Shown here: in pieces, positions 1 to 64,000 of the stretch
Numbering within the stretch: the first letter of the stretch is position 1
Layout of the letters: the number at the start of each line of letters is the position of its first letter
Assembly: GCA_028286685.1 (NCBI GenBank)
Contig: JAQBRA010000006.1
Coordinates: forward strand, 1,993 to 65,992
Reading direction: 5' to 3'
Length of the DNA: 64,000 nt
DNA from: Candidatus Adlerbacteria bacterium
Lineage (GTDB): Bacteria; Patescibacteriota; Minisyncoccia; Phycocordibacterales; SBAW01
Position numbers and translations under genes: made by a program
The notes under the pieces: model-generated
Database searches by the model: none
The model's input: the letters and a program-made list of their open reading frames with translations, nothing else
Told to the model about the DNA's origin: nothing

Positions 1-294
1 TGGGAGGCATACAGCGCAGACGACACGCTCCTTTTTACCGCCAAGGAAAAAAGCCCCGTAATTGCTATCGTGCGGCGTGTACTGCAATTTGTCCCCGTAG
101 TGGGAGATATTGCGCCCTTTGTGCCGATAAACTTTGTGTTTGAGAAGGAGGGCCAGGTTCTAGGTGCGCACCACCGCGTCTGGGGGAATTTTAGGGACAC
201 ATACCTGCTGGAAGCCCACGAAGGGCTTGCGGCATGCGACCGCCGCATCCTGCTGGCGCTCGGCATACTTCTTGACGCCCTGCAGGATCGCTAG
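1..294 (+). CDS. 3' end of a CDS that starts upstream of the window; hypothetical protein
   Basis: Frame of ORF 70..294 stays open back to base 1 (WEAYSADDTLLFTAKEKSPV...). Stop at 292-294 is followed by a hairpin terminator. Confidence 0.35.
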   Translation, partial: WEAYSADDTLLFTAKEKSPVIAIVRRVLQFVPVVGDIAPFVPINFVFEKEGQVLGAHHRVWGNFRDTYLLEAHEGLAACDRRILLALGILLDALQDR

Positions 295-315
295 CCATTT
301 TTTGGATATAAAAAA

Positions 316-350
316 CCGTGCGGGAAATTTCCCGCACGGCTTGTTTGTTT
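316..350. terminator. bidirectional rho-independent terminator between convergent genes
   Basis: Hairpin ccgtgcggg-aaattt-cccgcacgg followed by cttgtttgttt on the + strand; the upstream + strand is A-rich (T-run on the - strand). Confidence 0.6.
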
Positions 351-361
351 ACGACTTAGCG

Positions 362-823
362 CTACCTTCTCTTGCTGCTGATGCGCCTTATCCCGACCTT
401 CTTCCTGGATTGCAGTCTGCGCGGCCTCTTGGCGACTTTCGCCTCGTACATTTCAATCAGGGCCGCCATGGCCTTCTGACTGAGTTCGCCGGGAACCTTC
501 TTGGAGGTTAGCGGGATTGTCGCGTCCCGCAGTTCCAGGGCCCGTTTCAGCAGCTTGATGGTGTACTCGTAGGGGCGCTGGGTTACGCCCATACTGATAT
601 TGCTGATTGCACCCACGCACAGGCCCGTCAAAACGCTTAACTCCTTAAACGTCTTCTTCGACTCGTGAATACGTCCGCGCAAGACATCCAATTCCTTGCC
701 GTATTCTTCCGGCGGCAGACAGCGGTCCGGAAAAACAGTTTTTTTCGGCTTCGAGGCCGATTGCGCTCGGCCAACTCCCTTTTTAGGGAACGGGATTATT
801 TTTGCCGATGATTGCCTTGCCAC
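362..823 (-). CDS. hypothetical basic protein, possible HTH DNA-binding protein
   Basis: 153-aa ORF with a GTG start, Lys/Arg-rich N- and C-termini, and a central segment (LSVLTGLCVGAISNISMGVTQRPYEYTIKLLKRAL) resembling a helix-turn-helix. Confidence 0.4.
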   Translation of the reverse strand: MARQSSAKIIPFPKKGVGRAQSASKPKKTVFPDRCLPPEEYGKELDVLRGRIHESKKTFKELSVLTGLCVGAISNISMGVTQRPYEYTIKLLKRALELRDATIPLTSKKVPGELSQKAMAALIEMYEAKVAKRPRRLQSRKKVGIRRISSKRR

Positions 824-931
824 TACTCGTCTCCTTGGTGTGTTGGATCCACTTATTACAATAACATAAACAGCTTATACTGTCAATTAAACCCGGGTAT
901 TCCCTACCACCACGCATTCTTCATCGAAAAT

Positions 932-939
932 TGTATAAT
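932..939 (+). promoter_or_regulatory. extended -10-like element TGTATAAT immediately upstream of the MBL-fold gene (near-leaderless transcript)
   Basis: ttgTATAATtgaatcctATG: a TATAAT hexamer ends 8 nt before the ATG at 948. No good -35 seen. Confidence 0.3.
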
Positions 940-947
940 TGAATCCT

Positions 948-1721
948 ATGAGAACTTTGTACTGGGCCTTGGGCATTATTATTGTCGCCATGCTGGGCTT
1001 TTTTATCTGGAATTCTTATATGACACCAACAACTGCACAGGAGAAAGCAAGCCAGGTATCGCCGGTCGGCGTAGTGCCTATCGAGCACGCGACCGCCGTC
1101 TTGCGCTGGGGCGGCACCATTATCTACACCGACCCGACTGACGCGAGCCTGCTCGCGGACCAGCCGGAGGCCAACATTGTCTTGATAACCGATATCCATG
1201 GGGACCACTTCAGCACCTCCACCCTCCTGGAAGTCGTGGGGCCTGACACTGCCCTAGTCGTGCCGCAGGCCGTAGCGGACCTGCTCCCGTCCGACCTGGC
1301 CGCGCGCGCCCAGATACTCGACAACGGAGGGAGTACGACCATAGGCAGCCTGCAGATCATCGCGATACCCATGTACAACCTACCCGAGTCAGCCGACAGC
1401 CGCCACCCGAAAGGCCGCGGCAACGGCTACGTGCTTGAACAGGACGGCTACCGCGTGTATATCGCTGGCGACACGGCCGGTACCCCAGAGATGCGCGGAC
1501 TCCAAGACATCGACCTGGCGCTGGTGCCCATGAACTTGCCCTTTACCATGGGCGTCGACGAGGCGGCTGATGCGGTCTTGGACTTCAAGCCTAAAATTGT
1601 ATACCCGTATCACTACCGCGGACAAGACGGCCTGGCGGACGTCGAGCGCTTCAAAACCTTGGTCAATGCGGGCGACCCCAACATTGAGGTTATTCTCGCC
1701 AAGTGGTATCCGGAACAATAA
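948..1721 (+). CDS. MBL-fold metallo-hydrolase with N-terminal membrane anchor
   Basis: An N-terminal TM helix (LYWALGIIIVAMLGFFIW) is followed by the ITDIHGDH metal-binding motif and later His/Asp residues typical of the metallo-beta-lactamase fold. The ORF-track start at 939 is TTG; the first ATG is at 948. Confidence 0.7.
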   Translation: MRTLYWALGIIIVAMLGFFIWNSYMTPTTAQEKASQVSPVGVVPIEHATAVLRWGGTIIYTDPTDASLLADQPEANIVLITDIHGDHFSTSTLLEVVGPDTALVVPQAVADLLPSDLAARAQILDNGGSTTIGSLQIIAIPMYNLPESADSRHPKGRGNGYVLEQDGYRVYIAGDTAGTPEMRGLQDIDLALVPMNLPFTMGVDEAADAVLDFKPKIVYPYHYRGQDGLADVERFKTLVNAGDPNIEVILAKWYPEQ

Positions 1722-1735
1722 TAGAACCCAAAAGA

Positions 1736-1772
1736 AAACCGCCCGGCGCTAGCGCCGGGCGGTTTTCTTTTG
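1736..1772. terminator. bidirectional rho-independent terminator
   Basis: aaaaccgcccggcgct/agcgccgggcggtttt perfect palindrome followed by cttttg, flanked by convergent genes ending at 1721 (+) and 1835 (-). Confidence 0.65.
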
Positions 1773-1834
1773 CTCCCCACTTTGTATTTCTGCGCCCTCT
1801 CTCGGCCCGCGCAGCTTCTGCCGCAAATATCGAG

Positions 1835-2632
1835 CTAGTTTCTGCTCCAGACAATGTCCGAAGATTTCGTCGAGCTTTTATTGCCGGATGCGGCAGGAGC
1901 CGCCACTGCCTTTGAACGCACAACCGTAAAGGTGCCCTCCTCAATCTCAGACGGAGTCGCCAGAGGCACCTTGCCCTGCTTGGACACCATGGTAACGGCG
2001 CGGGCGCGGGCATCTTCTGCGGACTTGTATTTGCCGTTTACTATCGCGAATGCATTGGAGAAGGTAACCGATCCGAACTCCGAGAGCGGCGCATACAGCT
2101 GGACGCTGTCCTTGCTGAACACTTTCGGCATCTCCTGGATCCATTCGACCGAGGAATATTTGGAGCGGTACTCAAGCGCCTTTTGGAACTCCGCCCCAGT
2201 CGTGAGGTTAAAGAAGGAAAGGTGCCAGAAGCCGGGAGTGATCTCAAACAGCGAGGCGCTCACCCGGTCGCCGGCTGCAACCTTAAATGGCACGACGACC
2301 TGGTAGTCGGGCAGGAGCTCGTACCATGCCCAGTACTGGGTCTTGCCGTTCTGCACCGCGCCCTGCGTGCCTGCCTGAATAAGGTCTTTGCTTTTCGATC
2401 CGCCGATGCCCAACCAGGCGACATCGGTCATAAGGGTCGTAGTAGCGGCAAGGGCGGGCACCGTCCAGGTTGCGCCTACGCCCGTATACTTGTCGCGCGT
2501 AGCGACATAGCCGGACCAGTTGCCCGATAGTCTGCCGTTGATAGCGTCCTCGGTTGCCGCCCACGCCGGCGCCGCAGCGCCCAAGAACAGCGCGAGCGCC
2601 AGGAATAATTTAGCCGCCAAGCGAGTATGCAT
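1835..2632 (-). CDS. secreted peptidase family G1 (eqolisin / scytalidoglutamic-peptidase-like glutamic peptidase)
   Basis: Signal peptide MHTRLAAKLFLALALFLGAAAPAWA. Motifs SGNWSGYVA, WLGIGG...LIQAGT (catalytic Gln context) and VEWIQE (catalytic Glu context) match the fungal eqolisin signature. ATG at 2632; the track start at 2647 is TTG. Confidence 0.65.
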   Translation of the reverse strand: MHTRLAAKLFLALALFLGAAAPAWAATEDAINGRLSGNWSGYVATRDKYTGVGATWTVPALAATTTLMTDVAWLGIGGSKSKDLIQAGTQGAVQNGKTQYWAWYELLPDYQVVVPFKVAAGDRVSASLFEITPGFWHLSFFNLTTGAEFQKALEYRSKYSSVEWIQEMPKVFSKDSVQLYAPLSEFGSVTFSNAFAIVNGKYKSAEDARARAVTMVSKQGKVPLATPSEIEEGTFTVVRSKAVAAPAASGNKSSTKSSDIVWSRN

Positions 2633-2677
2633 GGCTCCAGTATACAACCGCCAGAACGCGGGCGTAATAGCGGGCGG

Positions 2678-2908
2678 CTAGCGGGCCATTTTGCCGCCGC
2701 GAGCCTTGTTGTTTTCCTGGGCGCCGGACTTGCCACGGAAGCGGCCTCCCCTGCCGCGCAGCTTGGCGGCGATTTTTGAGAGCAGCGCCACTTCGGTTTT
2801 ATGGTTTTGCCTGACTGTCTGTCCAATATCAGATTCTTCGCTCCGGTAATCCTTGTAATACATGTATGAGCCTTCGTTATCTTTATCTTTTTTATCAGGC
2901 ATAGGCAA
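2678..2908 (-). CDS. small basic hypothetical protein
   Basis: 76-aa ORF with a Lys/Asp-rich N-terminus and an Arg/Gly-rich C-terminus; no recognisable domain. Confidence 0.3.
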   Translation of the reverse strand: MPMPDKKDKDNEGSYMYYKDYRSEESDIGQTVRQNHKTEVALLSKIAAKLRGRGGRFRGKSGAQENNKARGGKMAR

Positions 2909-3054
2909 AGTCTACCCACGCCCCCTGAAATACCGGTGAGAGCCGCGCCGCCGACTCACCCGCGCTTCAGGCCAAAGGTTTTAAATAGAAAGGTACGACA
3001 GCGATCGATTACCAAATAATCTTACTTACTTTAGTCCGTTAAATTAATACCTCT

Positions 3055-4611
3055 ATGAAATCAGCATTATTCACTGCTCACAAAAAAGCAGCCATTTCCT
3101 TGTTTTTGGCCGCCGCGAGCGCAGCGATTCTTCTTGTGGCTCTTCCGGCGCTCGCCGACAGCTCGGCAAATAGCAACTTCGAAAACCCGCCCTACGTGCC
3201 GGGGAATATAAACGGCCAGGACGGCTGGAGCAAAACAGGCGCGTACGATGCTGCGGTCACCAGTTCCTTTGGCGTGCCCGACTTCGGCAACCAGAGCCTG
3301 CGCATCTCAAACGCGGTTACCTCAAGCTCGTTCGCTGACCAGACCTTCGCCAAGCCTACTGCAGACGGCGCGGGCGAAGCCGACTCGACCTCGGGCGGAT
3401 TCGCAACCGGTACTCTGGCAAGCCACTTCCAGGCAGAGTTTGACCTCAGATCAGTGCAGCTCATGCAGCAGCCGGGACTCTCTATATCCGTTTCCCCCGA
3501 CCGGGGCGACGGCTCGCGCATGAGCTATCTTAGATTCGAGGACCAAGCCGACGGCATCCACGTGTTCTTCAACGATGCGCAGGGCTCGAGCACCTCTGCC
3601 GACTTTGTCGAGACCGACATAGCGACACTCAGCCGCGCCACGACGCACACCATAGGGTTCTCCATGGACTTCGTAAACGGGCCCTCCAACGATGTAGTTG
3701 AAATATATATCGACGGGGCGCTCGCCCATACCGGCACGAGCTGGGAAAACTATTACCGCTTCGATCCGGAGTCAGCTGCAGAGCAAAGCCCCCGCATCGT
3801 AAAGACCCTGCTCTTTAGAGCGGCGGGCACTGCTGCGACCTCAACGCAGGGCTTGGGCTACCTTATCGACAACCTGGAGATGCTCGCCTCAGGCTCAGCC
3901 CAGGGCGGTGGGAATGGGGACGTAACGGTAACCATAAGCAAATATATTGACGGCACTATGGCAACCTCCGGCAGCGCGCAGTCCCTGGCCTTCCCCATGA
4001 ACGCGAGCTGGAACGCGCAGAACATCGGCTCAAGCTCGGGGAGCTTCACGCTCTCGCCGCAGGGCTCCAATAGCCCGAACGCATACCAGGCTATCACTGC
4101 GGACATGACCTCGGGCGCGTCGTATTCGGTCGCCGAGGACACGAGCGGCGCCAATGTCGCCCAGAACTGCAGCGCAGGCAAGCCTTACTCGCTCGTCGGC
4201 TACACCACAGGTACCAGCTCGGCTGCCGCAGCGGCTGCAACGCCCAGCCTCACGCCGCCCAGCTTCTCCAACCTGACCGGAGACCAGTATGTCATCGTAT
4301 GGAACCATGCCTGCACCGACACCGGCACTACGACGCCGCCAACCACCGGCAACCCTAACGGCGCCTCCGTCGACCAGAACGGCTCGACCGTGCGCGCGGG
4401 CGGGCACCTGGACTTCGTAGGACGCAACTTCGGCCACGAGCAGGACGTTGCCATCTCGCTTGGCGGCTCCGTGATACGCACGGTGCATGCCGACGGCGGA
4501 GGCAACTTCTCTACCGGCTCGATGACCGCGCCCGCAACGCCGGGCACGTACCAGTACGAGTTTAAGGACTCGGGACATACGGTCATCGCCACCATTACGG
4601 TAGTGCCATAA
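3055..4611 (+). CDS. secreted hypothetical protein (beta-rich lectin/Ig-like domains)
   Basis: ATG preceded by an AT-rich leader. Signal peptide (LFLAAASAAILLVALPALA), a long Ser/Thr/Gly/Asn-rich beta-type sequence, a Thr/Pro-rich linker (TTPPTTGNP) and no C-terminal anchor. Confidence 0.6.
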   Translation: MKSALFTAHKKAAISLFLAAASAAILLVALPALADSSANSNFENPPYVPGNINGQDGWSKTGAYDAAVTSSFGVPDFGNQSLRISNAVTSSSFADQTFAKPTADGAGEADSTSGGFATGTLASHFQAEFDLRSVQLMQQPGLSISVSPDRGDGSRMSYLRFEDQADGIHVFFNDAQGSSTSADFVETDIATLSRATTHTIGFSMDFVNGPSNDVVEIYIDGALAHTGTSWENYYRFDPESAAEQSPRIVKTLLFRAAGTAATSTQGLGYLIDNLEMLASGSAQGGGNGDVTVTISKYIDGTMATSGSAQSLAFPMNASWNAQNIGSSSGSFTLSPQGSNSPNAYQAITADMTSGASYSVAEDTSGANVAQNCSAGKPYSLVGYTTGTSSAAAAAATPSLTPPSFSNLTGDQYVIVWNHACTDTGTTTPPTTGNPNGASVDQNGSTVRAGGHLDFVGRNFGHEQDVAISLGGSVIRTVHADGGGNFSTGSMTAPATPGTYQYEFKDSGHTVIATITVVP

Positions 4612-4641
4612 AAATAAAACTGGCACCACAGGCAACACATA

Positions 4642-4680
4642 GCAAATCGCCCGGCATGAGCCGGGCGATTTGCTATACTA
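4642..4680 (+). terminator. hairpin terminator after the secreted-protein gene
   Basis: 14-bp stem gcaaatcgcccggc / gccgggcgatttgc with loop atga; the downstream T-tract is weak (tatactaatgg...ttttattc). Confidence 0.45.
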
Positions 4681-4715
4681 ATGGTGGAATTTTATTCGCT
4701 CACTCCTTTTAACCT

Positions 4716-4946
4716 ATGGATATAGCCCTCATGGTCCTGGGACTCTTCGCACTCGGCATACTGCTTATGTGGGCATACGCGTGGCTTAATGATGCCAAGC
4801 AGATATACGACGAAGAGGCGCAGGATGTGCGCGCGAAAACGCCGGAGGAGCGCGAACGCTCGCAGTTTGAAGTGCAAGAGGTCACTCGCGAGCAGAACAA
4901 GGCCGACATAGAGTTTTATTCCCGGGGAGAGGACGCCGACCAGTAG
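4716..4946 (+). CDS. small membrane protein (hypothetical)
   Basis: 76 aa with an N-terminal TM helix (IALMVLGLFALGILLMWAYAWL) and an acidic, charged C-terminus. Confidence 0.35.
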   Translation: MDIALMVLGLFALGILLMWAYAWLNDAKQIYDEEAQDVRAKTPEERERSQFEVQEVTREQNKADIEFYSRGEDADQ

Positions 4947-5240
4947 GCCCGCCTTCATTTTAGTATCAGGCGCTCCCTGCATACTGGACTCATGCAAACA
5001 GAACGAGAAATAATCCTCACGTGCCAGGAGTGCGGACACCAGGAGACGGACTCCGACCAGAAACTGCTCATGCTCAAGGTAAGGATGTATAACCACATCA
5101 ATCATGCGCATCCGGTGCTGGCCGAGCGATTTAAGGAAGTTGTCGAAGAGCACTCCACCTTGGTGTACTAGTTCCACGCAGACTGGCGTCCGGAAAACTA
5201 AACCCTCAGATCCTGGTTGTATTTACAAAGCCCATTTGGT

Positions 5241-7328
5241 ATGGTGGCGGTGACTATGCCCCCTCTCTTTTCTGGCCATCCGACCGCTACGTACGCCCTG
5301 CGCTTCGGGCTGCTTACGCTTATATATGGCACTGCCGTTTGGATAAGCCTTTGGCTCGTACCTGCAACAGGCGGCGCCTCCCTAGTGTGGCCGGTAGCGG
5401 CCGTAGGCCTCGCGGGACTCCTGTTTTGGGGCATCAACCTGTGGCCGGCGCTCACCCTATCCTTTTTCCTGGTAGTGGCGGCCGGCGGCGTGGACCCGTC
5501 GGCAGCGGTAGGCGTGGCGCTCGGTAATACGCTCGAGGCCGTGCTCGGCGCCCACTTGCTCATATGGCTCGGCTTCCACCCGCTCATGAGCCGCTTGCGC
5601 GACGCCTTGGGCCTTATCCTGGCCGCCTTTACTTCCACCTTCGTATCGGCGACCGTCATCGCCGCCAGTACGGCGCTTTTTATAACGCATTCCTTCAGCG
5701 CCGACCTTTGGACCAGCCTCTGGATAGGCCACAGCGTATCGCTCCTGTCCTTCGGAGCATTTGCCCTGCGCTGGGGCTACCGGCCGTTTTTTGCCAAGAG
5801 CCAGCAAGAACTGTTTGAGGGCCTAGCGCTCTTCGGACTCGTCGGCTTCGTGTCGTACTTGGCAGCATGGACCGAGTTTGACTCGCTGGGGCCCGTGTCG
5901 CTTGTCTATGTCCTCGTGTTCCTCCTCATTTGGGCGAGCCTGCGCGCGGGCCCGCGCGGCACCACGCTGGCCTTGCTCATAATGACGCTCATTTCCACGA
6001 CAGCGCTCCTGTTCGGGCCCGATGCCTCGCTTGAGCGCGCCGGATCCCTGCTATTTGGCATGCAGGTCCTGATAGGCACGCTGTCCATCATCTTCCTGCT
6101 CTTTACGTCCATTACCGAAGAGCGCAAAGAGGCGGTTATAGCGCTTGGCGCCCAGGTGGGCAAGCTTGAGGATGCCCTCCTGAAGATATCGTCGGAAGAT
6201 GCCGCCAAGAGCGAATTTATCGCCATACTCGCGCACGAGCTGCGCAACCCGCTTTCTCCCGTACTATCGGGCCTCGAAATCCTCAAAGCGAAAGAGTCGG
6301 GACCCAAGGAAGTGCTCCACATGATGGGCGCGCACCTCCATACTCTGGCCCGGCTGCTCGATGACCTCCTGGACATTACGCGCATCTCGCAGAAAAAATT
6401 CAAGCTCGAGCGCGAAGTGACGACGCTGCAGCATATTATCGAGCGCTCTTTGGAGATGGCGGGCCCCTACATGGCCGAGCGCAATCACACCTTTACCAAA
6501 GAGATGCCTTCGCAAGATATCCTCATGGACGCCGATCCGGTGCGGCTTACCCAGGCGGTGGTCAACCTCCTTAACAATGCGGCAAAATATACGCCGCCGG
6601 GCGGCACCATAAGCCTGGGCTTAGTGAAGGAAGGGCGCCAGGCGGTTATCCGCGTGCGCGACAACGGGCAAGGCATCGCGATCGAGCGCCTGCGGAAGGT
6701 ATTCGAGCCGTTTGCGGGCGGCGCACAGCGCTCGAAGGGCCCGGGCGGGCTCCACATAGGGCTTTCTTTGGTGCGGCGCATGGTAGAGCTCCATGCCGGA
6801 ACGGTTGTGGTGAAGAGCGGCGGCGTCGGCCAGGGAAGCGAGTTTACGATCCGCCTCCCCTTGCCTGCCGCGCCCCTGGAGAAAGCCCCCGAGCCCATAG
6901 CGCCTAAAAAAGAAACGCGCGGCCGATTTTCCAAAGAGGCTATGGAGCACGCACGCGCGGCCGGACCGGTCGCCGTCTTAGTGGTTGACGATAACGAGGC
7001 TGCAGCCCAGATGCTCTGCACCCTGCTTGAGCACAATGGCCACACCGTTTCCTTGGCGCACACCGGCCTTTCGGCGCTTGACGTAGCGCGCCAAACGCAG
7101 CCGCAGGTGGCCCTCCTCGACATCGGACTCCCTGACATAGATGGCTACGAGGTTGGCAAGCGGCTGCGCGCAGAGCTCGGTGCCCAAGTAGCCCTGGTCG
7201 CGCTTACCGGCTACGGCCAGCCGGAAGACCGCGAGCGCGCACGCCAGGCGGGCTTTGACGACCATCTGGTAAAGCCGGTTTCTATCGTCGACGTCGAGCG
7301 CATTCTGGCGCAGCTCCGCCGCGCCTAG
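5241..7328 (+). CDS. hybrid sensor histidine kinase (multi-TM sensor, HisKA, HATPase_c, C-terminal receiver domain)
   Basis: About 300 aa of polytopic membrane domain, the H-box IAILAHELRNPLSPV, N/G boxes (NLLNNAAKYTPPGG, DNGQGI, GLGLSLV) and a C-terminal REC domain (VLVVDDNEAAAQM...LLDIGLPDIDGYEV...VALTGY). The ORF-track start at 5217 is TTG; ATGs lie at 5241 and 5256. Confidence 0.8.
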   Translation: MVAVTMPPLFSGHPTATYALRFGLLTLIYGTAVWISLWLVPATGGASLVWPVAAVGLAGLLFWGINLWPALTLSFFLVVAAGGVDPSAAVGVALGNTLEAVLGAHLLIWLGFHPLMSRLRDALGLILAAFTSTFVSATVIAASTALFITHSFSADLWTSLWIGHSVSLLSFGAFALRWGYRPFFAKSQQELFEGLALFGLVGFVSYLAAWTEFDSLGPVSLVYVLVFLLIWASLRAGPRGTTLALLIMTLISTTALLFGPDASLERAGSLLFGMQVLIGTLSIIFLLFTSITEERKEAVIALGAQVGKLEDALLKISSEDAAKSEFIAILAHELRNPLSPVLSGLEILKAKESGPKEVLHMMGAHLHTLARLLDDLLDITRISQKKFKLEREVTTLQHIIERSLEMAGPYMAERNHTFTKEMPSQDILMDADPVRLTQAVVNLLNNAAKYTPPGGTISLGLVKEGRQAVIRVRDNGQGIAIERLRKVFEPFAGGAQRSKGPGGLHIGLSLVRRMVELHAGTVVVKSGGVGQGSEFTIRLPLPAAPLEKAPEPIAPKKETRGRFSKEAMEHARAAGPVAVLVVDDNEAAAQMLCTLLEHNGHTVSLAHTGLSALDVARQTQPQVALLDIGLPDIDGYEVGKRLRAELGAQVALVALTGYGQPEDRERARQAGFDDHLVKPVSIVDVERILAQLRRA

Positions 7329-7337
7329 CCGCAGCCG

Positions 7338-7937
7338 CTAGCGCAGCTCCGCATACACCACCAGCCGGCGGTCGTATTCTTTCTTATCCTTGATCCATGC
7401 CCCGTCGCAGGTAACCAGGTGCAGGTATGCGCCGCCTTTCTTATTAAACAGCTCATCAAGCGGGACCTCGGCCGCCGCATAGGACTCAACGCGTACCACT
7501 ACGAACCTAAGCGGCGTCGACGATGCCGTATCTACGTATATTTCATCCCCCGGCGCAAGATCGCCCAGATGCTTGAAGACGCCGTCAAGCGCCAATGCGT
7601 TGTCGACATGGCCGTCCATAACCGCGCTGCCCTCAAATCCGGGCACGGTGCCGTACTTGTACCAGCCGGCATCGGTAAAGTTGCCGGGCGTTGCCATATT
7701 GCCCGCTTCATTAATGCCCACCTGCTTTACGTGCGCATCAATACCGAGCGCGGGTATGCGCAGGCGCTCGGGCAAGTCGCCAGGTTCTGCCTGGCGTGCG
7801 GGCGCTGCGGCTGCCAGGGTGCTGGAAGCCATTTCTATATCAGGCGCATACCATACCGCACGCGCAAGCGTGGTAGCGAATACCACGCTTGCGGCTGCGG
7901 TTATGAGAGCGACGATAAGCCGCGGGCTTACGCGCAT
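7338..7937 (-). CDS. sortase family transpeptidase
   Basis: N-terminal TM anchor, catalytic His context (MDGHVD), the TLxTC-type active-site motif LHLVTCDG and a downstream Arg (RRLVV). Confidence 0.8.
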   Translation of the reverse strand: MRVSPRLIVALITAAASVVFATTLARAVWYAPDIEMASSTLAAAAPARQAEPGDLPERLRIPALGIDAHVKQVGINEAGNMATPGNFTDAGWYKYGTVPGFEGSAVMDGHVDNALALDGVFKHLGDLAPGDEIYVDTASSTPLRFVVVRVESYAAAEVPLDELFNKKGGAYLHLVTCDGAWIKDKKEYDRRLVVYAELR

Positions 7938-7943
7938 GCCAGT

Positions 7944-8192
7944 TTAGGCTTCCTTGCGGGTACGGGCCAAGTACAGGCCGCCGCCGACCAGAACTGCGGC
8001 TGACAAGCCCAAGACGGCTATCGTAGCTGCAGCTTCGCCGCCCTGCCCGGTGGACGGTACGCCCGGAGTGGCCTGAGTAGTAGCATCGGTGGTGGTCTGC
8101 GCGTAGGTCAGCGGCGCCGCAAGCGCCAAAAGCGTTCCCACCATAAGCCCTACTGCGCCGCCCGCTATCCGCTTCGTTAAGGCTAGAGTCAT
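7944..8192 (-). CDS. 82-aa secreted peptide with C-terminal sortase-type sorting signal (VPSTG + TM + RTRKEA)
   Basis: Signal peptide MTLALTKRIAGGAVGLMVGTLLALAAPLTYA, a roughly 17-aa Thr-rich mature segment, VPSTG, a hydrophobic stretch IAVLGLSAAVLVGGGLYLA and a basic tail RTRKEA. The gene ends 7 nt upstream of the sortase start on the same strand. Confidence 0.5.
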   Translation of the reverse strand: MTLALTKRIAGGAVGLMVGTLLALAAPLTYAQTTTDATTQATPGVPSTGQGGEAAATIAVLGLSAAVLVGGGLYLARTRKEA

Positions 8193-8255
8193 AAAGAAAT
8201 TAGATTATGCGTCTAATCGATTCACCCACCCAAGCGTTTAGGTTTGCCGGCGGGA

Positions 8256-8789
8256 CTACTTGTCAGTATGCGGGCGGGCGCTGAAATAGGAATGAACGGC
8301 AGCATATGCCACTGCGGCGCTCGCAACACCCAACAAGAGACCTGCCACAACATCAAGAGGATAATGGAAGCCGATCAGCACGCGCGCGAGGCCCACCAGG
8401 GCGGCACACAGCAGCAAAAAAGCCGAGAGCCACCGATTAAAGAAAAAAGCTAGTGCAGCCAAGGCGCCGAGCGCAGCCGCATGGTCAGACGGAAAAGAAT
8501 TATCAACCTCGTGCGGCACGAGCGGCTCGTAGCCGTACGCCGCAAAAGGCTGCTCATGGCTAAAGAAGAGCCCCGCTAATCGCGCCACAGCATAGGCGAG
8601 CGGGAGTGCGACCAGAGCGGCCAGCGCAAGTTCAACTTTAACGGCGCGCGGGGCCCACAGCCAATACGCGGCACAGGCAAGCAGGGCCGCCGCAGGCAAG
8701 TATTGGGCGCAGAAGATAACAAGGATTTCGTACATAGGGAAACTATACCACCACCGCAAAGCGGCTTTTGCTATACTGCCGCTATGCAT
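8256..8789 (-). CDS. PAP2 family phosphatase (phosphatidic acid / undecaprenyl-diphosphate phosphatase-like)
   Basis: Polytopic membrane protein carrying the PAP2 signature motifs SFPSDHAA and GFHYPLDVVAG. Confidence 0.75.
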   Translation of the reverse strand: MHSGSIAKAALRWWYSFPMYEILVIFCAQYLPAAALLACAAYWLWAPRAVKVELALAALVALPLAYAVARLAGLFFSHEQPFAAYGYEPLVPHEVDNSFPSDHAAALGALAALAFFFNRWLSAFLLLCAALVGLARVLIGFHYPLDVVAGLLLGVASAAVAYAAVHSYFSARPHTDK

Positions 8790-9236
8790 GCGCTTTACTA
8801 TTGGATTGCGGGCTTCGTGACATTGGAATTTCTAGGAGACGTATACCCCGGCTTTATCGATAACGACTTCTGCTTTGCGCTCTTAGGATGCAACGTGGGA
8901 ATCGTGGGCTACGACGGCCTGCTGCATTTCATAAGCGGCATCTGCGTCGGGTTCGGAATCCTGCTCGCGCATAAAAAAGGATACTTAAAGAAGTCCGGGG
9001 CCAGAGCCTTTTTTCTGTGGTCGCTGGGCATAGCGCTTGCGTGGGAGCTTTTGGAATGGAGCTACGACTTGGTGCGCATCTATATCTTCCACATGGATCT
9101 CTTTACCATGAACAAGCTCACCCAGCCCAACGGCATAGACACCCTCGGCGATATCATCCTGGCTCTCTTGGGCACGGCGATGGTGTTCTGGTGGGCCCGG
9201 CGCACAGCAGCTGCCCAAGTGGCAGTATCGGCATAA
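8784..9236 (+). CDS. hypothetical polytopic membrane protein
   Basis: Starts at an internal ATG (MHALYYWIAGF...) of ORF 8703..9236 and has several hydrophobic helices. No SD sequence, and it overlaps the divergent PAP2 start, so the call is uncertain. Confidence 0.3.
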   Translation: MHALYYWIAGFVTLEFLGDVYPGFIDNDFCFALLGCNVGIVGYDGLLHFISGICVGFGILLAHKKGYLKKSGARAFFLWSLGIALAWELLEWSYDLVRIYIFHMDLFTMNKLTQPNGIDTLGDIILALLGTAMVFWWARRTAAAQVAVSA

Positions 9237-9269
9237 GGAACGTATTTCCTCAGGAGTATACTTTAAAGC

Positions 9270-9848
9270 ATGGCACTCGATCAGATAATCGGCATCCTGG
9301 AGACGTCCGGGTACTTGCTCCTTTTTCCCCTGGCGGTGATGGAGGGACCTATTATTACCGTCATCTCGGGCTTTTTGGTGTCGCTCGGCATTTTTAACGT
9401 ATTTATCGCCTACTCTATTATCGTCATAGGCGACATACTGGGCGACGCATTCTGGTACCTCTTGGGCCGCCACGGCAGCGGCTGGAAGTACACCCGGCCC
9501 ATAGAGAAATTCTTCGGCCTTACGCCCGAGCGCATTGAAAGCACTCGCGAGCGGTTCCGCACGCACCGCTACAAGATGATGATGGCCTCCAAGTTTATAC
9601 ACGGCGTCGGCTCGGCCGGACTTGTGGCAGCCGGCATGGTGCGCGTGCCCTACCTAACGTTTGCCACCACCTGCCTCACCGTTACGATGATACAAGCCGC
9701 GCTCTTTTTGGCGCTGGGCTACTTCTTTGGCCAAGCGTATGGGCAAATAGGCCAGTACCTTGATTATTTCGCCGCGGCGGGGCTCGTGATAGGATGTGTC
9801 GGTATAGCCTTGGGCATCTGGTACGTACGCCGGAATAAACAATCATGA
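9270..9848 (+). CDS. DedA / VTT-domain (SNARE-associated) family membrane protein
   Basis: The N-terminus (LLLFPLAVMEGPIITVISGFL...), its size and its TM pattern are typical of the DedA family. The stop overlaps the next ATG (ATGA). Confidence 0.7.
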   Translation: MALDQIIGILETSGYLLLFPLAVMEGPIITVISGFLVSLGIFNVFIAYSIIVIGDILGDAFWYLLGRHGSGWKYTRPIEKFFGLTPERIESTRERFRTHRYKMMMASKFIHGVGSAGLVAAGMVRVPYLTFATTCLTVTMIQAALFLALGYFFGQAYGQIGQYLDYFAAAGLVIGCVGIALGIWYVRRNKQS

Positions 9849-11017
9849 GAGTACTCATAGCATCAGACACGTATCATCCGCACGTCAACGGCGCGTCCTA
9901 CTTTACCCAGCGCTTGGCCCATGCGCTTGCCGAGGCCGGCCACGAAGTAGCGGTCGTCGCCCCGGGCCCCTCGCTCTCGCCTACTTACACCATGCACGGC
10001 CGCGTGCATTTTTACGGCGTGCGCTCCTTCCCTGTCTTTATCGTGCCCAAGTTCCGCTTCGTGATGCCGCTTATAAGCGCCATAAGCCAGCGCGCCGCCT
10101 CGGCTATTCGGGAGTTTAAGCCCGATGTCGTGCACATACAGATGCATTTCCCTATCAGTCGCATGGTGCTGCGCGAGGCGGCCAGGCGGGGCATCCCGGT
10201 CGTGGCGACTAACCACTTTATGCCCGAGAACCTCACCCACTACCTGCATCTCCCGGATTTTATTACCCACCAGATTCATACTTGGGCCTGGCAGGATGCC
10301 GCGCGGGTGCTTAGCAAGACTCGCGGCGTCTCCGCCCCCACCCGCACGGCCGGCGTCATGCTCGAGCCCTGGCTAAAGGCCGAGGTGCCGGCCATATCAA
10401 ACGGCATCGACCTTAAGCGCTTTAACCCCCAAAATGATCCTGCGCCTGCAAAAGCCCAGTACGCTTTGCCCGACAAGCCCACGCTGCTTTTTGTCGGCCG
10501 GCTCGATAAGGAAAAGAACATCGACGTGGTATTGCGTGCTGCGGCGCTGGCAAAGGAGCGCGCGGACTTCCACTTTGTCGTTGCAGGCCACGGCGCCGAG
10601 CAGAACAAGCTCCAGCGCCTCGCGCGCGAGCTGGGTATCGAGGACCGGGTTACCTTTACCGGATTCGTGCCCGACGGACTACTGGCAAGTCTGTATGCGG
10701 CCGCGGACTGCTTTGTAAACGCCGGCATTGCCGAGCTCCAGTGCATCGTAGCCATGGAAGCCATGGCTACCGGGCTGCCTATTATCGGCGCCCGGGCCGT
10801 GGCGCTCCCCGAGCTTATCCACCATGAGGAAAACGGCTTCCTGTTTAAGCCGGGCGACCACAAGGAGCTCGCAGGGCGCCTGATTGAGATGTTTTCAGAC
10901 GGGGCTATGCGGGAGCGCATGGGACAAGAGAGTCTCAAGATTATCGCAGGACACGACCTAAGCCTTACGCTCGAAGCGTTCGAGGATTTTTATCGGAAAG
11001 CAATGCTGCCTGCATGA
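9845..11017 (+). CDS. GT4-family glycosyltransferase (GT-B fold, retaining)
   Basis: N-terminus MRVLIASDTYHPHVNGAS and the C-terminal EX7E-type motif region (EAMATGLPIIGARAVALPELIHHEENGFLF). Translationally coupled to the flanking genes by ATGA overlaps. Confidence 0.8.
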   Translation: MRVLIASDTYHPHVNGASYFTQRLAHALAEAGHEVAVVAPGPSLSPTYTMHGRVHFYGVRSFPVFIVPKFRFVMPLISAISQRAASAIREFKPDVVHIQMHFPISRMVLREAARRGIPVVATNHFMPENLTHYLHLPDFITHQIHTWAWQDAARVLSKTRGVSAPTRTAGVMLEPWLKAEVPAISNGIDLKRFNPQNDPAPAKAQYALPDKPTLLFVGRLDKEKNIDVVLRAAALAKERADFHFVVAGHGAEQNKLQRLARELGIEDRVTFTGFVPDGLLASLYAAADCFVNAGIAELQCIVAMEAMATGLPIIGARAVALPELIHHEENGFLFKPGDHKELAGRLIEMFSDGAMRERMGQESLKIIAGHDLSLTLEAFEDFYRKAMLPA

Positions 11018-11673
11018 GCGTAAAAAAAGAAATAGCCGGCCTCTGGAGGCGCTATTGCGAAGCATTCGGACTGCCAGGATTCAAGGTATCTGCCCTTGCG
11101 GCACTAGCCTATTTTGCAGCAGCGCTTGTTCTTAATTTTTGGGCGATCAAGCAGGCGACGACGCGGGCGGGCGAAGGGGTGTCTGACATACTGCTCTCCA
11201 ATATCCCGGTGTTCGAGGTGGACCAGTTCTTCGTCTACGGGACCTTTATCGTAGCCGCCGTCAGCGCCGGCCTTATCCTGTGGAATCCTAAGCGCATACC
11301 GTTCGCCTTCAAGACCGTGGCGCTTTTCATCCTCATCCGCTCGCTCTTTACGCTCATGACGCATCTGGGCCCGCCCGAGGCGCATTACGTGACCGAGTTC
11401 GGCGACGCGATTGCAAACTCCTTTTTCGGAGCGGACCAGTTCTTCTCGGCCCATACCGGCATGCCGTTCTTGGGCTTTTTAGGATTCTTTTCCATCGACC
11501 GCCGCGTGCGCGCCTTCTTCCTCGCCTCGTCCCTCTACTTTGCGGCAGTAGTCCTCCTGGGGCATATCCACTACACGATAGACGTCGCCTCGGCCTTTTT
11601 CATCACCTACGGCATATTCCATATCGCCCAGTGGCTGATGCCCCGCGACTGGGCGCTTTTTAAGTCGGCTTAA
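11014..11673 (+). CDS. PAP2_C / sphingomyelin-synthase-like lipid phosphotransferase (membrane)
   Basis: Polytopic membrane protein with FSAHTG (the S-x-H-T motif) and HIHYTIDVASAFFITYGIFH (the HYTxDV...Y...FxxH motif) matching the D3/D4 motifs of SMS/IPC-synthase-type PAP2 enzymes. Confidence 0.55.
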   Translation: MSVKKEIAGLWRRYCEAFGLPGFKVSALAALAYFAAALVLNFWAIKQATTRAGEGVSDILLSNIPVFEVDQFFVYGTFIVAAVSAGLILWNPKRIPFAFKTVALFILIRSLFTLMTHLGPPEAHYVTEFGDAIANSFFGADQFFSAHTGMPFLGFLGFFSIDRRVRAFFLASSLYFAAVVLLGHIHYTIDVASAFFITYGIFHIAQWLMPRDWALFKSA

Positions 11674-11799
11674 GTGCTCCTGCTTGCGTTTTAGCGTTAT
11701 TTTGTAAGGTTTTTTTGCTCTTTTATGGTAGGCTTCATGAATAGTTCAGGTTACATACCTGATACTTGAAGGGTATTAATCGTTCACAAACCCTTACGT

Positions 11800-12489
11800 A
11801 TGCACTTACTCATAGTCGAAGACGAAGAGCGCTTGGCCAAGGCTCTCAAGAAAGGCCTCGAGCTCAAGGGCTTTGCCGTAGACTGGCTCCCCGACCCGGA
11901 AAAGGCCCGGAGCCGCATACTCCTCTACCGCAACGAATACGACCTTATCATCCTCGACCTCATGCTGCCGGGACTCGATGGCGCTACCATTACCGAGTCG
12001 GTCCGCCAGGAAAATGTCACTACCCCCATTATCATCCTAACCGCGCGCAACGAGACCGAGCACAAGGTGGATCTCCTCAACAAGGGCGCCGACGACTACA
12101 TCGTCAAGCCGTTCTCATTCGAGGAGCTCCTGTCCCGCATCAACGCAGTGCTGCGCCGCCCCGCCCAAACCAAGCCCGTTACCATAAAAGTGGGGCCACT
12201 CGAGATGGATATGGCCACCCGCGTCGTGCGCAAGAGCGGCGAGGAAGTGGCGCTGACCTTAAAGGAGTTCTCGCTGCTGGAGTGCTTTATGCGCCAGCCC
12301 GGCGAAGTGCTCTCCCGCGAGAAGCTGTTTGACCACGTATGGGACTTCAATTCCCTCTCCTGGAGCAACGTGCTCGACGTACACATGAAGAACCTGCGAA
12401 AGAAGCTTGGCACCAACGAAGATGGAGACCAACTATTTGAAACAGTTAGGGGCGTGGGCTACCGCCTCCTGGGGGAAATTCGCGCATAG
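11800..12489 (+). CDS. OmpR/PhoB-family response regulator (REC + winged-helix)
   Basis: HLLIVEDEERL...DLIILDLMLPGLDG...ADDYIVKPF and a C-terminal winged helix (LTLKEFSLLECFMRQPGEVLSREKLFDHVW...VDVHMKNLRKK). Confidence 0.85.
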   Translation: MHLLIVEDEERLAKALKKGLELKGFAVDWLPDPEKARSRILLYRNEYDLIILDLMLPGLDGATITESVRQENVTTPIIILTARNETEHKVDLLNKGADDYIVKPFSFEELLSRINAVLRRPAQTKPVTIKVGPLEMDMATRVVRKSGEEVALTLKEFSLLECFMRQPGEVLSREKLFDHVWDFNSLSWSNVLDVHMKNLRKKLGTNEDGDQLFETVRGVGYRLLGEIRA

Positions 12490-13477
12490 CTATACAAGCG
12501 ACGTCTTCTTCCGCACGGCAGTCCACATCGTCGCCCTCCAGGTAGGGTTTGTACTGGTGTGCATGGGAGCCCTCCTGCTGGTGGCGACGTACGCGCAAAG
12601 CAGCATCGTGATGCTGGGACTCCTCTTCGTGGCCGCGGTTGCGGCCGCAGGGCTCCTGATACGCTTCAGCCTTAGGCCGGCCCGCGACAACCTGCGCCAC
12701 CAGAAGCTCTTCATCTCCAACGTGGCCCACGAGCTGCGCACGCCGCTTTCCATAATAAAGACTACCAGCGAGGTGGCGCTGTTTGACGAGTCGCTCGAGC
12801 CTGAAATAAAGGCCTCGTTCCAAGAAATTATCGGCGAGCTTAACCGCGTGTCCGAAATCATCAACAACCTCTTGTCCCTTAACGCGCTGGCGCGCCCGGA
12901 ACGCATGCAGTTTAAGAACCTGGACCTCATACCGCTGGCAGAATCGGTCACCGGGCGCTACCAGGCGCTGGCCCGTGAGCGCAAGATCAAGCTCCTGCTG
13001 CGCACCGAAACGGGCTCTATCGTGTGGGGCAACGCCACGGGCCTTGAGCAGGTCATGTCCAACCTGGTTAAGAACGCGCTTTCCTATACCCCGCGAGACT
13101 CCGGCGGGAGCGTGTCCGTAACCCTGCGGCCGCAGGAGGGCATGGTGCTCTTTGCGGTGGAGGACAACGGCGTCGGCATATCGCAAGAGGAGCTTTTGCA
13201 TATTTTTGAGCCGTTCTACCGCGCTGACAGCTCGCGCAACCGCAAAGGGCAGGAGGAGGGCTCGGGCCTGGGGCTTACCATAGTCAACGAGATGGTGCGC
13301 GTGCATCGCGGCAAAATACACGTGGAGAGCCGACGCAAGACGCACAAGCACCCAGGCGGCACCACGGTGTCGGTTCTGCTGCCCTTGGGCGGCGCCGCGG
13401 CGCGCGCGGCACAGGAATTGAACAAGACTTCGCTCGATTTCTCCGGGCATTCCCACAACAATATGAACGGGTCATAA
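12407..13477 (+). CDS. sensor histidine kinase (cognate of the preceding response regulator)
   Basis: Two TM helices, the H-box FISNVAHELRTPLSII, N box LVKNALSYT and G boxes DNGVGI / GSGLGL. The 5' end overlaps the regulator by 83 nt, so the true start may be an internal GTG/ATG near 12554-12563. Confidence 0.75.
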   Translation: MAPTKMETNYLKQLGAWATASWGKFAHSYTSDVFFRTAVHIVALQVGFVLVCMGALLLVATYAQSSIVMLGLLFVAAVAAAGLLIRFSLRPARDNLRHQKLFISNVAHELRTPLSIIKTTSEVALFDESLEPEIKASFQEIIGELNRVSEIINNLLSLNALARPERMQFKNLDLIPLAESVTGRYQALARERKIKLLLRTETGSIVWGNATGLEQVMSNLVKNALSYTPRDSGGSVSVTLRPQEGMVLFAVEDNGVGISQEELLHIFEPFYRADSSRNRKGQEEGSGLGLTIVNEMVRVHRGKIHVESRRKTHKHPGGTTVSVLLPLGGAAARAAQELNKTSLDFSGHSHNNMNGS

Positions 13478-13764
13478 GAGGTTCACTGCGGGTTCAGAGG
13501 ACGCGAGTACAATGGGGAGGTAAGCGGACTTCAACCAATAGGGTGCCGCATACACAAGCACGGCGCACATGAGCCGCATAGCGGCCGCCGTCACTTCGCA
13601 GACATGACAGCAGTTACAAAAAGCGTAACAGGTTAGGTCAACACCAGCATGGAAAAAGTCAGCACCTAAGCCGGAGGGCTGGGCCGCCTTACAGGCGTCC
13701 CGGCCCTCCGGCGCTGACGTGCCCGCCTTGTAATTTTTCGCTCCTATGGCAGTCTTATAGGCAT

Positions 13765-14241
13765 ATGACTAAAACCGGCTGGGCGCTTGCCCTTGTATCC
13801 CTGGGTATCGTAATTGCGGCTCTTATCCTTTTTATACTTCCGGGCAAGACTAATGCCCCGACGACCGGCACCGACCAGCCCGCCACGACTACCCCGGCCG
13901 GGAACCTGGTTGCGCAGATCCCCAACACTATAGTGGTCAGCGCTCCGTACATAAACGGCGAAGTATCCTCGCCGCTTACTATCACCGGCAGCGCTCGGGC
14001 CTGGTATTTCGAAGCCTCCTTCCCCATTGAGATCCGCAACGCATCCGGCACGATCATCGGCCAGGGTCCCGCACAGGCACAGGGCGATTGGATGACCAGC
14101 GACTTCGTGCCGTTTGTCGCCACGCTTTCTTTCCCGGCACAGCCCGCCGGCTCCCCGGGCACGATTATCCTGCGCAAGGACAATCCTTCCGGCCTGCCCC
14201 AAAACGACGAATCGCTTTCTCTCCCCGTCGTCTTCCAATAA
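13765..14241 (+). CDS. membrane-anchored Gmad2-type immunoglobulin-like domain protein
   Basis: N-terminal TM anchor, a Thr/Pro linker and a domain with ARAWYFEASFPIEIRNASG...QGDWMTSDFVPFVATLSF resembling the Gmad2 / GerMN-associated Ig-like fold. Confidence 0.5.
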   Translation: MTKTGWALALVSLGIVIAALILFILPGKTNAPTTGTDQPATTTPAGNLVAQIPNTIVVSAPYINGEVSSPLTITGSARAWYFEASFPIEIRNASGTIIGQGPAQAQGDWMTSDFVPFVATLSFPAQPAGSPGTIILRKDNPSGLPQNDESLSLPVVFQ

Positions 14242-14356
14242 GTCGGAAGGCTTCATCTAAACTTAAGGCGAAAAGAGCAATAGTAGCGTCTGGCTCCCCC
14301 AGGCGCTTTTTGCGCTACAGGTTAGCAGGGCATTTATTAGCATTTATCCAAGAGAT

Positions 14357-15877
14357 ATGAACTCATCACTTATCAGCGCAGACACTGTTTATAAAAAGAC
14401 GCTGGCAGCTTTTACGATCGCAGGCATGCTCCTGGCGTCGACTCCGGTCATGGCCGACAGCTCGATAACTGTCTCGCTCTCCTCTCCTGCATCGCAGGAG
14501 ATATCGGGAGATTTTGACATTACGGCCACCTTCTCGGCCGACGTGGTCGACTTCGACGCGAGCGACGTGCACCCTACCCTGGGGCAGATAAAGAACTTCC
14601 AGGCAATGAGCTCGAGTACGTACACCTTTACGTTCGACCCGGACGACTTGCAGTCGCCACAGGAAGTGCACGTCGATATCAGCGGCGATCGGGTGCACGA
14701 CCAAAACGGCAACACCAACCAGGCGTCCGCACAGCTCTCGCGCATGTTTATTCCGGGCGGTACCTCTACCTCGACCGGCACCACGACCGACAATGGAGGC
14801 GGCACGGGTACCACCACTCCTCCAGGCGGCACCGGGACTACCACGCCCCCGGGCGACACGGGCACTACCACCCCTCCTAACAATGGAACAAGCACTCTTC
14901 CCACAAACGGAGGAGGCAGCGCTTCCTCGACCATAGCAATAGAGATCACCAGCGGTCCCCAAGAGGGCGAGCTGGTCCACGCTACCAGCGCCATCTTTGC
15001 CTTTACCTCGACCGCCTCGACCACCGAGTGCAAGTTTGGCGACTTGGGCGGCTTCCAGAACTGCGACAGCCTGACGGCAGGCCCATACGGTCTCTACGAG
15101 GGGACGGACGTGTTCCAGATCCGCGGCACCAACCTGGACGGCGCCTCGAGCACCGTCACGCGCACCTTCATGGTCGACTTCCCGCCGGTGCTGACGCTCG
15201 GCTCTATCGCCACCTCTAGCGATGACAAGCCCGCCAGTATCACCTTCGGCTCCTCCGAGGCCGGCACTACGACGGTTGCCGGCGGCTGCTCTACGGCCTC
15301 CACCACCGTTGCAGTAGGTACCAGCACCATCGAGCTCGTCCCGACAGCTGAGCCCGGCACCCATACCTGCACGCTTACCGTAACCGACGCTTCGGGCGGC
15401 GTAAGCAACACGCTCACCATCCTGCCGGAGTTCACTATTGCAGCACCTGCATCAAACAATGAGGACGAGGAGGAGGGCCGCCGCTCTTCCGGCGGCAGCT
15501 TCCGCCGCGCTATTCCGGTAGTAGTAGTTGAGGGAGACTCGGGCTCCTCTGAACCTCTCTCCGACTTCCCTACCGTCATCACCGACACCTCTGGCGGCGT
15601 AGGCGGCGAGGGTGACAACACTTCCGGCTTCCCGGGCGCCGGGCCCGTAGTTGTGGGCGGCTCCGCGCTTGCCCCGGGCGAGGTCCTGGGCGAGGAAGTC
15701 GAGCCTGCTACGACCACCGGCACTACAGTAACCGGTACTATCGGCGCAGGCGCCGCTGCAGCAGGCAGCGCAGCCGTGGTCCCGCCGTGGGCCTGGTTTC
15801 TCCTGGCGCTCATACTCTTGGCAGCCTTGCTCTATTGGGCATACCGCCGGAGCGTAGCCTACGAGACCACTCGATAA
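14357..15877 (+). CDS. cell-surface protein: signal peptide, Ig-like beta domains, Thr/Pro/Gly repeats, C-terminal TM anchor
   Basis: Signal peptide (AAFTIAGMLLASTPVMA), repeated GTGTTTPP units, and a C-terminal hydrophobic helix plus basic tail (VVPPWAWFLLALILLAALLYWAYRRSVAYETTR). No LPxTG motif. Confidence 0.6.
   Translation: MNSSLISADTVYKKTLAAFTIAGMLLASTPVMADSSITVSLSSPASQEISGDFDITATFSADVVDFDASDVHPTLGQIKNFQAMSSSTYTFTFDPDDLQSPQEVHVDISGDRVHDQNGNTNQASAQLSRMFIPGGTSTSTGTTTDNGGGTGTTTPPGGTGTTTPPGDTGTTTPPNNGTSTLPTNGGGSASSTIAIEITSGPQEGELVHATSAIFAFTSTASTTECKFGDLGGFQNCDSLTAGPYGLYEGTDVFQIRGTNLDGASSTVTRTFMVDFPPVLTLGSIATSSDDKPASITFGSSEAGTTTVAGGCSTASTTVAVGTSTIELVPTAEPGTHTCTLTVTDASGGVSNTLTILPEFTIAAPASNNEDEEEGRRSSGGSFRRAIPVVVVEGDSGSSEPLSDFPTVITDTSGGVGGEGDNTSGFPGAGPVVVGGSALAPGEVLGEEVEPATTTGTTVTGTIGAGAAAAGSAAVVPPWAWFLLALILLAALLYWAYRRSVAYETTR
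14795..14880. repeat. in-frame 27-bp tandem repeat (x3, imperfect) encoding GTGTTTPPG units
   Basis: ggcggcacgggtaccaccactcctcca / ggcggcaccgggactaccacgcccccg / ggcgacacgggcactaccacccctcct. Confidence 0.6.
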
Positions 15878-15888
15878 CTCTCCAGAAA

Positions 15889-15920
15889 TAACAAAACCCC
15901 GCGTAAAGCGGGGTTTTGTT
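15889..15920. terminator. bidirectional rho-independent terminator
   Basis: aacaaaaccccgc-gtaa-agcggggttttgtt: the palindrome is flanked by A-run and T-run, between convergent genes (ends at 15877 + and 15931 -). Confidence 0.7.
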
Positions 15921-15930
15921 ATGCGAAGCT

Positions 15931-16452
15931 CTACAGAAGCAGATCCCTATCCTTCTCTTTGGCCTCAAGCTTGAGATTTTCCGCGCGCCAGCCTATGCCG
16001 TTGGCGATAATCTGAAGCATGGAGCCCGCTCCGGCAAGCGCCAGGAAGAAAACGACGGACCATGCCCAGGGAAAGACGAAGTAGCAGAAGGTTACCACCA
16101 GTGCGCTCCATACCCCGATGCACCACGGGCAGTTTAAGAGATCGTAGACGGTAGAGCGGAAGCCCGAAACATGCGGCTTAACCTCGACATACCAAGTGCC
16201 GTCCTTCTCGTAACTGCGGGTTTCGGCAAACAGCTCGCGGAACCAGCGAGTGATCTTATCGTAGACCACCAGGCGCGTAACGCGGAAGGCTGCAAAGGCC
16301 ATTAAGAGGGCGTCGAAGGGCGGCACAGCCACCAGGTAGCCGCCGCGCAGCTCGCGCATGCCCCAAAGCGCCGCTACGAGAACTGCTATAAAAAACAGGG
16401 AAAATATGAAGTTCCAGAAGTTCTGGTCTTCCTTGATGCGTTGTGTTGGCAT
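15931..16452 (-). CDS. DUF1360-like integral membrane protein
   Basis: 173-aa polytopic protein with the conserved NCPWCIGVW motif characteristic of the DUF1360 family. Confidence 0.45.
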   Translation of the reverse strand: MPTQRIKEDQNFWNFIFSLFFIAVLVAALWGMRELRGGYLVAVPPFDALLMAFAAFRVTRLVVYDKITRWFRELFAETRSYEKDGTWYVEVKPHVSGFRSTVYDLLNCPWCIGVWSALVVTFCYFVFPWAWSVVFFLALAGAGSMLQIIANGIGWRAENLKLEAKEKDRDLLL

Positions 16453-16757
16453 GCCAACATTCTACACCAGTCCCGCCAAGCCAAAGGCCTGCAGCGCAAC
16501 ACATTTAAAATACACAAGTCAATAGCACCTAAAACGGCCTGGTTAGGCCATATGCCGGAGTGGGAGAAAGTGCTCAAAAATAAGGCAATTTTGGGGTAAA
16601 AAAGTCCAATTTGACAACGTTTTATAAAAATATGGTTGCTTTTGCATGAATTTAGTTCTGTTCTTGGTTATACACAGGCTCATTTCATGCGACGGGGGCG
16701 ATAATGGGAGTTCTGATCCGCATTATTAGTCCCCTTACCCACTAAGCACCCCGTATT

Positions 16758-19700
16758 ATGGCGACGCCTAAAGTCAAGAAGCGCAACGGTTCCATCGCAG
16801 ATTTCGAGCCGGCCAAGATCACCGTTGCCGTACAAAAGGCGTTTGCCGCAGTAACCGGGGACAGCCACGACCAGGACGCCATCGCCATCACCAAAGTGGT
16901 GGTCGATACGCTCGAGGCCAAGTTCGGCAACACGGCGTTTGTCCCGACCGTGGAGGACGTGCAGGACCTGGTGGAGATGGCGCTTATGGAGCGCAGCTAC
17001 TTCGGGGTTGCCAAGGACTACATCATTTACCGCTACGAGCACTCCAAGGCCCGCGAGGAGAAGCGCGAGGAGATCGCCGAGCTGATAGAGGAGAACGCCC
17101 TTTTTATCACCAAGCGCGACGATACCCGCGAGCACTTTAGCGAGACCAAACTCACCCGCTCCCTAATGTTCGCTTCGGTGGGCTACGAGACTATCATCGA
17201 CACCCCGGCAGTTATCGCCCGCGTGCGCCAGGAAATGTACGACGGCATCAAGACCAAGGACATCCATGATGTCCTTATCATGGTGACCCGCTCGATGATC
17301 GAGCGCGACCCGGCCTACTCCTACGTAGCCGCGCGGCTCCTCCTACAGCACATGTACCGCGACGCCATCGGCGAAATAAGCGACTTTACGAAGCTCGAGG
17401 ACGAGCACAAGGCCGCCTTTGCCCGCAATATTGCGCGCGGCGTAGAGGTCGGCTGGTTTGATCCTGAGATGCTCACGTTTAACCTGCAGAAGCTTGCTGA
17501 GTCCCTGGTTATCGAGCGCGACCATGACTTTAAGTACCTCGGCCTCCAGACGCTCCACGCCAACTACCTCTCCAAGGAGCACAAGACCCGCAAGCTCCTG
17601 GAGACCCCGCAGATGTTCTGGATGCGCGTAGCCATGGGCTGCGCCTTGGCGGAGAAGACCCCCGAGCTGCGCGAGTCGCAGGCTATCGAGTTCTACGAGA
17701 TCATGTCGGCCATGTACTACATGCCGTCCTCCCCGACCCTCTACCACGCGGGCACGACCGTGCCGCAACTCTCCTCGTGCTTCCTCTCGACCGTTCCGGA
17801 CGACCTGCACTCCATCTTTGACGAGTACAAGGATGGCGCACAGCTTTTGAAGTACGCAGGCGGCCTCGGCGTCGACTGGTCCTACATCCGCGCCGCAGGC
17901 TCTTTGGTTTCCAAAACCGGCGTTGAGAGCCAGGGCGTAGTTCCCTTCCTGCGCATCGAGAACGACGTCACCATCTCCATTAACCGCTCGGGACGACGCC
18001 GCGGCGCAACCGCCGTGTACCTGGAGTACTGGCACCTCGAAATTGAGGACTTCATGGAGCTGCGCAAGAACACCGGCGACGAGCGCCGCCGCGCCCATGA
18101 CCTCAACACCGCCACCTGGATTCCGGACCTCTTTATGAAGCGCCTCAAGGAGGACGGCCAGTGGACCCTCTTTAGCCCCTCAGACACCCCCGACCTCCAC
18201 GACCTCTACGGCCGCCGCTTTGACGAGGCCTACGAGCGCTACGAGAAGCTCGCGGCCGAGGGCCAGATCAAGCACCACAAGGTTTTGAAGGCTTCAGATC
18301 TCTGGCGCAAGCACATCACCATGCTCTTCGAAAGCGGTCACCCGTGGATTACCTGGAAGGACCCGTGCAACGTCCGCAGCCCTCAAGACCACGTGGGCGT
18401 CGTGCACTCCTCAAACCTCTGCACCGAGATCACCCTCAACACCTCGGCAACCGAGACCGCCGTATGCAACCTAGGCTCGCTTAACTTGGGTGCGTTTGTA
18501 ACCACTGGAGCGAAGTTCGACCGCGACCTCGTGGCGCGCGTAGTGCCGGTTGCCATGCGCATGCTCGACAACGTCATCGATGTTAACTTCTACCCTACGG
18601 AGAAGACCAAGAACTCCAACATGCGCCACCGCCCGGTTGGCTTGGGCCTGCGCGGCCTTATGGATGCGCTCTACAAGATGGGCATCAACTTCGACACCGA
18701 TGAGGCGGTCAAGTTCAGCGACGAGAGCCAGGAGGTCATTTCCTACCACTGCATCCTCTCTTCCTCGCTTCTGGCCAAGGAGCGCGGCACCTACGAGACC
18801 TACAAGGGCTCCAAGTGGGACCGCGGGATCCTGCCGCAGGACACTATCGCCCTTTTGGAGGCCGAGCGCGGCCTGAAAATTGACGTGCCGCGCCACGAGA
18901 CTTTGGACTGGCGCTTGGTGCGCGAGGCGGTCCGCAGCTGGGGTATGCGCAACTCAAACACCCAGGCCCATGCGCCAACCGCAACCACGGCCAACATCGC
19001 CGGCTGCTACCCTACCGTGGAGCCGATCTACAAGAACATCTACGTGAAGTCCAACATGGCCGGCGACTTCATGATCGTCAACGAGTTTTTGGTGGAAGAC
19101 CTCAAGAAGCTCGGGCTCTGGAGCCAGGACATGCTCGAAAAGATCAAGTTCCACGATGGCTCGGTCCAGCAGATCCAGGAGATCCCGCCGGGCATCCGCG
19201 AAAAGTACAAGGAAGTGTTCGAGATGGAGCCGCAGTGGCTCATTAAGGCCGCCGCCTACCGCGGCCGTTGGATCGACCAATCGCAGTCCCTTAACATCTT
19301 CTACGGCGGCACCTCGGGCCGCGTACTCTCGGAAATCTACCAGTACGCCTGGAACATGGGTCTTAAGACCACCTACTACCTGCGCACCATGGGTGCCTCG
19401 CGCGTCGAGAAGTCGACCCTGGACATGGGCAAGCACGGCGCGACTTCCAGCAAGGATGCCGGCGTCGCCTCAGGCCCTGTAGCCTCGAGCGTGGTCATAC
19501 AAGAGACCGTAACCGTTGCAAGCCAAGACAGCCTGATGGCCCAGGCCATGCATGCCAACACTGCTGCCGAGGCCGTGGCCATGATGACGGTCGGCGAGGT
19601 TGTGGCGGACGTAGAGGCTGCCCTGATAGATGCAGGCCAGATGGAGCTCATAGAGGCCGCCAAGAAGGCTCCGTACGCCGCAGGATCGATGTTTGAGGCT

Positions 19701-19823
19701 CCGGTCGCCTCCCCGCTCGGCGGATCAACCGGCGTTCCCTCCTTTGGCGGTGAAAAGGTAGCTGTTACCAATCGCCCCAAGCTCGAGGTCCTCTCCGAGC
19801 CGTGCGAGTCCTGCAGCGCGTAA
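16758..19823 (+). CDS. nrdA: ribonucleoside-diphosphate reductase class I alpha subunit with N-terminal ATP-cone
   Basis: ATP-cone (VKKRNGSIADFEPAKITVAVQKAF), RNR large-subunit core (radical-site NLCTEI, PTATTANIAG) and a C-terminal CESC redox pair. 1021 aa with an Ala/Gly/Val-rich C-terminal extension. Confidence 0.9.
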   Translation: MATPKVKKRNGSIADFEPAKITVAVQKAFAAVTGDSHDQDAIAITKVVVDTLEAKFGNTAFVPTVEDVQDLVEMALMERSYFGVAKDYIIYRYEHSKAREEKREEIAELIEENALFITKRDDTREHFSETKLTRSLMFASVGYETIIDTPAVIARVRQEMYDGIKTKDIHDVLIMVTRSMIERDPAYSYVAARLLLQHMYRDAIGEISDFTKLEDEHKAAFARNIARGVEVGWFDPEMLTFNLQKLAESLVIERDHDFKYLGLQTLHANYLSKEHKTRKLLETPQMFWMRVAMGCALAEKTPELRESQAIEFYEIMSAMYYMPSSPTLYHAGTTVPQLSSCFLSTVPDDLHSIFDEYKDGAQLLKYAGGLGVDWSYIRAAGSLVSKTGVESQGVVPFLRIENDVTISINRSGRRRGATAVYLEYWHLEIEDFMELRKNTGDERRRAHDLNTATWIPDLFMKRLKEDGQWTLFSPSDTPDLHDLYGRRFDEAYERYEKLAAEGQIKHHKVLKASDLWRKHITMLFESGHPWITWKDPCNVRSPQDHVGVVHSSNLCTEITLNTSATETAVCNLGSLNLGAFVTTGAKFDRDLVARVVPVAMRMLDNVIDVNFYPTEKTKNSNMRHRPVGLGLRGLMDALYKMGINFDTDEAVKFSDESQEVISYHCILSSSLLAKERGTYETYKGSKWDRGILPQDTIALLEAERGLKIDVPRHETLDWRLVREAVRSWGMRNSNTQAHAPTATTANIAGCYPTVEPIYKNIYVKSNMAGDFMIVNEFLVEDLKKLGLWSQDMLEKIKFHDGSVQQIQEIPPGIREKYKEVFEMEPQWLIKAAAYRGRWIDQSQSLNIFYGGTSGRVLSEIYQYAWNMGLKTTYYLRTMGASRVEKSTLDMGKHGATSSKDAGVASGPVASSVVIQETVTVASQDSLMAQAMHANTAAEAVAMMTVGEVVADVEAALIDAGQMELIEAAKKAPYAAGSMFEAPVASPLGGSTGVPSFGGEKVAVTNRPKLEVLSEPCESCSA

Positions 19824-19833
19824 GACTTGTTCT

Positions 19834-20121
19834 TTGAAATATGCGGCTGCTACAAATAGCAACCTTATGTTAAACAAAAGCGAAGGACCCACTAAAATAT
19901 TCATAGAATCTGGGCAGACAAGAATTATTGACGGCATGTTCTACCTGGAGCTTCAGTCGGGTTCTGAAAAGTACGCATTTGCGATACCTCTTCCTATGGC
20001 TAAAGCTCTAGGTCCCGCAATAGCAAAACAAGTTGAAGAGATAGAAAGGCAAACGGGGCAAAAATTCGACGGCGGTACGACCACTGAAACTATACCTAGC
20101 CCTTGGTCGCCGATAAAGTAA
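19834..20121 (+). CDS. hypothetical protein (in AT-richer insert between nrdA and nrdB)
   Basis: 95-aa ORF starting 8 nt after the nrdA stop; its composition is visibly lower in GC than its neighbours, and it has no recognisable domain. Confidence 0.3.
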   Translation: MKYAAATNSNLMLNKSEGPTKIFIESGQTRIIDGMFYLELQSGSEKYAFAIPLPMAKALGPAIAKQVEEIERQTGQKFDGGTTTETIPSPWSPIK

Positions 20122-20322
20122 AAACATTCGAGGTTTCTCAGAGAACGTGCGGTCACCGACTGAAATCAGATAGATTGCCCTCTCAGAAAGAGACGACCTA
20201 AATCGTGCTGGGGCTTGTAATGTATAAAAAATTAATAGCAGCAGCCGCAGATTCAAAGAGCAAAAAGAAAAGGCCCCGAGCTTGCGAAAGACGGGGTCTT
20301 TTCGCTCGCTCGAGGCGCTTGA

Positions 20323-20730
20323 TTATGCGGTCGGGACTGTCCAAACCTTGTCCGAATAGTCCCAGCCAACGAAGTCGTTGCCGAACTTCCGCTTGAGCTG
20401 GTCGGTCATGGCGTGAAAGAACTGCGGCGAAGTCTTGCTGCACAGTGCCACCTGGAAGCCGATGCCCCACTGCTTGTCGGAGCATTGGCGCACGCTGAGC
20501 CCCTCGTACCGCACGCCATGTGCGCGCGATCGCCACTCAAGCGCAAGCTCGAGAAGTTCCTCGCTGGAAACCTTGTCCATATTGAACTTCCAGATTCCGG
20601 CCACAATACCAGGAGTTGGGCCAGTGCCGGTGTCACGTTCCGTGCTGCTCATGTCGTCCTCCAATGAACTGAAGTGGATTGAAAAGTACAGCGGATGCCG
20701 TACAGTATTAATTGTACTCTTTTTAGGCAT
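20323..20730 (-). CDS. hypothetical protein (antisense-oriented ORF inside the nrdA-nrdB spacer)
   Basis: 135-aa ORF with an ATG start; no domain recognised. A downstream in-frame Met (MSSTERD) is an alternative start. Confidence 0.3.
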   Translation of the reverse strand: MPKKSTINTVRHPLYFSIHFSSLEDDMSSTERDTGTGPTPGIVAGIWKFNMDKVSSEELLELALEWRSRAHGVRYEGLSVRQCSDKQWGIGFQVALCSKTSPQFFHAMTDQLKRKFGNDFVGWDYSDKVWTVPTA

Positions 20731-20843
20731 TTTGTCAACCCCCTACCGCAGCCCTGCAAACCGTTTCTCTATGCCTAATCCCCTTGCCCCGACCCCTACC
20801 GCTTGGGTAAAATAAGGGTTCCTCATTAGCTAATATATACCGT

Positions 20844-21836
20844 ATGGGAGTAATAAACGGCGGCAGCAACACGGACCCCAACAAGATACTTCCGATGAAG
20901 TACCAGTGGGCGCGCGTCCACTACAAGAAGGGCGTCGCCAACAACTGGGTGCCTGAGGAAGTCTCCATGCAGCAGGACGTCGAGCTTTGGAAGAAGCCCG
21001 GGGCACTCAGCGAGGACGAGCGCCGCATGATCATGTGGAACTTGGGCTTTTTCTCGACCGCCGAGTCTTTGACCGCCAACAACCTCGTCTTGGCGATCTA
21101 CAAGCACATCACCAACCCCGAGTGCCGCCAGTACCTCCTGCGCCAGGCATACGAGGAGGCCGTGCACACCGACACGTTCATCTACTGCTGCGACACGCTC
21201 GGCCTCAACCCCGACGAGGTCTACAAGATGTACGAGACCATCCCCTCCATCAAGGAGAAGGACGAGTACGTCGTTAACCTGACCAAGTCGGTATTCGATC
21301 CGAACTTCAACACCCAGGGCACCGAGAATATCCAGAAGTTCGTGCACGACCTGGTGGGCTTCTACGTCATCATGGAAGGCATCTTCTTTTACGCCGGCTT
21401 TGCCATGATGCTCTCGATGCTCCGCAAGAACCGCATGGTCGGCATCGGCGAGCAGTTCCAGTTTATTTTGCGCGACGAGTCGGTGCACCTGGCCTTCGGC
21501 GCGGACCTCATCAACACGATAGTGCAGGAAAATCCCGAGATCTGGACGCCCCAATTCAAACAGGAGCTGACTGACAACATCAAGCGCGCCGTCGAGCTCG
21601 AGAAGAAGTATGCCGACGACGCCCTGCCGCGCGGCGTGGTGGGCCTGGTGCCTTCTACCGTTAAGCAGTACGTCGAGCATGTGGCCGACCGCCGCCTGGA
21701 GCGCATCGGCTTGGAGCGCCAATACCACAAGGACAACCCGTTCCCCTGGATGAGCGAGATCATGGACATGCCCAAGGAAAAGAACTTCTTTGAGACCCGG
21801 GTCACCGAGTACAAGACCGGCGAACTCGACTGGTAG
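20844..21836 (+). CDS. nrdB: ribonucleoside-diphosphate reductase class I beta subunit (R2, di-iron / tyrosyl radical)
   Basis: Ferritin-like iron ligands in EEAVHTDTF and ESVHLAFG contexts, plus a C-terminal tail of the kind used for R1 binding. Confidence 0.9.
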   Translation: MGVINGGSNTDPNKILPMKYQWARVHYKKGVANNWVPEEVSMQQDVELWKKPGALSEDERRMIMWNLGFFSTAESLTANNLVLAIYKHITNPECRQYLLRQAYEEAVHTDTFIYCCDTLGLNPDEVYKMYETIPSIKEKDEYVVNLTKSVFDPNFNTQGTENIQKFVHDLVGFYVIMEGIFFYAGFAMMLSMLRKNRMVGIGEQFQFILRDESVHLAFGADLINTIVQENPEIWTPQFKQELTDNIKRAVELEKKYADDALPRGVVGLVPSTVKQYVEHVADRRLERIGLERQYHKDNPFPWMSEIMDMPKEKNFFETRVTEYKTGELDW

Positions 21837-21857
21837 TATCCCTTACATACAAACAAT

Positions 21858-21900
21858 AATGACCCGCCGGGAATTCCCGGCGGGTCATTTTATTACTTTA
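21858..21900. terminator. bidirectional rho-independent terminator
   Basis: aatgacccgccggg-aatt-cccggcgggtcatt followed by ttattactttattt. Confidence 0.7.
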
Positions 21901-22416
21901 TTTCTTCCTGCATCTGCTCCGGTTCGTTATGGACCAGACCCTGATAGGCCATGTCGCCGAGCCAGAAAATCAGCATCCAAATCACCAAGGATGCGAGCAG
22001 GCCGTTGCGTAATGCTTTCTGAGACATTCCAACCTCTCTTGCCGTTTCTGCCGCCCATAATACCATAACCGATATAAATGTAAAGCCCCCGCGACTTGCG
22101 CGGGGGTTATAACAAGACAGAGCACGCTCTGCCAATAGCACCAGAGGGCTCCCAAAAACGAAGCGAATTCCTCCGCGTAGGGCAGCGCAAAATCGTAGCC
22201 GATCGAGTCCGGTTTGCCCGCACAGGGGCTCGAGCCGTAAAAGAGCGCGCCTATAAATACGCCCGCCAGGCAAAAGCCCGATAGAGCCAATGCAAAGGCC
22301 GTTAGATAGCGATACATCCTTCCCTCCCTCTCTAAGCGAGACTATAGCACGACCTATGCAAAGGAAAAGCCCGCCAAAATCCGAAGATTTGGCGGGCTGA
22401 ATGAAGGGCTGCGCAT

Positions 22417-22860
22417 TTAGATCAAGCGGCCTCCTTGTTGCAAGGCATCGGCGGTACGGGCATAGCCCTTGTCCCGCAAATGGTTGCCCAAGTGTTTGGC
22501 GCCGAATTTGGCGACCAAGCGGGTTCCTTTATGGATCGCTGACTTAGTGTCTGGGTCGAGGCCTTGGTAGGCTTTGGCCGCCTTTTGTACACCCACCGCC
22601 GCATAGTGGACCGGCGCTGGCGAGACCTGCCGGCTTGTGGCGAAACTAAACGCCACCGCTCCGATAATCCCGAACAGCGAAAGTAGAACCGCGAGCAGCA
22701 AGTATACAGGCTCCTGTTTGCTGAGCGATACGATAATCAGCACCTGAGCGCTGAGCATCATCACCGCCAAGCAAACTATCGCTCGAGTGATCCGGCAACG
22801 GCCCAACAGCCAGCCGACAACCAGGACAACGATCGGCAGATAGACAAACATGATTCGCAT
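22417..22860 (-). CDS. hypothetical membrane protein
   Basis: 147 aa with three hydrophobic helices at the N-terminus and a basic C-terminal tail; ATG start. Confidence 0.4.
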   Translation of the reverse strand: MRIMFVYLPIVVLVVGWLLGRCRITRAIVCLAVMMLSAQVLIIVSLSKQEPVYLLLAVLLSLFGIIGAVAFSFATSRQVSPAPVHYAAVGVQKAAKAYQGLDPDTKSAIHKGTRLVAKFGAKHLGNHLRDKGYARTADALQQGGRLI

Positions 22861-22943
22861 CTGTTTTCTCCAGAACTCAAAGGTGCAGGGTTCTTATCTA
22901 TTATACTCTTTTTATTCAAATTGTCAATAGCCTACAGGAGCTC

Positions 22944-23762
22944 CTATTTTAGGCTCTTTTCAACCCTAAACTCCCCTGCTTGGGTACGAAGGATGTGGAG
23001 TGCCAGGGCCGGGATGCCTAGGTCTTTGCCCAGCCCGTGGGCTATGGAACGGGCGTAGGTGCCCGAGGAGCAGGCGATTTTTATAGAGGCGCACGAGAAC
23101 TCGCGCGTGCCCTTCTGCTTGAGGTTCTTCTTCCAGGTCTCCAAAATCTCCTCTTGGCGGAAGTCGCCACCCACTTTGGCGATACTGTCCTCGATATAGC
23201 TGAGGAGCTGGGGCTCCTTAACCTTGTAGAGCTTATCAATGTCGATATGGTAAATGGTTACGTTGCGGCTCGGCAGCAATATGGAGGAAAGCGCATTGTT
23301 GCGCGCCCACTCAAACAAGGACTTGCCCTCGACGGTTTTGGACGAGTACGGCGGGTACTCCTGCGACTGCGCGCCCCGAAATTCGTTGAGCGCCTGCTGC
23401 AGGTCTTTTTTGGTGAGCGCCGAGGCGTCGCCCGTTTCCATCACCCGGCCCAAGATGTCGTAGGTGTCCGTGGAAAAGCCAAAGAGTATGTCGAGCACGT
23501 ACTCTTTGGAAAGATCGAGGTACGTGTCGCGGCGCTTGTTGGCCGAGCCTACCAGGCACAAGAGGACCCCCTCGGCCATAGGGTCGAGCCTGCCGGCATA
23601 GGAAAGGACTTCGTGGGCGTAGTGGGGCTTCTCAAGGCGCAGGCGCTCGAGCCGCTCGCGGGGGGTCTCGCCGAGCTTTTTGTAGAGATTAAGGACCTGT
23701 CCAGCCGTGTTCCTTTTGATGTGTATGTCTTTCGGATCTGCCATGGCGGGGTTGTCTGACAT
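22944..23762 (-). CDS. truB: tRNA pseudouridine synthase, TruB family
   Basis: Catalytic-Asp motif GRLDPMAEGVLLCLVGSANK (TruB consensus G-T-LDP-A-GVL) with a PUA-less compact C-terminus. Start taken at an internal ATG (MSDNPAMADP), 50 nt from the divergent hisS. Confidence 0.6.
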   Translation of the reverse strand: MSDNPAMADPKDIHIKRNTAGQVLNLYKKLGETPRERLERLRLEKPHYAHEVLSYAGRLDPMAEGVLLCLVGSANKRRDTYLDLSKEYVLDILFGFSTDTYDILGRVMETGDASALTKKDLQQALNEFRGAQSQEYPPYSSKTVEGKSLFEWARNNALSSILLPSRNVTIYHIDIDKLYKVKEPQLLSYIEDSIAKVGGDFRQEEILETWKKNLKQKGTREFSCASIKIACSSGTYARSIAHGLGKDLGIPALALHILRTQAGEFRVEKSLK

Positions 23763-23811
23763 AGAGGATCTATATCTGTTAGAATACACGCAAGCCCCCG
23801 AATATCCAAAA

Positions 23812-25077
23812 ATGGAACCTGAAAACCGCATAAAGACCAAAAAGCTCCCGACCGAACCCTACAAGGGCGTGCGCGACTTCTACCCCGAGCAATACGCCTC
23901 GCTCAAGTACATTTTTGACACCTGGCGCAGTGTTGTGGAAAAGATTGGCTATGTCGAGTATGAGGCCTCCATCCTCGAGCCTTCGGAGCTCTACCGCACC
24001 AAAGGCTCGGAAAACGAGGAGATGGTTAATGAGCAAACCTATACGTTTGTGGACCGCGGCGAGCGCGAGGTAACCTTGCGCCCTGAGATGACCCCGACGG
24101 TGGCGCGCATGGTCGCGGGCAAGCGCCGCGAGCTCGGCTTCCCGTTGCGCTACTACTCTATCCCCAACTGCTTCCGCTATGAGCGCATGCAGCGCGGCCG
24201 CCTGCGCGAGTTCTGGCAGCTCAACGTCGACCTGTTTGGATCGCGCTCGACCGCTGCCGATGCCGAAATTTTAGCGGTGTCCTACGGCATCATGATGGCC
24301 TTTGGCGCCACTGAAAGCGACTTCGTTATAAAAGTTGGAAGCCGCAGCGCCATTAACGGTCTCGTGGCCGAGCTCGGGCTTTCCGAAGAAACCACCAAAA
24401 AGCTCTTTGCCCTTTTGGACCGCAAGGCCAAGATGCCGGGCGAGGAGTTTAGTCATGCGCTCTCGGACCTTTCAGTCCCCGAGAGCCGACTGTTTGACCA
24501 TGAGCCGCCGGAGGAGATTTCCAAGATGCTCGAGCAGTTTAAAGACGCCGGGATAAACAACATCGTCTACGATCCTTCTGTCGTGCGCGGATTCGCCTAC
24601 TACAGCGGCATGGTGTTCGAGGTGTTCGACACGCACCCGGAGAATAACCGCGCCCTCTTTGGCGGCGGGCGCTATGACAACTTAACCCAGCTGTTTGACG
24701 ACGAGCCTTTGCCCGGCGTGGGCTTTGGCATGGGCGACGAGACCATACGCCTCTTTATGGAGGTGCGCGGGCTCATACCGCCCTACAAGTCGCCTACCCA
24801 TGTCTATCTGGCTACGCCGGCTCCCGAGATGGCCTACGAACTGCAGACCTTTGCCGGCGAGCTCCGGCGCGCCGGCGTCAATGTGGCGGTGGACTTCGGC
24901 GAGAAGAAACTGGGCGACCAGATAAAGACCGCCGCCAAGCACAAGATTGCCTGGCTCATGGTGGTAGGCCCCGATGAGCTTGAGCGCGGGCAGTTTACCG
25001 CCCGCAACCTCGAGACCGGCCACGAGGAGACCCTGGCCCGCGAGCAATTACCGGATTTCTTCCTCAATCAGCAATAA
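23812..25077 (+). CDS. hisS: histidyl-tRNA synthetase
   Basis: Class II aaRS motifs (YRYERMQRGRLREFWQ, GGGRYD) and a C-terminal anticodon-binding domain. Start moved to ATG 23812 (MEPENRIK...). Confidence 0.9.
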   Translation: MEPENRIKTKKLPTEPYKGVRDFYPEQYASLKYIFDTWRSVVEKIGYVEYEASILEPSELYRTKGSENEEMVNEQTYTFVDRGEREVTLRPEMTPTVARMVAGKRRELGFPLRYYSIPNCFRYERMQRGRLREFWQLNVDLFGSRSTAADAEILAVSYGIMMAFGATESDFVIKVGSRSAINGLVAELGLSEETTKKLFALLDRKAKMPGEEFSHALSDLSVPESRLFDHEPPEEISKMLEQFKDAGINNIVYDPSVVRGFAYYSGMVFEVFDTHPENNRALFGGGRYDNLTQLFDDEPLPGVGFGMGDETIRLFMEVRGLIPPYKSPTHVYLATPAPEMAYELQTFAGELRRAGVNVAVDFGEKKLGDQIKTAAKHKIAWLMVVGPDELERGQFTARNLETGHEETLAREQLPDFFLNQQ

Positions 25078-25079
25078 TC

Positions 25080-25652
25080 ATGCGCCGCATTACGTTCGAT
25101 ATCGAGACCGAGGGCGCATTTCTGGGCAACGGAGACTTCAGCAATCTGGAGGTAACGGTGGTGGGCGTCTACGACTCGGACACTAAAAAGCTTACCGGCT
25201 ACTACAAGGAGGACCTGCCCAAGCTCTGGCCCCTGTTTGAGTCAGCAGACGTGCTTGTAGGATACAACAGCGACCACTTCGATATCCCGATACTCAACAA
25301 GTACTACGCGGGCGACCTGACGAAATTCAAAAGCCTCGACCTGCTAAAGGAAATAAAGGGCGTGCTCGGCCGCCGCTTAAAGCTCGACAGCATCGCCGAG
25401 GCGACCCTGGGCCGCAAAAAGACCGGTCACGGGCTAGAGGCCGTAGAGTGGTGGAAGCAGGGGCTTAAAGAAAAGGTCATGCAGTACTGCCTGGACGATG
25501 TGGCCATTACTGATGAGCTGTACCGCTACGCCCTGAAGCATAAAAAACTCAAGTACAAGGACTACGACGGCGTCCGCGAGATAAAGCTGGACACGAGTAA
25601 ATGGGAAGAAACCGGCGACGCCCCGGCCCTCAACCACACGCTCCCCTTCTAA
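25080..25652 (+). CDS. DEDD-family 3'-5' exonuclease (RNase H-like fold)
   Basis: Exo I FDIETEG, Exo II YNSDHFDIPIL and Exo III YCLDDVAITDELY. Starts 3 nt after the hisS stop. Confidence 0.65.
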   Translation: MRRITFDIETEGAFLGNGDFSNLEVTVVGVYDSDTKKLTGYYKEDLPKLWPLFESADVLVGYNSDHFDIPILNKYYAGDLTKFKSLDLLKEIKGVLGRRLKLDSIAEATLGRKKTGHGLEAVEWWKQGLKEKVMQYCLDDVAITDELYRYALKHKKLKYKDYDGVREIKLDTSKWEETGDAPALNHTLPF

Positions 25653-25719
25653 TTCCGCATTCTAAATGCAGTCGGTCAAGGGTGTTGTCTTGCCCCGGTT
25701 AGGGGTAAAATGAAGACAT

Positions 25720-26445
25720 ATGAATAGAAATTACGCGCTGCCTATTACTATCGTCGTTGCAGGAGTATTAATCGCAGGAGCGGTCTTCTGGTCGGGCAAG
25801 TCCTCGACCGCTACGCCGGGAGCCGACAGCAACCCGCAGAACGTGCGCGCCTACACCCCGGGCACTGACCACGTCCTGGGCAATCCGGACGCTCCCGTTA
25901 AGGTCATTGAGTACTACGACCTGGAGTGCCCGCACTGCAAGCTCTTTAACACCACGATGCACCAGATCATGGATTACTACGGCGCCTCCGGCAAAGTAGC
26001 CTGGATCTCGCGTCCGTTCCCCTTGGCCCAGATCCACTCCAAGGCCCCCAAGGAGGCCGAGGCGGCCGAGTGCGCAGCCGAGCAGGGCGGCGACACTGCC
26101 TACTACGCGTTTGTGGACAAGGTGTTCGAGGTAACGCCGAGCGATAACGGGCTTGATCTGGCCCAGCTCCCCACTATTGCGGGCCAGATAGGGCTCAATG
26201 TCGACACCTTTACCGCCTGCCTCAGCTCCGGCAAGTACGCCAAAAAGATCCTCGACAGCTACCAGGAGGCCGTTAAGGCCGGCGGCCAGGGCACGCCGTA
26301 CACGCTCATTATGGTCGGCGACGAATCGGTAGCGCTTTCCGGCGCCCAGCCGTACAACTCGATGCGCGCAGCGATAGACGCCGTCCTCTCCTCGCTCCCC
26401 GGCGGTGCAACTATCAACGCAGGAGCCACTACCACAACTCAATAA
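25720..26445 (+). CDS. DsbA-like thiol:disulfide oxidoreductase (thioredoxin fold), membrane-anchored/secreted
   Basis: N-terminal TM or signal sequence and the CPHC active site within a thioredoxin-fold context. Confidence 0.75.
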   Translation: MNRNYALPITIVVAGVLIAGAVFWSGKSSTATPGADSNPQNVRAYTPGTDHVLGNPDAPVKVIEYYDLECPHCKLFNTTMHQIMDYYGASGKVAWISRPFPLAQIHSKAPKEAEAAECAAEQGGDTAYYAFVDKVFEVTPSDNGLDLAQLPTIAGQIGLNVDTFTACLSSGKYAKKILDSYQEAVKAGGQGTPYTLIMVGDESVALSGAQPYNSMRAAIDAVLSSLPGGATINAGATTTTQ

Positions 26446-26469
26446 AGATCTAGGGCGGTCCTAGATAGC

Positions 26470-26500
26470 AAAACCCCCGGAATCCCGGGGGTTTTGCTTA
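26470..26500. terminator. bidirectional rho-independent terminator
   Basis: aaaacccccgg-aat-cccgggggtttt followed by gcttatt. Confidence 0.7.
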
Positions 26501-27349
26501 TTCCGGTTTTTCTTCCTCTACCAACCCCAACCTATAGATATCAAAGCTGTTCTCGCCCTCGAACATGTCGGAAGGGTTGGGCAGGTACAGGCGCGGGCGC
26601 GATATTTCCTTGGTGGCGTCATTTATGAGCTTCTTAAACAGGAAGAACTCCTCCCCCACCTCGTCAAAGTTAATGGTGTAGCGGCGCAGCTGCGGCTTGC
26701 CGTCGCGATTGGCGGTCTTCTTGCACTCGATGATGATAAACCTCTCAATAGGCTTACCGTACTTTTCCTTGACCGTGTAGTAGTTAAACAGCGCCTGTAT
26801 CACAAACAAGGTTTTGTTAGCACGAAGCGGACTGAAAGAGTCGACGAACTTATGATCGACAATATCGAGCGACTTGGGGTTGACCCTGGAGCGCACCACG
26901 AGGTCCGATACGGCCTTTATAGGCAGCGCCAGGCCTTTGACGTCTGCCATGGCCTTTACCTCGACCCCTATAACGTCGTGCTTGGGCGGCCGCGCCAGGT
27001 AAAAGCCCACCGCCTGCAGGTATTCGCGCTCCATGCTCTCGCGCTTGGCGCGCATGGCCTTCTTGGTCGTATTTTTGCCGAAGTTAATTTCAAAGTCGGC
27101 GACATTCCGCAGGGACTCAAGCCCCAGCTCGGTCGCCGCCTCTTTTGGAAGCCCGCTGTAGTAGTGCTGCATGGCGGTGTGACATGCGCGACCGACTACA
27201 CCCGAAGGCGAGGACGGCGTGTCATAGATTAGCTCCACATAGCGCTTGTACCACGCTAAGGGGTTGCGCAGGAAGCTCATGAGCGAGGAGTGGCTCCAGT
27301 ACTTAATGGGGAGGTTTTTGCGCTTTCCACTCTTGCGCTTGGCGGCCAT
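26498..27349 (-). CDS. PD-(D/E)XK nuclease (Cas4/RecB-like superfamily, no Fe-S cysteines)
   Basis: N-terminal SHSSLMSFLRNPLAWYKRY (the S-x-S-L...Y motif of the PDDEXK_1 family) and catalytic D...D-x-K and E-C-K motifs (DLVV, IVDHKF, IIECKK). ATG at 27349; the track start is GTG. Confidence 0.6.
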   Translation of the reverse strand: MAAKRKSGKRKNLPIKYWSHSSLMSFLRNPLAWYKRYVELIYDTPSSPSGVVGRACHTAMQHYYSGLPKEAATELGLESLRNVADFEINFGKNTTKKAMRAKRESMEREYLQAVGFYLARPPKHDVIGVEVKAMADVKGLALPIKAVSDLVVRSRVNPKSLDIVDHKFVDSFSPLRANKTLFVIQALFNYYTVKEKYGKPIERFIIIECKKTANRDGKPQLRRYTINFDEVGEEFFLFKKLINDATKEISRPRLYLPNPSDMFEGENSFDIYRLGLVEEEKPE

Positions 27350-27440
27350 ACTCCAGTATACCACTTTGACGTACTACAACATTACGTGCTATAATACACA
27401 TTAGTAAGCACCGCGGCCAGAGCCGCCCAGGGAGGATTAG

Positions 27441-27611
27441 ATGGCGAAAGTAATAGAATTTCTTGTAAAGCACGGACTGGCTCTGGGCGCAGGTCTTGCA
27501 GCCCTAACTATAATAGGACTAGCATTGTCGGGCACATTGAGGATTTCCGCCAAAAAAGCAACGCTCGGCGAGACTCAATCTTGTTGCCAACTTCACCGGA
27601 GTGCCGTATAA
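27441..27611 (+). CDS. micro membrane protein (56 aa)
   Basis: Strong SD GGGAGGA 5 nt before the ATG; sequence MAKVIEFLVKHGLALGAGLAALTIIGLALSGTLRISAKK... has one TM helix. Below the ORF-track size cutoff. Confidence 0.4.
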   Translation: MAKVIEFLVKHGLALGAGLAALTIIGLALSGTLRISAKKATLGETQSCCQLHRSAV

Positions 27612-27632
27612 GAAAAGAAGAAGGAGCAACAG

Positions 27633-27794
27633 ATGAGACTTGCCGAAATCTTTGGCTTGCTATTGCTAGGAATACCTTGTCTTCTGGTTCTAGGCTTTGT
27701 CATAGCGCTACTGAAGCCTTTCTCCAGAAGCAACCTGGAGGGGCGCGTAGACGATTTCTACCCCCGTCCCGACGAGAAACCCCCGCTTTCGTAA
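27633..27794 (+). CDS. micro membrane protein (53 aa)
   Basis: SD AAGGAG 6 nt upstream; sequence MRLAEIFGLLLLGIPCLLVLGFVIALLKPF... has one TM helix. Followed by a terminator. Confidence 0.4.
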   Translation: MRLAEIFGLLLLGIPCLLVLGFVIALLKPFSRSNLEGRVDDFYPRPDEKPPLS

Positions 27795-27824
27795 CACATA
27801 CGATAGCGGGGGTTATTTTTTATT
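27780..27824. terminator. rho-independent terminator
   Basis: cccccgc...gcggggg stem followed by ttattttttatt. Confidence 0.65.
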
Positions 27825-27844
27825 ATCTCCCTTCCCTTGATTTG

Positions 27845-28924
27845 CTATTCGAAGCTCTCCGGATCGACATCTATCCAGTCCATAAGCATCGTGTTGCGAT
27901 CCAACGTACCCACCAGCAGTTCAAGCTTAAAGTTCTCAAGCAGACCGGGCTCATTCTTCTTTACACGAGCCCAGGCTGCACGAGCCATGCTCATGGCCTT
28001 TTGCCGGCTTACTGCCGCATCAACTCCCGGCTTGCGATACGGAGCCGAGGCGATCAAAGTTGCCCCCTTGGCAGCCAGCTCCGGCTCGCGCTTGAGGTTC
28101 TCGTGGACAATATGGGCTGCTACGGAAACTTCATGGAGCCAGTCGACATTGAAGGTTCCAACAATCAGGGCGTGGTTAACGAGGTGCAGCCAATCAAATC
28201 CACGACCGACCGCAATAGTCGACTCGCGATGGTCGAGCTCGACGATAGGCTTATGCTCCTTTTTTACTTTCTCGACATGGGCGCGATTGCCTACCACCAG
28301 CGGCAGCAAGTCCTCGAGCACCACGTCTTTCATGTCGGGAAACATCAAGCGCAGTTCCCGGCGGAAATCTTCCTCGGAGTAGCCGAGATGTTCAGACACG
28401 TCGAGCGTCTTGCCCTCGCCATGAATAACGAGTGCGTCCTCATCGGTCTCAACACCTACGCAGACCGGGTATACATGCGCATGCGCCTTGCCGTATACCT
28501 CTTCGAAATCTCCGCGCAGCAACTTCGTGCATTTGCATGCTCGCTCGGTATCAAAGCCGAAGCCTTTGCAGCCCCGTTCGCGGCTGCCTTTGGAGAAGTG
28601 GTAGGTATTGATGACGATGCCGTTTGCCTCCCCTTCCTTGATCCGGCGGCCTCGCACATGTTCGTAAAAACCGCGCACATGCGGCGCAAAGCCCGGAGAA
28701 CCGATATCAAACACGGCCCCCATGCTCCGGTACGGGGCGAAGACTCCCATAGGGATCCCCGTAATGACCGGCACATTAACGCGGCCGTCCATGCACTTGG
28801 TGATCATGACGTCAGTCTTGTGCTGGCGCTGATAGTCCTCCCGCTTTTGCACCTGGTCCGGACTTAGGAAGTCCTTACTCTGGCGCTTGTTGTGCTCGAT
28901 GAGGAAATTAGTGTTGTCGTTCAT
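27845..28924 (-). CDS. conserved hypothetical protein with Cys/His/Asp motifs (possible metal site)
   Basis: 359 aa from ATG 28924 (MNDNTNFL...). Contains CMDGR (resembling the C-x-D-x-R of beta-carbonic anhydrases), HFSKGSRERGCKGFG and CKCTK. No confident family assignment. Confidence 0.45.
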   Translation of the reverse strand: MNDNTNFLIEHNKRQSKDFLSPDQVQKREDYQRQHKTDVMITKCMDGRVNVPVITGIPMGVFAPYRSMGAVFDIGSPGFAPHVRGFYEHVRGRRIKEGEANGIVINTYHFSKGSRERGCKGFGFDTERACKCTKLLRGDFEEVYGKAHAHVYPVCVGVETDEDALVIHGEGKTLDVSEHLGYSEEDFRRELRLMFPDMKDVVLEDLLPLVVGNRAHVEKVKKEHKPIVELDHRESTIAVGRGFDWLHLVNHALIVGTFNVDWLHEVSVAAHIVHENLKREPELAAKGATLIASAPYRKPGVDAAVSRQKAMSMARAAWARVKKNEPGLLENFKLELLVGTLDRNTMLMDWIDVDPESFE

Positions 28925-29060
28925 GGTTGTTGTCTTTACCGTGTTCGGGTTGCTGGATACGCATCTTGTACAGGCCAAAGGGGATTTTACTGTACAACCC
29001 TACCGGGCGCAATATACGCCGATACCTGTTTCAGGCATCTGCGCAGAAGTCTATAAATAA

Positions 29061-30296
29061 TTAATAGCTGCGGAGTCTCTTCGCTTTCTCGTGTGTGCGG
29101 ATGCGCTCCAGCGCCTTGGCCTCTATCTGGCGGATGCGCTCGCGGGTAACGCCGAACTTCTTCCCCACCTCCTCGAGCGTGTGGTAGATACCGTCCTCGA
29201 GCCCGTGGCGCAGCTTGAGTATCTCGCGCTCCTTCGGCGAAAGCTCGTCGAGGATCTCCTTGAGCTGGTCGCCCAGGATGCGGCGCGACACCTCCTGGTC
29301 CGGCGAGAGGATCTTGTCGTCTTTTATAAAGTCGCCCAGGACCGACTTGCCGTCGTCGTCGCCATCGGAGCCGACCGGAGACTCCAGGGACACGGTGTCC
29401 TGATCGATCTTCTCGATCTGGTAAATCTTCTCGACATCGACGCCCATTTCCAAGGCGATTTCCTCGGCCAGAGGGTCGCGACCCAAGTCCTGGGAGAGGC
29501 GGCGGCTGACCTGCTTGTACTTGGCGATAGTTTCCACCATGTGGACCGGAATGCGGATGGTGCGGGACTGGTCGGCCAGGGCGCGGGTAATAGCCTGGCG
29601 GATCCACCAGGTGGCGTAGGTAGAAAATTTGAAGCCCTTGGTCCAGTCGAACTTGTCGACTGCCTTAAAGAGACCAATGTTGCCTTCCTGGATGAGGTCC
29701 AAGAGGGTGAGGTCCGGCGAGCGGCCCACGTACTTTTTAGCGATAGAGACTACGAGGCGCAGGTTGGCGCGGGCGAGCAGGTTGCGAGCCTCCTCGTCCC
29801 CGTCCATGATGCGCTTAGCCAAGTCGCGCTCGCTCTGCGCGTTTAAGAGCGGGTACTTGCCTATCTCGCGCAGGTACATCTGGATTGAGTCGAAGGAAGA
29901 GTCCGAGCGGCTGTAGCCTTTTTCAAGCGGCTCCTCGGCGATCTCAAGCAGGCCTCCGCCTTCCAAGACGTCGATGCCCGCAGTAGCGAACTTCTCGTAC
30001 ATCTCCTCCAGGAACATCACGTCATCCTCGACGCTCGGGAATGCCTTGAGGATTTCGTCGTAGGTAACGAAGCCGCGCTGGCGGCCGCGCTCCATAAGAC
30101 CCTCGGCTTTCTTGTTCTGCTCCTCGGCCTTCTTGCCGGACTTAGGGGATGCGGCGCTGGCTTTGGGGGCCTTTTTAACAGCCTTTTTCTTGGGCGCGAG
30201 CTTGGCCCGGCGGGTTGCCGCCGCTTTCTTAAACTGCTTAGCCTTGAGCCCCGCCTTTTTGGGAGGGGCTTTCTTCTTAGCTTTTTTCTTAGCCAT
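29061..30296 (-). CDS. rpoD: primary RNA polymerase sigma-70 factor with Lys/Ala/Pro-rich N-terminal tail
   Basis: Region 2 ([14 protein letters not shown]), region 3 and region 4 ([23 protein letters not shown]), preceded by a roughly 65-aa AKP-rich basic segment. Confidence 0.9.
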
Positions 30297-30317
30297 GGTT
30301 ACTTGGAAAGCATTGTA

Positions 30318-31940
30318 TCACGAAAACTTCATTTTGGCACGGCTTATGGTCCGGGCCAGCTGGGCCAACATGTCCTCTGCCACCTTTTCTATAGTGGTAT
30401 CCTCGTGGACCTCCCGGTCGAAATGGTACCGCAGTTCTTCGGCCAGGGGCTCGAGCCGCTGGTACAGCTCCTCCACCTGCGCCTCGCCGAGCAGCGGCAC
30501 GAGCCGGGCCTTGCCGTCGGGAACGCTGAACAGGAGCATGCCCGCTTTCTTCTCCATCGGCGGGAGTTGAGAGAGCGATGACGCCTCCAATTGTGCTGCT
30601 GCGGGATGAAGCTCGGGTGAAGCGGATTCTGCCGGAAGCGCGGGGCGCTTGGCGACCTCGGCGCGCACGGCCGCCTCGGGGACGCCAAGCTTGTTTGCTA
30701 TAAGGCGGATAAAATGCTCGCGCTCGATAGCGCTTGGCACGGCAGCCACCAAGGGCAGCACCTGAGCCTCGATTATCTTTTGGTACGAGCGAGCATCCTT
30801 AGCGCCGGGTCGGAGCGCTTCCATAAAGAACTCGATTGCGGTTTTGGATGTCCGTATCGCCGCCTTGAGGAGTTCCGGATTCTCGCGCGCCATATCGGCC
30901 GGATCCTGTCCCGCGGGGAAAGCGGGCACTTTGACGTCAAAGCCGGCAGCCATGGCCATGAGCGCCGACTTGAGCCCCGAACGGACGCCGGCGGCATCCC
31001 CGTCCAGAGCCAAGATAAGCCGCTTGGAAATGCGCCCCAGAAGCGAGAGATGCTCGGGGGTAAGCGCGGTGCCCGAGAGCGCTACGGCAAACGAGAGGCC
31101 CGACTGGTGCGCCAGCACCAAGTCAAACTGGCCCTCTACCAAAAGGATGCAATCCGCCTTGCGTATCGCCGTGCGAGCCCGGTCGAGCCCGTAGAGTACG
31201 CGCGATTTCTTAAACAGCGCGGTCTCGGGAGAATTGACGTACTTGGCCGGCTCGCGGTCGTCCTTCTGCCCGGGCACCAGCTCGAAGAACCTGCCGGACA
31301 CCGCCATAGGATGCCCGCCCGCATCAAATATCGGGAACATGATGCGCCCGCGAAAGCGATCGAATATCTCGCCCGGCCGCTTGTCGGACTTAACCGCAAA
31401 GCCGGCGTCGACAATATCATCCTGCTTGAGGCCCAAAGACTGCAGGTATTTGGACAGGGACTCCCAGGTGGCCGGCGCGTAGCCCAAGCGCCACTCCTTT
31501 ATAGTTTCTTCTGTGAGCCCGCGGGTTGTAAGGTACTCCCCCACATCGGCACGCTTTGCTAATTCATCCTGAAAAAATTTAGTCGCCGCCTCGCACACCT
31601 CTCGCAGGCGTTCCTCTTTCTCCTTTTCCTCCGGAGCGGCCCCAGCGCGGGCCGAGCGAGGCTGCAAGGTTATGCCGGCTTTTTCAGCCAGCTGCTTAAG
31701 GGCTGTCGGAAAGTCGACGCCGTCTATCTTTTGAAGGAAAGAAAAGACATCCCCCTTTTCCCCGCAGCCAAAGCAGATGTAGGTCCCGCGCTCAGGGGAC
31801 ACCATAAAGGAAGGCGTGCGCTCGTTGTGGAAGGGGCACTTGCCGTTGAAGTTCCTGCCGGCCCTTTTGAGTTGGACATACTGCCCCACCACCTCGGCGA
31901 TGTTGGTGCGGTCCTTTACCTGCTGTACTTCGGAGTCCAT
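30318..31940 (-). CDS. dnaG: DNA primase
   Basis: CHC2 zinc finger (CPFHNERTPSFMVSPERGTYICFGCGEKGD) and TOPRIM (LLVEGQFD...LDGDAAG). Start moved to the internal ATG MDSEVQQVKDR. Lies directly upstream of rpoD on the same strand. Confidence 0.85.
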   Translation of the reverse strand: MDSEVQQVKDRTNIAEVVGQYVQLKRAGRNFNGKCPFHNERTPSFMVSPERGTYICFGCGEKGDVFSFLQKIDGVDFPTALKQLAEKAGITLQPRSARAGAAPEEKEKEERLREVCEAATKFFQDELAKRADVGEYLTTRGLTEETIKEWRLGYAPATWESLSKYLQSLGLKQDDIVDAGFAVKSDKRPGEIFDRFRGRIMFPIFDAGGHPMAVSGRFFELVPGQKDDREPAKYVNSPETALFKKSRVLYGLDRARTAIRKADCILLVEGQFDLVLAHQSGLSFAVALSGTALTPEHLSLLGRISKRLILALDGDAAGVRSGLKSALMAMAAGFDVKVPAFPAGQDPADMARENPELLKAAIRTSKTAIEFFMEALRPGAKDARSYQKIIEAQVLPLVAAVPSAIEREHFIRLIANKLGVPEAAVRAEVAKRPALPAESASPELHPAAAQLEASSLSQLPPMEKKAGMLLFSVPDGKARLVPLLGEAQVEELYQRLEPLAEELRYHFDREVHEDTTIEKVAEDMLAQLARTISRAKMKFS

Positions 31941-32047
31941 ACGTACCCGTATTCTAGCCGTTTTTGGGTATCCGCGCAGGGGTACTTGACAAGTACTGTA
32001 AATAAAAGTATAAAGAAAATGGAACCTGAAACAAACGGAGAGGAATA

Positions 32048-32278
32048 ATGAACCATTGGAAATCCCCCATCCAAGGCATCTTGATCGCAACAGGAGTCAT
32101 TATCATAAATTATTATGACAAAGGACCCGGTGCTTTGGTCGGAGTCGCTATCGCGACCATCGGTGCAGGGTGGGCTCTGTGGGACTTCTCCCGCAGCATG
32201 GACAAAACTCTGTTGGCAACAGAAGACGCGGCCGCTCGCGAGCTCGCGTTGATGCGCCGCGACGGATTTCCTCACTAG
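32048..32278 (+). CDS. small membrane protein (hypothetical)
   Basis: GGAG SD 6 nt before the ATG; 76 aa with two hydrophobic helices. Confidence 0.4.
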   Translation: MNHWKSPIQGILIATGVIIINYYDKGPGALVGVAIATIGAGWALWDFSRSMDKTLLATEDAAARELALMRRDGFPH

Positions 32279-32353
32279 ATCCCAGTACAGAGCACGAACA
32301 AGGGCCCGGATTCAATCGAATCCGGGCCCTTTATTCTTTTTATAATTTTATTG

Positions 32354-39205
<6,852 letters not shown>

Positions 39206-39534
39206 AATGATTTTTTTATGAAGCGGGCTTAATAAAGGGACCAGGACGCTTTATTACTCGGGCACAGGAACGAGATTTTTCTGGTAATGGCCATTCGCAC
39301 AAAAACGCTGCCGTCAACGAAGTTATGCACACAGCCAAAACACGAAAAATCGGGGGCGCATAAATCGCTCCCCTGCTTCTTTTATGAAGCTTTAGGTTAT
39401 TCCTACCACACCTATGTTGTATCGAAACCCCCACTCGATACTCAATCTGGCCGCCCTGGCCGCCCTGTTGGTTTCGCTATCTAGTATAGGCCCTTTTGGG
39501 CATGTGTCAAACTACCCTCTCCACAGGCCTTTTA

Positions 39535-39570
39535 GGGCCAAAATAAAGGCCGCCGGGGGTACCGGCGGCC
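39535..39570 (-). terminator. rho-independent terminator (minus strand) between trmD operon and rpoB-rpoC
   Basis: ggccgccggg-ggtac-ccggcggcc hairpin followed on the minus strand by tttattttgg. Confidence 0.55.
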
Positions 39571-39834
39571 GAAAAATTCACTACACGGAACTGGAATCAA
39601 CGTTGGACGACCCGTTCAGCTTGGCCCTCAGGTGACTGAGGAACGCTTGGCTGGAGAGCTTCGGATCGGGGTTCTTCCCCACATCCTTCGTCCCGATCTT
39701 TTTGACCCAATAGTCGGAACTGACCTGCGACGCCTCGGCAGCCTCGTGATTCTGTCCCATAGGCACCTCTCTGTTTACGCACCCAATGGTACGTGAGAAG
39801 CAATGTAGCACGCCATTAAAATCCTTCAAGCAGC

Positions 39835-40482
39835 TTATGCACCCGGGTTGCTGCGCTTCTTCTCCTTCCATTCGTCTATCTTTGCACGATGACCAGAAAG
39901 TAAAATCTTGGGTACCTTATAGTTCTTTCCCTTAACCTTCAAAATTTCGGGGCGGGTATAAATATCGTGGCTCGCTACCCTGCTCTCTTCCAGGCTTTCA
40001 AACTTTCCAAGCACGCCCGGTATCTGGCGGGCCGTCGCATCAATAATAGCCAGGGCCGGCACCTCGCCGCCGGTCAGGATATACGGGCCGACCGAGACTT
40101 CCTCGGCGCGGAGCGCTTTCATGGCGCGCACGTCTATGCCCTCGTACCGGCCGCAAACAATAATGACGTCCTTGTGCTTAGTGAGTGCCTTAGCATACGC
40201 ATTAGTAAGCGGCTTTCCTGCGGCAGAGGTAACCAAAACCTTCATCTTCTTGGCTTTGCGGATCTTTTCCACCGCCTTAATGACCGGCTCGGCGCGCAGC
40301 ACCATGCCGGGGCCGCCGCCGTAGGGCCGCTCGTCCACTTTGCCCCATTTGTTGCCCGCATGGTCGCGCAGCTGGTAGGCCTTAACCTTAAGCAACTTTT
40401 CCTTCTGTGCGCGGCCCAAAATAGACGCCTGTGCGTAGGCGTCTATCACTTCTGGAAATAATGTAACGACGTGGAAGTTCAA
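39835..40482 (-). CDS. trmD: tRNA (guanine37-N1)-methyltransferase
   Basis: SPOUT knot motifs (DERPYGGGPGMV, LSGHRAKIDEWK). Confidence 0.9.
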   Translation of the reverse strand: MNFHVVTLFPEVIDAYAQASILGRAQKEKLLKVKAYQLRDHAGNKWGKVDERPYGGGPGMVLRAEPVIKAVEKIRKAKKMKVLVTSAAGKPLTNAYAKALTKHKDVIIVCGRYEGIDVRAMKALRAEEVSVGPYILTGGEVPALAIIDATARQIPGVLGKFESLEESRVASHDIYTRPEILKVKGKNYKVPKILLSGHRAKIDEWKEKKRSNPGA

Positions 40483-40483
40483 A

Positions 40484-40858
40484 CTAGAAATTGTCGAGAT
40501 CGCCCATGGCCTCGTCTATCGACTTCATGGCCGGAGTGGCCGGAGCCTCGTGCGAGCCGTCCCAGCCCTGGGCTGCTGTGCCGCCAACGTCCTGGCTGCG
40601 GGTGCCGCCAACCGGCTCGTTGATCTTGAGGTTGACGCGGGCGTTGTGCTTCATGCCGACCACGCGCAAGAGGGTGCGGATAGCCTTGGCGGTGTTGCCG
40701 GAGCGCCCGATAACCTTGCCCATGTCCTCGGCATTAAGATCGAGAGTCAAAAGTACGCCCATCTCGTCGACAACGCGGCTTATCTTTACGTCCTCCGGGT
40801 GCTCAACCAAGCCCTTGATGACAAACTCCAAAAATTCCTGGTCCTTCTCTGTGGCCAT
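40484..40858 (-). CDS. KH-domain RNA-binding protein (YlqC/UPF0109-like)
   Basis: GKVIGRSGNTAKAIRTLL is the KH GxxG loop. Sits between rpsP and trmD, as in many bacteria. Confidence 0.7.
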   Translation of the reverse strand: MATEKDQEFLEFVIKGLVEHPEDVKISRVVDEMGVLLTLDLNAEDMGKVIGRSGNTAKAIRTLLRVVGMKHNARVNLKINEPVGGTRSQDVGGTAAQGWDGSHEAPATPAMKSIDEAMGDLDNF

Positions 40859-41001
40859 ATGCGGGATATTTATTTGTATAATTTTCTAAAAATTATATCG
40901 GCGTCGCTCGCTTAAAATCAAAAGCGGACTTTTGTTCTCTCGCTCGCTGGCCGATAAACCTACGCCTTTAGTGTACCAAACGCTTTGAGAGGCAGCCGGG
41001 C

Positions 41002-41460
41002 TTATGCACTCGCCTCGGATTCTGCTGCAGGAGCCTCATCGGCTGCAACCTCGGCTGCGGGAGCTTCTTCGGCAGGAGTCTCTGCGGCCTTCTCTTCGGT
41101 AGCCTCTTGAGCTACTGCCTCTGCGGCAACTACGGGAGCGGCTGCGGCAGCCTCAGCTACAGGAGCTGCAGGCTCCTCAGGCTTGGCCAACACCTTCTTG
41201 GGAAGGACATTGATCTTCTTGCCCTCGATGATCTTCTTGGTGATAAGCAAATTGTGCACCGTGTCGGAAGGGCGCGCACCCTGGGAGATCCAGTGCTTGA
41301 TGCGGTCGGCCTTAAGGTCGATCGTGTCGACGCGCGGGTCGTAGGAGCCTACCATCTCGAGGTAGTTGCCTGCCTGGACCTTGCGCTTGGAGTCGACAAC
41401 GACCACGCGGAAAGACGCGTCCTTTTTCTTGCCTACACGGGTGAGTCGGATTACTAACAT
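41002..41460 (-). CDS. rpsP: 30S ribosomal protein S16 with Ala/Glu/Pro-rich C-terminal extension
   Basis: MLVIRLTRVGKKKDASFRVVVVDSKRKVQAGNYLEMVGSYDP is a canonical bS16 sequence; about 60 extra low-complexity residues follow. Confidence 0.9.
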   Translation of the reverse strand: MLVIRLTRVGKKKDASFRVVVVDSKRKVQAGNYLEMVGSYDPRVDTIDLKADRIKHWISQGARPSDTVHNLLITKKIIEGKKINVLPKKVLAKPEEPAAPVAEAAAAAPVVAAEAVAQEATEEKAAETPAEEAPAAEVAADEAPAAESEASA

Positions 41461-41549
41461 TGTTTAAAAATGACCGCTCCAGACGGTGTGTAGGTACTTT
41501 AGCAGGCCCCTGGCTTTTGGTCAACAAATACGCTAATATACGGGTATTA

Positions 41550-43559
41550 ATGCCTCAGGGAAGTAACAGCGGCCCTCAACAAAAGGAGCCTCGCAAGACC
41601 GTTTCAGGAATAGTCCAAGTCACTCGAAAAGGAGTGGGCTATTTGCCGTGGCCCTTGGCCGATGGCGTCGTAGCAGTTAAAGGCGCGCCTAAAGAAAAGG
41701 AGGACATAGAGATAGACACCCGCGACTTGGGCGGGGCGCTCAACGGCGACGAGGTAGAGGTGGAACTAAGAGGATTCATACAGCCGCGCGCATTCCGCGG
41801 CCAAGCAGCCAAGCCAGCCCATGCGACCGGCACGGTCGTGCGCGTCATCTCACGCGTTAAAACGGAATTTGTCGCGACCATTAAGGACGGTAAAGCACTA
41901 GCCGCTGACCAGAAGTTTTACCGACCCATGACCCTTACCGCTCCGTCTGAGGAGGGCGCCAAGGTTATCGTTAAGCTGGTCTCCTTTGACGGCAAGACCG
42001 ACCCCGTAGGCGAAGTCATAGAGGTCATAGGAAAGGCGGGCGAGCACCGCACCGAGATGAACGCCATTGTTATGGAGAAGGGCTTCCGTACCGACTTTCC
42101 ACCCGAGGCCGAGGCGGAGGCGGAGGACTATGAGCGCCGCCACCTGGAAATTATCGCCTCCGAGCTCCCCCATCGGGCCGACCACCGCGGTTTGGTGGTG
42201 ATGACTATCGACCCCAAGGACGCCAAGGACTTCGACGACGCACTTTCCATACAAGAGCTCCCCGACGGCACCTACGAGGTGGGCATCCATATCGCCGACG
42301 CCAGCTACTACTGCGCCCCGGGCACCGCAATCGACAAGGAAGCGCGCAAGCGCGGCACCTCGGTATACCTGGTGGATGCGACCATTCCCATGCTCCCGCA
42401 CCAGATATCGGGCGGCGTAGCATCGCTGAAGGCCGACGAGGACCGCCTGGCCTTTACCGCGATGTTTATTCTGGACAAGAACGCGAAGGTTGTAAGCCGC
42501 CGGTTTGAAAAATCGGTGATCCGCTCCAAGAAGCGCTTTACCTACGAGGAGGCGCAGGAGGTTTTAGACAAGCAGGAGGGGCCCTACCTCGCCGAGCTCA
42601 ATATGCTCTTTGGCCTCGCCAAGCAGATGCGCTCGCAGCGCCAGGCAGAAGGAGCTATCGACTTTGGCGACAACGAGGTCAGGTTCGAGCTCGATCCCGT
42701 AACCGGAGTGCCCCTGCGCGTCATACGCAAGGTCCGCATCGATACCAACTGGCTTATCGAGGAGTTCATGCTCCTGGCTAACCGGGAGGTGGCCGCGCAT
42801 GTCTTCAAGCTTGCCGCCGATGCGCCCGAAAAGAGGTACGCATTCTTGTACCGCATCCACGACGAGCCGAAAGCTGACCGCATTTCAGAGCTCCAGACCT
42901 TTGTGCGCGCCATCGGCTACGAGTTCGGCCGGGAAAAGAAGCCCATCAACGCCAAGGACATTCAAAACCTGCTGGAGCAGATTAAGGGCAAGCCCGAAGA
43001 GCACCTGATACGCACCGCAACCTTGCGCTCTATGGCTAAGGCCATTTACACCACGAAAAATATCGGGCACTTCGGCCTGGCGTTTCAGTACTACACGCAC
43101 TTTACGTCCCCCATCCGCCGCTACCCGGACATGCTCGTGCATCGCATACTCAGCAGCCACCATGGCGGAGAGAAGATAAGCCGCGAGGAGTACGAGGGGC
43201 TTGAGATGAGCTGCATACTCGCTTCCGAGCAGGAGGCCAAGGCAGTCGACGCCGAGCGCGAGTCCATCCGCTACAAGCAGGTGGAGTTCATGATTCCGAA
43301 AATTGGCCAGATATTCGACGGCGTCATATCGGGCGTTACCGACTGGGGCCTGTATGTCGAGGAAAAGGAGTCCGCAGCCGAGGGCCTGGTGCGCGTGCGT
43401 TCCATAGGCGATGATTTTTATAACTACTCGCAGAAGGAGTACTCGCTCGTAGGCGAGCGCTCCAAACAAAAATACACGCTGGGTAACCCCGTGCGTGTAA
43501 AGCTGGTGAATGCGGATCTTGCGACCCGCACGCTCGACTTCGAGCTGGTTCGCGCTTAG
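41550..43559 (+). CDS. rnr: ribonuclease R / RNase II family 3'-5' exoribonuclease
   Basis: Cold-shock/OB N-terminal domains, an RNB catalytic domain (DPKDAKDFDDALS, HFGLAFQYYTHFTSPIRRYPD) and a C-terminal S1 domain. Start moved to the internal ATG 41550. Confidence 0.85.
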   Translation: MPQGSNSGPQQKEPRKTVSGIVQVTRKGVGYLPWPLADGVVAVKGAPKEKEDIEIDTRDLGGALNGDEVEVELRGFIQPRAFRGQAAKPAHATGTVVRVISRVKTEFVATIKDGKALAADQKFYRPMTLTAPSEEGAKVIVKLVSFDGKTDPVGEVIEVIGKAGEHRTEMNAIVMEKGFRTDFPPEAEAEAEDYERRHLEIIASELPHRADHRGLVVMTIDPKDAKDFDDALSIQELPDGTYEVGIHIADASYYCAPGTAIDKEARKRGTSVYLVDATIPMLPHQISGGVASLKADEDRLAFTAMFILDKNAKVVSRRFEKSVIRSKKRFTYEEAQEVLDKQEGPYLAELNMLFGLAKQMRSQRQAEGAIDFGDNEVRFELDPVTGVPLRVIRKVRIDTNWLIEEFMLLANREVAAHVFKLAADAPEKRYAFLYRIHDEPKADRISELQTFVRAIGYEFGREKKPINAKDIQNLLEQIKGKPEEHLIRTATLRSMAKAIYTTKNIGHFGLAFQYYTHFTSPIRRYPDMLVHRILSSHHGGEKISREEYEGLEMSCILASEQEAKAVDAERESIRYKQVEFMIPKIGQIFDGVISGVTDWGLYVEEKESAAEGLVRVRSIGDDFYNYSQKEYSLVGERSKQKYTLGNPVRVKLVNADLATRTLDFELVRA

Positions 43560-43649
43560 TCGCGACCTCGCGGATGCCGATTGTATAAAAACGCCCCCGG
43601 CTTATGGCCGGGGGTTGTCTCAATCAACCGCTGCTTAATTTTGAACTGG

Positions 43650-43997
43650 TCAGGTAGCCCAGCGAGGTTCCCCGAAATTACTACCCTCAACCGGCTTGCT
43701 TCCTGCAGGAACTGGGTCAGGGTAGTTATGCGCCATGAGCTCGCCGCGGCTATACCATCCGGCGAAACTCAAGCACATCTGGACGACAGTCAGGTGACTC
43801 CCCGTCCTGCGCTGTTTAGCCGGATCACGGGCCAAAACCTTGACGTTGTCGCAGGCATAGTGAGCGTGAGCGAGGAGCTCAGCGACCGTAAGCTCCCGAA
43901 AGCTCAAATGTTCGGGTGAACGGGTTTTTGGTATCCCCGCGGCTCGCAGTTTTTCTTCGTACATTTCGATGGTCGAAATGATCTTTTCGGGCGTCAT
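43650..43997 (-). CDS. hypothetical protein
   Basis: 115-aa ORF with an ATG start; no motif recognised. Confidence 0.3.
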   Translation of the reverse strand: MTPEKIISTIEMYEEKLRAAGIPKTRSPEHLSFRELTVAELLAHAHYACDNVKVLARDPAKQRRTGSHLTVVQMCLSFAGWYSRGELMAHNYPDPVPAGSKPVEGSNFGEPRWAT

Positions 43998-44050
43998 AGA
44001 GCACCTCCTTATGCTTGTCCTTATCTAGCCAGACTATACAAAAAATCAGC

Positions 44051-46264
44051 CTACTTAGCCACTGCAACCGCCTCTTCGAATTTGACCGAGAGGAGCTTGG
44101 AGGCGCCGTCGGAGCCCATGGTTATGCCGTACAAAATGCCCGCGCGGGACATCGTCTCGCGGTTATGGGTGATGACAATAAGCTGCGAGCGCTTGGAGAG
44201 CGTCTCTATCATGTCGCCGTAGCGGCGCGAGTTGGCCTCGTCCAAGGCCGCCTCGGTCTCGTCGAGTATCAAAAACGGCGGCGGATTGACCTGGGACATC
44301 GCGAAAATAAGCGCGATAGAGGTCAGCGCGCGCTCGCCGCCTGAGAGCATGTGGATGCCCTTGAGTCGCTTGTGGGGCAAGGAAACCGTGAGGTCTATGC
44401 CCTGCTCGGTCTCTGAGTCCCCGTCCTGCGGCTCTTCCTCGCCAAACGGCTCTTCGGACGCGCCGCGGCGCGCCTTCTTTTCCCTGACTATCTGGAGCGA
44501 GGCTGCGCCGCCGCCGAACATGAGCTTGAAAAAGGCGTCGAACTCCTTGTTTATTTTTTCTATCCCCTCGCCAAAGCGCACTTCCAGAGTCTTGGTCAAT
44601 TCCTCTATCAAATGCATGAGGGAGACACGGCTTGCCTCCAGGTCTGCTAACTCGCGGCCCAAAAACGCGTCGCGCTCGGTAGTCTCCTGGTGCTCCCGCA
44701 GGACGTCCGAGGAGCTGCCCAAGCCGGACTCCTCAAGCTTGATCTTGAGCCGCTCGATGCGGCGGGCGCGTTCGGCCTGGCGTGCACGGTCTTCTTCGGC
44801 GGCCTCCGCGTTGGTTTCTTCCAGCGGATGCGACTCGTAGTCAGCAATCTCGCGGCCGACCAGTGCGGCAGCCTCGGCCAAGTTGCGCACCAGAGACTCG
44901 CGATCTCGATTCAAAAGCTCGGCGCGTGCGCGCAGCTGGCTGAGCCTGGATTCCAATTCGCTGCGGCGGGCCATAGCGGCAAACAGCTCGCGCTCGGCAT
45001 CGCGCGAGGCATCTTTTTCGCTCTCAATCGCCAGGCGCAGCGCGGCTATAGCAGAGACCGCCTGCAGTTCTGCAGCCTCGAGCCCGCGCAGCTCGGCTTC
45101 AAGAGAATCCTTTTTGCTTGCAAGCTCAGTAACGCTTTCACCCTTTCTTTCCGAACCTTGCGTTATGCGGCGCAAAAAATCGGCGGTCAGGATAATGAGA
45201 GCCTGGACGCGCTGCTGGAAATTGTTCGTATCGTTAAAAGGCAGCTCGAGCTCGCTGAGCACTTTCTCGCCGAACTGGCGGGCCTCGGCGACCGGGATAG
45301 TCCCCTCTTGGGGCACGTATGCCTCGTGCGCGGCTATGGAGCCCTCGATGCGGCCTAGTTCGCGCATTATCTCTTGGCGCCTATGGGCAGCCGTGCGGCC
45401 CTCCTGCTCGAGCCTTATTAATTCCTGCGTTTCGTGGTCACCACCACGTTTACGGCCGAGCTCTTCGCGCAAGTGGACAATGCGGGCGTCGAGCTCCTTA
45501 TGCTCCCCTTCCGGCGCCTCCTGCTCGCCGCCGAGCGTCGCCTCGGCAAACTTCAAGTAAACGCTCTCGCGCTTGAGGTATTCCAGATAGCGGTCTTTGA
45601 GCTCCTCGCGCAGACTTTGCGCCTCTTCAATCTTTTTAACTTGCGAGTTGAGGAATTTCAGGTGCGGGGCCAGCTCGCGGCGCAGGGCCTCGACCTCTTT
45701 CATATTGTCGGCGGACTTCTGGAGCTTCCGCTCCGCCTCCTCCCTCTTATACAAAAAAGCGGTAAGCCCGAGCGCGTCCTCTATCATCTCGCGGCGCTCG
45801 CGCACGCCGGCGGAGAGTATGCGGTCGGCCTCGCCCTGGGAAATGATATGGTGGCCGGAAGCGCCGATATTGGCGCCCGCCAAAAGCTCGGCAATGTCGC
45901 GCAGGCGCACCGAACTGCCGTTAAGCAGGTAGTCATTGCCGCCGTCGCGGTGCACGACGCGCTCGATAGACACCTCGTCAAAGTCGAGACTGAGCGACCG
46001 GTCGCGGTTATCAAACACGAGCTTGACGCTAGCTCTTCCGCCGCGCGGCACCTGCGCCGAGCCGTTCCAAATGAGGTCCTCGCCGCGCTTGCCGCGCATC
46101 GACTTCATCGACTGCTCGCCCAAGGCAAAGCGGAACGACTCGGCAATGTTCGATTTGCCCGAACCATTGGGGCCCACTACGGCCGTAATGGATGACTCAA
46201 AGGAAAGGGGCGTCTTCTTGGCGAAAGACTTAAAGCCTGAAAGCTCGACGGATTTCAGCCGCAT
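44051..46264 (-). CDS. smc: SMC-family ABC ATPase, short hinge-less form
   Basis: N-terminal head with Walker A (AVVGPNGSGKSNI), a long coiled-coil middle, and a C-terminal head with the signature LSGGERALTSIAL and Walker B LILDETEAALD. 737 aa from the internal ATG MRLKSVEL. Confidence 0.7.
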   Translation of the reverse strand: MRLKSVELSGFKSFAKKTPLSFESSITAVVGPNGSGKSNIAESFRFALGEQSMKSMRGKRGEDLIWNGSAQVPRGGRASVKLVFDNRDRSLSLDFDEVSIERVVHRDGGNDYLLNGSSVRLRDIAELLAGANIGASGHHIISQGEADRILSAGVRERREMIEDALGLTAFLYKREEAERKLQKSADNMKEVEALRRELAPHLKFLNSQVKKIEEAQSLREELKDRYLEYLKRESVYLKFAEATLGGEQEAPEGEHKELDARIVHLREELGRKRGGDHETQELIRLEQEGRTAAHRRQEIMRELGRIEGSIAAHEAYVPQEGTIPVAEARQFGEKVLSELELPFNDTNNFQQRVQALIILTADFLRRITQGSERKGESVTELASKKDSLEAELRGLEAAELQAVSAIAALRLAIESEKDASRDAERELFAAMARRSELESRLSQLRARAELLNRDRESLVRNLAEAAALVGREIADYESHPLEETNAEAAEEDRARQAERARRIERLKIKLEESGLGSSSDVLREHQETTERDAFLGRELADLEASRVSLMHLIEELTKTLEVRFGEGIEKINKEFDAFFKLMFGGGAASLQIVREKKARRGASEEPFGEEEPQDGDSETEQGIDLTVSLPHKRLKGIHMLSGGERALTSIALIFAMSQVNPPPFLILDETEAALDEANSRRYGDMIETLSKRSQLIVITHNRETMSRAGILYGITMGSDGASKLLSVKFEEAVAVAK

Positions 46265-46275
46265 TGGGCCCATTG

Positions 46276-46310
46276 TAGCAAGAAAACAGGCACCCATGGG
46301 ATGCCTGTTC
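46276..46310 (-). terminator. rho-independent terminator for the upstream minus-strand gene
   Basis: aacaggca...tgcctgtt stem around a cccatggg core, followed on the minus strand by tttcttgc. Confidence 0.5.
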
Positions 46311-46318
46311 CTGCCTTC

Positions 46319-46660
46319 TTACAAATTAATTCTTAAAGCCACTCGGGAGAGCATTCTCGTGAGAGCATCCAGATACTCTCCCATAAAAAATTTCTCTCCT
46401 TTGCCTTCTCCAAATTGGCGATCATAGACCCTTATCAGGGCTTGCACCGAAACGGCGCACTTCTCTATTGAGTCTACAATCAGTTCCCCCAGATCCGCTT
46501 TGCCGTAACGCGGATCGGAAAAAACCGCCCTTGCGACGCATGCGCTCGTGTCATCAACAAACAGGCGCACTATTCGGTGCTTATGGTTAAGACTGGTATC
46601 TTTGGGCGGCAAGTCAGTACCGCCCACAACCAGAGCCGCGAGAATGACGAGCGATTTCAT
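46319..46660 (-). CDS. small secreted hypothetical protein
   Basis: Signal peptide MKSLVILAALVVGG; 113 aa. Confidence 0.4.
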   Translation of the reverse strand: MKSLVILAALVVGGTDLPPKDTSLNHKHRIVRLFVDDTSACVARAVFSDPRYGKADLGELIVDSIEKCAVSVQALIRVYDRQFGEGKGEKFFMGEYLDALTRMLSRVALRINL

Positions 46661-46671
46661 CTCTCCCTCCT

Positions 46672-46700
46672 GTTAAAAACCCGGTCTATCGTAAGTAGAC
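46672..46700 (-). terminator. rho-independent terminator after rnc
   Basis: ggtcta-tcgtaag-tagacc hairpin followed on the minus strand by gggtttttaaca. Confidence 0.45.
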
Positions 46701-46737
46701 CATGAGCAAAAGCGGCGCTACAGAAAAAAGTGGATAA

Positions 46738-47430
46738 CTACCACCCGCGGACATCGAGCGCGGCGCGCGCCGCCGCCTGCTCGGCATCCTGCTTGGACTT
46801 GCCCTCGCCCTCGGCAATGAGCTTGTCCTTGATGTGTACGCCTACGACAAAGTGCTTGTCGTGGTCCGGGCCCCACTCGCGCAATACCGCGTAGTTGGGC
46901 GTAATGCCCTCAAACTCCTGGGACTTCTCCTGCAGGGATGACTTGGCATCCAGCCAGAGCTTTTTTTCTATGATCTGGTCGATCTTGGGGAACAGGTGCG
47001 TATTTATAAACTCGCGGGCGGCGTCATAGCCCTGGTCGAGATACAGCGCCCCTACGAGCGCTTCGAAAGCGTTAGCCAGGAGTATGCCGCGGGCGCGGCC
47101 GGTATCTTTGGCTTCGCCGCGCGACAGTAGCAGATGGTCGTTCATTCCGATCTCTGTTGCAATCTCGGCGCAGGTCACGGCGTTAACGAGCGCGGCGCGG
47201 TAGGCGGTCAAGTCGCCCTCGGGCTGGGTTGGGAATTTTTCGTACAGAAAGCGCGTGGCGATAAGCTCGAGGACCGCATCGCCCAAAAATTCCAGGCGCT
47301 CGTTGTGGCCCTTAACTTCGCCGCGGTGCTCGTTTAAGTACGAGCGATGAGTAAAAGCCTGACGCAAGAGGTCGGCATCATTAAACTGGAATCCCAGTTT
47401 GGTTTGAAACGCATTAAAATCGGCTGCCAT
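46738..47430 (-). CDS. rnc: ribonuclease III
   Basis: RNase III signature ERLEFLGDAVLELIAT plus a C-terminal dsRBD. Confidence 0.9.
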   Translation of the reverse strand: MAADFNAFQTKLGFQFNDADLLRQAFTHRSYLNEHRGEVKGHNERLEFLGDAVLELIATRFLYEKFPTQPEGDLTAYRAALVNAVTCAEIATEIGMNDHLLLSRGEAKDTGRARGILLANAFEALVGALYLDQGYDAAREFINTHLFPKIDQIIEKKLWLDAKSSLQEKSQEFEGITPNYAVLREWGPDHDKHFVVGVHIKDKLIAEGEGKSKQDAEQAAARAALDVRGW

Positions 47431-47438
47431 GTCAGTAA

Positions 47439-48359
47439 CTAGTTAGTTTTTATCTTTGCCTTGCCTTTCGCATCAGCGCCCAAATGCTCGACGGCCTTCA
47501 TAACGACCGGGAGCATGTCTTCGTAAAAATTGAGATCCAGCGCATCCTGGAGCTTGAACCAGCGCGCGTCGTCGAGACCTCCCTTCTTGGCCAGTTCCAC
47601 CTCGCTAAAGGGCGACTTGGCCAGGAAGTATATGACATGCTTGCGCTTCTTGCCGGTTGCCGGATCGGAAGCGACGTACTCGTTCTCGCCGAGCCGCATC
47701 TCCGGCTCGATGTTGAGGCCTATCTCCTCCTTTATCTTGCGGACTACGCCGGCCTCCGGGGTTTCCTCCGGGGTCAGTTTGCCCTTAGACAGGGTCCAGT
47801 GGCCGAAAATATCGTGCACGAGAGCCAAGTAGAGCTCATTGCCGCTGCGGGCATAGACCACCGCGCCCACCAGGCGCTCCTGCGGCATCTCCTCCCACGG
47901 GACCTCCTTCTTCTTTTTGGAGATCTCGTCCTTGCCGGGCTCGCCCAGCTCCTTGTATACGGCGCCCAAGACGCCGTTAACGAAGCGGCCCGAGTTTTCC
48001 CCGCCGAAGTGCTTGGCAAGCTCGATAGCCTCGTTAATGGCTACTTTTGCCGGGACTTTTTCCCTGTCGGCAAACAAAAGCTCATAGAGCCCGAGCCGCA
48101 GAACATTGCGGTCTACCGGAGCGATACGCTCCAGAGGCCACTCAGGAGCAGCCTTGCCGATAACCAAATCGAGGTCCGCGCAGCGGGCCAGCGTGCCCCG
48201 CAAAAGCTCCTCCATAAAGGGATGGTCGCCGCCCTGGGGCGTAAACTCAGTCGCATTGCGCACCAGGGTCTCCAGGCACGCCTCTTGAGACAAGTGGCGG
48301 AAGTCCCACTCAAAGAGGGTCTGCAGTACTACCGATCTGGAAAGGTGCCTGTTGGCCAT
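47439..48359 (-). CDS. nusB: NusB-like antitermination factor fused to a C-terminal Nudix hydrolase domain
   Basis: N-terminal half has NusB-family motifs (DRNVLRLGLYELLF, NEAIELAKHFGGENSGRFVNGVLGAV). C-terminal half has the Nudix box GHWTLSKGKLTPEETPEAGVVRKIKEEIG. Start at the internal ATG MANRHLS. Confidence 0.65.
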   Translation of the reverse strand: MANRHLSRSVVLQTLFEWDFRHLSQEACLETLVRNATEFTPQGGDHPFMEELLRGTLARCADLDLVIGKAAPEWPLERIAPVDRNVLRLGLYELLFADREKVPAKVAINEAIELAKHFGGENSGRFVNGVLGAVYKELGEPGKDEISKKKKEVPWEEMPQERLVGAVVYARSGNELYLALVHDIFGHWTLSKGKLTPEETPEAGVVRKIKEEIGLNIEPEMRLGENEYVASDPATGKKRKHVIYFLAKSPFSEVELAKKGGLDDARWFKLQDALDLNFYEDMLPVVMKAVEHLGADAKGKAKIKTN

Positions 48360-48439
48360 TATGTGTAGAGCAATCGGGTGAACAGAACGGAACGAAACAG
48401 ATTCAAGAGCCAGGAGCTGAAGGCCCAACCGGGGCCGGA

Positions 48440-48670
48440 TTACTTCTGCACCTCGCTCTTATCCCTCTTAGCGCGGCGGGCCGACTTGGCAGCCATCTTG
48501 GCCGCTACATCGACAACGATGCGTCCACGGTAGCGCCCGCAAGCCGCGCAAGCGCGGTGAGATACGCGCGGGGCCCCGCACTCGCAAATAGCGAGCTTTT
48601 GGGCCTTAAGCGCATGATGCGAACGGCGGTTAGCCGTGTGCGCATGCGTATGTCTCATTCGGACTACCAT
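48440..48670 (-). CDS. rpmF: 50S ribosomal protein L32 with basic C-terminal extension
   Basis: MVVRMRHTHAHTANRRSHHALKA...CxxC...CxxC zinc-ribbon pattern typical of bL32. Confidence 0.65.
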   Translation of the reverse strand: MVVRMRHTHAHTANRRSHHALKAQKLAICECGAPRVSHRACAACGRYRGRIVVDVAAKMAAKSARRAKRDKSEVQK

Positions 48671-48790
48671 ATGGGGACTATAGCAAAATAGGGCTATTTT
48701 GGCAATCCGGGGCATGGGTATTACAAAAAAGGAAGACCGGCTTTAGTAAGCCGGTCTCTAACCCCTTCGTTTATATCCCCAATACGCAGC

Positions 48791-48991
48791 TCAGGCTGCT
48801 CTGAGCTTAGGGTAGTGTTCGCAATTACTTCCAATGGGAATTTCCACCCATTCTTTATTTTTTATCTCGCAGCAGATTCTGCCCTGAAACATGGCCCCTG
48901 CAAACGGGCATTTTGCCCGGACACAGAAGGGCTTTTTGAAAGCCAGAGTTTCATCTAGCCACCATTCTTCAGTTTTACCTTCGCCTGCCAA
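48791..48991 (-). CDS. small Cys-rich hypothetical protein
   Basis: 66 aa with 6 Cys (CVRAKCPF, CCEIK, NCEHY); weak evidence for expression. Confidence 0.2.
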   Translation of the reverse strand: MAGEGKTEEWWLDETLAFKKPFCVRAKCPFAGAMFQGRICCEIKNKEWVEIPIGSNCEHYPKLRAA

Positions 48992-49060
48992 GACACCCTC
49001 TTTTTGCTTGAGCTATTGGACTTTTTTATGCCGCACCAAAACAAGAACAGCAGTTGAGTA

Positions 49061-49660
49061 TTATACCTTGCTTACGGTATAAGCGTCAATCTTACAAAAG
49101 GTCTTCCGGTGAAGCTCACAGAGGCCGAATTTCCCTATTGCCGCGCGATGTTTGGCCGTGCCGTAGCCCTTGTGGATAGCAAAGCCGTACTCCGGGTACT
49201 GCACGGCCAGAGTTCGCATGAGCCTATCGCGCCTAACCTTGGCCACTATCGAGGCCAGCGATATGACCGGCTCGAGCGCGTCCCCTTTTATGATTGTTTC
49301 CTGCTTATACTCGGGCGGCGCCACCAAGAGCCCGTCGAGCTTTACAAAAGAAGTCTCCGGGTCGGCCAAGTGGCGCACCCCGCTCCATACCCCGCGGCGT
49401 ACCGCCTTGGTTATGCCGCGCGTATCTATGTAGAGCGCCGAGGAAAGCCGCGCACAGAGCTTGATATCGCCCGCTTTTGCCCGGGCCAGCGCCTCTTTAT
49501 ATATCTCCTCGCGCTTTTCTTCGGTGAGCTGCTTGGAATCGTTAATGCCCGGGAAAGCCTTTCTGATATCAAAGCGCTTGGGCACGGCCACGACGCCGAC
49601 CGAAACCGGTCCGGCCAAAGGCCCACGCCCCGCCTCGTCTACGCCAACCAGCCACTGCAT
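49061..49660 (-). CDS. rnhB: ribonuclease HII
   Basis: VGVDEAGRGPLAGPVSVGVV N-terminal catalytic motif. Confidence 0.9.
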   Translation of the reverse strand: MQWLVGVDEAGRGPLAGPVSVGVVAVPKRFDIRKAFPGINDSKQLTEEKREEIYKEALARAKAGDIKLCARLSSALYIDTRGITKAVRRGVWSGVRHLADPETSFVKLDGLLVAPPEYKQETIIKGDALEPVISLASIVAKVRRDRLMRTLAVQYPEYGFAIHKGYGTAKHRAAIGKFGLCELHRKTFCKIDAYTVSKV

Positions 49661-49715
49661 TAGGGCATTGTATCAGGGGTGGTTCAAGACCGGCACCCGA
49701 GAGTATACTCAGACT

Positions 49716-52670
49716 ATGTCCGCCCCGTTTGTCCCGTTGCGCGTCCACTCCCATTACTCGCTCCTTAAGGCGCTGCCGAAAATCCCCGACCTCGTTAAGA
49801 AAGCCAAGGCCGAAGGCTGTACTGCGCTTGCGCTTACCGACTTGGGTAACCTCTACGGCGCCATCGAATTTTACAAAGAGTGCCAGGGCGCCGGCATCAA
49901 GCCCATTATCGGGCTGGAATCGGTTATGGAAGGCGGCAAGCATATTCTGCTGTACGCCAAGAACCGCGCAGGCTACCAGAACCTGCTAAAGCTCGTTACC
50001 AAGTCGCACCTCAATTCCCCCGGCAACCCGATGCTCACGAGCGCCATGCTCGAAGAGCATGGCGAGGGCCTCATAACCATCGACCCCAAGGAAACCGATA
50101 TGCCGATGCGCGAAGTGTTTTATATCGAGCCGGACGACCGCCGCGCCTGGGAGACGCTGCGCGCGATTGAGAACCGCGGACCGGTCGAAACCGGCGACCT
50201 CGATGAGGACGAAGACGACTTCTCCTTCCCCACCGCGGCATACATGGAAGAGCGCTACGGCGCCCCGGCAATGCAAAAAACTACTGATCTGGCCGCTGAA
50301 TGCGAGCTCGATCTTAACCTCGGCAAATGGTTTTTCCCCGACATCGAAATACCCGAAGGCACGAACTACGACGAAGAGCTGCGCCGCCTGGTTGAAGAAG
50401 GGCTCAAGCGCCGTTTTATCCAGGAGACCCCTGAGGCGCGGACGCGCATCGAGTACGAGTACGAGATTATTACAAAAAAAGGTTACTCGCCGTACTTCCT
50501 GGTAGTGGCCGACCTGTTGGCGTTTGCCCGCGCAAACAAGATACTGACTACGATCCGCGGCTCGGTCGCCGGCTCGCTGACCACGTACGTCTTGGGCATT
50601 ACCAACGTAAACCCGTTGGCCTACAAGCTCCCCTTCGAGCGCTTTCTTAACCCGGAGCGCCCGTCGGCACCCGACATCGACATGGACTACGCCGACAACC
50701 GGCGCGACGAGGTTATTGAATATGCCCGCCGCAAGTACGGCGAGGACAAGGTGGCGCAGATCGGTACCTTCGGCACCATGCTCGCGCGCGGCGTCGTTCG
50801 CGACGTCGCGCGCGCACTCGGTTACCCGTACGGCCTGGGCGACGCTATCGCAAAAGAAATTCCCATGGGCTCGCAGGGCTTTGCCATGACGCTTGAGCGC
50901 GCCATGAACGAGAACCCGGAGCTCGCCAAGATGTACAAGAAAGACGCGCAGGTGCGCGAGATTATCGACCTCGGCCAAAAGATTGAAGGCTGTGCGCGCC
51001 ACGTGGGCGTCCATGCCGCGGGCGTCGTCATCTCGCCCACCCCGCTGACCGACTACACCCCGCTGCAGCTCGACCCGAAAGGCGGCAAGCTTATTAGCCA
51101 GTACGACATGTATTCGATCGATGAGAACAATGCCGGACTCCTCAAGTTCGACTTTCTCGGCATCCGCAACCTGGCCATACTCGCCCACTCGGTCGAGCTG
51201 GTGGAAAAGACCCGCGGCATCACTATTGATATTGAAAATGTTCCGGTAGACGACACTAAAACCTTTGAGATGCTTGCGCGCGGCGAAACGGAAGGCCTCT
51301 TCCAGCTCAACGGCTCGGGCATGACGCGCTTCCTTAAAGAGCTGAAGCCCTCGACCATCCACGACATCAATGCGATGGTGGCGCTATACCGCCCGGGCCC
51401 GATGGAAACGATCCCGCAGTACATCGAGCGCAAGCACAACCCGGCAATGGTTTCCTACGCCGACCCGCGTATGAAGGATTATCTGGAGTTCTCTCACGGC
51501 GTGCTGGTGTACCAAGACGACGTGCTTCTGACCGCTATTACCTTGGGCGGCTACAGCTGGCTTGAAGCGGACAAGCTGCGCAAGGCGATGGGCAAGAAAA
51601 TTCCCGAAGTTATGGCCGCCGAAAAAGAAAAGCTCATCAAGGGCTTTATCGAGTACGGCAAATTGCGGCCACAGCTCGCAGAAAAGCTCTGGAAACTGAT
51701 TGAGCCGTTTGCGGCATACGGATTTAACAAGGCGCACGCTGCCTCCTACGGCAAGGTGGCGTACCAAACCGCCTACATGAAGGCCAACTTCCCCGTGGAG
51801 TATATGAGCGCGGTTCTGACCGCTGAGGCCGGCGACATCGAAACCGTGTCGACCATGGTTGGCGAGTGCAAGCGCATGGGCCTGCCGGTTTTGGCACCCG
51901 ATGTTAACGAGAGCTTTGGCGACTTTACGGTGATACTTGCCGATAACGCAGAGGAAAAGGACGCGATCCGCTTCGGCCTTTACTCTATTAAGAACTTCGG
52001 CAGCGGGGTGGCAGATTCCATCATCGCCGAGCGCAAGACGGGAGGACCTTTCGTTACCCTTTCGGACTTCCTGACCCGGGTCAAAGACAACGGCCTTAAC
52101 AAGAAGGGCCTGGAGTCGCTTATTAAGTGCGGAGCGCTCGACTCGTTGGGCGAGCGCGGGCAGATGTTTGCCCACATAGAGAAGCTCCTGCAGTACCATC
52201 GCGATGCGGCAGCCGACCACCAACACGAATCATTGTTTGCGGGCGTGGCAGAAATGAGCCAGCTGACCCTGCCCAAAGCAGAGCCTGCCCGCATGGACGA
52301 CAAGCTTATCTGGGAGAAGGAATTGCTGGGCCTGTATGTCTCCGGGCACCCTCTGGATAAATTCAAAGAGAAGCTCGACAAGCGCCCGATGAACCTGGCC
52401 CAGATTAAGGAGCGCAGTTACCCGGGCACCACTACGGTTATTGCCGGCATGGTTGAGGACCTGCGCGTACTGCTTACCAAGAACGGCGACCAGATGGCCT
52501 TCCTCAAGCTCGCGGATTTTTCGGGCTCGGTCGAAGCGGTCGTGTTTCCGAAAAGCTTTGTCGAATACAAGGCCATTTTGCGCCCCGAAGCCTGCATCGC
52601 CATTAAGGGCCGGGTCTCCAACCGCAACGGCGAGTTTTCAATCGTGACCGAAGCGCTCAAGGCATTATAA
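49716..52670 (+). CDS. dnaE: DNA polymerase III alpha subunit (short form)
   Basis: PHP domain (RVHSHYSLLKA), the polymerase core (GVHAAGVVIS, FDFLGIRNL) and an OB domain. 984 aa from ATG 49716, shorter than the roughly 1160 aa of E. coli-type DnaE. Confidence 0.85.
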   Translation: MSAPFVPLRVHSHYSLLKALPKIPDLVKKAKAEGCTALALTDLGNLYGAIEFYKECQGAGIKPIIGLESVMEGGKHILLYAKNRAGYQNLLKLVTKSHLNSPGNPMLTSAMLEEHGEGLITIDPKETDMPMREVFYIEPDDRRAWETLRAIENRGPVETGDLDEDEDDFSFPTAAYMEERYGAPAMQKTTDLAAECELDLNLGKWFFPDIEIPEGTNYDEELRRLVEEGLKRRFIQETPEARTRIEYEYEIITKKGYSPYFLVVADLLAFARANKILTTIRGSVAGSLTTYVLGITNVNPLAYKLPFERFLNPERPSAPDIDMDYADNRRDEVIEYARRKYGEDKVAQIGTFGTMLARGVVRDVARALGYPYGLGDAIAKEIPMGSQGFAMTLERAMNENPELAKMYKKDAQVREIIDLGQKIEGCARHVGVHAAGVVISPTPLTDYTPLQLDPKGGKLISQYDMYSIDENNAGLLKFDFLGIRNLAILAHSVELVEKTRGITIDIENVPVDDTKTFEMLARGETEGLFQLNGSGMTRFLKELKPSTIHDINAMVALYRPGPMETIPQYIERKHNPAMVSYADPRMKDYLEFSHGVLVYQDDVLLTAITLGGYSWLEADKLRKAMGKKIPEVMAAEKEKLIKGFIEYGKLRPQLAEKLWKLIEPFAAYGFNKAHAASYGKVAYQTAYMKANFPVEYMSAVLTAEAGDIETVSTMVGECKRMGLPVLAPDVNESFGDFTVILADNAEEKDAIRFGLYSIKNFGSGVADSIIAERKTGGPFVTLSDFLTRVKDNGLNKKGLESLIKCGALDSLGERGQMFAHIEKLLQYHRDAAADHQHESLFAGVAEMSQLTLPKAEPARMDDKLIWEKELLGLYVSGHPLDKFKEKLDKRPMNLAQIKERSYPGTTTVIAGMVEDLRVLLTKNGDQMAFLKLADFSGSVEAVVFPKSFVEYKAILRPEACIAIKGRVSNRNGEFSIVTEALKAL

Positions 52671-52681
52671 ACACCATTGAC

Positions 52682-52710
52682 TTGACTCTATTTGCATTGG
52701 GGGGTATAAT
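52682..52710 (+). promoter_or_regulatory. near-consensus sigma-70 promoter TTGACT-17-TATAAT
   Basis: TTGACT at 52682-52687, a 17-nt spacer and TATAAT at 52705-52710; predicted TSS near 52717. Confidence 0.55.
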
Positions 52711-52750
52711 TACTCTTAGCTGAACTTGTGTGTGGACCTGGGAGGATCGC

Positions 52751-52963
52751 ATGAATGACCGCCCTACCGCTGGCTCCCGCTTGTTGCTGGAGCCGCAGCC
52801 GCCGCTCTCGTCAACTTCCTCAAACGAAGCCCTGGCCTCGTCCAGCTCGCATTCAACTGAGTGCGTCGACACAGACCCGGCCGACCTCGGCAGCCTGGCC
52901 GAGAAGAACTTTAGCCGGCACCTGCAGACCGGCAAAGGCAAACACCGCGTTATTGCAGGATAA
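52751..52963 (+). CDS. small acidic Ser/Pro-rich hypothetical protein (70 aa)
   Basis: SD GGGAGGA at 52740-52746 and ATG at 52751, directly downstream of the consensus promoter. Encodes MNDRPTAGSRLLLEPQPPLSSTSSNE...KGKHRVIAG with no TM helix. Confidence 0.35.
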   Translation: MNDRPTAGSRLLLEPQPPLSSTSSNEALASSSSHSTECVDTDPADLGSLAEKNFSRHLQTGKGKHRVIAG

Positions 52964-53010
52964 GCTCTCGCCGCCAACCTTCGGGAAGGCGGCGATTTCT
53001 TTTTCTCCGG

Positions 53011-53039
53011 TTGACCAAGAGGCGCAACAGCGCTACGAT
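53011..53039 (+). promoter_or_regulatory. candidate sigma-70 promoter TTGACC-17-TACGAT for the thrS leader
   Basis: TTGACC at 53011-53016, a 17-nt spacer and TACGAT at 53034-53039. Confidence 0.35.
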
Positions 53040-53046
53040 TGGAGCG

Positions 53047-53215
53047 TTGGAAGTTGCCTTGGCTACCACCCAGGGTCGTCCCGAGCCGCAAGGCCTAATC
53101 CGACGCAACAAAGTGCCCCGCCGGAATGGCGAGGGAAACTAGGTGGAACCGCGGTCCAAGATCGTCCTAGTGAGTGCACGAATGTCGTGCCTTCACTAGG
53201 GCGTTTTTTATTTTA
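53047..53215 (+). promoter_or_regulatory. T-box riboswitch leader of thrS (specifier ACC-A; antiterminator T-box; intrinsic terminator)
   Basis: The T-box consensus-like AAACUAGGUGGAACCGCGG (about 53137-53154) lies just before the terminator hairpin cctagtga...tcactagg-gcg-TTTTTTATTTT (53165-53214). A candidate specifier GCUACCACCC holds the Thr codon ACC followed by A. The 5' boundary is uncertain; the leader may begin at the 52717 TSS. Confidence 0.55.
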
Positions 53216-53233
53216 CAAACCAATATCATTACC

Positions 53234-54442
53234 ATGGAAGAACGAGACCATCGCGTCATAGGAAAAGAGCTTGACCTGTTTACCTTCTCGGACCTCGTGG
53301 GCCCCGGGCTCCCTTTATGGACCCCCAAGGGCACCACGTTCCGGGGCGAGATAGACAAATTTATCTGGGAGATGCGCGAAGCCCGCGGCTACGAGAAGGT
53401 CACTATCCCCCACATCACTAAGCGCGATCTGTACGAGACTTCCGGCCACTGGGAGAAGTTTGCCGAGGACCTCTTTAAGGTGACATCGCGCGAGGGCCGC
53501 GAGTACGCGATGAAGCCCATGAACTGCCCGCACCATACGCAGATTTTCGACCGCAAGCCGCACAGCTACCGCGATATGCCCCAGCGCTACGCCGAGACCA
53601 CCATGGTCTACCGCGACGAGCAGTCGGGCGAGCTGGGCGGGCTTACCCGCGTGCTTTCCATTACCCAGGACGACGCGCACGTATTCTGCCGCACCACGCA
53701 GGTGCGCGAGGAGTTCCTGAAAATTTGGGACATCGTCGACACATTCTACAAGCAGTTCGGCTTTACGCTGCGCGTGCGCCTCTCCTTCCGCGACCCAGCA
53801 GCGCCCGAGAAGTACCTGGGCACGCCCGAAATCTGGGACCGGGCCGAAGGCGAGCTGCGCTCGATTGCGCAAGAGCGCGGCGCCGACACCATTGAAGGCC
53901 CGGGCGAGGCGGCGCTCTACGGCCCCAAGCTCGACTTTATGGCCGCCAATGCGGCAGGCCGCGAGTGGCAGGTGGCAACGATCCAGCTCGACCTGAATAT
54001 CCCTGAGCGCTTTGATCTGACCTGCACCAACGAGAAGGGCGAGAAGGAGCGCATTGTCATGATCCATGCGGCTATTGCCGGCTCTTTGGAGCGCTGCGCG
54101 GCCATACTTATCGAGCACTATGGAGGTGCCTTCCCTACCTGGCTTTCCCCGGTGCAGGCAAAGATACTGCCTATCGGAGAGACCCATGCCGCCTTTGCAC
54201 AAGAAACGCTTGAGCGGCTCAAGGAGGCGGGCATACGCGCCGAGATAGACCAGAGCGGCGAGAGCCTGGGCAAGAAGATCCGCGAAGCGAAGACTCAGAA
54301 GGTTCCCTATCTCCTGATTATCGGCGACGCGGAGGTTGCCGCCGGCACCGCGACGCTCGAGGGCCGCGAGGGCAAGATCGGCGCGCTCCCGGTCGCTGAA
54401 ATAGCCGCCAAGCTTGCTGAAGAGATAAAGAGCCGCGCATAG
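53234..54442 (+). CDS. thrS: threonyl-tRNA synthetase, catalytic + anticodon-binding domains only (no N-terminal TGS/editing domains)
   Basis: Starts at MEERDHRVIGKELDLFTF..., which aligns to the start of the class II catalytic core of ThrRS (E. coli residue about 242). Motifs 2 and 3 are present with a C-terminal anticodon-binding domain; 402 aa. Confidence 0.85.
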   Translation: MEERDHRVIGKELDLFTFSDLVGPGLPLWTPKGTTFRGEIDKFIWEMREARGYEKVTIPHITKRDLYETSGHWEKFAEDLFKVTSREGREYAMKPMNCPHHTQIFDRKPHSYRDMPQRYAETTMVYRDEQSGELGGLTRVLSITQDDAHVFCRTTQVREEFLKIWDIVDTFYKQFGFTLRVRLSFRDPAAPEKYLGTPEIWDRAEGELRSIAQERGADTIEGPGEAALYGPKLDFMAANAAGREWQVATIQLDLNIPERFDLTCTNEKGEKERIVMIHAAIAGSLERCAAILIEHYGGAFPTWLSPVQAKILPIGETHAAFAQETLERLKEAGIRAEIDQSGESLGKKIREAKTQKVPYLLIIGDAEVAAGTATLEGREGKIGALPVAEIAAKLAEEIKSRA

Positions 54443-54461
54443 CAAGAACAAAATAGGCAAC

Positions 54462-54492
54462 GAAAAAATCCCCTTTCGGGGATTTTTTCTCG
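54462..54492. terminator. bidirectional rho-independent terminator
   Basis: gaaaaaatcccc-tttc-ggggattttttc. Confidence 0.7.
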
Positions 54493-54526
54493 GGGCACTC
54501 GCGCTTAGGACAAAGCGCTTTGGCTC

Positions 54527-55489
54527 TTACTTAGAGCGCTTTGCGATCTGGGAAGCGATGAAGGGGTCAATGCCCTCTTCAACCAACGGAGCCGAGGCGG
54601 CTACGGAGTGAGTCTTGGGAGCGTGAGTAGTGTGTGCTGCGACCGAGCCGGAAGCCGTGCCGAAGAGGAAGCCGTTAAGGTAAGCGACTGCCTTGTTCTG
54701 AACGCGCTTGACGACGACGAGGTACGCTGCGCCGAGGCACCACAGTACGAGGAAGGTCCAGTAGAGAACCTCGCCCATCGGGCCCAAATCAAGACCGGTG
54801 TACGGAGCCTGGGAAAGGGTGATGTACGGAGTGGTGTTGTAAGCGATCGGGGCTACGTAGCAGTCGTTGTAGTTGTAACCCTGATTGTAGTCCTGGCCGT
54901 AGTTGTAATCGTACTCGTTGTAACCATAATCCTGCTGATTGTAGCCGTAGCCCTGGTTGTAGCTATTGCCGGACTGGCCGTAGCAATCCTGGTAACGCTC
55001 TTCCTGCTTCTTCTGGTTGTTGAAGGAGTTGCTGACCTTGACGCTATTGTCGACAATGCTGTTGTCTACATAGCTCTGGTTGCAGGAGTTGTTAACGCAG
55101 GTGTTGGTATTAACAGTCGTATTAGACTGAGCGGGAGTCTGGTAGCCCATTGCGTAACGGAATGCAGTGTTTGCTGCCGAGCCACCGAACGAAGGCATCG
55201 AGAATCCGCCACCAGTAGAACCGGAGCTGCCGTAGTCGCCGTATCCGCCAGATTCCTCGTAGGAGTCAGGGTAGTAGTTGGTCTCGGTGTCCGGGTAGTA
55301 GTTGGTCTCAGTGTCCGGGTAGTAGTTGGTGTAAGTGTCCGGGTAGTAGTTGTAACCGGAATCCATAGGGGCATCCCATACGCCGATATTATCCTCGCCA
55401 TCTGCCTTAACGAACGAGACCGGGAGGGCAAGCAACACAAGCGCTATGAGCGCGACGCTGCCGTTCCGAAGAGTGTTGAAAGTAGTCAT
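54527..55489 (-). CDS. Tyr/Asn/Gly-rich repeat protein with signal peptide and a late TM segment preceded by APYTG
   Basis: Signal peptide from the internal ATG (MTTFNTLRNGSVALIALVLLALPVSFVKA). Carries NYYPDTETNYYPDTETNYYPD repeats and a long Y/N/Q/G low-complexity region, then APYTGLDLGPMGE, a TM helix (VLYWTFLVLWCLGAAYLVVV), KRVQNK and a roughly 50-aa tail. Confidence 0.5.
   Translation of the reverse strand: MTTFNTLRNGSVALIALVLLALPVSFVKADGEDNIGVWDAPMDSGYNYYPDTYTNYYPDTETNYYPDTETNYYPDSYEESGGYGDYGSSGSTGGGFSMPSFGGSAANTAFRYAMGYQTPAQSNTTVNTNTCVNNSCNQSYVDNSIVDNSVKVSNSFNNQKKQEERYQDCYGQSGNSYNQGYGYNQQDYGYNEYDYNYGQDYNQGYNYNDCYVAPIAYNTTPYITLSQAPYTGLDLGPMGEVLYWTFLVLWCLGAAYLVVVKRVQNKAVAYLNGFLFGTASGSVAAHTTHAPKTHSVAASAPLVEEGIDPFIASQIAKRSK
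55268..55356. repeat. in-frame 21-bp tandem repeat (about 4 copies) encoding YYPDTET/N units
   Basis: gtgtccgggtagtagttggtctc repeated head-to-tail with point variants (minus strand coding). Confidence 0.6.
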
Positions 55490-55674
55490 ATACTTGTTTT
55501 GCTTGATAATTATAAACGCTTGCACCTTAACAGCTACTAATAATTCTGTCAATACCTCACGCTCCGGGCTCAACCGACTGGTTAAGCTCAGAGAATGAGG
55601 GATTACCAAGCTTTTCAGCTGAGTAATCCCGGGTGCAAAACGGCGCGTACGCCGCTTTGCTTTGCAACCAAACC

Positions 55675-56091
55675 TCAGACCGGACCACAGATCTTTGTAC
55701 CCCGCGGATCCGGCATCTTGGTTTCCCCGTTGCAACGATAGTATTCGTTCATCGGAGCGCCGGCCGGGCGGGTGACAATTTCCTTAGGCTCGCCTTTGGG
55801 CCGCTTCGCCTCGGTGCCCGCAGGTGCCGACGGCGGAACTTGGGATTTCGCCTCGTACTTTCTGCAACTGTCGACTACCTGGTCCCATTTCTGGGACGGC
55901 AAGCTGTCGAAGTAAGAGACGATCGTCTCTTTCTTCTCCGCTCCCGTGTTGATCATATGCTTGATCTTCTGGGCGCGGTATTTGCAGAGAGTCATCACGG
56001 TTTCGAACCGCGACGGGGCTTTGGTTTGAGCATAAGCGGGAGCGGACAGGGCCGCAAACGCTACTGCCAGAATGATAAGGTACTTGTGCAT
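55675..56091 (-). CDS. small secreted hypothetical protein
   Basis: Signal peptide MHKYLIILAVAFAALSAPAYA; 138 aa with a Cys pair near the C-terminus. Confidence 0.4.
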   Translation of the reverse strand: MHKYLIILAVAFAALSAPAYAQTKAPSRFETVMTLCKYRAQKIKHMINTGAEKKETIVSYFDSLPSQKWDQVVDSCRKYEAKSQVPPSAPAGTEAKRPKGEPKEIVTRPAGAPMNEYYRCNGETKMPDPRGTKICGPV

Positions 56092-56240
56092 CGAGTTCTC
56101 CTCTTGGATGCGTTCCTCTCTTTCACGAGAGTCAATGTGAAAACCTTCCGAGGAAGATTTTCAATAAGATTCTAGCGAAACGTGATGCGGGGGCTCGTCT
56201 CCTTTGACGAGCCCCGCGCACTAAAGCGTGGACTTAAAGA

Positions 56241-56576
56241 TCAATCGCACCAACCGGTGCCGGTGCCAGGACCGCCGCTGGGCTGCCCGTTGGCGAAACA
56301 CCGGAACTTGTGGGCGCTTGCCGGCGGATGCTCGGTGATAATCTTCTGCGGAGCGATCGGCTTGCCGACAACCCGACGGGGTGCCAACGGCCGGTGCTGA
56401 CGAGCGTTGGGCCGATGCGCGCCGTGAGAGCGCATCGAATTGATCCCCTGGGCGAATACCGGCATCAAGCTGGCCGCAGCGTTCGCGTTTGAAGTCGAAT
56501 TCACCAGAGTCTGGGCTTCAGCCGGCGTCATTGCGATGCAAGCCAATCCCATGCACAAGGCGAGCGCTTTGATCAT
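56241..56576 (-). CDS. small secreted hypothetical protein
   Basis: Start at the internal ATG MIKALALCMGLACIAMTPAEA (signal peptide); Pro/Ala/His-rich with a Cys pair near the C-terminus. Confidence 0.35.
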   Translation of the reverse strand: MIKALALCMGLACIAMTPAEAQTLVNSTSNANAAASLMPVFAQGINSMRSHGAHRPNARQHRPLAPRRVVGKPIAPQKIITEHPPASAHKFRCFANGQPSGGPGTGTGWCD

Positions 56577-56734
56577 GTCATCCTCTTCTTCGGTTGTGGG
56601 CGGTTCCTCTTCTTCCAAGAGGCCGCGTACTGCTGCACTGGGATTAGTATATACCATCTCTTCCCTTTTGTCAAGGGGGTTGACGGTATCCTGCTTTTTA
56701 GGCTCTGGTTGAGCCGTATTCTCCCGGCCGACCC

Positions 56735-57244
56735 TTAGGCGGCCGGGTGTCTCGGAAAATTTGCCTTGAGAGCAACCACCTCCCCTTCCAGAGAGGCGAA
56801 TTTGCCTTCCAAGACCTTAAGCATCGACAAGGGAACTTTTTCCTCAAGCTTCTTGTCGAGAGCCTTCAGCGCATCTTCGAATTTTTTAGAATCAGACTGA
56901 GGACGATCCTCGATAGCCTTAATCTGTCTGGTATTCACTTCGATCCTCTTGAAAAGATCGTTGACCTTATTCCGGGTTTCGTTCTCGCGCCTGACAATCT
57001 CATCGAGCGCGGACTTAAGTCCGTTATAGGTTGCACTTGCCCACATCTCTTCATTGTCGACAATGAACCGTGAAGCCATGACCGCAGCCATTTTGGGACT
57101 ACTGAACGTGCAGTACAGTATGACCCCCGACAAGGCGAGAAAAAACACGATAGCCGTGACAAGGAAGATTTTCCATCCCCTCTCCCAGCTACGATACTTA
57201 AACTTGACCTTGTCCCAGAATTCCGAAAGAGCTTCGGTTCTCAT
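56735..57244 (-). CDS. membrane-anchored coiled-coil protein (hypothetical)
   Basis: One TM helix (IFLVTAIVFFLALSGVILY) followed by heptad-like charged repeats. Confidence 0.4.
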   Translation of the reverse strand: MRTEALSEFWDKVKFKYRSWERGWKIFLVTAIVFFLALSGVILYCTFSSPKMAAVMASRFIVDNEEMWASATYNGLKSALDEIVRRENETRNKVNDLFKRIEVNTRQIKAIEDRPQSDSKKFEDALKALDKKLEEKVPLSMLKVLEGKFASLEGEVVALKANFPRHPAA

Positions 57245-57404
57245 GTTCTTCTCCTGCTACTGTTACCCTTGCGGGCATGTGAATGATCTTCATCTCTGCG
57301 GCTTTGTTCCGTAGAGTCATCGGCACTCCCCTCAGGAAGCAACAATGACCCCGCACAACTGCATGGCGGGAGTATGAACTACTCAGCTGAATTTCCCCTG
57401 AAGC

Positions 57405-57992
57405 TTACCGGGTGTAGGCCCCCTCAAAGTTTGCCGTTACGACGTAGCGGTCGGATTTGCTCCCGAAGTTGTCGCAAGTAACCAGACTCAGGTATTTGCC
57501 ATCTGCCGGGAGTTCTACCACATCTTCCTCTGCATTAGCAAGCCTGACCCCGACTACTTTGTAGCGATATTCGATGCCGGCCGAGTACACGCTTATAACC
57601 TGTCCGGTCTTTAGTTTCTCTATCCCGTTAAAAGTTTTATAGGCCTGATTGTTCACTATCGGCAAATGCGACGAGTGGCCGAAGATGGCGACGGTGCCGT
57701 CTTGGCCGAGCAGGGCCGAGGTGGGCCAGCGCATGGCGGCCTTATCCACAGCGGCGTTAAGCGTATCAAGGTCAGTTGATTGCGGGTTGAGCACCTCGGA
57801 ATCAAGCCCGATATCGAGCGCCACGACGCGCACCGGCAGCTCGTGCGTATCGGCGGGTATCTCCTCTGGGACAGGAACAGCCGCCTGAGTCTCGCCGCCG
57901 CGCGGCTCGGGCAAGGCGTCTACCATCGCCAAAAAGACGTAGGTCAGGCCGAACAGGAACATGAATGTAAATGCGAAAGAAAATGCGCGCAT
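57405..57992 (-). CDS. sortase family transpeptidase (second copy)
   Basis: N-terminal TM anchor, His in the IAIFGHSS context, active-site LSLVTCDN (TLxTC) and a downstream Arg (DRYVV). Confidence 0.8.
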   Translation of the reverse strand: MRAFSFAFTFMFLFGLTYVFLAMVDALPEPRGGETQAAVPVPEEIPADTHELPVRVVALDIGLDSEVLNPQSTDLDTLNAAVDKAAMRWPTSALLGQDGTVAIFGHSSHLPIVNNQAYKTFNGIEKLKTGQVISVYSAGIEYRYKVVGVRLANAEEDVVELPADGKYLSLVTCDNFGSKSDRYVVTANFEGAYTR

Positions 57993-58052
57993 AGGGTTTA
58001 TACGGTTATACCATTTTTATAGACTATTGACAATAGCCGCCCCCATGCTATA

Positions 58053-59018
58053 GTGCCCGCCATGGCAACCCACACAACGTTCCGCGAGAATTTCCTGCGC
58101 ATAATCGCAGTTATCGGCCTTATTGCGATCCTCCTTTTGGGCGCATGGGGCATTATCCAGCTCGCTTTTTATCTCCCGACCTTTTTTAGCAATTTTGGAA
58201 AAACCAAGGAGGCTATAACGGTTACCGTTCCTGCGCAGTCGACATCCGACAAGGCGTTTGCCCTCGGTTGGAAGCACGCTGGCAAGGACGATGCCGAGTA
58301 TTCGTACTCCGCTTCCTACTCGTGCGCCCAGGGCCTCCAGTTCGCTGCCCCGGTCCCGACCGGCGAGTATCAGCTGATACCCTGCAACACCCAGTTCAAT
58401 TATATAAACGCTACCTCGACCATGCCGGTTATCCCGGTCCTCGCCGCAGGCACCCAGAAGGCAACCACCACCCTTACCCTTACAGCTACCCGCCTTTCTG
58501 ACGGAGTAGTTTCTGTTAAGGGCACTGCCAACACGACCGTAAGCGCCAGCACTACCAGCACGACCGTTACCCCTACCACCAAGCCGGTTACCCCTAAACC
58601 TGCCGCTACCAAGCCATCCTCGAGCGCAGGAACTATCTACGTACCCTCCGGCCGCACTACCAACCTCTTCGGTTATCCGGACCTGGCCGTGCAGATTACC
58701 TCCGCGCCTCAGGCAGCAAATGTCGGCGGCCGCGTAACACTTAAGTTCTCGGTTACCAACGTAGGCACCAATGCCACCCCTGCCGGCTGGAGCTTTATCG
58801 CTCAGTTGCCGTACAACCCGGTGTACACCTACCCGTCCGGCCCGCAGCAGATGCTCTACCCGGGCGACATGATTATCTATACGCTCGGCTACGATGTTGT
58901 GCCCGCAGGCGGCCGCTACGGCACGGCACAGGCCTCCATACAGGTAGACCCGAACAACCAGATCCAAGAGACTATCGAGTACAACAACGCCGCAAACGTC
59001 ACCTACCAGGTCTACTAA
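58053..59018 (+). CDS. membrane-anchored surface protein with CARDB-like domain
   Basis: N-terminal TM helix, Thr-rich linkers, and a C-terminal domain DLAVQITSAPQAANVGGRVTLKFSVTNVGTNATPAGWSF resembling CARDB (cell-adhesion-related domain in bacteria). Confidence 0.5.
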   Translation: MPAMATHTTFRENFLRIIAVIGLIAILLLGAWGIIQLAFYLPTFFSNFGKTKEAITVTVPAQSTSDKAFALGWKHAGKDDAEYSYSASYSCAQGLQFAAPVPTGEYQLIPCNTQFNYINATSTMPVIPVLAAGTQKATTTLTLTATRLSDGVVSVKGTANTTVSASTTSTTVTPTTKPVTPKPAATKPSSSAGTIYVPSGRTTNLFGYPDLAVQITSAPQAANVGGRVTLKFSVTNVGTNATPAGWSFIAQLPYNPVYTYPSGPQQMLYPGDMIIYTLGYDVVPAGGRYGTAQASIQVDPNNQIQETIEYNNAANVTYQVY

Positions 59019-59029
59019 AGCTCCGCAAA

Positions 59030-59066
59030 ATAAAAAACTCCCCAACCGGGGAGTTTTTTATTTTGT
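59030..59066. terminator. bidirectional rho-independent terminator
   Basis: aaaaaactcccc-aacc-ggggagtttttt followed by attttg. Confidence 0.7.
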
Positions 59067-59075
59067 CTCCATTAG

Positions 59076-61178
<2,103 letters not shown>

Positions 61179-61306
61179 TTATTATAGCAAAATAGAAGGC
61201 AATAGGAAAGCCCGAAAGTGGGTAAATATCCTTGCAAAACAACAACTTAGGCATATGCTTAGGGTAGAACTTCAGTCAATCTTCATCGACAATCGGAGGG
61301 TACGTG

Positions 61307-61771
61307 ATGAAGGCCTTGAAAGTGCTACTACTCGCAGCCAGCTTCTCTCTTCTAAGCCTGGCAACTAGCCAGGCCCAAGTGATCCGGATTGCCGACGATA
61401 ACGGAGGCTTGATCGGTCCGTACGCCGAAAAGTACCGCGCGCTTGCCCATACCGGACAGCAAGTCATTATCGACGGCCCCTGCTTGTCAGCCTGCACGCT
61501 GGTTACCGGCCTCATCCCCAGGGACCGCATCTGCGTTACCCGGCGGGCCAAACTCGGCTTCCATGCGGCATGGCGCCCCGACCAAGATGGCCACGCCGTC
61601 CACAGCAAGGCGGGAACGCAAATACTGATGGATACCTACCCGCAGAACATCCGCAGATGGATTACCCGCCGTGGCGGCCTGACGCCCAAGATGATGTATC
61701 TGGAAGGCAGGCAGCTTGCACAGATGTATCACGCCTGCCCGACGCTTGAGCAAAGGACCGCCTCGCGTTAA
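61307..61771 (+). CDS. small secreted hypothetical protein
   Basis: SD GGAGGG 6 nt before ATG 61307; signal peptide MKALKVLLLAASFSLLSLATSQA; followed by a strong terminator. Confidence 0.45.
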   Translation: MKALKVLLLAASFSLLSLATSQAQVIRIADDNGGLIGPYAEKYRALAHTGQQVIIDGPCLSACTLVTGLIPRDRICVTRRAKLGFHAAWRPDQDGHAVHSKAGTQILMDTYPQNIRRWITRRGGLTPKMMYLEGRQLAQMYHACPTLEQRTASR

Positions 61772-61782
61772 GCAGGTCCTTG

Positions 61783-61818
61783 CCGCTATCGCCCACCCGG
61801 CGATAGCGGTTTTTTTGC
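61783..61818 (+). terminator. rho-independent terminator
   Basis: ccgctatcgcc-caccc-ggcgatagcgg followed by ttttttt. Confidence 0.7.
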
Positions 61819-61926
61819 AATTAAATTTGAAGCACAAAAAAAAGGGGGGTTGCCCGAAACTTGCGAATTTGCATGAATATGGTCTAATGAAATCAGAAGT
61901 AGCTGCGTGCAAACAGGAGCAACCTC

Positions 61927-62256
61927 ATGAGCGATCTCTTGCGAGATTGTGCGGGAGCGTGTCTTGCGGATACGCTGAAACAAGCTGGATTGCCGCTATG
62001 GGACTCGTCTGCCCTTGCGCTATGGAAAGTTCCGACCACGAGGCGCGGATGCCGCGTGCATCCCTATCTGGCTCCATCGTTCATGCGTTCGGCGGTACTT
62101 GCGATAAGCGACCGGGTGCCTGGCGCGGAATTCGAGGAAGTCGGATTCGCGCACGGTACCAGCCTGTTCGTCCAAGTGGACGGAGTCCGGCAGCTCGCCG
62201 CTCTCTGGAGCGAGGATGGAAATCCCATAAGTCCTTTGATGCTACAACTACAATAA
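61927..62256 (+). CDS. hypothetical cytoplasmic protein
   Basis: SD CAGGAG 8 nt upstream of the ATG; 109 aa with no motif recognised. Confidence 0.3.
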   Translation: MSDLLRDCAGACLADTLKQAGLPLWDSSALALWKVPTTRRGCRVHPYLAPSFMRSAVLAISDRVPGAEFEEVGFAHGTSLFVQVDGVRQLAALWSEDGNPISPLMLQLQ

Positions 62257-62265
62257 GAATCCCGG

Positions 62266-62314
62266 GCCAACATCAAGCACTTGCTCGATGAAGGCCCGGG
62301 GTTTTTCTTTTCCC
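62266..62314 (+). terminator. hairpin terminator
   Basis: cccgggcc ... ggcccggg stem with a long loop, followed by gtttttctttt. Confidence 0.4.
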
Positions 62315-62372
62315 CAAGGTGTGCTGTAATGGGCGCAGACAGCCCGTGGGGGCTATTCGGGAGAGAGGTTCC

Positions 62373-62903
62373 ATGTTCAAGAAGCTCGTTCTTGTTACTG
62401 CCCTGCTGCTCGGCTTCGCCATGCCGGCCCTGGCCCAAAACCACACCAACGCCGTGACCGAAGCCCGGCTGCAGTCGGGCCTCCAGGATGCGCTGGGTAA
62501 CCCGGGTGAGCCGATATGCACTGCCGCGGCGTACCAAGAGGCGCAAGACAAGCACAAGATTCGCCTCGTAGGCAACTGCGTGGCAGTCTATCTCGCCGGA
62601 AGCGAAGCGGCGCGGCAAGCGCTCACGCAAAGCAACGCACCCTGTGACGATTCCTGCCTCATGCTGCGGGCCCGTGAGTTCAAGCGGTTTGGTTTCGGCG
62701 AAGTCTTGATCCATATGGCCACAGAACAGGTCGGTCCGCGCAAAGAAGTGCACCAGCGGACACTGCTGAGCGTCAAAGGGCCGGATGGCAAGATGATGTG
62801 GTTCGATCGCTACAGTGCAGAAATTAGCGATACCGCGATCAAGAAATTTACGCTGAAGTCGACCATTACGACGAATGGCGGTGTGGCCCATCACGCGCTC
62901 TGA
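62373..62903 (+). CDS. secreted hypothetical protein with six Cys
   Basis: Signal peptide from the internal ATG (MFKKLVLVTALLLGFAMPALA); Cys in the PICTAAAY, GNCVAV and NAPCDDSC contexts. Confidence 0.45.
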   Translation: MFKKLVLVTALLLGFAMPALAQNHTNAVTEARLQSGLQDALGNPGEPICTAAAYQEAQDKHKIRLVGNCVAVYLAGSEAARQALTQSNAPCDDSCLMLRAREFKRFGFGEVLIHMATEQVGPRKEVHQRTLLSVKGPDGKMMWFDRYSAEISDTAIKKFTLKSTITTNGGVAHHAL

Positions 62904-62915
62904 ATCGCAGGGCCA

Positions 62916-62958
62916 AAAATAAAATCCGCCGGTGGGCAACCGGCGGATTTTTCTTTTA
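62916..62958. terminator. bidirectional rho-independent terminator
   Basis: aaatccgccggt-gggcaa-ccggcggattt followed by ttcttttacc; it overlaps the pheT stop on the other strand. Confidence 0.65.
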
Positions 62959-64000
62959 CCTGATTTCGAATCCTTGCGCCTTGAGCGTATCTGAAACTTT
63001 CCCCATCGCCTCGTTTGCCTCGGCTTCAGTCAGCGTCTTTTCAAACGATTGGAAAATAAGGCGGAACGCCAGGGATGTCCTCCCTTCTTTTGAAAACGTA
63101 TCAAACAGGCGCACGGCCGCGCACAAAGGGCCGGCCTCTGCTTTTATATTCTCCAAAACCGCCTCAGCGCTGGTGTCGGCAGGCACCCACAGGGCGATAT
63201 CGCGCACGATGTAGGGGTATTTTGAAAAGCTTTGGTAGCGCTCCGTTGTCGACAGCGGCAGCTCGTCGTACGCCTCCGGGCTTTCAGGCCCGACCAAAAG
63301 CATCTCGGTCGCCTTTTCTTTCTCGCTTACGGTGCCGAGCATTACCACCTCCTTCCCGCCCTTCCAGACCGTGCCGATCTCGAACAGCCTGACTTCCTTG
63401 AGCCCGAGCAGATCCTTGTTGGGCTTATTCCTGGCGAGCGCATCGGCAAGACCCGGCACCAAGGAGTCGCGCAAGTACGGGCGCACGCCGTCTACCTTAT
63501 TTAAGACGACGCGCTCGCCCTTGTCGGCAAACACGCTCGTAAATACTTCCGAGTAGCCTTTGCTGGTCAAATCCTCGCGTACCTTCTCAGCTGCGTAAAA
63601 GTTCTTGTTTACTTCCGGAGCGCGCTCTGCTTGGGGCAAGGGAGTGGCCGGCACTTTGTCGTAGCCCACGATGCGCGCGACCTCCTCGACCAAATCCTCG
63701 GCGATCACCAGGTCCAGCCGCTCTGCCGGGACATGCACCTCAAAGACACCGTCCTGCTCTTTGTAGGCAAAGCCCAAGCGCACGAATGCGTCGGCAATAT
63801 CGGCGCCGGTCAGCTGCGTGCCCAAAAGCCGATTGATCTTCTCGACCGTTACGGCTGCGTAGGCTTGGGGCTGCGGCTCAGGGTAAACATCGACAAAGCC
63901 GTCACACTCCCCGCCCGCGATTTCCAAAATAAGCTTGGCACAAGCGCGCATGCCGTGGGCGCACAGCTCCGGCGAGAGGACCTGCTCGAAGCGTGACGAG
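62956..64000 (-). CDS. pheT: phenylalanyl-tRNA synthetase beta subunit, C-terminal part (gene continues beyond window)
   Basis: C-terminal FDX-ACB-type anticodon-binding domain (IVRDIALWVPADTSAEAVLENIKAE...LFDTF) and B5/B6-like region. The reading frame remains open from 63951 to the window edge at 64000. Confidence 0.8.
   Translation of the reverse strand, partial: SSRFEQVLSPELCAHGMRACAKLILEIAGGECDGFVDVYPEPQPQAYAAVTVEKINRLLGTQLTGADIADAFVRLGFAYKEQDGVFEVHVPAERLDLVIAEDLVEEVARIVGYDKVPATPLPQAERAPEVNKNFYAAEKVREDLTSKGYSEVFTSVFADKGERVVLNKVDGVRPYLRDSLVPGLADALARNKPNKDLLGLKEVRLFEIGTVWKGGKEVVMLGTVSEKEKATEMLLVGPESPEAYDELPLSTTERYQSFSKYPYIVRDIALWVPADTSAEAVLENIKAEAGPLCAAVRLFDTFSKEGRTSLAFRLIFQSFEKTLTEAEANEAMGKVSDTLKAQGFEIR

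Follow-up and report, generated by a model that had tools for sequence, protein, structure and literature searches.

The gene pair described here, which lies on the minus strand of the window (the whole 64-kb stretch of DNA that was analysed), is best read as a dedicated two-gene cassette, a reading to which we assign a probability of about 0.6. A membrane-anchored class-F-like sortase would be encoded together with its own cargo-less substrate, and the peptide derived from this substrate would be transferred to lipid II and peptidoglycan. What CPR sortases anchor is, to our knowledge, known to nobody. More than half of the CPR genomes carry sortases (PMC6744442), and for class F enzymes the physiological roles have stayed obscure even among cultivated Actinobacteria (PMC13251363). 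Among the Parcubacteria, one sortase lineage is now tied to a specific, very small and passenger-free substrate, and the question shifts from which adhesin is displayed to why a bare Thr-rich peptide would be attached.

The small gene and the sortase gene

The features of the locus, all of them on the minus strand, are the following:

7338-7937, minus strand: membrane-anchored sortase of 199 aa, class-F-like, with a TM helix at residues 5-29 and containing YLHLVTCDG
7944-8192, minus strand: ORF of the 82-aa mini-substrate precursor
7947-8045, minus strand: post-cleavage segment, residues 50-82, with the QGGE linker, the hydrophobic helix and the RTRKEA cytoplasmic tail
7949-7955, minus strand: AAGGAAG, a Shine-Dalgarno-like string for the sortase, read from the sequence
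8046-8060, minus strand: VPSTG sorting pentapeptide, residues 45-49, with the predicted scissile bond T48-G49
8049-8099, minus strand: predicted mature peptide QTTTDATTQATPGVPST, Thr-rich, residues 32-48, 17 aa
8100-8192, minus strand: predicted signal peptide, residues 1-31, by the -3/-1 rule as read off the sequence
8256-8789, minus strand: PAP2-family phosphatase, 63 nt upstream of the mini-gene (Pfam PAP2 1.6e-17; NCBIfam UppP-type models below cutoff)

The small ORF consists of MTLALTKRIAGGAVGLMVGTLLALAAPLTYA, which ends at the predicted signal peptidase site, followed by QTTTDATTQATPG-VPSTG-QGGEAAATIAVLGLSAAVLVGGGLYLA-RTRKEA. All of the elements that the sequence-only reading had attributed to this 82-aa ORF (signal peptide, VPSTG, hydrophobic helix and RTRKEA) are visible in it, and the length of about 17 residues proposed for the mature part agrees with the 17 residues counted from Q32 to T48, none of which is a lysine. 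In the predicted N-terminal Sec signal peptide, an n-region with K7 and R8 is followed by an h-region and P27, and signal peptidase I is predicted to cut between TYA and Q. VPSTG belongs to a longer motif, TTPG[VAT]Px(T)G-xGG[D/N/E], and the hydrophobic stretch that separates it from RTRKEA comprises 27 residues and is rich in Gly, Ala, Leu and Val.

The small ORF and the sortase gene are indeed on the same strand, and they are in frame with each other; the gap between them, which had been given as 7 nt, is 6 nt (7938-7943). The AAGGAAG string lies within the 3' end of the mini-ORF, with the ATG of the sortase 11 nt further on, and this position suggests that translation of the two ORFs may be coupled. 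No other ORF with a sorting signal was found in the 64-kb window, and a sigma-70 promoter scan at the mini-gene found no promoter. A structured RNA regulator upstream of the mini-gene was considered and rejected; a small GC-rich stem recurs after the stop codon of the PAP2 gene, with an RNAalifold energy of -2.6 kcal/mol and no compensatory pairs.

The TLxTC-type motif LHLVTCDG, from which the downstream gene had been recognized as a sortase, is present, and the protein matches the Pfam Sortase family (PF04203) with 73.8 bits against a cutoff of 26.6 bits (E 1.3e-20), over 124 of the 125 profile positions. Among 44 sortase homologs, H110, C177 (in LVTCDG) and R191 are invariant; in the TM helix F20 is invariant as well, and T23 and A27 are kept in at least 90% of the alignment. 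The AF2 model (pLDDT 86.7) consists of a helix at residues 5-29 followed by a beta domain, and the best 50 PDB structures listed by Foldseek are all sortases, with probability 1.0 and query-normalised TM-scores of about 0.5-0.6. The enzyme has the eight-stranded beta-barrel fold of sortases, the His-Cys-Arg triad and an N-terminal anchor, and it is predicted to act as a transpeptidase on an xPxTG substrate.

The best class model is the NCBIfam class_F_sortase (NF033748), which scores 128 bits and is below its 166-bit cutoff, and it is by far the best, with 34 bits for class E and fewer than 20 for classes C and D; several of the homologs are named 'class F sortase' by PGAP. The structure leaves the class of the enzyme unsettled, because the fold search cannot separate classes C, A and E as the nearest neighbour. 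At the sequence level, a phmmer search of the sortase against PDB sequences gave nothing at E<=0.01, and a sortase profile retrieved only distant sortases from the PDB, with E about 1e-6.

Conservation of the family and of the pairing

Judging from its substitution pattern, the small ORF is a genuine gene under strong purifying selection. The dN/dS determined with nine orthologs is 0.15 at a pS of 0.66, and its lowest segmental value, 0.11, is that of the signal peptide; this argues for an ORF that is translated rather than spurious. P46, T48, G49 and G52 are kept in the 41 close homologs (72-88 aa), and A31, Q32 and T33 are invariant across the close clade.

A search with the family profile retrieved 213 clusters (50% identity), nearly all of them with 58-140 aa, the median length being 81 aa (190 members). 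They share a common plan, made of a signal peptide that ends in AxA before Q, a Thr/Ser-rich spacer, TTPG[VAT]PxTG-xGG[D/N/E], a TM helix and a basic tail. The expectation that the motif would persist in homologues was borne out, with xPxTG in 188 of the 190 members and the plan as a whole, with its complete tripartite C-terminal signal, also in 188. A cleavage site of the type [A/G/S] before Q is found in 182 of the 188 motif-bearing members. The mature part has a median of 19 aa and a minimum of 10, lies mostly between 10 and 20 aa, and is composed of 32% T, 11% G, 11% S and 10% P. Within the pentapeptide, the P is present in all 188 members, the T in 182 and the G in 188; the first position is V, A or T and never L. 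The flank on the N-terminal side is also conserved (P at -2 in 177, G at -1 in 161). A profile built from the sorting signal only retrieves exclusively proteins of 54-88 aa (59/59), and its seven named matches are all from Paceibacterota, Parcubacteria, Patescibacteria or Adlerbacteria; the taxonomy of the family rests on these and on the few named hits of the other homolog searches. The window itself comes from a Candidatus Adlerbacteria (Parcubacteria/CPR) genome.

Existing anchor models fall short of their cutoffs on the mini-ORF (PF00746 LPXTG anchor, 15.1 bits against 20 bits; TIGR01167, 13.4 bits against 15.9 bits). No Pfam or NCBIfam family covers the mini-substrate, and no paper describing the family or the pair was found in full-text literature searches, which is in line with the earlier statement that such pairs are not a well-described class. 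The family, with at least 200 clusters, has not been curated, and its members are currently labelled hypothetical or are missed by annotation pipelines.

The mini-gene lies directly upstream of a sortase gene in 16 distinct loci, with sortases that are 39-75% identical to that of the window, and the pairing thus persists across relatives. Starting from the mini-genes, a sortase is immediately downstream in 13 of 13 loci (L001-L008, L020-L024); starting from the sortases, a mini-gene is immediately upstream in five of seven, including L019, where it had been overlooked by the gene caller. The sortase loci with no adjacent mini-gene are L010/L011 and L017. In L009 both genes have been lost together and a frameshifted remnant is left. 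These counts come from a sample of limited size and rest on 5 + 4 loci from genome and metagenome contig scans and on 12 exact-protein look-ups, and the context covers 64 kb of the genome of the window and flanks of up to 10 kb in the others. Furthermore, for at least 24 of the 41 close mini-substrates the length of the longest contig is the same as that recorded for a listed sortase homolog.

If the small ORF were the decayed leftover of a larger LPXTG surface protein, or a functionless over-called ORF, this would be in line with its low-complexity centre, with its standing outside the Pfam and NCBIfam families and with the fact that gene callers sometimes skip it, as in L019. Nonetheless, this explanation retains almost no probability and is effectively refuted by the dN/dS of 0.15, by the signal peptides and sorting signals that are intact in 213 clusters and by the position next to the sortase, which is kept down to 39% sortase identity. 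The true remnant in L009 looks different, being frameshifted and devoid of a sortase.

Given that the surrounding genes differ between clades, the sortase is the only constant partner of the mini-gene. The PAP2 gene, which probably encodes an undecaprenyl-diphosphate phosphatase according to its domain, is kept upstream of the mini-gene in L001, L003, L006, L008, L016 and L020, and its place is taken in L002, L004 and L005 by BacA, which is not homologous to PAP2. DedA, GT4 and small GT2 genes are found near the cassette in the clade of the window, in L016 and in L020. As general parts of the cassette, PAP2, DedA and the glycosyltransferases were rejected, given that they are absent from L012, L018, L019 and L021-L024; PAP2 is a clade-specific neighbour and does not accompany the pair throughout. 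Adjoining the cassette, no O-glycosyltransferase of the GT-C type was identified. The sortase, in turn, may not be strictly dedicated to the mini-substrate, because a few larger proteins (216-407 aa) bear the same sorting signal.

Proposed route to the cell wall and its alternatives

The route that we infer for the cassette, including both cleavages, the acceptor, the glycosylation and the physiological role, would begin with export of the 82-aa precursor by Sec and cleavage by signal peptidase I after TYA31, which would leave Gln32 as the new N-terminus, probably cyclised to pyroglutamate. The precursor would be retained in the membrane by the C-terminal helix and the RTRKEA tail, and Cys177 would attack the T48-G49 bond of VPSTG, cutting TTPGVPSTGQGGE between T and G and giving rise to a thioacyl intermediate. 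The Thr-rich peptide, 17 residues long here and 10-20 in most relatives, would then be passed to the free amine of the stem peptide of lipid II, and the lipid II-linked peptide would be incorporated in peptidoglycan.

The Thr-rich mature peptide is probably glycosylated. The shortest family members give a product that hardly exceeds Gln, Thr and the recognition motif, and for this reason the 'cargo' would be one of two things: the cluster of Thr residues, probably a handle for O-glycosylation that would yield a hydrophilic brush on the wall, or the change made to the wall acceptor itself. A wall-bound peptide of 10 residues is without obvious display function, and this counts against the route, as do the anchor-model scores below cutoff, the V, A or T at the first position of the motif, the missing GT-C enzyme and the sortase loci with no mini-gene beside them. 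It may be proposed, as a tentative and rather doubtful extension of the cassette reading, that the system is a Parcubacteria-specific wall modification based on a peptide and not a display of proteins, in which pyroGlu-Thr3...PGVPxT (about 10-20 residues) is loaded onto lipid II. Were this true, the peptide would cap stem-peptide amines and would tune cross-linking or shield the epibiont wall from lytic enzymes; alternatively, it would serve as the point to which an O-linked glycopolymer of the wall is attached, a role that in Firmicutes falls to LCP-attached teichoic acids. The replacement of PAP2 by BacA beside the cassette would in that case mean that the cassette is truly coupled in its function to the undecaprenyl-phosphate cycle. 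The CPR envelope is poorly understood, and the cassette provides a concrete target of 10-20 residues that can be looked for in muropeptide and glycopeptide mass spectra.

In the alignments, the residues that follow the predicted cut (GxGG[D/N/E] and the helix Asn) are conserved far beyond the needs of a canonical sorting signal. The G at +2 is kept in 181 and the G at +3 in 174 of the 188 members, the helix Asn in 123; for the Leu and Tyr of the helix, conservation reaches 90% or more among 67 aligned sorting signals. A further constraint may lie behind this, for instance that the segment has to fit the sortase specifically or that the membrane remnant has a function of its own. If the latter applied, the remnant starting with GxGG[D/N/E] would be the functional product, acting as a signal to, or partner of, a membrane protein such as the MASE1 hybrid histidine kinase (5217-7328), which is convergent to the sortase in the window and also in L009 and L016; a large convergent ORF occupies the corresponding position in L001 and L003-L005. 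Sensing of a C-peptide by a histidine kinase has a precedent in Streptococcus gordonii, where an LPXTG C-peptide is sensed by a two-component system (PMC11326707). Nonetheless, such a role is improbable, given that the kinase is missing in L012, L014, L018, L019 and L021-L024 while the gene pair persists, that L009 retains the kinase having lost the cassette, and that the conservation of the helix is equally explicable by its fit to the TM helix of the sortase (F20, T23, A27).

The mature N-terminus is also strikingly conserved, with Q at +1 in 182 of 188 members and QT[T/S] dominant. Sortase A cyclises or oligomerises peptides in vitro when these bear a suitable N-terminus, and the present peptides could in principle be joined to each other or to themselves, and not to the wall, if the amine of Gln32 resolved the thioacyl intermediate; the outcome would be either a Thr/Pro-rich polymer linked head to tail or a ring of about 10-20 residues. 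The shortest products, made of the N-terminal QT and the recognition motif alone, and the internal tandem PGVPNTG motifs of some members (P0211, P0225, P0228, P0252, P0293, P0308) would fit with this self-ligation. It is nonetheless very improbable, because an N-terminal Gln tends toward pyroglutamate, which blocks the amine, and no natural sortase is known to us that accepts an alpha-amine other than that of Gly. The tandem motifs are genomic duplications and not ligation junctions, and a defined cyclic product is disfavoured because spacer lengths vary between 3 and about 80 residues. A lysine is found in just 8 of the 182 mature parts, no pilin-motif lysine is present, and Ig and CnaB domains are absent. 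The polymerisation into a pilin-like structure that the sequence-only reading had entertained is disfavoured by the same scarcity of lysine and absence of a pilin domain, and was rejected as the main explanation.

Comparison with known sorting systems

In canonical LPXTG sorting, the housekeeping sortases belong to class A in Firmicutes and to classes E and F in Actinobacteria. The cassette shares with it a pentapeptide in which Pro and Gly never vary and Thr hardly does, the predicted signal peptide, the helix, the basic tail and a membrane-anchored sortase with a His-Cys-Arg triad. It differs in that no folded passenger is present, the mature part having mostly 10-20 aa, in that V, A or T, and not L, opens the motif, which is extended on both sides (TTPG...xGG[D/N/E]), and in that the substrate gene is tightly joined to the sortase gene and scores below cutoff with the anchor HMMs.

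SrtF of Propionibacterium acnes is the sole characterised member of class F, the physiological roles being otherwise unknown (PMC13251363). The present enzyme resembles class F in its single N-terminal anchor and in its predicted recognition of an xPxTG-type motif, whereas its score with NF033748, the missing match to PDB sequences at E<=0.01 and the CPR host set it apart. In actinobacterial class F enzymes a conserved Asn replaces the Arg (PMC8703055). By contrast, Arg191 is invariant here.

PEP-CTERM/exosortase systems include many short substrates in which a signal peptide, a stretch rich in S and T and a sorting signal make up nearly everything, and these are linked in the genome to the processing enzyme and to glycosyltransferases. 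A panel of C-terminal sorting systems is summarised in 10.1101/2023.06.07.544157. The cassette is similar to PEP-CTERM systems in its short S/T-rich substrate and in the genomic linkage of this substrate to the processing enzyme; however, exosortase is a polytopic membrane protein unrelated to sortase, and the motif, the taxa and the presumed acceptor are different.

GspA of Actinomyces oris is a glycosylated sortase substrate. SspA of Actinoplanes is a disordered wall-anchored protein (PMC13293333). As in these two, a disordered or, with the glycosylation supposed here, glycosylated stretch would be what matters, and not an enzymatic or adhesive domain; GspA and SspA are, however, much larger than the mini-substrate and their genes do not form a two-gene unit with that of a sortase dedicated to them. 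In E. coli, Braun's lipoprotein (Lpp) is also very small, is abundant, and depends for its role on covalent attachment to peptidoglycan and not on a catalytic domain. Its attachment is the work of L,D-transpeptidases, which use the C-terminal Lys; it is lipid-anchored in an outer membrane and forms a helical trimer. The likeness would be that of a very small envelope polypeptide attached covalently to peptidoglycan, with neither sequence nor mechanistic homology between the two.

The arrangement of a substrate gene adjoining the gene of its specific sortase is shared with class C pilin systems, and class C enzymes are among the top structural neighbours. Sortase-assembled pilins differ in having the pilin-motif lysine and the Ig or CnaB domains; as for the enzyme, no lid motif of class C sortases is seen in the AF2 model, and its structural similarity to class A and class E is equally good. 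With its extended recognition motif, the cassette is a sortase/substrate pair that nature has reduced to a minimum, and it could serve the engineering of sortase ligation.

The mini-substrate gene and its sortase

The cassette consists of two ORFs read from the sequence:

7944-8192, minus strand: mini-ORF of 82 aa, the putative sortase substrate
7338-7937, minus strand: sortase ORF of 199 aa

The sequence-only reading had placed the two genes 7 nt apart on the same strand; the shared strand, which is the minus strand, stands, while the gap is 6 nt, and the two ORFs share a frame. The string AAGGAAG lies inside the 3' end of the mini-ORF, 11 nt ahead of the sortase ATG. The 82-aa protein reads MTLALTKRIAGGAVGLMVGTLLALAAPLTYA/QTTTDATTQATPG-VPSTG-QGGEAAATIAVLGLSAAVLVGGGLYLA-RTRKEA, where the slash marks the predicted signal-peptidase cut, and thus contains the predicted signal peptide, VPSTG motif, hydrophobic helix and RTRKEA tail that had been described for it. 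Scanning all six frames by regular expression gave no second sorting-signal ORF in the 64-kb window.

It is clear that the small ORF is a real gene. An identical protein is recorded in the database as a hypothetical protein of a Candidatus Adlerbacteria MAG, which places the window in the Parcubacteria/Paceibacteria branch of the Candidate Phyla Radiation (CPR), and a word-indexed search returned 41 homologs, all of 72-88 aa, in which P46, G49 and G52 are invariant and T48 is nearly so. The family profile matched 213 clusters at E<=1e-3 in an exhaustive search of 1.84 billion cluster representatives. The objection that the ORF might be untranslated is countered by a dN/dS of 0.15 at a pS of 0.66 (Nei-Gojobori, nine orthologous loci), the lowest value, 0.11, being that of the signal-peptide segment; a non-functional remnant is effectively excluded. 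At L019, one of the loci carrying relatives in other genomes and metagenomes (L001-L024), a clear mini ORF directly upstream of the sortase (3679-3939, plus strand) is uncalled in the source annotation, and the family is probably under-annotated in public MAGs.

The 70 nt ahead of the mini start (8193-8262, minus strand) contain a short GC-rich stem just past the stop of a PAP2 phosphatase gene, as also seen in L001, L002, L004-L006 and L008, and approximately 12-20 nt before the mini ATG the string (T)AGGTAAT(C)T is conserved, with CGCATAATCT as its form in the window. No covariation was found in this stem, and a scan upstream of the mini-gene gave no sigma-70 consensus promoter.

The window sortase matches Pfam Sortase at E 1.3e-20, and its best NCBIfam class model is class_F_sortase with 128 bits, below the 166-bit cutoff, with class E at 34 bits. 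H110, C177 (in LVTCDG) and R191 are invariant among 44 homologs, and the same holds for F20, which lies in the N-terminal helix, and for the W92-Y93 pair. This lineage retains the catalytic Arg, whereas in actinobacterial class F enzymes it is reported to be replaced by Asn (PMC8703055). The AlphaFold2 model built from the 44-homolog alignment (pLDDT 86.7) shows residues 5-29 as a transmembrane helix, joined to a beta-barrel by a disordered linker. The 50 PDB matches shown by Foldseek all have a probability of 1.0 and are all sortases (classes C, A and E), with no class clearly closest among these 50, and phmmer gave no PDB sequence match.

Family architecture and sorting signal

The VPSTG-type motif recurs in the homologues, given that in 188 of the 190 family sequences analysed a hydrophobic helix and then a basic tail come after xPx[T/A]G. 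The median length is 81 aa, with 151/190 members at or below 100 aa. An AxA-type site followed by Gln is present in 182 members, the mature protein usually starting with QTT or QTS. Counted from this Gln to the motif Thr, the mature part is 19 residues long in the median and 10 at the least (T 32%, G 11%, S 11%, P 10%); the spacer has a high content of Thr, Ser, Gly and Pro and varies between 3 and about 80 residues. The shortest members have QTTTPGVPxT as their mature peptide, which amounts to the signal-peptidase P1' residue, one Thr and the recognition motif only. Lysine occurs in the mature part of only 8/182 members; the pilin-like polymerisation that had been suggested for the product is unlikely. 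Ligation or cyclisation could proceed through the conserved N-terminal Gln, and we regard this as very improbable.

The family motif, T-T-P-G-[V/A/T]-P-[N/S/D/A/E]-T-G-x-G-G-[D/N/E], is longer than LPXTG, and the helix behind it has an Asn, a Leu and a Tyr that are conserved. It is conceivable that the conserved membrane remnant is itself the active product, for which the sensing of a C-peptide by S. gordonii provides a precedent (PMC11326707), and this is considered improbable.

A profile restricted to the sorting signal, built without the signal peptide and without QTTT, was searched against 5.8 billion proteins, and all 59 significant matches are of 54-88 aa; the few with a taxon name belong to Paceibacterota, Parcubacteria group, Patescibacteria group or Adlerbacteria. 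Among larger proteins, only the secreted family members P0252, P0257, P0293 and P0295 (216-407 aa) have this signal behind a true N-terminal domain; it reads TPG[V/A]PNTGxGGD there, and in some genomes these proteins may serve that sortase lineage as substrates with real cargo. Given that all 59 matches are small and that only this handful of larger carriers was found, the signal is overwhelmingly, if perhaps not exclusively, a mini-protein signal. The N-terminal domain of the four larger proteins looks common to them (e.g., ...SVPV...S...C.LR...).

Two tandem PG[V/A/T]PxTG copies separated by a short S/T-rich stretch are found in P0211, P0225, P0228, P0252, P0293 and P0308, with the helix following the last copy only; possible readings include alternative cleavage sites and slippage in low-complexity DNA. 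In a minority of minis, 5/188 in the family set, Ala replaces Thr at the predicted P1 of the scissile bond. This is the case in L002 (VPAAG), L004 (APAAG), L018 (3747-3947, APAAG) and P0025 (VPAAG); L002 and L004 are also loci with a BacA/UppP gene.

The class had been called not well described. Model scans and the precomputed Pfam annotation of homologs gave no Pfam or NCBIfam model covering the family, and no description was found in open-access full text, with earlier mention elsewhere being possible. Sortases are common in CPR (PMC6744442), the roles of class F sortases are unknown (PMC13251363), and the machinery itself is of a known kind. What is new here is the cargo-less substrate, its extended motif, the way it is tightly tied to a dedicated sortase lineage, and the breadth across Parcubacteria.

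Pairing and proposed processing

The conservation of the pairing across relatives was borne out from both sides. In genome and metagenome scans, 8/8 loci with a full mini-gene have a sortase 3-21 nt downstream, 66-75% identical to that of the window. For five minis of distant clusters (P0163, P0234, P0311, P0184 and P0323) the next gene is a sortase in 5/5, at 39-49% identity to the window sortase and in unrelated genomic contexts (e.g., ftsZ...tsaD...tRNA synthetase). Starting from seven sortases of 51-56% identity, a mini is directly upstream in 5/7 (L012, L014, L016, L018 and L019) and none is directly upstream at L010/L011 and L017. Of the 41 close minis, 24 or more have a longest contig equal in length to that of a listed sortase homolog, which supports the pairing indirectly. 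At L009 the flanking PAP2 (836-1309) and histidine-kinase (1468-3555, minus strand) genes are intact, the sortase is absent, and a frameshifted 32-codon N-terminal remnant of the mini remains at 1364-1459, within 1312-1464. This locus is therefore a natural joint loss, the whole cassette having gone together.

Architecture, conservation, pairing, and the fold and triad of the enzyme are thus demonstrated. The best-supported reading is a canonical sortase pathway acting on a passenger-less substrate and leading to wall anchoring, to which we assign a probability of about 0.6. Its chemical steps are all inferred from known sortase-family behaviour. The precursor would be exported by Sec and cut by signal peptidase I at TYA/Q, with pyroglutamate formation likely, while the helix and RTRKEA tail would retain it in the membrane. 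Cys177 would then attack the T48-G49 bond, and the Thr-rich peptide would be transferred to the lipid II stem-peptide amine. The product may be a glycosylated hydrophilic brush, given that the spacer is similar to O-glycosylated linkers and to the stretches with which ordinary LPXTG proteins span the wall; otherwise the purpose may lie in modifying the wall acceptor as such.

Undecaprenyl-phosphate genes and other neighbours

In the clade of the window, the cassette sits in an envelope/undecaprenyl-phosphate neighbourhood. The phosphatase genes next to the mini-gene, in the window and in other loci, are the following:

8256-8789, minus strand: window PAP2 phosphatase, 63 nt upstream of the mini-gene; best NCBIfam models are undecaprenyl-diphosphate phosphatases, all below cutoff
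L001 4471-4947, L003 4492-4968, L006 2765-3256, L016 3184-3642 and L020 2454-2906, co-directional: PAP2 relatives
L002 1839-2639, L004 4123-4977 and L005 4056-4817, minus strand: BacA/UppP genes (Pfam BacA)

Past the window PAP2 lie a DedA/VTT protein, a GT4 glycosyltransferase and a PAP2_C protein. The order PAP2-mini-sortase is repeated in L001, L003, L006, L008, L016 and L020, often with a small GT2 adjoining. L002, L004 and L005 have instead a divergently oriented BacA/UppP gene (E 3e-67 to 2e-72), BacA and PAP2 being the two families of undecaprenyl-PP phosphatases, not homologous to each other. Given that a PAP2 3'-end remnant of about 40 nt persists in L002 and L005, and a more degenerate one in L004, the change looks like an in-situ non-orthologous displacement, which hints at a functional link of the cassette to the lipid II/undecaprenyl cycle. 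PAP2/BacA, DedA and GT-type neighbours are absent from L012, L018, L019 and L021-L024, and the link to undecaprenyl-phosphate genes is clade-specific.

A gene for a MASE1-HisKA-HATPase-receiver hybrid histidine kinase runs convergently towards the sortase position in the window (5217-7328, plus strand), where the two stop codons are 9 nt apart, in L016 (4603-6585, minus strand) and in L009, which kept it despite the loss of the cassette. L001, L003, L004 and L005 have at this place a convergent ORF of 691-734 aa, known by position and size, and no kinase neighbour was seen in the distant loci. Elsewhere in the window, Rfam gave no tRNA at 50153-50240 even at E<=1, and the 88-nt tRNA-Glu(CTC) called there by ARAGORN on the minus strand, its sole tRNA call in the 64 kb, is probably spurious, or else a highly aberrant tRNA.

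Follow-up and report, generated by a model that had tools for sequence, protein, structure and literature searches.

Natural threonyl-tRNA synthetase without TGS and editing domains, behind an atypical T-box leader, in Candidatus Adlerbacteria

Introduction

Ser-tRNA-Thr editing by threonyl-tRNA synthetase (ThrRS) is a textbook quality-control step, and the TGS (N1) and tRNA_SAD (N2) domains are typical of the bacterial thrS family and dispensable for aminoacylation. Natural exceptions have so far been known to us from organelles, from Mollicutes whose domains are degenerate, and from archaea in which the function resides on a separate protein. ThrRS discriminates against valine by means of zinc and misactivates serine (PMC7373986, PMC11295145), and loss of ThrRS editing in E. 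coli results in serine toxicity and protein misfolding (PMC4041444).

We analysed 64,000 nucleotides (hereafter the window) from a Candidatus Adlerbacteria bacterium, in which dnaE is followed by a thrS gene for a ThrRS of only 402 amino acids. The locus raises the question of whether this is a complete housekeeping enzyme from which the proofreading region has been deleted, an accessory copy, one part of a split system, or an artefact.

Results

Domain content of the short ThrRS

The gene and its domains lie as follows.

53234 to 54442, forward strand: thrS, for a 402-aa ThrRS that lacks N1 (TGS) and N2 (editing), in an ORF from ATG 53234 to TAG 54442
53474 to 54121, forward strand: class II catalytic core, Pfam tRNA-synt_2b, aa 81-296
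54155 to 54421, forward strand: anticodon-binding domain, Pfam HGTP_anticodon, aa 308-396

The protein is identical to MDB5225783.1 (Candidatus Adlerbacteria bacterium, annotated 'thrZ'). Its only Pfam domains are tRNA-synt_2b and HGTP_anticodon (PF03129, 67.8 bits, aa 308-396), and the Pfam scan gave no match to PF02824 or PF07973. It scored above the curated cut-off of the NCBIfam thrS model TIGR00418 (477.5 bits vs. 383.65), with the match limited to profile positions 170-564 of 565, and its residues 3-401 align with residues 241-635 of E. coli ThrRS (1QF6). Window thrS is thus a bacterial-type ThrRS made of a catalytic core and an anticodon-binding domain only. The sequence-only reading of this DNA had described an ORF of 402 rather than about 640 aa that begins at the class II catalytic domain, near E. 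coli residue 242, and had proposed an alignment to domain profiles; the translated length and the start of the alignment at 241/242 agree with it, and TGS and tRNA_SAD are absent from the profile alignment.

The reading had also held that the editing domain was not simply mis-annotated, and had named an in-frame upstream extension as the finding that would speak against it. An upstream extension of the frame could add no more than 20 codons, reaching a GTG at 53174 inside the terminator hairpin described below. The start codon is not preceded by a Shine-Dalgarno sequence. When N2 domains from two close relatives served as tblastn queries, the six frames of the 64-kb window gave nothing below E = 0.1, and neither TGS nor N2 sequence turned up in any frame; with the Pfam result, mis-annotation does not account for the missing domain.

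In the alignment, the zinc triad of E. coli (C334, H385 and H511) is matched by Cys98, His149 and His278, and the core further retains Arg127 (motif 2), Asp147 (the threonine-binding Asp383 of E. coli ThrRS), Tyr229, Lys232, Gln246, Gln251 and Arg287 (motif 3). Neither the 125 short-form nor the 58 longer sequences varied at Cys98, His149, His278, Arg127, Arg287 or Asp147, and the 125 short forms likewise agreed at the other active-site residues checked. Structure prediction was deemed unnecessary at 41-47% identity to solved ThrRS cores. Because the active site is conserved and the gene is under purifying selection, the 402-aa enzyme probably synthesizes Thr-tRNA-Thr.

Recurrent loss of N2 among Patescibacteria

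We compared the protein with its relatives, as the sequence-only reading had suggested. Among the best 120 of more than 120 protein clusters, which are 77-100% identical to it, lengths were 395-416 aa with one exception of 460 aa, and PF00587 and PF03129 were the only domains. dN/dS of window thrS against six relatives was 0.06-0.14. The short form is therefore a clade-wide state under purifying selection and not a one-off. Several other apparently short genes were excluded from the short forms, owing to a masked N-run (L022), a location at contig edges (L014, L018 and others), an in-frame TGA that probably reflects genetic code 25 (L043, L056), N2-coding sequence that runs on upstream (L045) or a frameshift (L037).

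Most Patescibacteria keep N2, and two sub-clades are without it. Bacteroidota ThrRS consists of TGS, SAD, core and anticodon-binding domain (L038 carries both TGS and PF07973), that of most Patescibacteria of SAD, core and anticodon-binding domain (PF07973 is present in relatives L006, L084, L011 and L003), and the short form of core and anticodon-binding domain. This distribution supports a stepwise loss, in which TGS, absent from nearly all Patescibacteria ThrRS, would have gone first and N2 would have been dropped afterwards. Simple neighbour-joining bootstraps recovered group A of the short forms as monophyletic in 92% and group B in 86.5% of replicates, whereas a single clade of short forms appeared in 0 of 200; this supports at least two losses of N2, in the Adlerbacteria-containing group of the window and in a Kaiserbacteria-containing group. 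The earlier suggestion of a reductive loss of proofreading is the reading best supported by this comparison, in the refined form of a clade-wide and stepwise loss with N2 dropped at least twice.

A search of the short forms for compensatory changes in the active site found four substitutions specific to group A (E. coli F461L, D472N, L474A and F521C), and two of these adjoin the active-site residues Y462 and R520. They were considered as a general requirement for life without N2 and rejected as such, since group B lacks them.

Leader upstream of thrS

The following elements lie between dnaE and thrS.

53011 to 53039, forward strand: promoter-like site TTGACC-17-TACGAT, a consensus match only
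53044 to 53106, forward strand: Stem I-like domain of the T-box leader
53056 to 53076, forward strand: specifier hairpin (7-bp stem; 7-nt loop, CUACCAC)
53116 to 53135, forward strand: Stem III hairpin
53137 to 53170, forward strand: T-box sequence AACUAGGUGGAACCGCG (53137-53153) and antiterminator helix (53139-53170)
53163 to 53214, forward strand: intrinsic terminator, with a hairpin at 53163-53203 and a U-run at 53204-53214

The putative promoter would place the transcript start at about 53046, close to the upstream edge of the leader. The Stem I-like domain is made up of the specifier hairpin, a further hairpin at about 53075-53095 and, at its base, a helix of 53044-53051 with 53099-53106. 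The specifier loop presents the threonine codon ACC at 53065-53067, followed by a purine (A, 53068), in a terminal loop and not in a canonical internal specifier loop. Downstream, the T-box sequence with its UGGN bulge, AGGUGGAACCGCG, occupies 53141-53153, with UGGA at 53144-53147, and a Patescibacteria tRNA-Thr(GGU) has U73, complementary to this bulge. The 5' arm of the terminator overlaps the 3' arm of the antiterminator, and the two folds are therefore mutually exclusive.

Rfam at its gathering threshold found nothing across the whole window, and the T-box appeared in E-value mode only, as a sub-threshold match to RF00230 at 53107-53169 (29.7 bits vs. a gathering score of 93), with E = 0.0098 over the whole window and 1e-4 when 701 nt were searched. 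This match covered model positions 155-216 only and skipped Stem I in the window alignment, nor could we detect in the window leader a canonical Stem I with a K-turn, a specifier internal loop or a distal platform. Two relatives (L084 and L103) gave weak alignments over the full model. No platform motifs were recognised.

The same element occurs upstream of thrS in nine other Patescibacteria loci, and the hairpin with ACC in its loop is present in nine of the ten element-bearing loci (window included), all upstream of thrS. In the covariation analysis, 84% of cells were paired, compared with 30-44% in slid controls, and none of 500 shuffles reached the observed values. The specifier hairpin was paired in 96% of cells, with compensatory changes in five of six pairs (nine loci); the antiterminator helices were paired in 98% and 89% and the terminator helices in 89% and 90%, again with compensatory changes across nine loci. 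The leader thus appears to be a real but atypical T-box, and the earlier description of the upstream region as a T-box leader and not coding sequence is borne out by the RF00230 match, the threonine specifier and the covarying antiterminator and terminator.

Among 16 short-form loci, the T-box is found at the window locus and is absent from the 15 others. These include the closest relatives, 83-90% identical (L081, L161-L164, L167 and L168), where small unrelated ORFs occupy the spacer in place of the T-box. Because of this absence, it is structural intactness alone that suggests a regulatory role for the window T-box.

Genomic context and alternative readings

The upstream neighbour of thrS is the following gene.

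49461 to 52670, forward strand: dnaE (DNA polymerase III alpha), conserved across Patescibacteria

The true start of dnaE is probably downstream of the TTG at 49461.

The order dnaE-then-thrS is kept in 31 Patescibacteria loci, with both short and N2-bearing thrS genes in this place, and at L082, L083, L004 and L007 the short gene begins 20-40 nt past the dnaE stop codon. Because window thrS sits in the dnaE-thrS slot of N2-bearing thrS in other Patescibacteria, the evidence supports its being the positional ortholog of the housekeeping gene rather than an additional 'thrZ'. B. subtilis thrZ is typically under T-box control, and thrZ is also the NCBI/Prokka label of the gene, both of which would suit an accessory thrZ-like paralog that is induced through its T-box when tRNA-Thr charging drops, with a full-length editing thrS elsewhere doing the routine work. 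Cases of duplicated ThrRS in which one copy is impaired in editing are known (PMC4787780), and some large genomes, for example that of a Myxococcaceae MAG, have a ThrRS of about 413 aa that is likely a second copy. Yet the conserved housekeeping position is occupied, the T-box is missing at most short-form loci, the genomes of the short-form group are very small, and a non-exhaustive scan of the 80 best thrS loci returned no second locus from four short-form GTDB species genomes (L001, L002, L004 and L007). We consider an accessory paralog improbable, and give as little credence to the associated idea of trans editing by a full-length thrS, of the kind that Anabaena T1 provides for T2. Far less probable still is that the N-terminal part was lost through mis-assembly, frameshift or a wrong start call, or that the gene is a pseudogene. 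Frameshift-split thrS does occur in some metagenome assemblies (L165, L166 and L037), but independent assemblies from many samples share the 402-aa length and the MEERDH start, purifying selection is strong, the structured leader with its terminator stops 20 nt short of the ATG, and no frame of the 64-kb window holds an N2-coding remnant; an artefact is effectively refuted.

With an in-place deletion in a housekeeping gene as the preferred reading, proofreading could still reside elsewhere in the genome, in a separate deacylase that clears Ser-tRNA-Thr in trans and maintains fidelity, as in Crenarchaeota. Candidates would be a bacterial N2/AlaX-like, a ProXp-ST-like or a DTD-like ThrRS-ed protein, and precedents are the archaeal pair of shortened thrS and ThrRS-ed and the broad-specificity ProXp-ST1/ST2 and AlaX (PMC7373986, PMC11295145). 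Against such a split system, the scanned ORFs of the 64-kb window, which is less than 10% of the genome, contained no tRNA_SAD, tRNA-Thr_ED, DTD or YbaK domain, and none of the six frames of the window showed N2 similarity. A search of 5.8 billion proteins for a stand-alone N2, with the closely related N2 domain of L037 as query, returned ThrRS fragments only, in proteins of 148-316 aa that are mostly annotated as 'partial'; the two that we checked, on long contigs (P0201 and P0198), were rejected as stand-alone N2, being pieces of frameshifted thrS beside dnaE. N2 was moreover lost twice independently, and each loss would need a pre-existing backup. We regard a split system, whichever of these proteins might serve in it, as rather unlikely. 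The opposite possibility, that the Adlerbacteria- and Kaiserbacteria-containing lineages independently dropped all ThrRS proofreading without a trans-acting substitute, is a tentative one to which we give somewhat less than an even chance.

Discussion

Our preferred explanation, which we hold with good though not full confidence, is that window thrS encodes a complete and functional housekeeping ThrRS whose N-terminal region was deleted in place and which is controlled by a T-box. The ancestral N2 domain and linker helix would have been deleted after TGS had already gone, so that catalytic core and anticodon-binding domain remain. Such an enzyme would activate threonine through its active-site zinc, which would exclude valine, and then charge tRNA-Thr. 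It is predicted to perform no hydrolysis of Ser-tRNA-Thr in cis, and serine errors would therefore be tolerated, kept in check by Ser-AMP hydrolysis in the synthetic site, as reported for yeast mitochondrial ThrRS, or cleared by another factor. In the window genome, expression would be set by a threonine-specific T-box attenuator, in which uncharged tRNA-Thr(GGU) may pair with the hairpin-loop ACC and its U73-CCA end with the UGGA bulge, favouring the antiterminator over the terminator at 53163-53214.

Window thrS adds a bacterial case to the ThrRS that lack editing, an already known class. The engineered E. coli deltaN-ThrRS (residues 242-642; 1EVK, 1EVL, 1FYF and 1KOG) has the same domain content and near-identical boundaries, thrS residues 4-401 align to residues 1-394 of its 401-residue chain (1EVK/1EVL; E = 4.7e-97), and the zinc triad and threonine-binding residues are identical. 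That construct, which Dock-Bregeon and colleagues reportedly found in 2000 to aminoacylate tRNA-Thr and also to make Ser-tRNA-Thr, is a laboratory truncation, whereas the window form, at about 41-47% identity, occurs naturally, has become fixed across entire clades and evolves under purifying selection. Yeast mitochondrial MST1 (3UGQ, 3UH0 and 4EO4; 245 bits) is likewise a natural bacterial-type ThrRS without an editing domain, and is said, after Ling and colleagues in 2012, to depend on pre-transfer Ser-AMP hydrolysis in the synthetic site. It is an organellar enzyme of 460 aa with a short N-terminal extension that serves a few proteins, whereas the window enzyme would serve a whole cellular proteome.

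The crenarchaeal catalytic subunit ThrRS-cat (Sulfolobus, Aeropyrum; 3A31/3A32) is archaeal-type, and its partner ThrRS-ed is a DTD-like deacylase with its own anticodon-binding domain; no such partner was found in the 64-kb window, and the match of the thrS protein to NF011500 is confined to its anticodon-binding domain (61.6 bits vs. 362). Window thrS gave 174 bits to 3A31 and was rejected as an archaeal-type catalytic subunit, with 187 bits to the NCBIfam archaeal model NF003068 against a cut-off of 484 and with bacterial ThrRS as its best PDB matches. Our literature searches found no paper on ThrRS truncation in CPR/Patescibacteria or on CPR T-boxes, and PMC5424206 was set aside as a precedent, as it deals with archaeal-type tRNA-Thr-ED adjoining SepCysS. 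Among bacteria, post-transfer editing has been naturally lost or impaired in Mycoplasma ThrRS and Anabaena T2, and Mycoplasma combines reduced genomes with host-dependent lifestyles, as do Patescibacteria (PMC7373986, PMC4041444, PMC4787780). In Mycoplasma and Anabaena T2 the editing domain is kept but mutated, whereas the window form has lost it by physical deletion; Anabaena has a second, accurate ThrRS copy that provides editing in trans (PMC4787780).

The finding adds free-standing bacterial lineages in which the editing domain appears to have been physically deleted from the housekeeping gene, at least twice. Because N2 was apparently lost repeatedly among relatives, short-form Patescibacteria would either tolerate serine-for-threonine errors or proofread by some other route. 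If proofreading was dropped without a substitute, widespread environmental bacteria would decode threonine codons at a serine error rate that nothing corrects. Their proteome would be 'statistical' by nature, a case beyond Mollicutes and organelles that small proteomes and episymbiotic life might make tolerable. In the deletion lineages the remaining enzyme is under strong constraint, and close relatives that retain N2 offer natural controls. The amount of aminoacylation proofreading that a minimal cell requires could therefore be studied in this system, as could the questions of whether pre-transfer correction in the synthetic site can replace the editing domain and whether CPR bacteria have new trans-editing factors.

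The leader shares with Firmicutes thrS/thrZ T-boxes (RF00230) the T-box 14-mer with its UGGN bulge, the threonine codon followed by a purine, and the mutually exclusive antiterminator and terminator folds, and differs from them in its score (29.7 bits vs. 93) and in that no canonical Stem I was detected. Actinobacterial ileS T-boxes have an ultrashort Stem I, which the window codon in the terminal loop of a short hairpin may resemble, and act on translation, whereas the window leader ends in an intrinsic terminator. The window leader would be a compact variant of the T-box whose specifier lies in a terminal loop, from a phylum whose T-boxes fall below the Rfam detection threshold.

A synthetase reduced to its catalytic and anticodon-binding domains

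We found only two Pfam domains in the threonyl-tRNA synthetase (ThrRS) of the window, and extending its frame upstream by 20 codons, to a GTG at 53174, added no further domain.

53234–54442 (+): thrS, ATG to TAG, 402 aa
aa 81–296: class II catalytic core (tRNA-synt_2b, Pfam, 141 bits)
aa 308–396: HGTP anticodon-binding domain (Pfam, 68 bits)

The protein passed the NCBIfam thrS equivalog TIGR00418 (477.5 bits, cut-off 383.65) while covering only profile positions 170–564 of 565. In comparisons with solved structures, residues 3–401 aligned with E. coli ThrRS 241–635 (1QF6), and residues 4–401 aligned end to end with the engineered E. coli deltaN-ThrRS (1EVK/1EVL/1FYF, 401 residues). The sequence-only reading, in which the 402-aa protein starts at the catalytic domain, was thus accurate to the residue, and Pfam detected no TGS (N1) or tRNA_SAD editing (N2) domain.

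An artefactual origin of the short gene was ruled out by many assemblies of the same length, the lack of any N2 trace in the window, low dN/dS and an invariant active site. An identical protein has been deposited from a 76.6-kb contig of Candidatus Adlerbacteria bacterium (MDB5225783.1, ‘thrZ’), and the best 120 clusters at 90% identity (77–100% identical to the query; NCBI, JGI, ENA and Logan assemblies) all carried PF00587 and PF03129 only and measured 395–416 aa, apart from one of 460 aa. Searching all frames of the 64-kb window with the N2 of two close N2-bearing relatives returned no remnant (tblastn, best E 0.1–1), and dN/dS between the window gene and six relatives was 0.06–0.14 (Nei–Gojobori; dS ~0.9–1.7). 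The zinc ligands Cys98/His149/His278 (E. coli C334/H385/H511), the motif 2 and motif 3 arginines, Asp147, Tyr229, Lys232, Gln246 and Gln251 were invariant across 125 short-form sequences.

A compact T-box leader precedes thrS

The 563-nt spacer between dnaE, the upstream neighbour, and thrS comprises two units, of which the first (52682–53006, +) is a self-contained small unit between dnaE and the T-box.

52682–52710 (+): unit 1 promoter-like site, near-consensus TTGACT-17-TATAAT, 11/12 matches
52751–52963 (+): unit 1 ORF, 70 aa, preceded by Shine–Dalgarno GGGAGGA, no Pfam hit
52967–53006 (+): unit 1 terminator
53011–53039 (+): unit 2 promoter-like site, followed by the T-box leader
53056–53076 (+): specifier hairpin, ACC codon at 53065–53067
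53163–53203 (+): terminator with U-run to 53214, its 5′ arm common with the antiterminator 3′ arm

The Rfam T-box model matched 53107–53169 at 29.7 bits, against a gathering score of 93 (E = 1e-4 in a 701-nt search, 0.0098 for the whole window), through model positions 155–216, the stretch comprising Stem III, the T-box sequence and the antiterminator. Nine further Patescibacteria loci have the GGUGGAACC(G/A)CG element ahead of thrS, two of them with weak full-length Rfam matches, and in 9 of the 10 loci including the window a 5–7-bp hairpin presents the Thr codon ACC and a following purine in the loop (C/A)(U/C)ACCA(A/C). Aligning nine sequences gave 84% pairing for the proposed helices, compared with 30–44% after sliding the partners, and compensatory changes in 24–31 pairs (observed values reached by 0 of 500 shuffles). 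Pairing was 96% in the specifier hairpin, where 5/6 pairs were compensatory, 98% and 89% in the antiterminator helices, and 89% and 90% in the terminator helices. The discriminator U73 of a Patescibacteria tRNA-Thr(GGU) could pair with the A in the UGGA bulge. Given the Rfam match, the ACC loop, the covarying helices, the shared terminator–antiterminator arm and U73, the leader is, on sequence grounds, a genuine threonine T-box attenuator of atypical compact design with predicted regulation; a T-box leader had initially been proposed for this non-coding upstream region. Since 20 nt separate its end from the ATG, an N-terminal extension would not fit; together with the absence of N2 in any frame, this bears out the view that the editing domain is not merely mis-annotated.

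In the compact variant, the specifier codon lies in a 7-nt terminal loop inside a AGAGAUUG...CUAAUCUG outer helix (window 53044–53214; upstream of thrS in L003, L006, L027, L084, L103, L105, L111 and L112, loci of relatives). All copies fall far below the Rfam gathering threshold, such that standard annotation would miss them.

The T-box leader was absent from all 15 other short-form loci examined. In the closest relatives (L161–L164, L167, L168) the spacer instead contains unrelated small ORFs, either one or two, that have individual promoters and terminators and in some cases CxC...CPxC motifs. A -10-like TAGTAT lies ~9 nt before the thrS ATG in L161 (2960–3003), L162, L164, L167 and L168 with no Shine–Dalgarno sequence, pointing to a thrS mRNA with little or no leader in these relatives; the window thrS likewise has no Shine–Dalgarno sequence.

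Stepwise and recurrent loss of the N-terminal module

Scanning GTDB species genomes and JGI metagenomes yielded 160 loci, in which ORF analysis and Pfam revealed three ThrRS architectures. Bacteroidota enzymes had TGS, tRNA_SAD, core and anticodon-binding domain (~641–660 aa; core identity 48–50%), while most Patescibacteria kept N2 without TGS (~575–620 aa; L003, L005, L006, L008–L033, L084, L087–L112), with intact RHxLAHLLA (HxxxH) and CRGGH (CxxxH) motifs, indicating that the module was lost stepwise. The short form, core and anticodon-binding domain only (~402–411 aa), was seen in the window and in L001, L002, L004, L007 (Kaiserbacteria), L081–L083, L085, L089, and, obtained by exact protein look-up, L161–L164, L167 and L168. 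Several seeming short forms were discarded as artefacts of N-runs, contig ends or in-frame TGA. In the Gracilibacteria-type L043 and L056, in-frame TGA codons break an otherwise conserved thrS and mimic truncation under table 11, which would fit genetic code 25 (UGA = Gly). When 1.84 billion representatives were searched exhaustively with HMMER, other ThrRS clusters of ~400–425 aa (38–47% identity) appeared on long contigs, indicating that N-terminal truncation recurs more widely.

The order dnaE–thrS was kept in 31 loci whatever the architecture, and in L082, L083, L004 and L007 the short thrS starts 20–40 nt past the dnaE stop, which makes the short gene, by position, the ortholog of the housekeeping thrS. 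It is very unlikely to be an additional ‘thrZ’ copy, because it occupies the housekeeping slot after dnaE; by sequence comparison, the 5′ part of that gene is deleted in place. Neighbour-joining bootstraps on the aligned cores recovered the window's clade (group A) as monophyletic in 92% of replicates and the Kaiserbacteria-containing clade (group B: L004, L007, L089) in 86.5%, with all short forms jointly monophyletic in 0 of 200. N2-bearing genes separate the two groups (L021, L088, L008; then L003, L005, L006, L009, L084), and this simple tree method points to two or more independent deletions of N2.

Predicted consequences for editing

In the window ThrRS the synthetic site and the anticodon-binding domain are intact and the editing domain is absent; the gene is strongly constrained and preceded by an attenuator specific for Thr. 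ThrRS activates Thr via a pentacoordinate zinc that rejects Val, and misactivates Ser (PMC7373986, PMC11295145, PMC4041444). The window enzyme would likewise activate Thr through pentacoordinate zinc and exclude Val, and would misactivate Ser with no cis hydrolysis of Ser-tRNA-Thr, lacking N2; this expected behaviour matches that of deltaN-ThrRS, which has the same boundaries.

Mistranslation may be tolerated, as in Mycoplasma, or Ser-AMP may be hydrolysed in the synthetic site by analogy with yeast mitochondrial MST1, which reportedly does so. Group A carries four specific substitutions (E. coli F461L, D472N, L474A, F521C), two adjoining active-site residues; group B has none of the four, and hence no compensatory change shared by the two groups is apparent. 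A trans-editing factor may alternatively clear Ser-tRNA-Thr, but no editing-type domain occurred among the scanned ORFs of the 64-kb window, and searching for stand-alone N2 proteins with a closely related N2 domain retrieved ThrRS fragments only. Two stand-alone candidates on long contigs proved to be pieces of frameshifted thrS. Such genes, in which frameshifts from misassembly or pseudogenisation leave two or three neighbouring ORFs (L165 3001–4737, L166 3001–4816, L037 3446–5159), give rise to ‘N2-only’ database fragments open to confusion with free-standing editing proteins.

Editing-deficient ThrRS are already known from crenarchaea (ThrRS-cat with ThrRS-ed) and yeast mitochondria (MST1), with degenerate editing sites in Mycoplasma and impaired editing in Anabaena T2 (PMC7373986, PMC4787780). 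The window ThrRS is a bacterial addition to this class; literature searches turned up no account of such a truncation, nor of T-boxes, in CPR bacteria. Its interest lies in the physical and recurrent deletion of the editing domain from what is probably the sole housekeeping thrS, for which N2-bearing sister lineages provide natural controls.

Other features of the window

The rpoB and rpoC genes are fused in one 2283-aa ORF (32354–39205, −), with Rpb2 domains 1–7 followed in frame by Rpb1 domains 1–5 (Pfam). A 329-aa ORF (47439–48428, −) joins an N-terminal NusB to a C-terminal NUDIX hydrolase domain. ARAGORN called a tRNA-Glu(CTC) at 50153–50240 (−), within and opposite to the dnaE coding region and probably a false positive, and no other tRNA in the window. 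Two sortase-domain proteins (7338–7937, −; 57405–57992, −) and a number of large secreted proteins, low-complexity or Ig-like (3055–4611, 14357–15877, 54527–55735), are typical of the CPR cell-surface repertoire.

Follow-up and report, generated by a model that had tools for sequence, protein, structure and literature searches.

Which protein is acted on by the second sortase encoded in the metagenome-assembled genome of an uncultured, ultra-small Candidatus Adlerbacteria bacterium, and do the genes around that sortase work with it as one surface module? We studied this locus in a 64,000-nucleotide stretch of contig JAQBRA010000006.1 (the window); coordinates within the locus are on the reverse strand unless given as forward. 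A sequence-only reading had listed six consecutive genes for exported or membrane proteins around the sortase and had proposed a surface-fibre or adhesion module. All six open reading frames were found at or near the positions listed, and all encode exported or membrane proteins. Only three of them form a conserved core: the sortase, a divergently transcribed CARDB-domain protein and a protein with a PYTG-containing C-terminal tail. The PYTG-tail protein is probably the dedicated substrate of the sortase, and its ectodomain would be displayed covalently on the surface of these Paceibacteria (Parcubacteria, CPR).

A conserved trio and a variable cassette

The core trio was found at the same chromosomal spot in more than 100 related loci from genomes and metagenomes. 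Wherever a related locus has enough flanking sequence, the trio sits between gyrB and thrS, whether the search was seeded with the tail protein or with the sortase. Genome loci seeded with the tail protein and having enough flank contained the sortase in 51 of 51 cases and the CARDB gene in 48 of 48. From the sortase side, the PYTG tail was present in 25/25 metagenome loci and the CARDB gene in 44/45. The linkage to the sortase, on which the sequence-only reading depended, is thus conserved in both directions. The idea that all six genes belong to one module was not borne out; the two genes for small Cys proteins and the putative coiled-coil gene are a variable cassette.

The three core genes might be neighbors only through a frozen gene order. 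The whole neighborhood (pheT, gyrB ... thrS, dnaE, rnhB) is syntenic in the clade, including genes unrelated to surface display, so adjacency alone says less about function than in a genome whose gene order is shuffled. However, the gyrB-thrS interval itself is not frozen. Its intervening genes differ from locus to locus as the cassette turns over, 16 loci carry two PYTG genes, and in six of the loci (L020, L026, L042, L044, L049 and L058) the sortase is placed between two PYTG genes. The locus has been reshuffled internally without loss of the core linkage, and the presumed substrate bears a sortase-type motif. We regard mere neighborhood as a highly improbable explanation. The core occupies a fixed chromosomal site, and the cassette of small secreted proteins that it surrounds changes fast.

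Both small proteins of the cassette have the signal peptides and Cys residues expected of them. The first, cys1 (55675..56091, 138 aa), has four Cys, and its family occurs in 9/58 genome loci and 11/80 metagenome loci. The second, cys2 (56241..56576, probably 111 aa), has a C-terminal Cys pair and the C-terminal motif FRCxxxGxPSGGPGTGTGWCD; its family occurs in 5/58 genome and 6/80 metagenome loci, and its relatives bear lipoprotein-type signals. Translation of cys2 most likely starts at the ATG at 56576, because the ATG of the longer reading frame (56657) falls inside a promoter-like site. The third accessory gene (56735..57244) encodes a 169-aa protein. Its description as a coiled-coil membrane protein held for the single transmembrane (TM) helix and the charged helical C-terminal region; the coiled coil itself fared less well, since 45 of 500 shuffles attained as much heptad a/d enrichment, and the region is possibly a coiled coil. 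A Pfam search with this protein gave sub-threshold matches only, and phmmer found no orthologue outside the near-identical contig L001.

The PYTG-tail protein and its C-terminal module

The type 1 PYTG-tail protein (54527..55489, 320 aa) is a 100% match to the NCBI hypothetical protein JWL87_736 of a Candidatus Adlerbacteria metagenome-assembled genome. It matched no Pfam or NCBIfam family but has at least 120 homologous clusters. The possibility that this Tyr/Asn-rich reading frame is a degenerate pseudogene, raised with the initial reading, is ruled out by its being a full-length member of that family. Its signal peptide, MTTFNTLRNGSVALIALVLLALPVSFVKA (residues 1-29, 55403..55489), ends between SFVKA and DGE. 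The AlphaFold2 (AF2) model has an N-terminal helix at residues 3-21, and the hydrophobicity of this N-terminus is conserved in the homologue alignment.

The low-complexity ectodomain (residues 30-217, 54839..55402) consists of repeats, a G/S stretch, a conserved Cys pair (NTNTCxNNSCN) and a Y/N/Q/G stretch. The repeats, first read as NYYPDTET, are NYYPDT[YE]T units encoded by 3.7 copies of a 24-bp tandem repeat (55265..55352; TRF score 148, 93% matches), and homologues carry similar xYYPD repeats in varying copy number. The ectodomain is predicted to be disordered, with pLDDT below 50 over almost all of residues 24-218 in the AF2 model. Tyr makes up 16% of it, compared with 3.4% in the housekeeping proteins of the window, and N+Q reaches 35% in the best 60-aa segment. 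Of the prion- or amyloid-like composition proposed earlier, the N/Q richness is seen in this protein but not across the family, being limited to its own orthologue group. The constant trait across the family is Tyr richness (median 14%, with G/S/T/P) combined with very low K+R (median 1.1%). Mean column conservation of the ectodomain is 0.26, and C136 is its sole invariant residue.

We also considered a pilus or surface fibre. Sortase-assembled pili likewise have a sortase gene clustered with its substrates, sometimes two per locus. In contrast to pili, the proteins here have no folded pilin domains and no conserved Lys acceptor, and the sortase scored 27.7 bits with the class C model (cutoff 160). 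Because K+R is about 1% and the only invariant ectodomain residue is Cys rather than Lys, there is no pilin-type acceptor. The fibre reading finds no support in a disordered, Lys/Arg-poor ectodomain of this kind.

The conserved part of the protein is a C-terminal module of about 100 aa, comprising PYxTLSxx-PYTG-LDLG, a TM helix, KRVQNK and then GIDPFIxSQI. The putative sortase recognition and cleavage motif APYTG (residues 228-232, 54794..54808) lies 9 residues before the TM helix, and its PYTG part is unchanged in 120/120 homologues. Immediately before PYTG stands V in 83, A in 20, L in 7, T in 5, I in 4 and M in 1; this first motif position is mostly Val or Ala, not Leu. The TM helix, LYWTFLVLWCLGAAYLVVV (residues 242-260, 19 aa, 54710..54766), is covered by AF2 helix 237-276 with pLDDT 80-89, and its residues Y243, W244, A255, Y256 and L257 do not vary in the family. 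Residues 216-267 have a mean conservation of 0.74, compared with 0.26 in the ectodomain. The 60-aa cytoplasmic tail (54530..54709) contains KRVQNK, LNGFLFG, a variable spacer and the terminal helix GIDPFIASQIAKRSK. Its conservation (0.63) is also well above that of the ectodomain; D308, F310 and Q314 are at least 90% conserved, and AF2 helix 309-318 covers GIDPFIxSQI. The median length after the motif in the family is 89 aa.

A profile of the tail matched 845 representative proteins. Among the best 150 of these the module is always at the extreme C-terminus, and its carriers range from 95 to 679 aa with widely different N-terminal regions. The curated LPXTG-anchor models TIGR01167 and PF00746 gave no match to the tail even at E<=10. 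Since APYTG, the helix and KRVQNK are conserved and PYTG is invariant, it is reasonable to read the module as a relaxed sorting signal whose cytoplasmic tail is unusually long. The predicted anatomy of motif, 9-aa spacer, 19-aa helix and basic residues matches a tripartite sorting signal. A modular C-terminal motif with a helix and basic domain, varied N-terminal regions and one linked enzyme also typifies PEP-CTERM/exosortase, PGF-CTERM/archaeosortase and GlyGly-CTERM/rhombosortase, which pair short sorting domains with dedicated enzymes (PMC3237569, bioRxiv 10.1101/2023.06.07.544157). The present system differs from these in having a true sortase and a domain about three times as long.

In the two-copy loci, a type 2 protein has a Cys-rich, Gly/Pro-rich ectodomain unrelated to the Tyr-rich one. 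It shares TLSxxPYTGLDLG, the TM helix and KRVQN with type 1, so that two unrelated ectodomain types use one signal beside one sortase. The type 2 protein lacks the long tail and ends 10-25 aa past the helix, a length that is classical for sorting signals, and the TM Cys is often absent. By this comparison the core of the module looks like a sortase sorting signal, with the long tail as an add-on.

The sortase and the CARDB protein

The sortase gene (57405..57992, 195 aa) encodes an N-terminal TM anchor, a variable linker and a catalytic domain (about residues 52-195). The earlier identification of a second sortase by LSLVTCDN agrees with a PF04203 match (E=3e-17, 63 bits) and the active-site region YLSLVTCDN. 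The enzyme is intact, judging from this match and from H106, C173 and R182, which do not vary among 27 orthologues. The NCBIfam sortase class models (A-F, GN) all scored at or below 31.5 bits against cutoffs of 140-166, and on its sequence the sortase belongs to no curated class. The closest PDB entry is 4d70 (E=1.7e-6). Residues F6, F10, F14 and F20 of the TM anchor are likewise invariant. The loci yielded no further candidate substrate for this sortase, and the only other sorting signal in the window, a VPSTG mini-substrate, adjoins the other, class-F-like sortase at 7338-7937.

The CARDB protein (58062..59018, forward strand, 318 aa) has a short cytoplasmic N-terminus, a TM helix, an Ig-like domain, a T/P-rich linker and a second Ig-like, C-terminal CARDB domain. 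Its reading as a membrane-anchored CARDB-like protein is supported by PF07705 (27.7 bits, cutoff 22.7) and by an AF2 model with pLDDT 85.5 (helix 7-44, beta 51-161, disordered 168-187, beta 190-317), which matches the PF1109 CARDB structure with a TM-score of 0.79-0.84. The GTG at 58053 had been taken as its start. The ATG at 58062 is the most likely start because the NCBI product has 318 aa and a promoter-like site ends at 58054. This site, TTGACA-16-TATAGT with TG (58027..58054, forward strand), is a consensus match only; lying 7 nt before the ATG, it suggests an mRNA with little or no leader that is transcribed divergently from the sortase gene. Residues G19 to I32 of the TM helix are invariant, and conservation is 0.80 in the TM segment versus 0.49 in the ectodomain. 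The higher conservation of the TM helices than of the ectodomains in both the substrate and the CARDB protein, together with the invariant Phe face of the sortase, suggests that the three proteins meet as an intramembrane complex.

A probable dedicated sortase system for a disordered substrate

In the sortase system that we favor, the PYTG protein would be exported by Sec via its signal peptide, and its C-terminal helix would keep it in the membrane, leaving KRVQNK on the cytoplasmic side. The adjacent membrane-anchored sortase would recognize [V/A/L/I/T]-P-Y-T-G, 9 residues outside the helix; TLSQAPYTGLDLGP is a peptide with the putative cleavage motif. From the anatomy and linkage, Cys173 may cleave after the Thr of PYTG and pass the acidic, disordered, Tyr-rich and Lys/Arg-poor ectodomain to an amine acceptor, most likely a peptidoglycan precursor. 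The CARDB protein may act as a substrate-presenting or scaffolding partner.

As in classical LPXTG sorting (S. aureus SrtA; TIGR01167/PF00746), there is a membrane-anchored sortase-fold enzyme with a His/Cys/Arg triad and a substrate with a signal peptide, C-terminal xPxTG, short spacer, hydrophobic helix and basic residues. Unlike it, the motif is [V/A]PYTG with an invariant Tyr and conserved flanks (PYxTLSxx before, LDLGP after), about 50 residues ending in a conserved GIDPFIxSQI come after the strongly conserved helix, the anchor HMMs miss the module and the enzyme falls outside the class A-F and GN models. Dedicated loci such as SrtB-IsdC (NPQTN) and the class GN "marine" sortase TIGR03784 with its single adjacent target offer another comparison. 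There, too, a specialized sortase adjoins one or two cognate substrates with non-canonical motifs in a genome with a second, more conventional sortase, here the class-F-like one. The substrates in those loci have a folded NEAT or vWA domain, whereas the substrate here is disordered and of low complexity, the CARDB membrane protein is an invariant third partner, and the sortase scores 25 bits with TIGR03784 (cutoff 158).

If the helix and tail were thrown away after cleavage, their strong conservation would be unusual for a sorting signal; a stable membrane protein that is never cleaved would account for it just as well. The PYTG protein could then be a single-pass component of an envelope or host-contact scaffold, its juxtamembrane segment, helix and tail binding the CARDB protein and perhaps a cytoplasmic partner. 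PYTG would be structural, and the sortase would serve other substrates or trim only a fraction. The nearly invariant CARDB TM helix, the conserved predicted helix at the tail end and the failure of LPXTG-anchor HMMs are in line with this. However, the four invariant motif residues, Tyr and the P, T and G of a sortase pentapeptide, have the canonical spacing from the helix. The type 2 proteins keep the signal and drop the tail, often with the TM Cys, so what both types share is the sortase-type signal, not the tail. The lack of another candidate substrate also speaks against an uncleaved complex, which we consider unlikely.

Less likely still, the sortase may process the PYTG protein without wall anchoring, either releasing its ectodomain by hydrolysis as a secreted Tyr-rich matrix or adhesive or ligating the ectodomain to another protein, such as the CARDB protein or a cassette protein. 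The evidence for motif recognition applies equally here, secreted Cys proteins and the CARDB protein are often or always co-encoded, and some CARDB orthologues have Y/G/N-rich insertions resembling the substrate in composition. However, the CARDB ectodomain has no invariant Lys in the orthologue alignment (K270, at least 90% conserved, is Met in the window), the substrate ectodomains are nearly Lys-free, the cassette proteins are not conserved and known sortases favor transpeptidation over hydrolysis.

With covalent display as the preferred reading, the 50-aa cytoplasmic extension ending in GIDPFIxSQI is, judging from the type 2 proteins, outside the minimal signal. Through it, the membrane remnant or the precursor probably has a second role, such as retention, quality control or signaling. 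In S. gordonii the C-peptide remnant of an ordinary short sorting signal, left after sortase A processing, is sensed by the histidine kinase of a two-component system (PMC11326707). A remnant with its own function could explain why helix and tail are conserved here, but in this case it would measure about 88 aa and carry a conserved cytoplasmic motif of its own, and the locus has no kinase. The outcome for the cell would be a covalently attached low-complexity coat or adhesive layer, and the trio looks like an undescribed, lineage-specific variant of sortase-based surface display.

The PYTG-tail protein and its C-terminal module

All six ORFs that the sequence-only reading had described around the sortase are present in the window. 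The PYTG-tail gene (54527-55489, minus strand) encodes a 320-residue protein with a signal peptide, a low-complexity ectodomain, an APYTG motif, a helix and a tail, and the product is 100% identical to NCBI JWL87_736 of a Candidatus Adlerbacteria MAG. The Y/N-rich ORF is full length and retains every family-invariant residue, which rules out that it is a pseudogene. Its C-terminal signal consists of APYTG, a 9-aa spacer, a 19-aa helix (LYWTFLVLWCLGAAYLVVV) and a 60-aa tail starting with KRVQNK. We found about 120 homologous clusters; nearly all are 260-400 aa long, and every one comes from CPR bacteria of the Paceibacteria type. An unchanged PYTG is present in 120/120 homologues, and the residue before it is V (83), A (20), L (7), T (5), I (4) or M (1). 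The family consensus of the last ~100 residues is PYVTLSxxPYTGLDLGPxGxxLYWxFLVLWCLxAAYLIVVKRVQNK...LNxFLFG...GIDPFIxSQIxR, with 88 residues after the motif in the window protein and a family median of 89.

Several features of an LPXTG-type signal were found in the window protein, namely a C-terminal xPxTG pentapeptide, a hydrophobic helix soon after it, and then basic residues. LPXTG-type signals end a few residues past the basic cluster, at a total of about 30-40 aa. This short end is absent from the window protein and is seen only in the type-2 paralogues of other loci. The 106-aa tail had no match to TIGR01167 or PF00746 at E≤10 in NCBIfam and Pfam, and neither database holds a known family for it. 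Comparison of the tail profile with PDB sequences gave nothing credible; the best match, ATP synthase b at E=0.4, was judged to be noise. The search against 1.84 billion representative proteins yielded 845 matches at E≤1e-3, including 102 at E≤1e-30. In all of the best 150 of the 845 matches (protein lengths 95-679 aa) the module is at the extreme C-terminus, and the N-terminal regions of these proteins have either no Pfam match or weak Ig-like ones. A 97-aa tail-only ORF, with PLHTG replacing PYTG, lies directly after the sortase in one related locus (L048, 6735-7061).

Two PYTG genes were found in 16/104 loci. Type 1, to which the window protein belongs, is Tyr-rich with a long tail. In type 2 the ectodomain, of up to about 690 aa, is rich in Gly/Pro and in Cys (8-48 Cys); the protein keeps TLSxxPYTGLDLG, the helix (often without its Cys) and KRVQN, and stops 10-25 residues past the helix. 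Type-2 proteins are absent from the window and are encoded by the second PYTG ORF of loci L020, L023, L029, L034, L035, L040-L044, L049, L058 and L059. None of the ~120 homologous clusters contains a confident Pfam domain; one relative, P0102, gives faint matches to cEGF-like repeats. The ectodomains of the two types are unrelated, and what the proteins have in common is exactly the part that resembles a tripartite sortase signal. No other observation argues as strongly for PYTG being a sorting motif and not a structural quirk. It also speaks against a stable membrane complex in which the PYTG-tail protein stays uncleaved, an arrangement that we consider unlikely. Judging from the two sequence types, the long cytoplasmic extension is a type-1 add-on.

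The sortase, the CARDB protein and their linkage

In the sortase (57405-57992, minus strand), a linker that is not conserved joins an N-terminal anchor to the catalytic domain. PF04203 matched residues 61-188 with 63 bits (cutoff 26.6, E=3e-17), and 27 orthologues share, without exception, the catalytic residues H106 (FGHSS), C173 (LVTCD) and R182 (DRYVV). The orthologues are 54-87% identical, far more conserved than the substrate, and share an invariant F6/F10/F14 face on the anchor helix. No curated NCBIfam model of classes A-F and GN came near its cutoff (class C 27.7, class E 27.6, SrtD 27.5, class D 26.1 and GN 25.3 bits, against cutoffs of 140-166), and the generic TIGR01076 gave 31.5 bits, below its cutoff of 39.35. 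The nearest solved structure in a PDB search was C. perfringens SrtD (4d70, E=1.7e-6; PMC4498605). Matches to "Cake" designer proteins ranked above it and were rejected as repeat artefacts in which no single stretch was significant; genuine relatives start at 4d70.

The first sortase locus of the window (7338-8192, minus strand) contains a class-F-like sortase (7338-7937; NF033748 128 bits, cutoff 166) directly downstream of an 82-aa mini-protein (7944-8192). The mini-protein consists of little beyond a signal peptide, a Thr-rich linker, VPSTG, a TM helix and RTRKEA, with weak TIGR01167/PF00746 matches, and is odd as a sortase substrate in having almost no N-terminal domain for display. phmmer detected no similarity between the two window sortases; they are independent systems. 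Two large secreted proteins, of 518 aa (3055-4611, plus strand; no Pfam match) and 506 aa (14357-15877, plus strand; a Big_12 Ig-like domain), both lack a PYTG/LPXTG-like C-terminus.

The divergent gene at 58062-59018 (plus strand) encodes a CARDB membrane protein (PF07705, 27.7 bits, cutoff 22.7). Its AF2 model (pLDDT 85.5) has a helix at 7-44 and an Ig-like domain at 51-161 in which Cys88 and Cys108 form a conserved pair; a disordered T/P linker leads from there to a CARDB domain at 190-317. Two CARDB structures of PF1109, 3idu and 2kl6, match the modelled CARDB domain at a target TM-score of 0.79-0.84. A fold search with the whole model otherwise returned generic tandem Ig-like matches (RbmA, integrin) and no functional lead. 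The TM helix is the best-conserved part of the protein (0.80 vs. 0.49 for the ectodomain), with invariant G19, L20, A22, L24, L26, G27, A28, W29, G30, I31 and I32. No invariant Lys was found in the ectodomain among the aligned orthologues, so the CARDB protein is unlikely to be a ligation acceptor. This weakens one form of a second alternative, processing without wall anchoring, in which the substrate would be released or ligated to a protein; we consider that alternative improbable. Many CARDB orthologues (e.g. P0288, P0341 and P0357) carry a Y/G/N/Q/P-rich insertion inside the CARDB domain (columns ~360-470 of the orthologue alignment), similar in composition to the substrate ectodomain and absent from the window protein.

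The probable start of the CARDB gene is ATG 58062, which corrects the earlier coordinate. A promoter-like TTGACA-16-(TG)CTATAGT (58027-58054, plus strand) ends 7 nt before this ATG, and its closeness suggests a leaderless mRNA. The sortase start lies 69 nt away on the opposite strand, giving a compact divergent control region.

The linkage of the CARDB and PYTG-tail genes with the sortase is conserved, and it holds from both directions. With the tail protein as seed and one genome per species, we collected 58 loci; where enough upstream sequence was available, the sortase was present in 51/51 and the divergent CARDB gene in 48/48. In the reciprocal scan of metagenome contigs with the sortase alignment as seed, the best 80 of 483 matching stretches were analysed. 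Among these, the tail ORF was found in 25/25 where the downstream flank reached 4.5 kb or more and the CARDB gene in 44/45 with at least 1.5 kb upstream, the lone exception (L117) being short and rearranged. Separate from this count, a 1.7-kb contig (L141, 1-1726) has the sortase directly after gyrB with no CARDB gene between. The gene order is gyrB, CARDB (minus strand), sortase, a variable 1-3 kb segment, the PYTG gene(s), thrS and dnaE. Even the weakest and oddest homologues (P0120, P0102 and P0101) are in the gyrB-thrS context, and the linkage is known from that context. The housekeeping genes on either side share this synteny, so adjacency by itself does not prove function, and mere frozen synteny is a third alternative. 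However, within the gyrB-thrS interval gene content turns over and the position of the sortase relative to the PYTG genes shifts, while the core trio of sortase, CARDB protein and PYTG-tail protein is kept. Frozen synteny is thus a highly improbable explanation.

The window thrS (53174-54442, plus strand) is a short form of 422 aa without the N-terminal editing region; thrS ORFs of ~1.8-2.0 kb occupy the same position in L009, L015, L017, L043 and L057. Elsewhere in the window, one 2283-aa ORF (32354-39205, minus strand) contains the complete set of RpoB domains (19-1047) and, after it, that of RpoC (1066-2162); judging by this domain order, rpoB and rpoC appear to be fused. A search of the accessible literature for an rpoB-rpoC fusion in CPR gave no match.

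The Tyr-rich ectodomain and the accessory cassette

The NYYPDT[YE]T units of the window protein are encoded by a 24-bp tandem repeat (3.7 copies, TRF score 148). The ectodomain contains 16% Tyr, 14% Asn and 11% Gly, compared with 3.4%, 2.8% and 8.2% in the window gyrB/dnaE/thrS products. A prion-like or amyloid-forming domain would be expected to have a long N/Q-rich core conserved in the family; the best 60-aa stretch of the window protein has 35% N+Q (family median 27%, range 15-42%). The compositional trait conserved throughout the family is Tyr richness, and the family median of ectodomain K+R is 1.1%. The ectodomain aligns poorly (mean column conservation 0.26 across the family), and its sole invariant residue is Cys136, within the NTNTCxxNSCN pair. 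With the family alignment, AF2 predicted a disordered ectodomain (pLDDT <50 over residues 24-218), a confident helix at 237-276 and a short terminal helix at 309-318. The proposal of a surface fibre or pilus was not borne out: the ectodomain is predicted to be disordered, it has no conserved Lys, and the class C sortase model scored far under its cutoff. A sortase-assembled pilin was rejected on similar grounds, as there are no folded Ig-like CnaA/CnaB domains, no conserved Lys acceptor and no invariant residue other than Cys136.

A conserved unit of all six genes was likewise rejected. Three of the genes, cys1 (55675-56091), cys2 (56241-56576) and a TM plus charged-helix gene (56735-57244), all on the minus strand, are missing from most related loci and are a variable accessory cassette outside the conserved machine. 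cys1 and cys2 each occur in ~7-16% of related loci; elsewhere this position is filled by different small Cys-containing secreted proteins or by different coiled-coil proteins. The cys1 product has a signal peptide and 4 Cys; the cys2 product has a signal peptide and an FRCxxxGxPSGGPGTGTGWC motif, and its relatives are lipoprotein-like. A near-consensus promoter-like TTGACA-17-TATACT (11/12; 56646-56674, minus strand) overlaps the first ATG of a longer cys2 ORF, so the acidic extension MVYTNPS...EEEDD is probably untranslated. The cys2 start is probably ATG 56576, behind a Shine-Dalgarno-like AAGAGGA. For the TM plus charged-helix protein, no orthologue was detectable elsewhere in related loci and Pfam gave sub-threshold matches only. 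Its heptad a/d enrichment of 0.58 (shuffle mean 0.44, sd 0.09) was reached by 45/500 shuffles and only weakly supports a coiled coil.

A proposed dedicated sortase system in Paceibacteria

The best-supported model, which we hold to be moderately probable, is a dedicated sortase system. The PYTG-tail protein would be exported via Sec and retained in the membrane by its C-terminal helix; the adjacent sortase would cleave PYT|G and transfer to the wall an ectodomain that is disordered, acidic, rich in Tyr and poor in Lys/Arg. The CARDB protein would be a partner within the membrane, and a second role may fall to the long tail, in the precursor or as a remnant. From the conserved CARDB TM helix, the substrate helix and the sortase F6/F10/F14 face, we infer that the three proteins may be in contact within the membrane. 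The S. gordonii C-peptide is a precedent for a remnant with a function (PMC11326707). A bolder reading, which we regard as doubtful, is that the sortase cuts a bitopic precursor in two, both products being functional, within an intramembrane complex of the three proteins. One product would be a wall-linked, Tyr-rich disordered coat; the other would be an 88-aa membrane remnant that would report or regulate surface assembly, its conserved helix and cytoplasmic GIDPFIxSQI end remaining in complex with the CARDB protein. If so, a sorting signal would have evolved into a subunit.

The PYTG system would work like LPXTG/sortase anchoring, and its genetics resemble those of dedicated sortase-substrate pairs such as SrtB-IsdC and the class GN sortase. 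However, it falls outside every curated sortase class and LPXTG-anchor model, and it has features of its own: a motif Tyr that never varies, conserved flanks, a tail of ~90 aa and a CARDB partner that is obligatory. An attached life on other cells is assumed for CPR/Patescibacteria, and to our knowledge their surface machinery is almost wholly uncharacterized. A sortase family is enriched in CPR (Méheust et al., PMC6744442). In the searchable literature we found no description of a cognate signal or substrate for CPR sortases, and no earlier account of a PYTG and sortase system.

The C-terminal domain is defined by sequence in 845 representative proteins and may serve as an annotation model. 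A short peptide (TLSxxPYTGLDLGP; e.g. TLSQAPYTGLDLGP) makes the sortase specificity of an uncultured organism testable in vitro, and a [V/A]PYTG-specific sortase could serve orthogonal protein ligation. The long conserved tail and the near-invariant TM helix of the partner would be new to sortase biology. We infer a function in surface display for the PYTG system, as a clean, testable and widely conserved module; the locus provides a concrete triad of enzyme, signal and partner that does not vary within a large clade of Paceibacteria.
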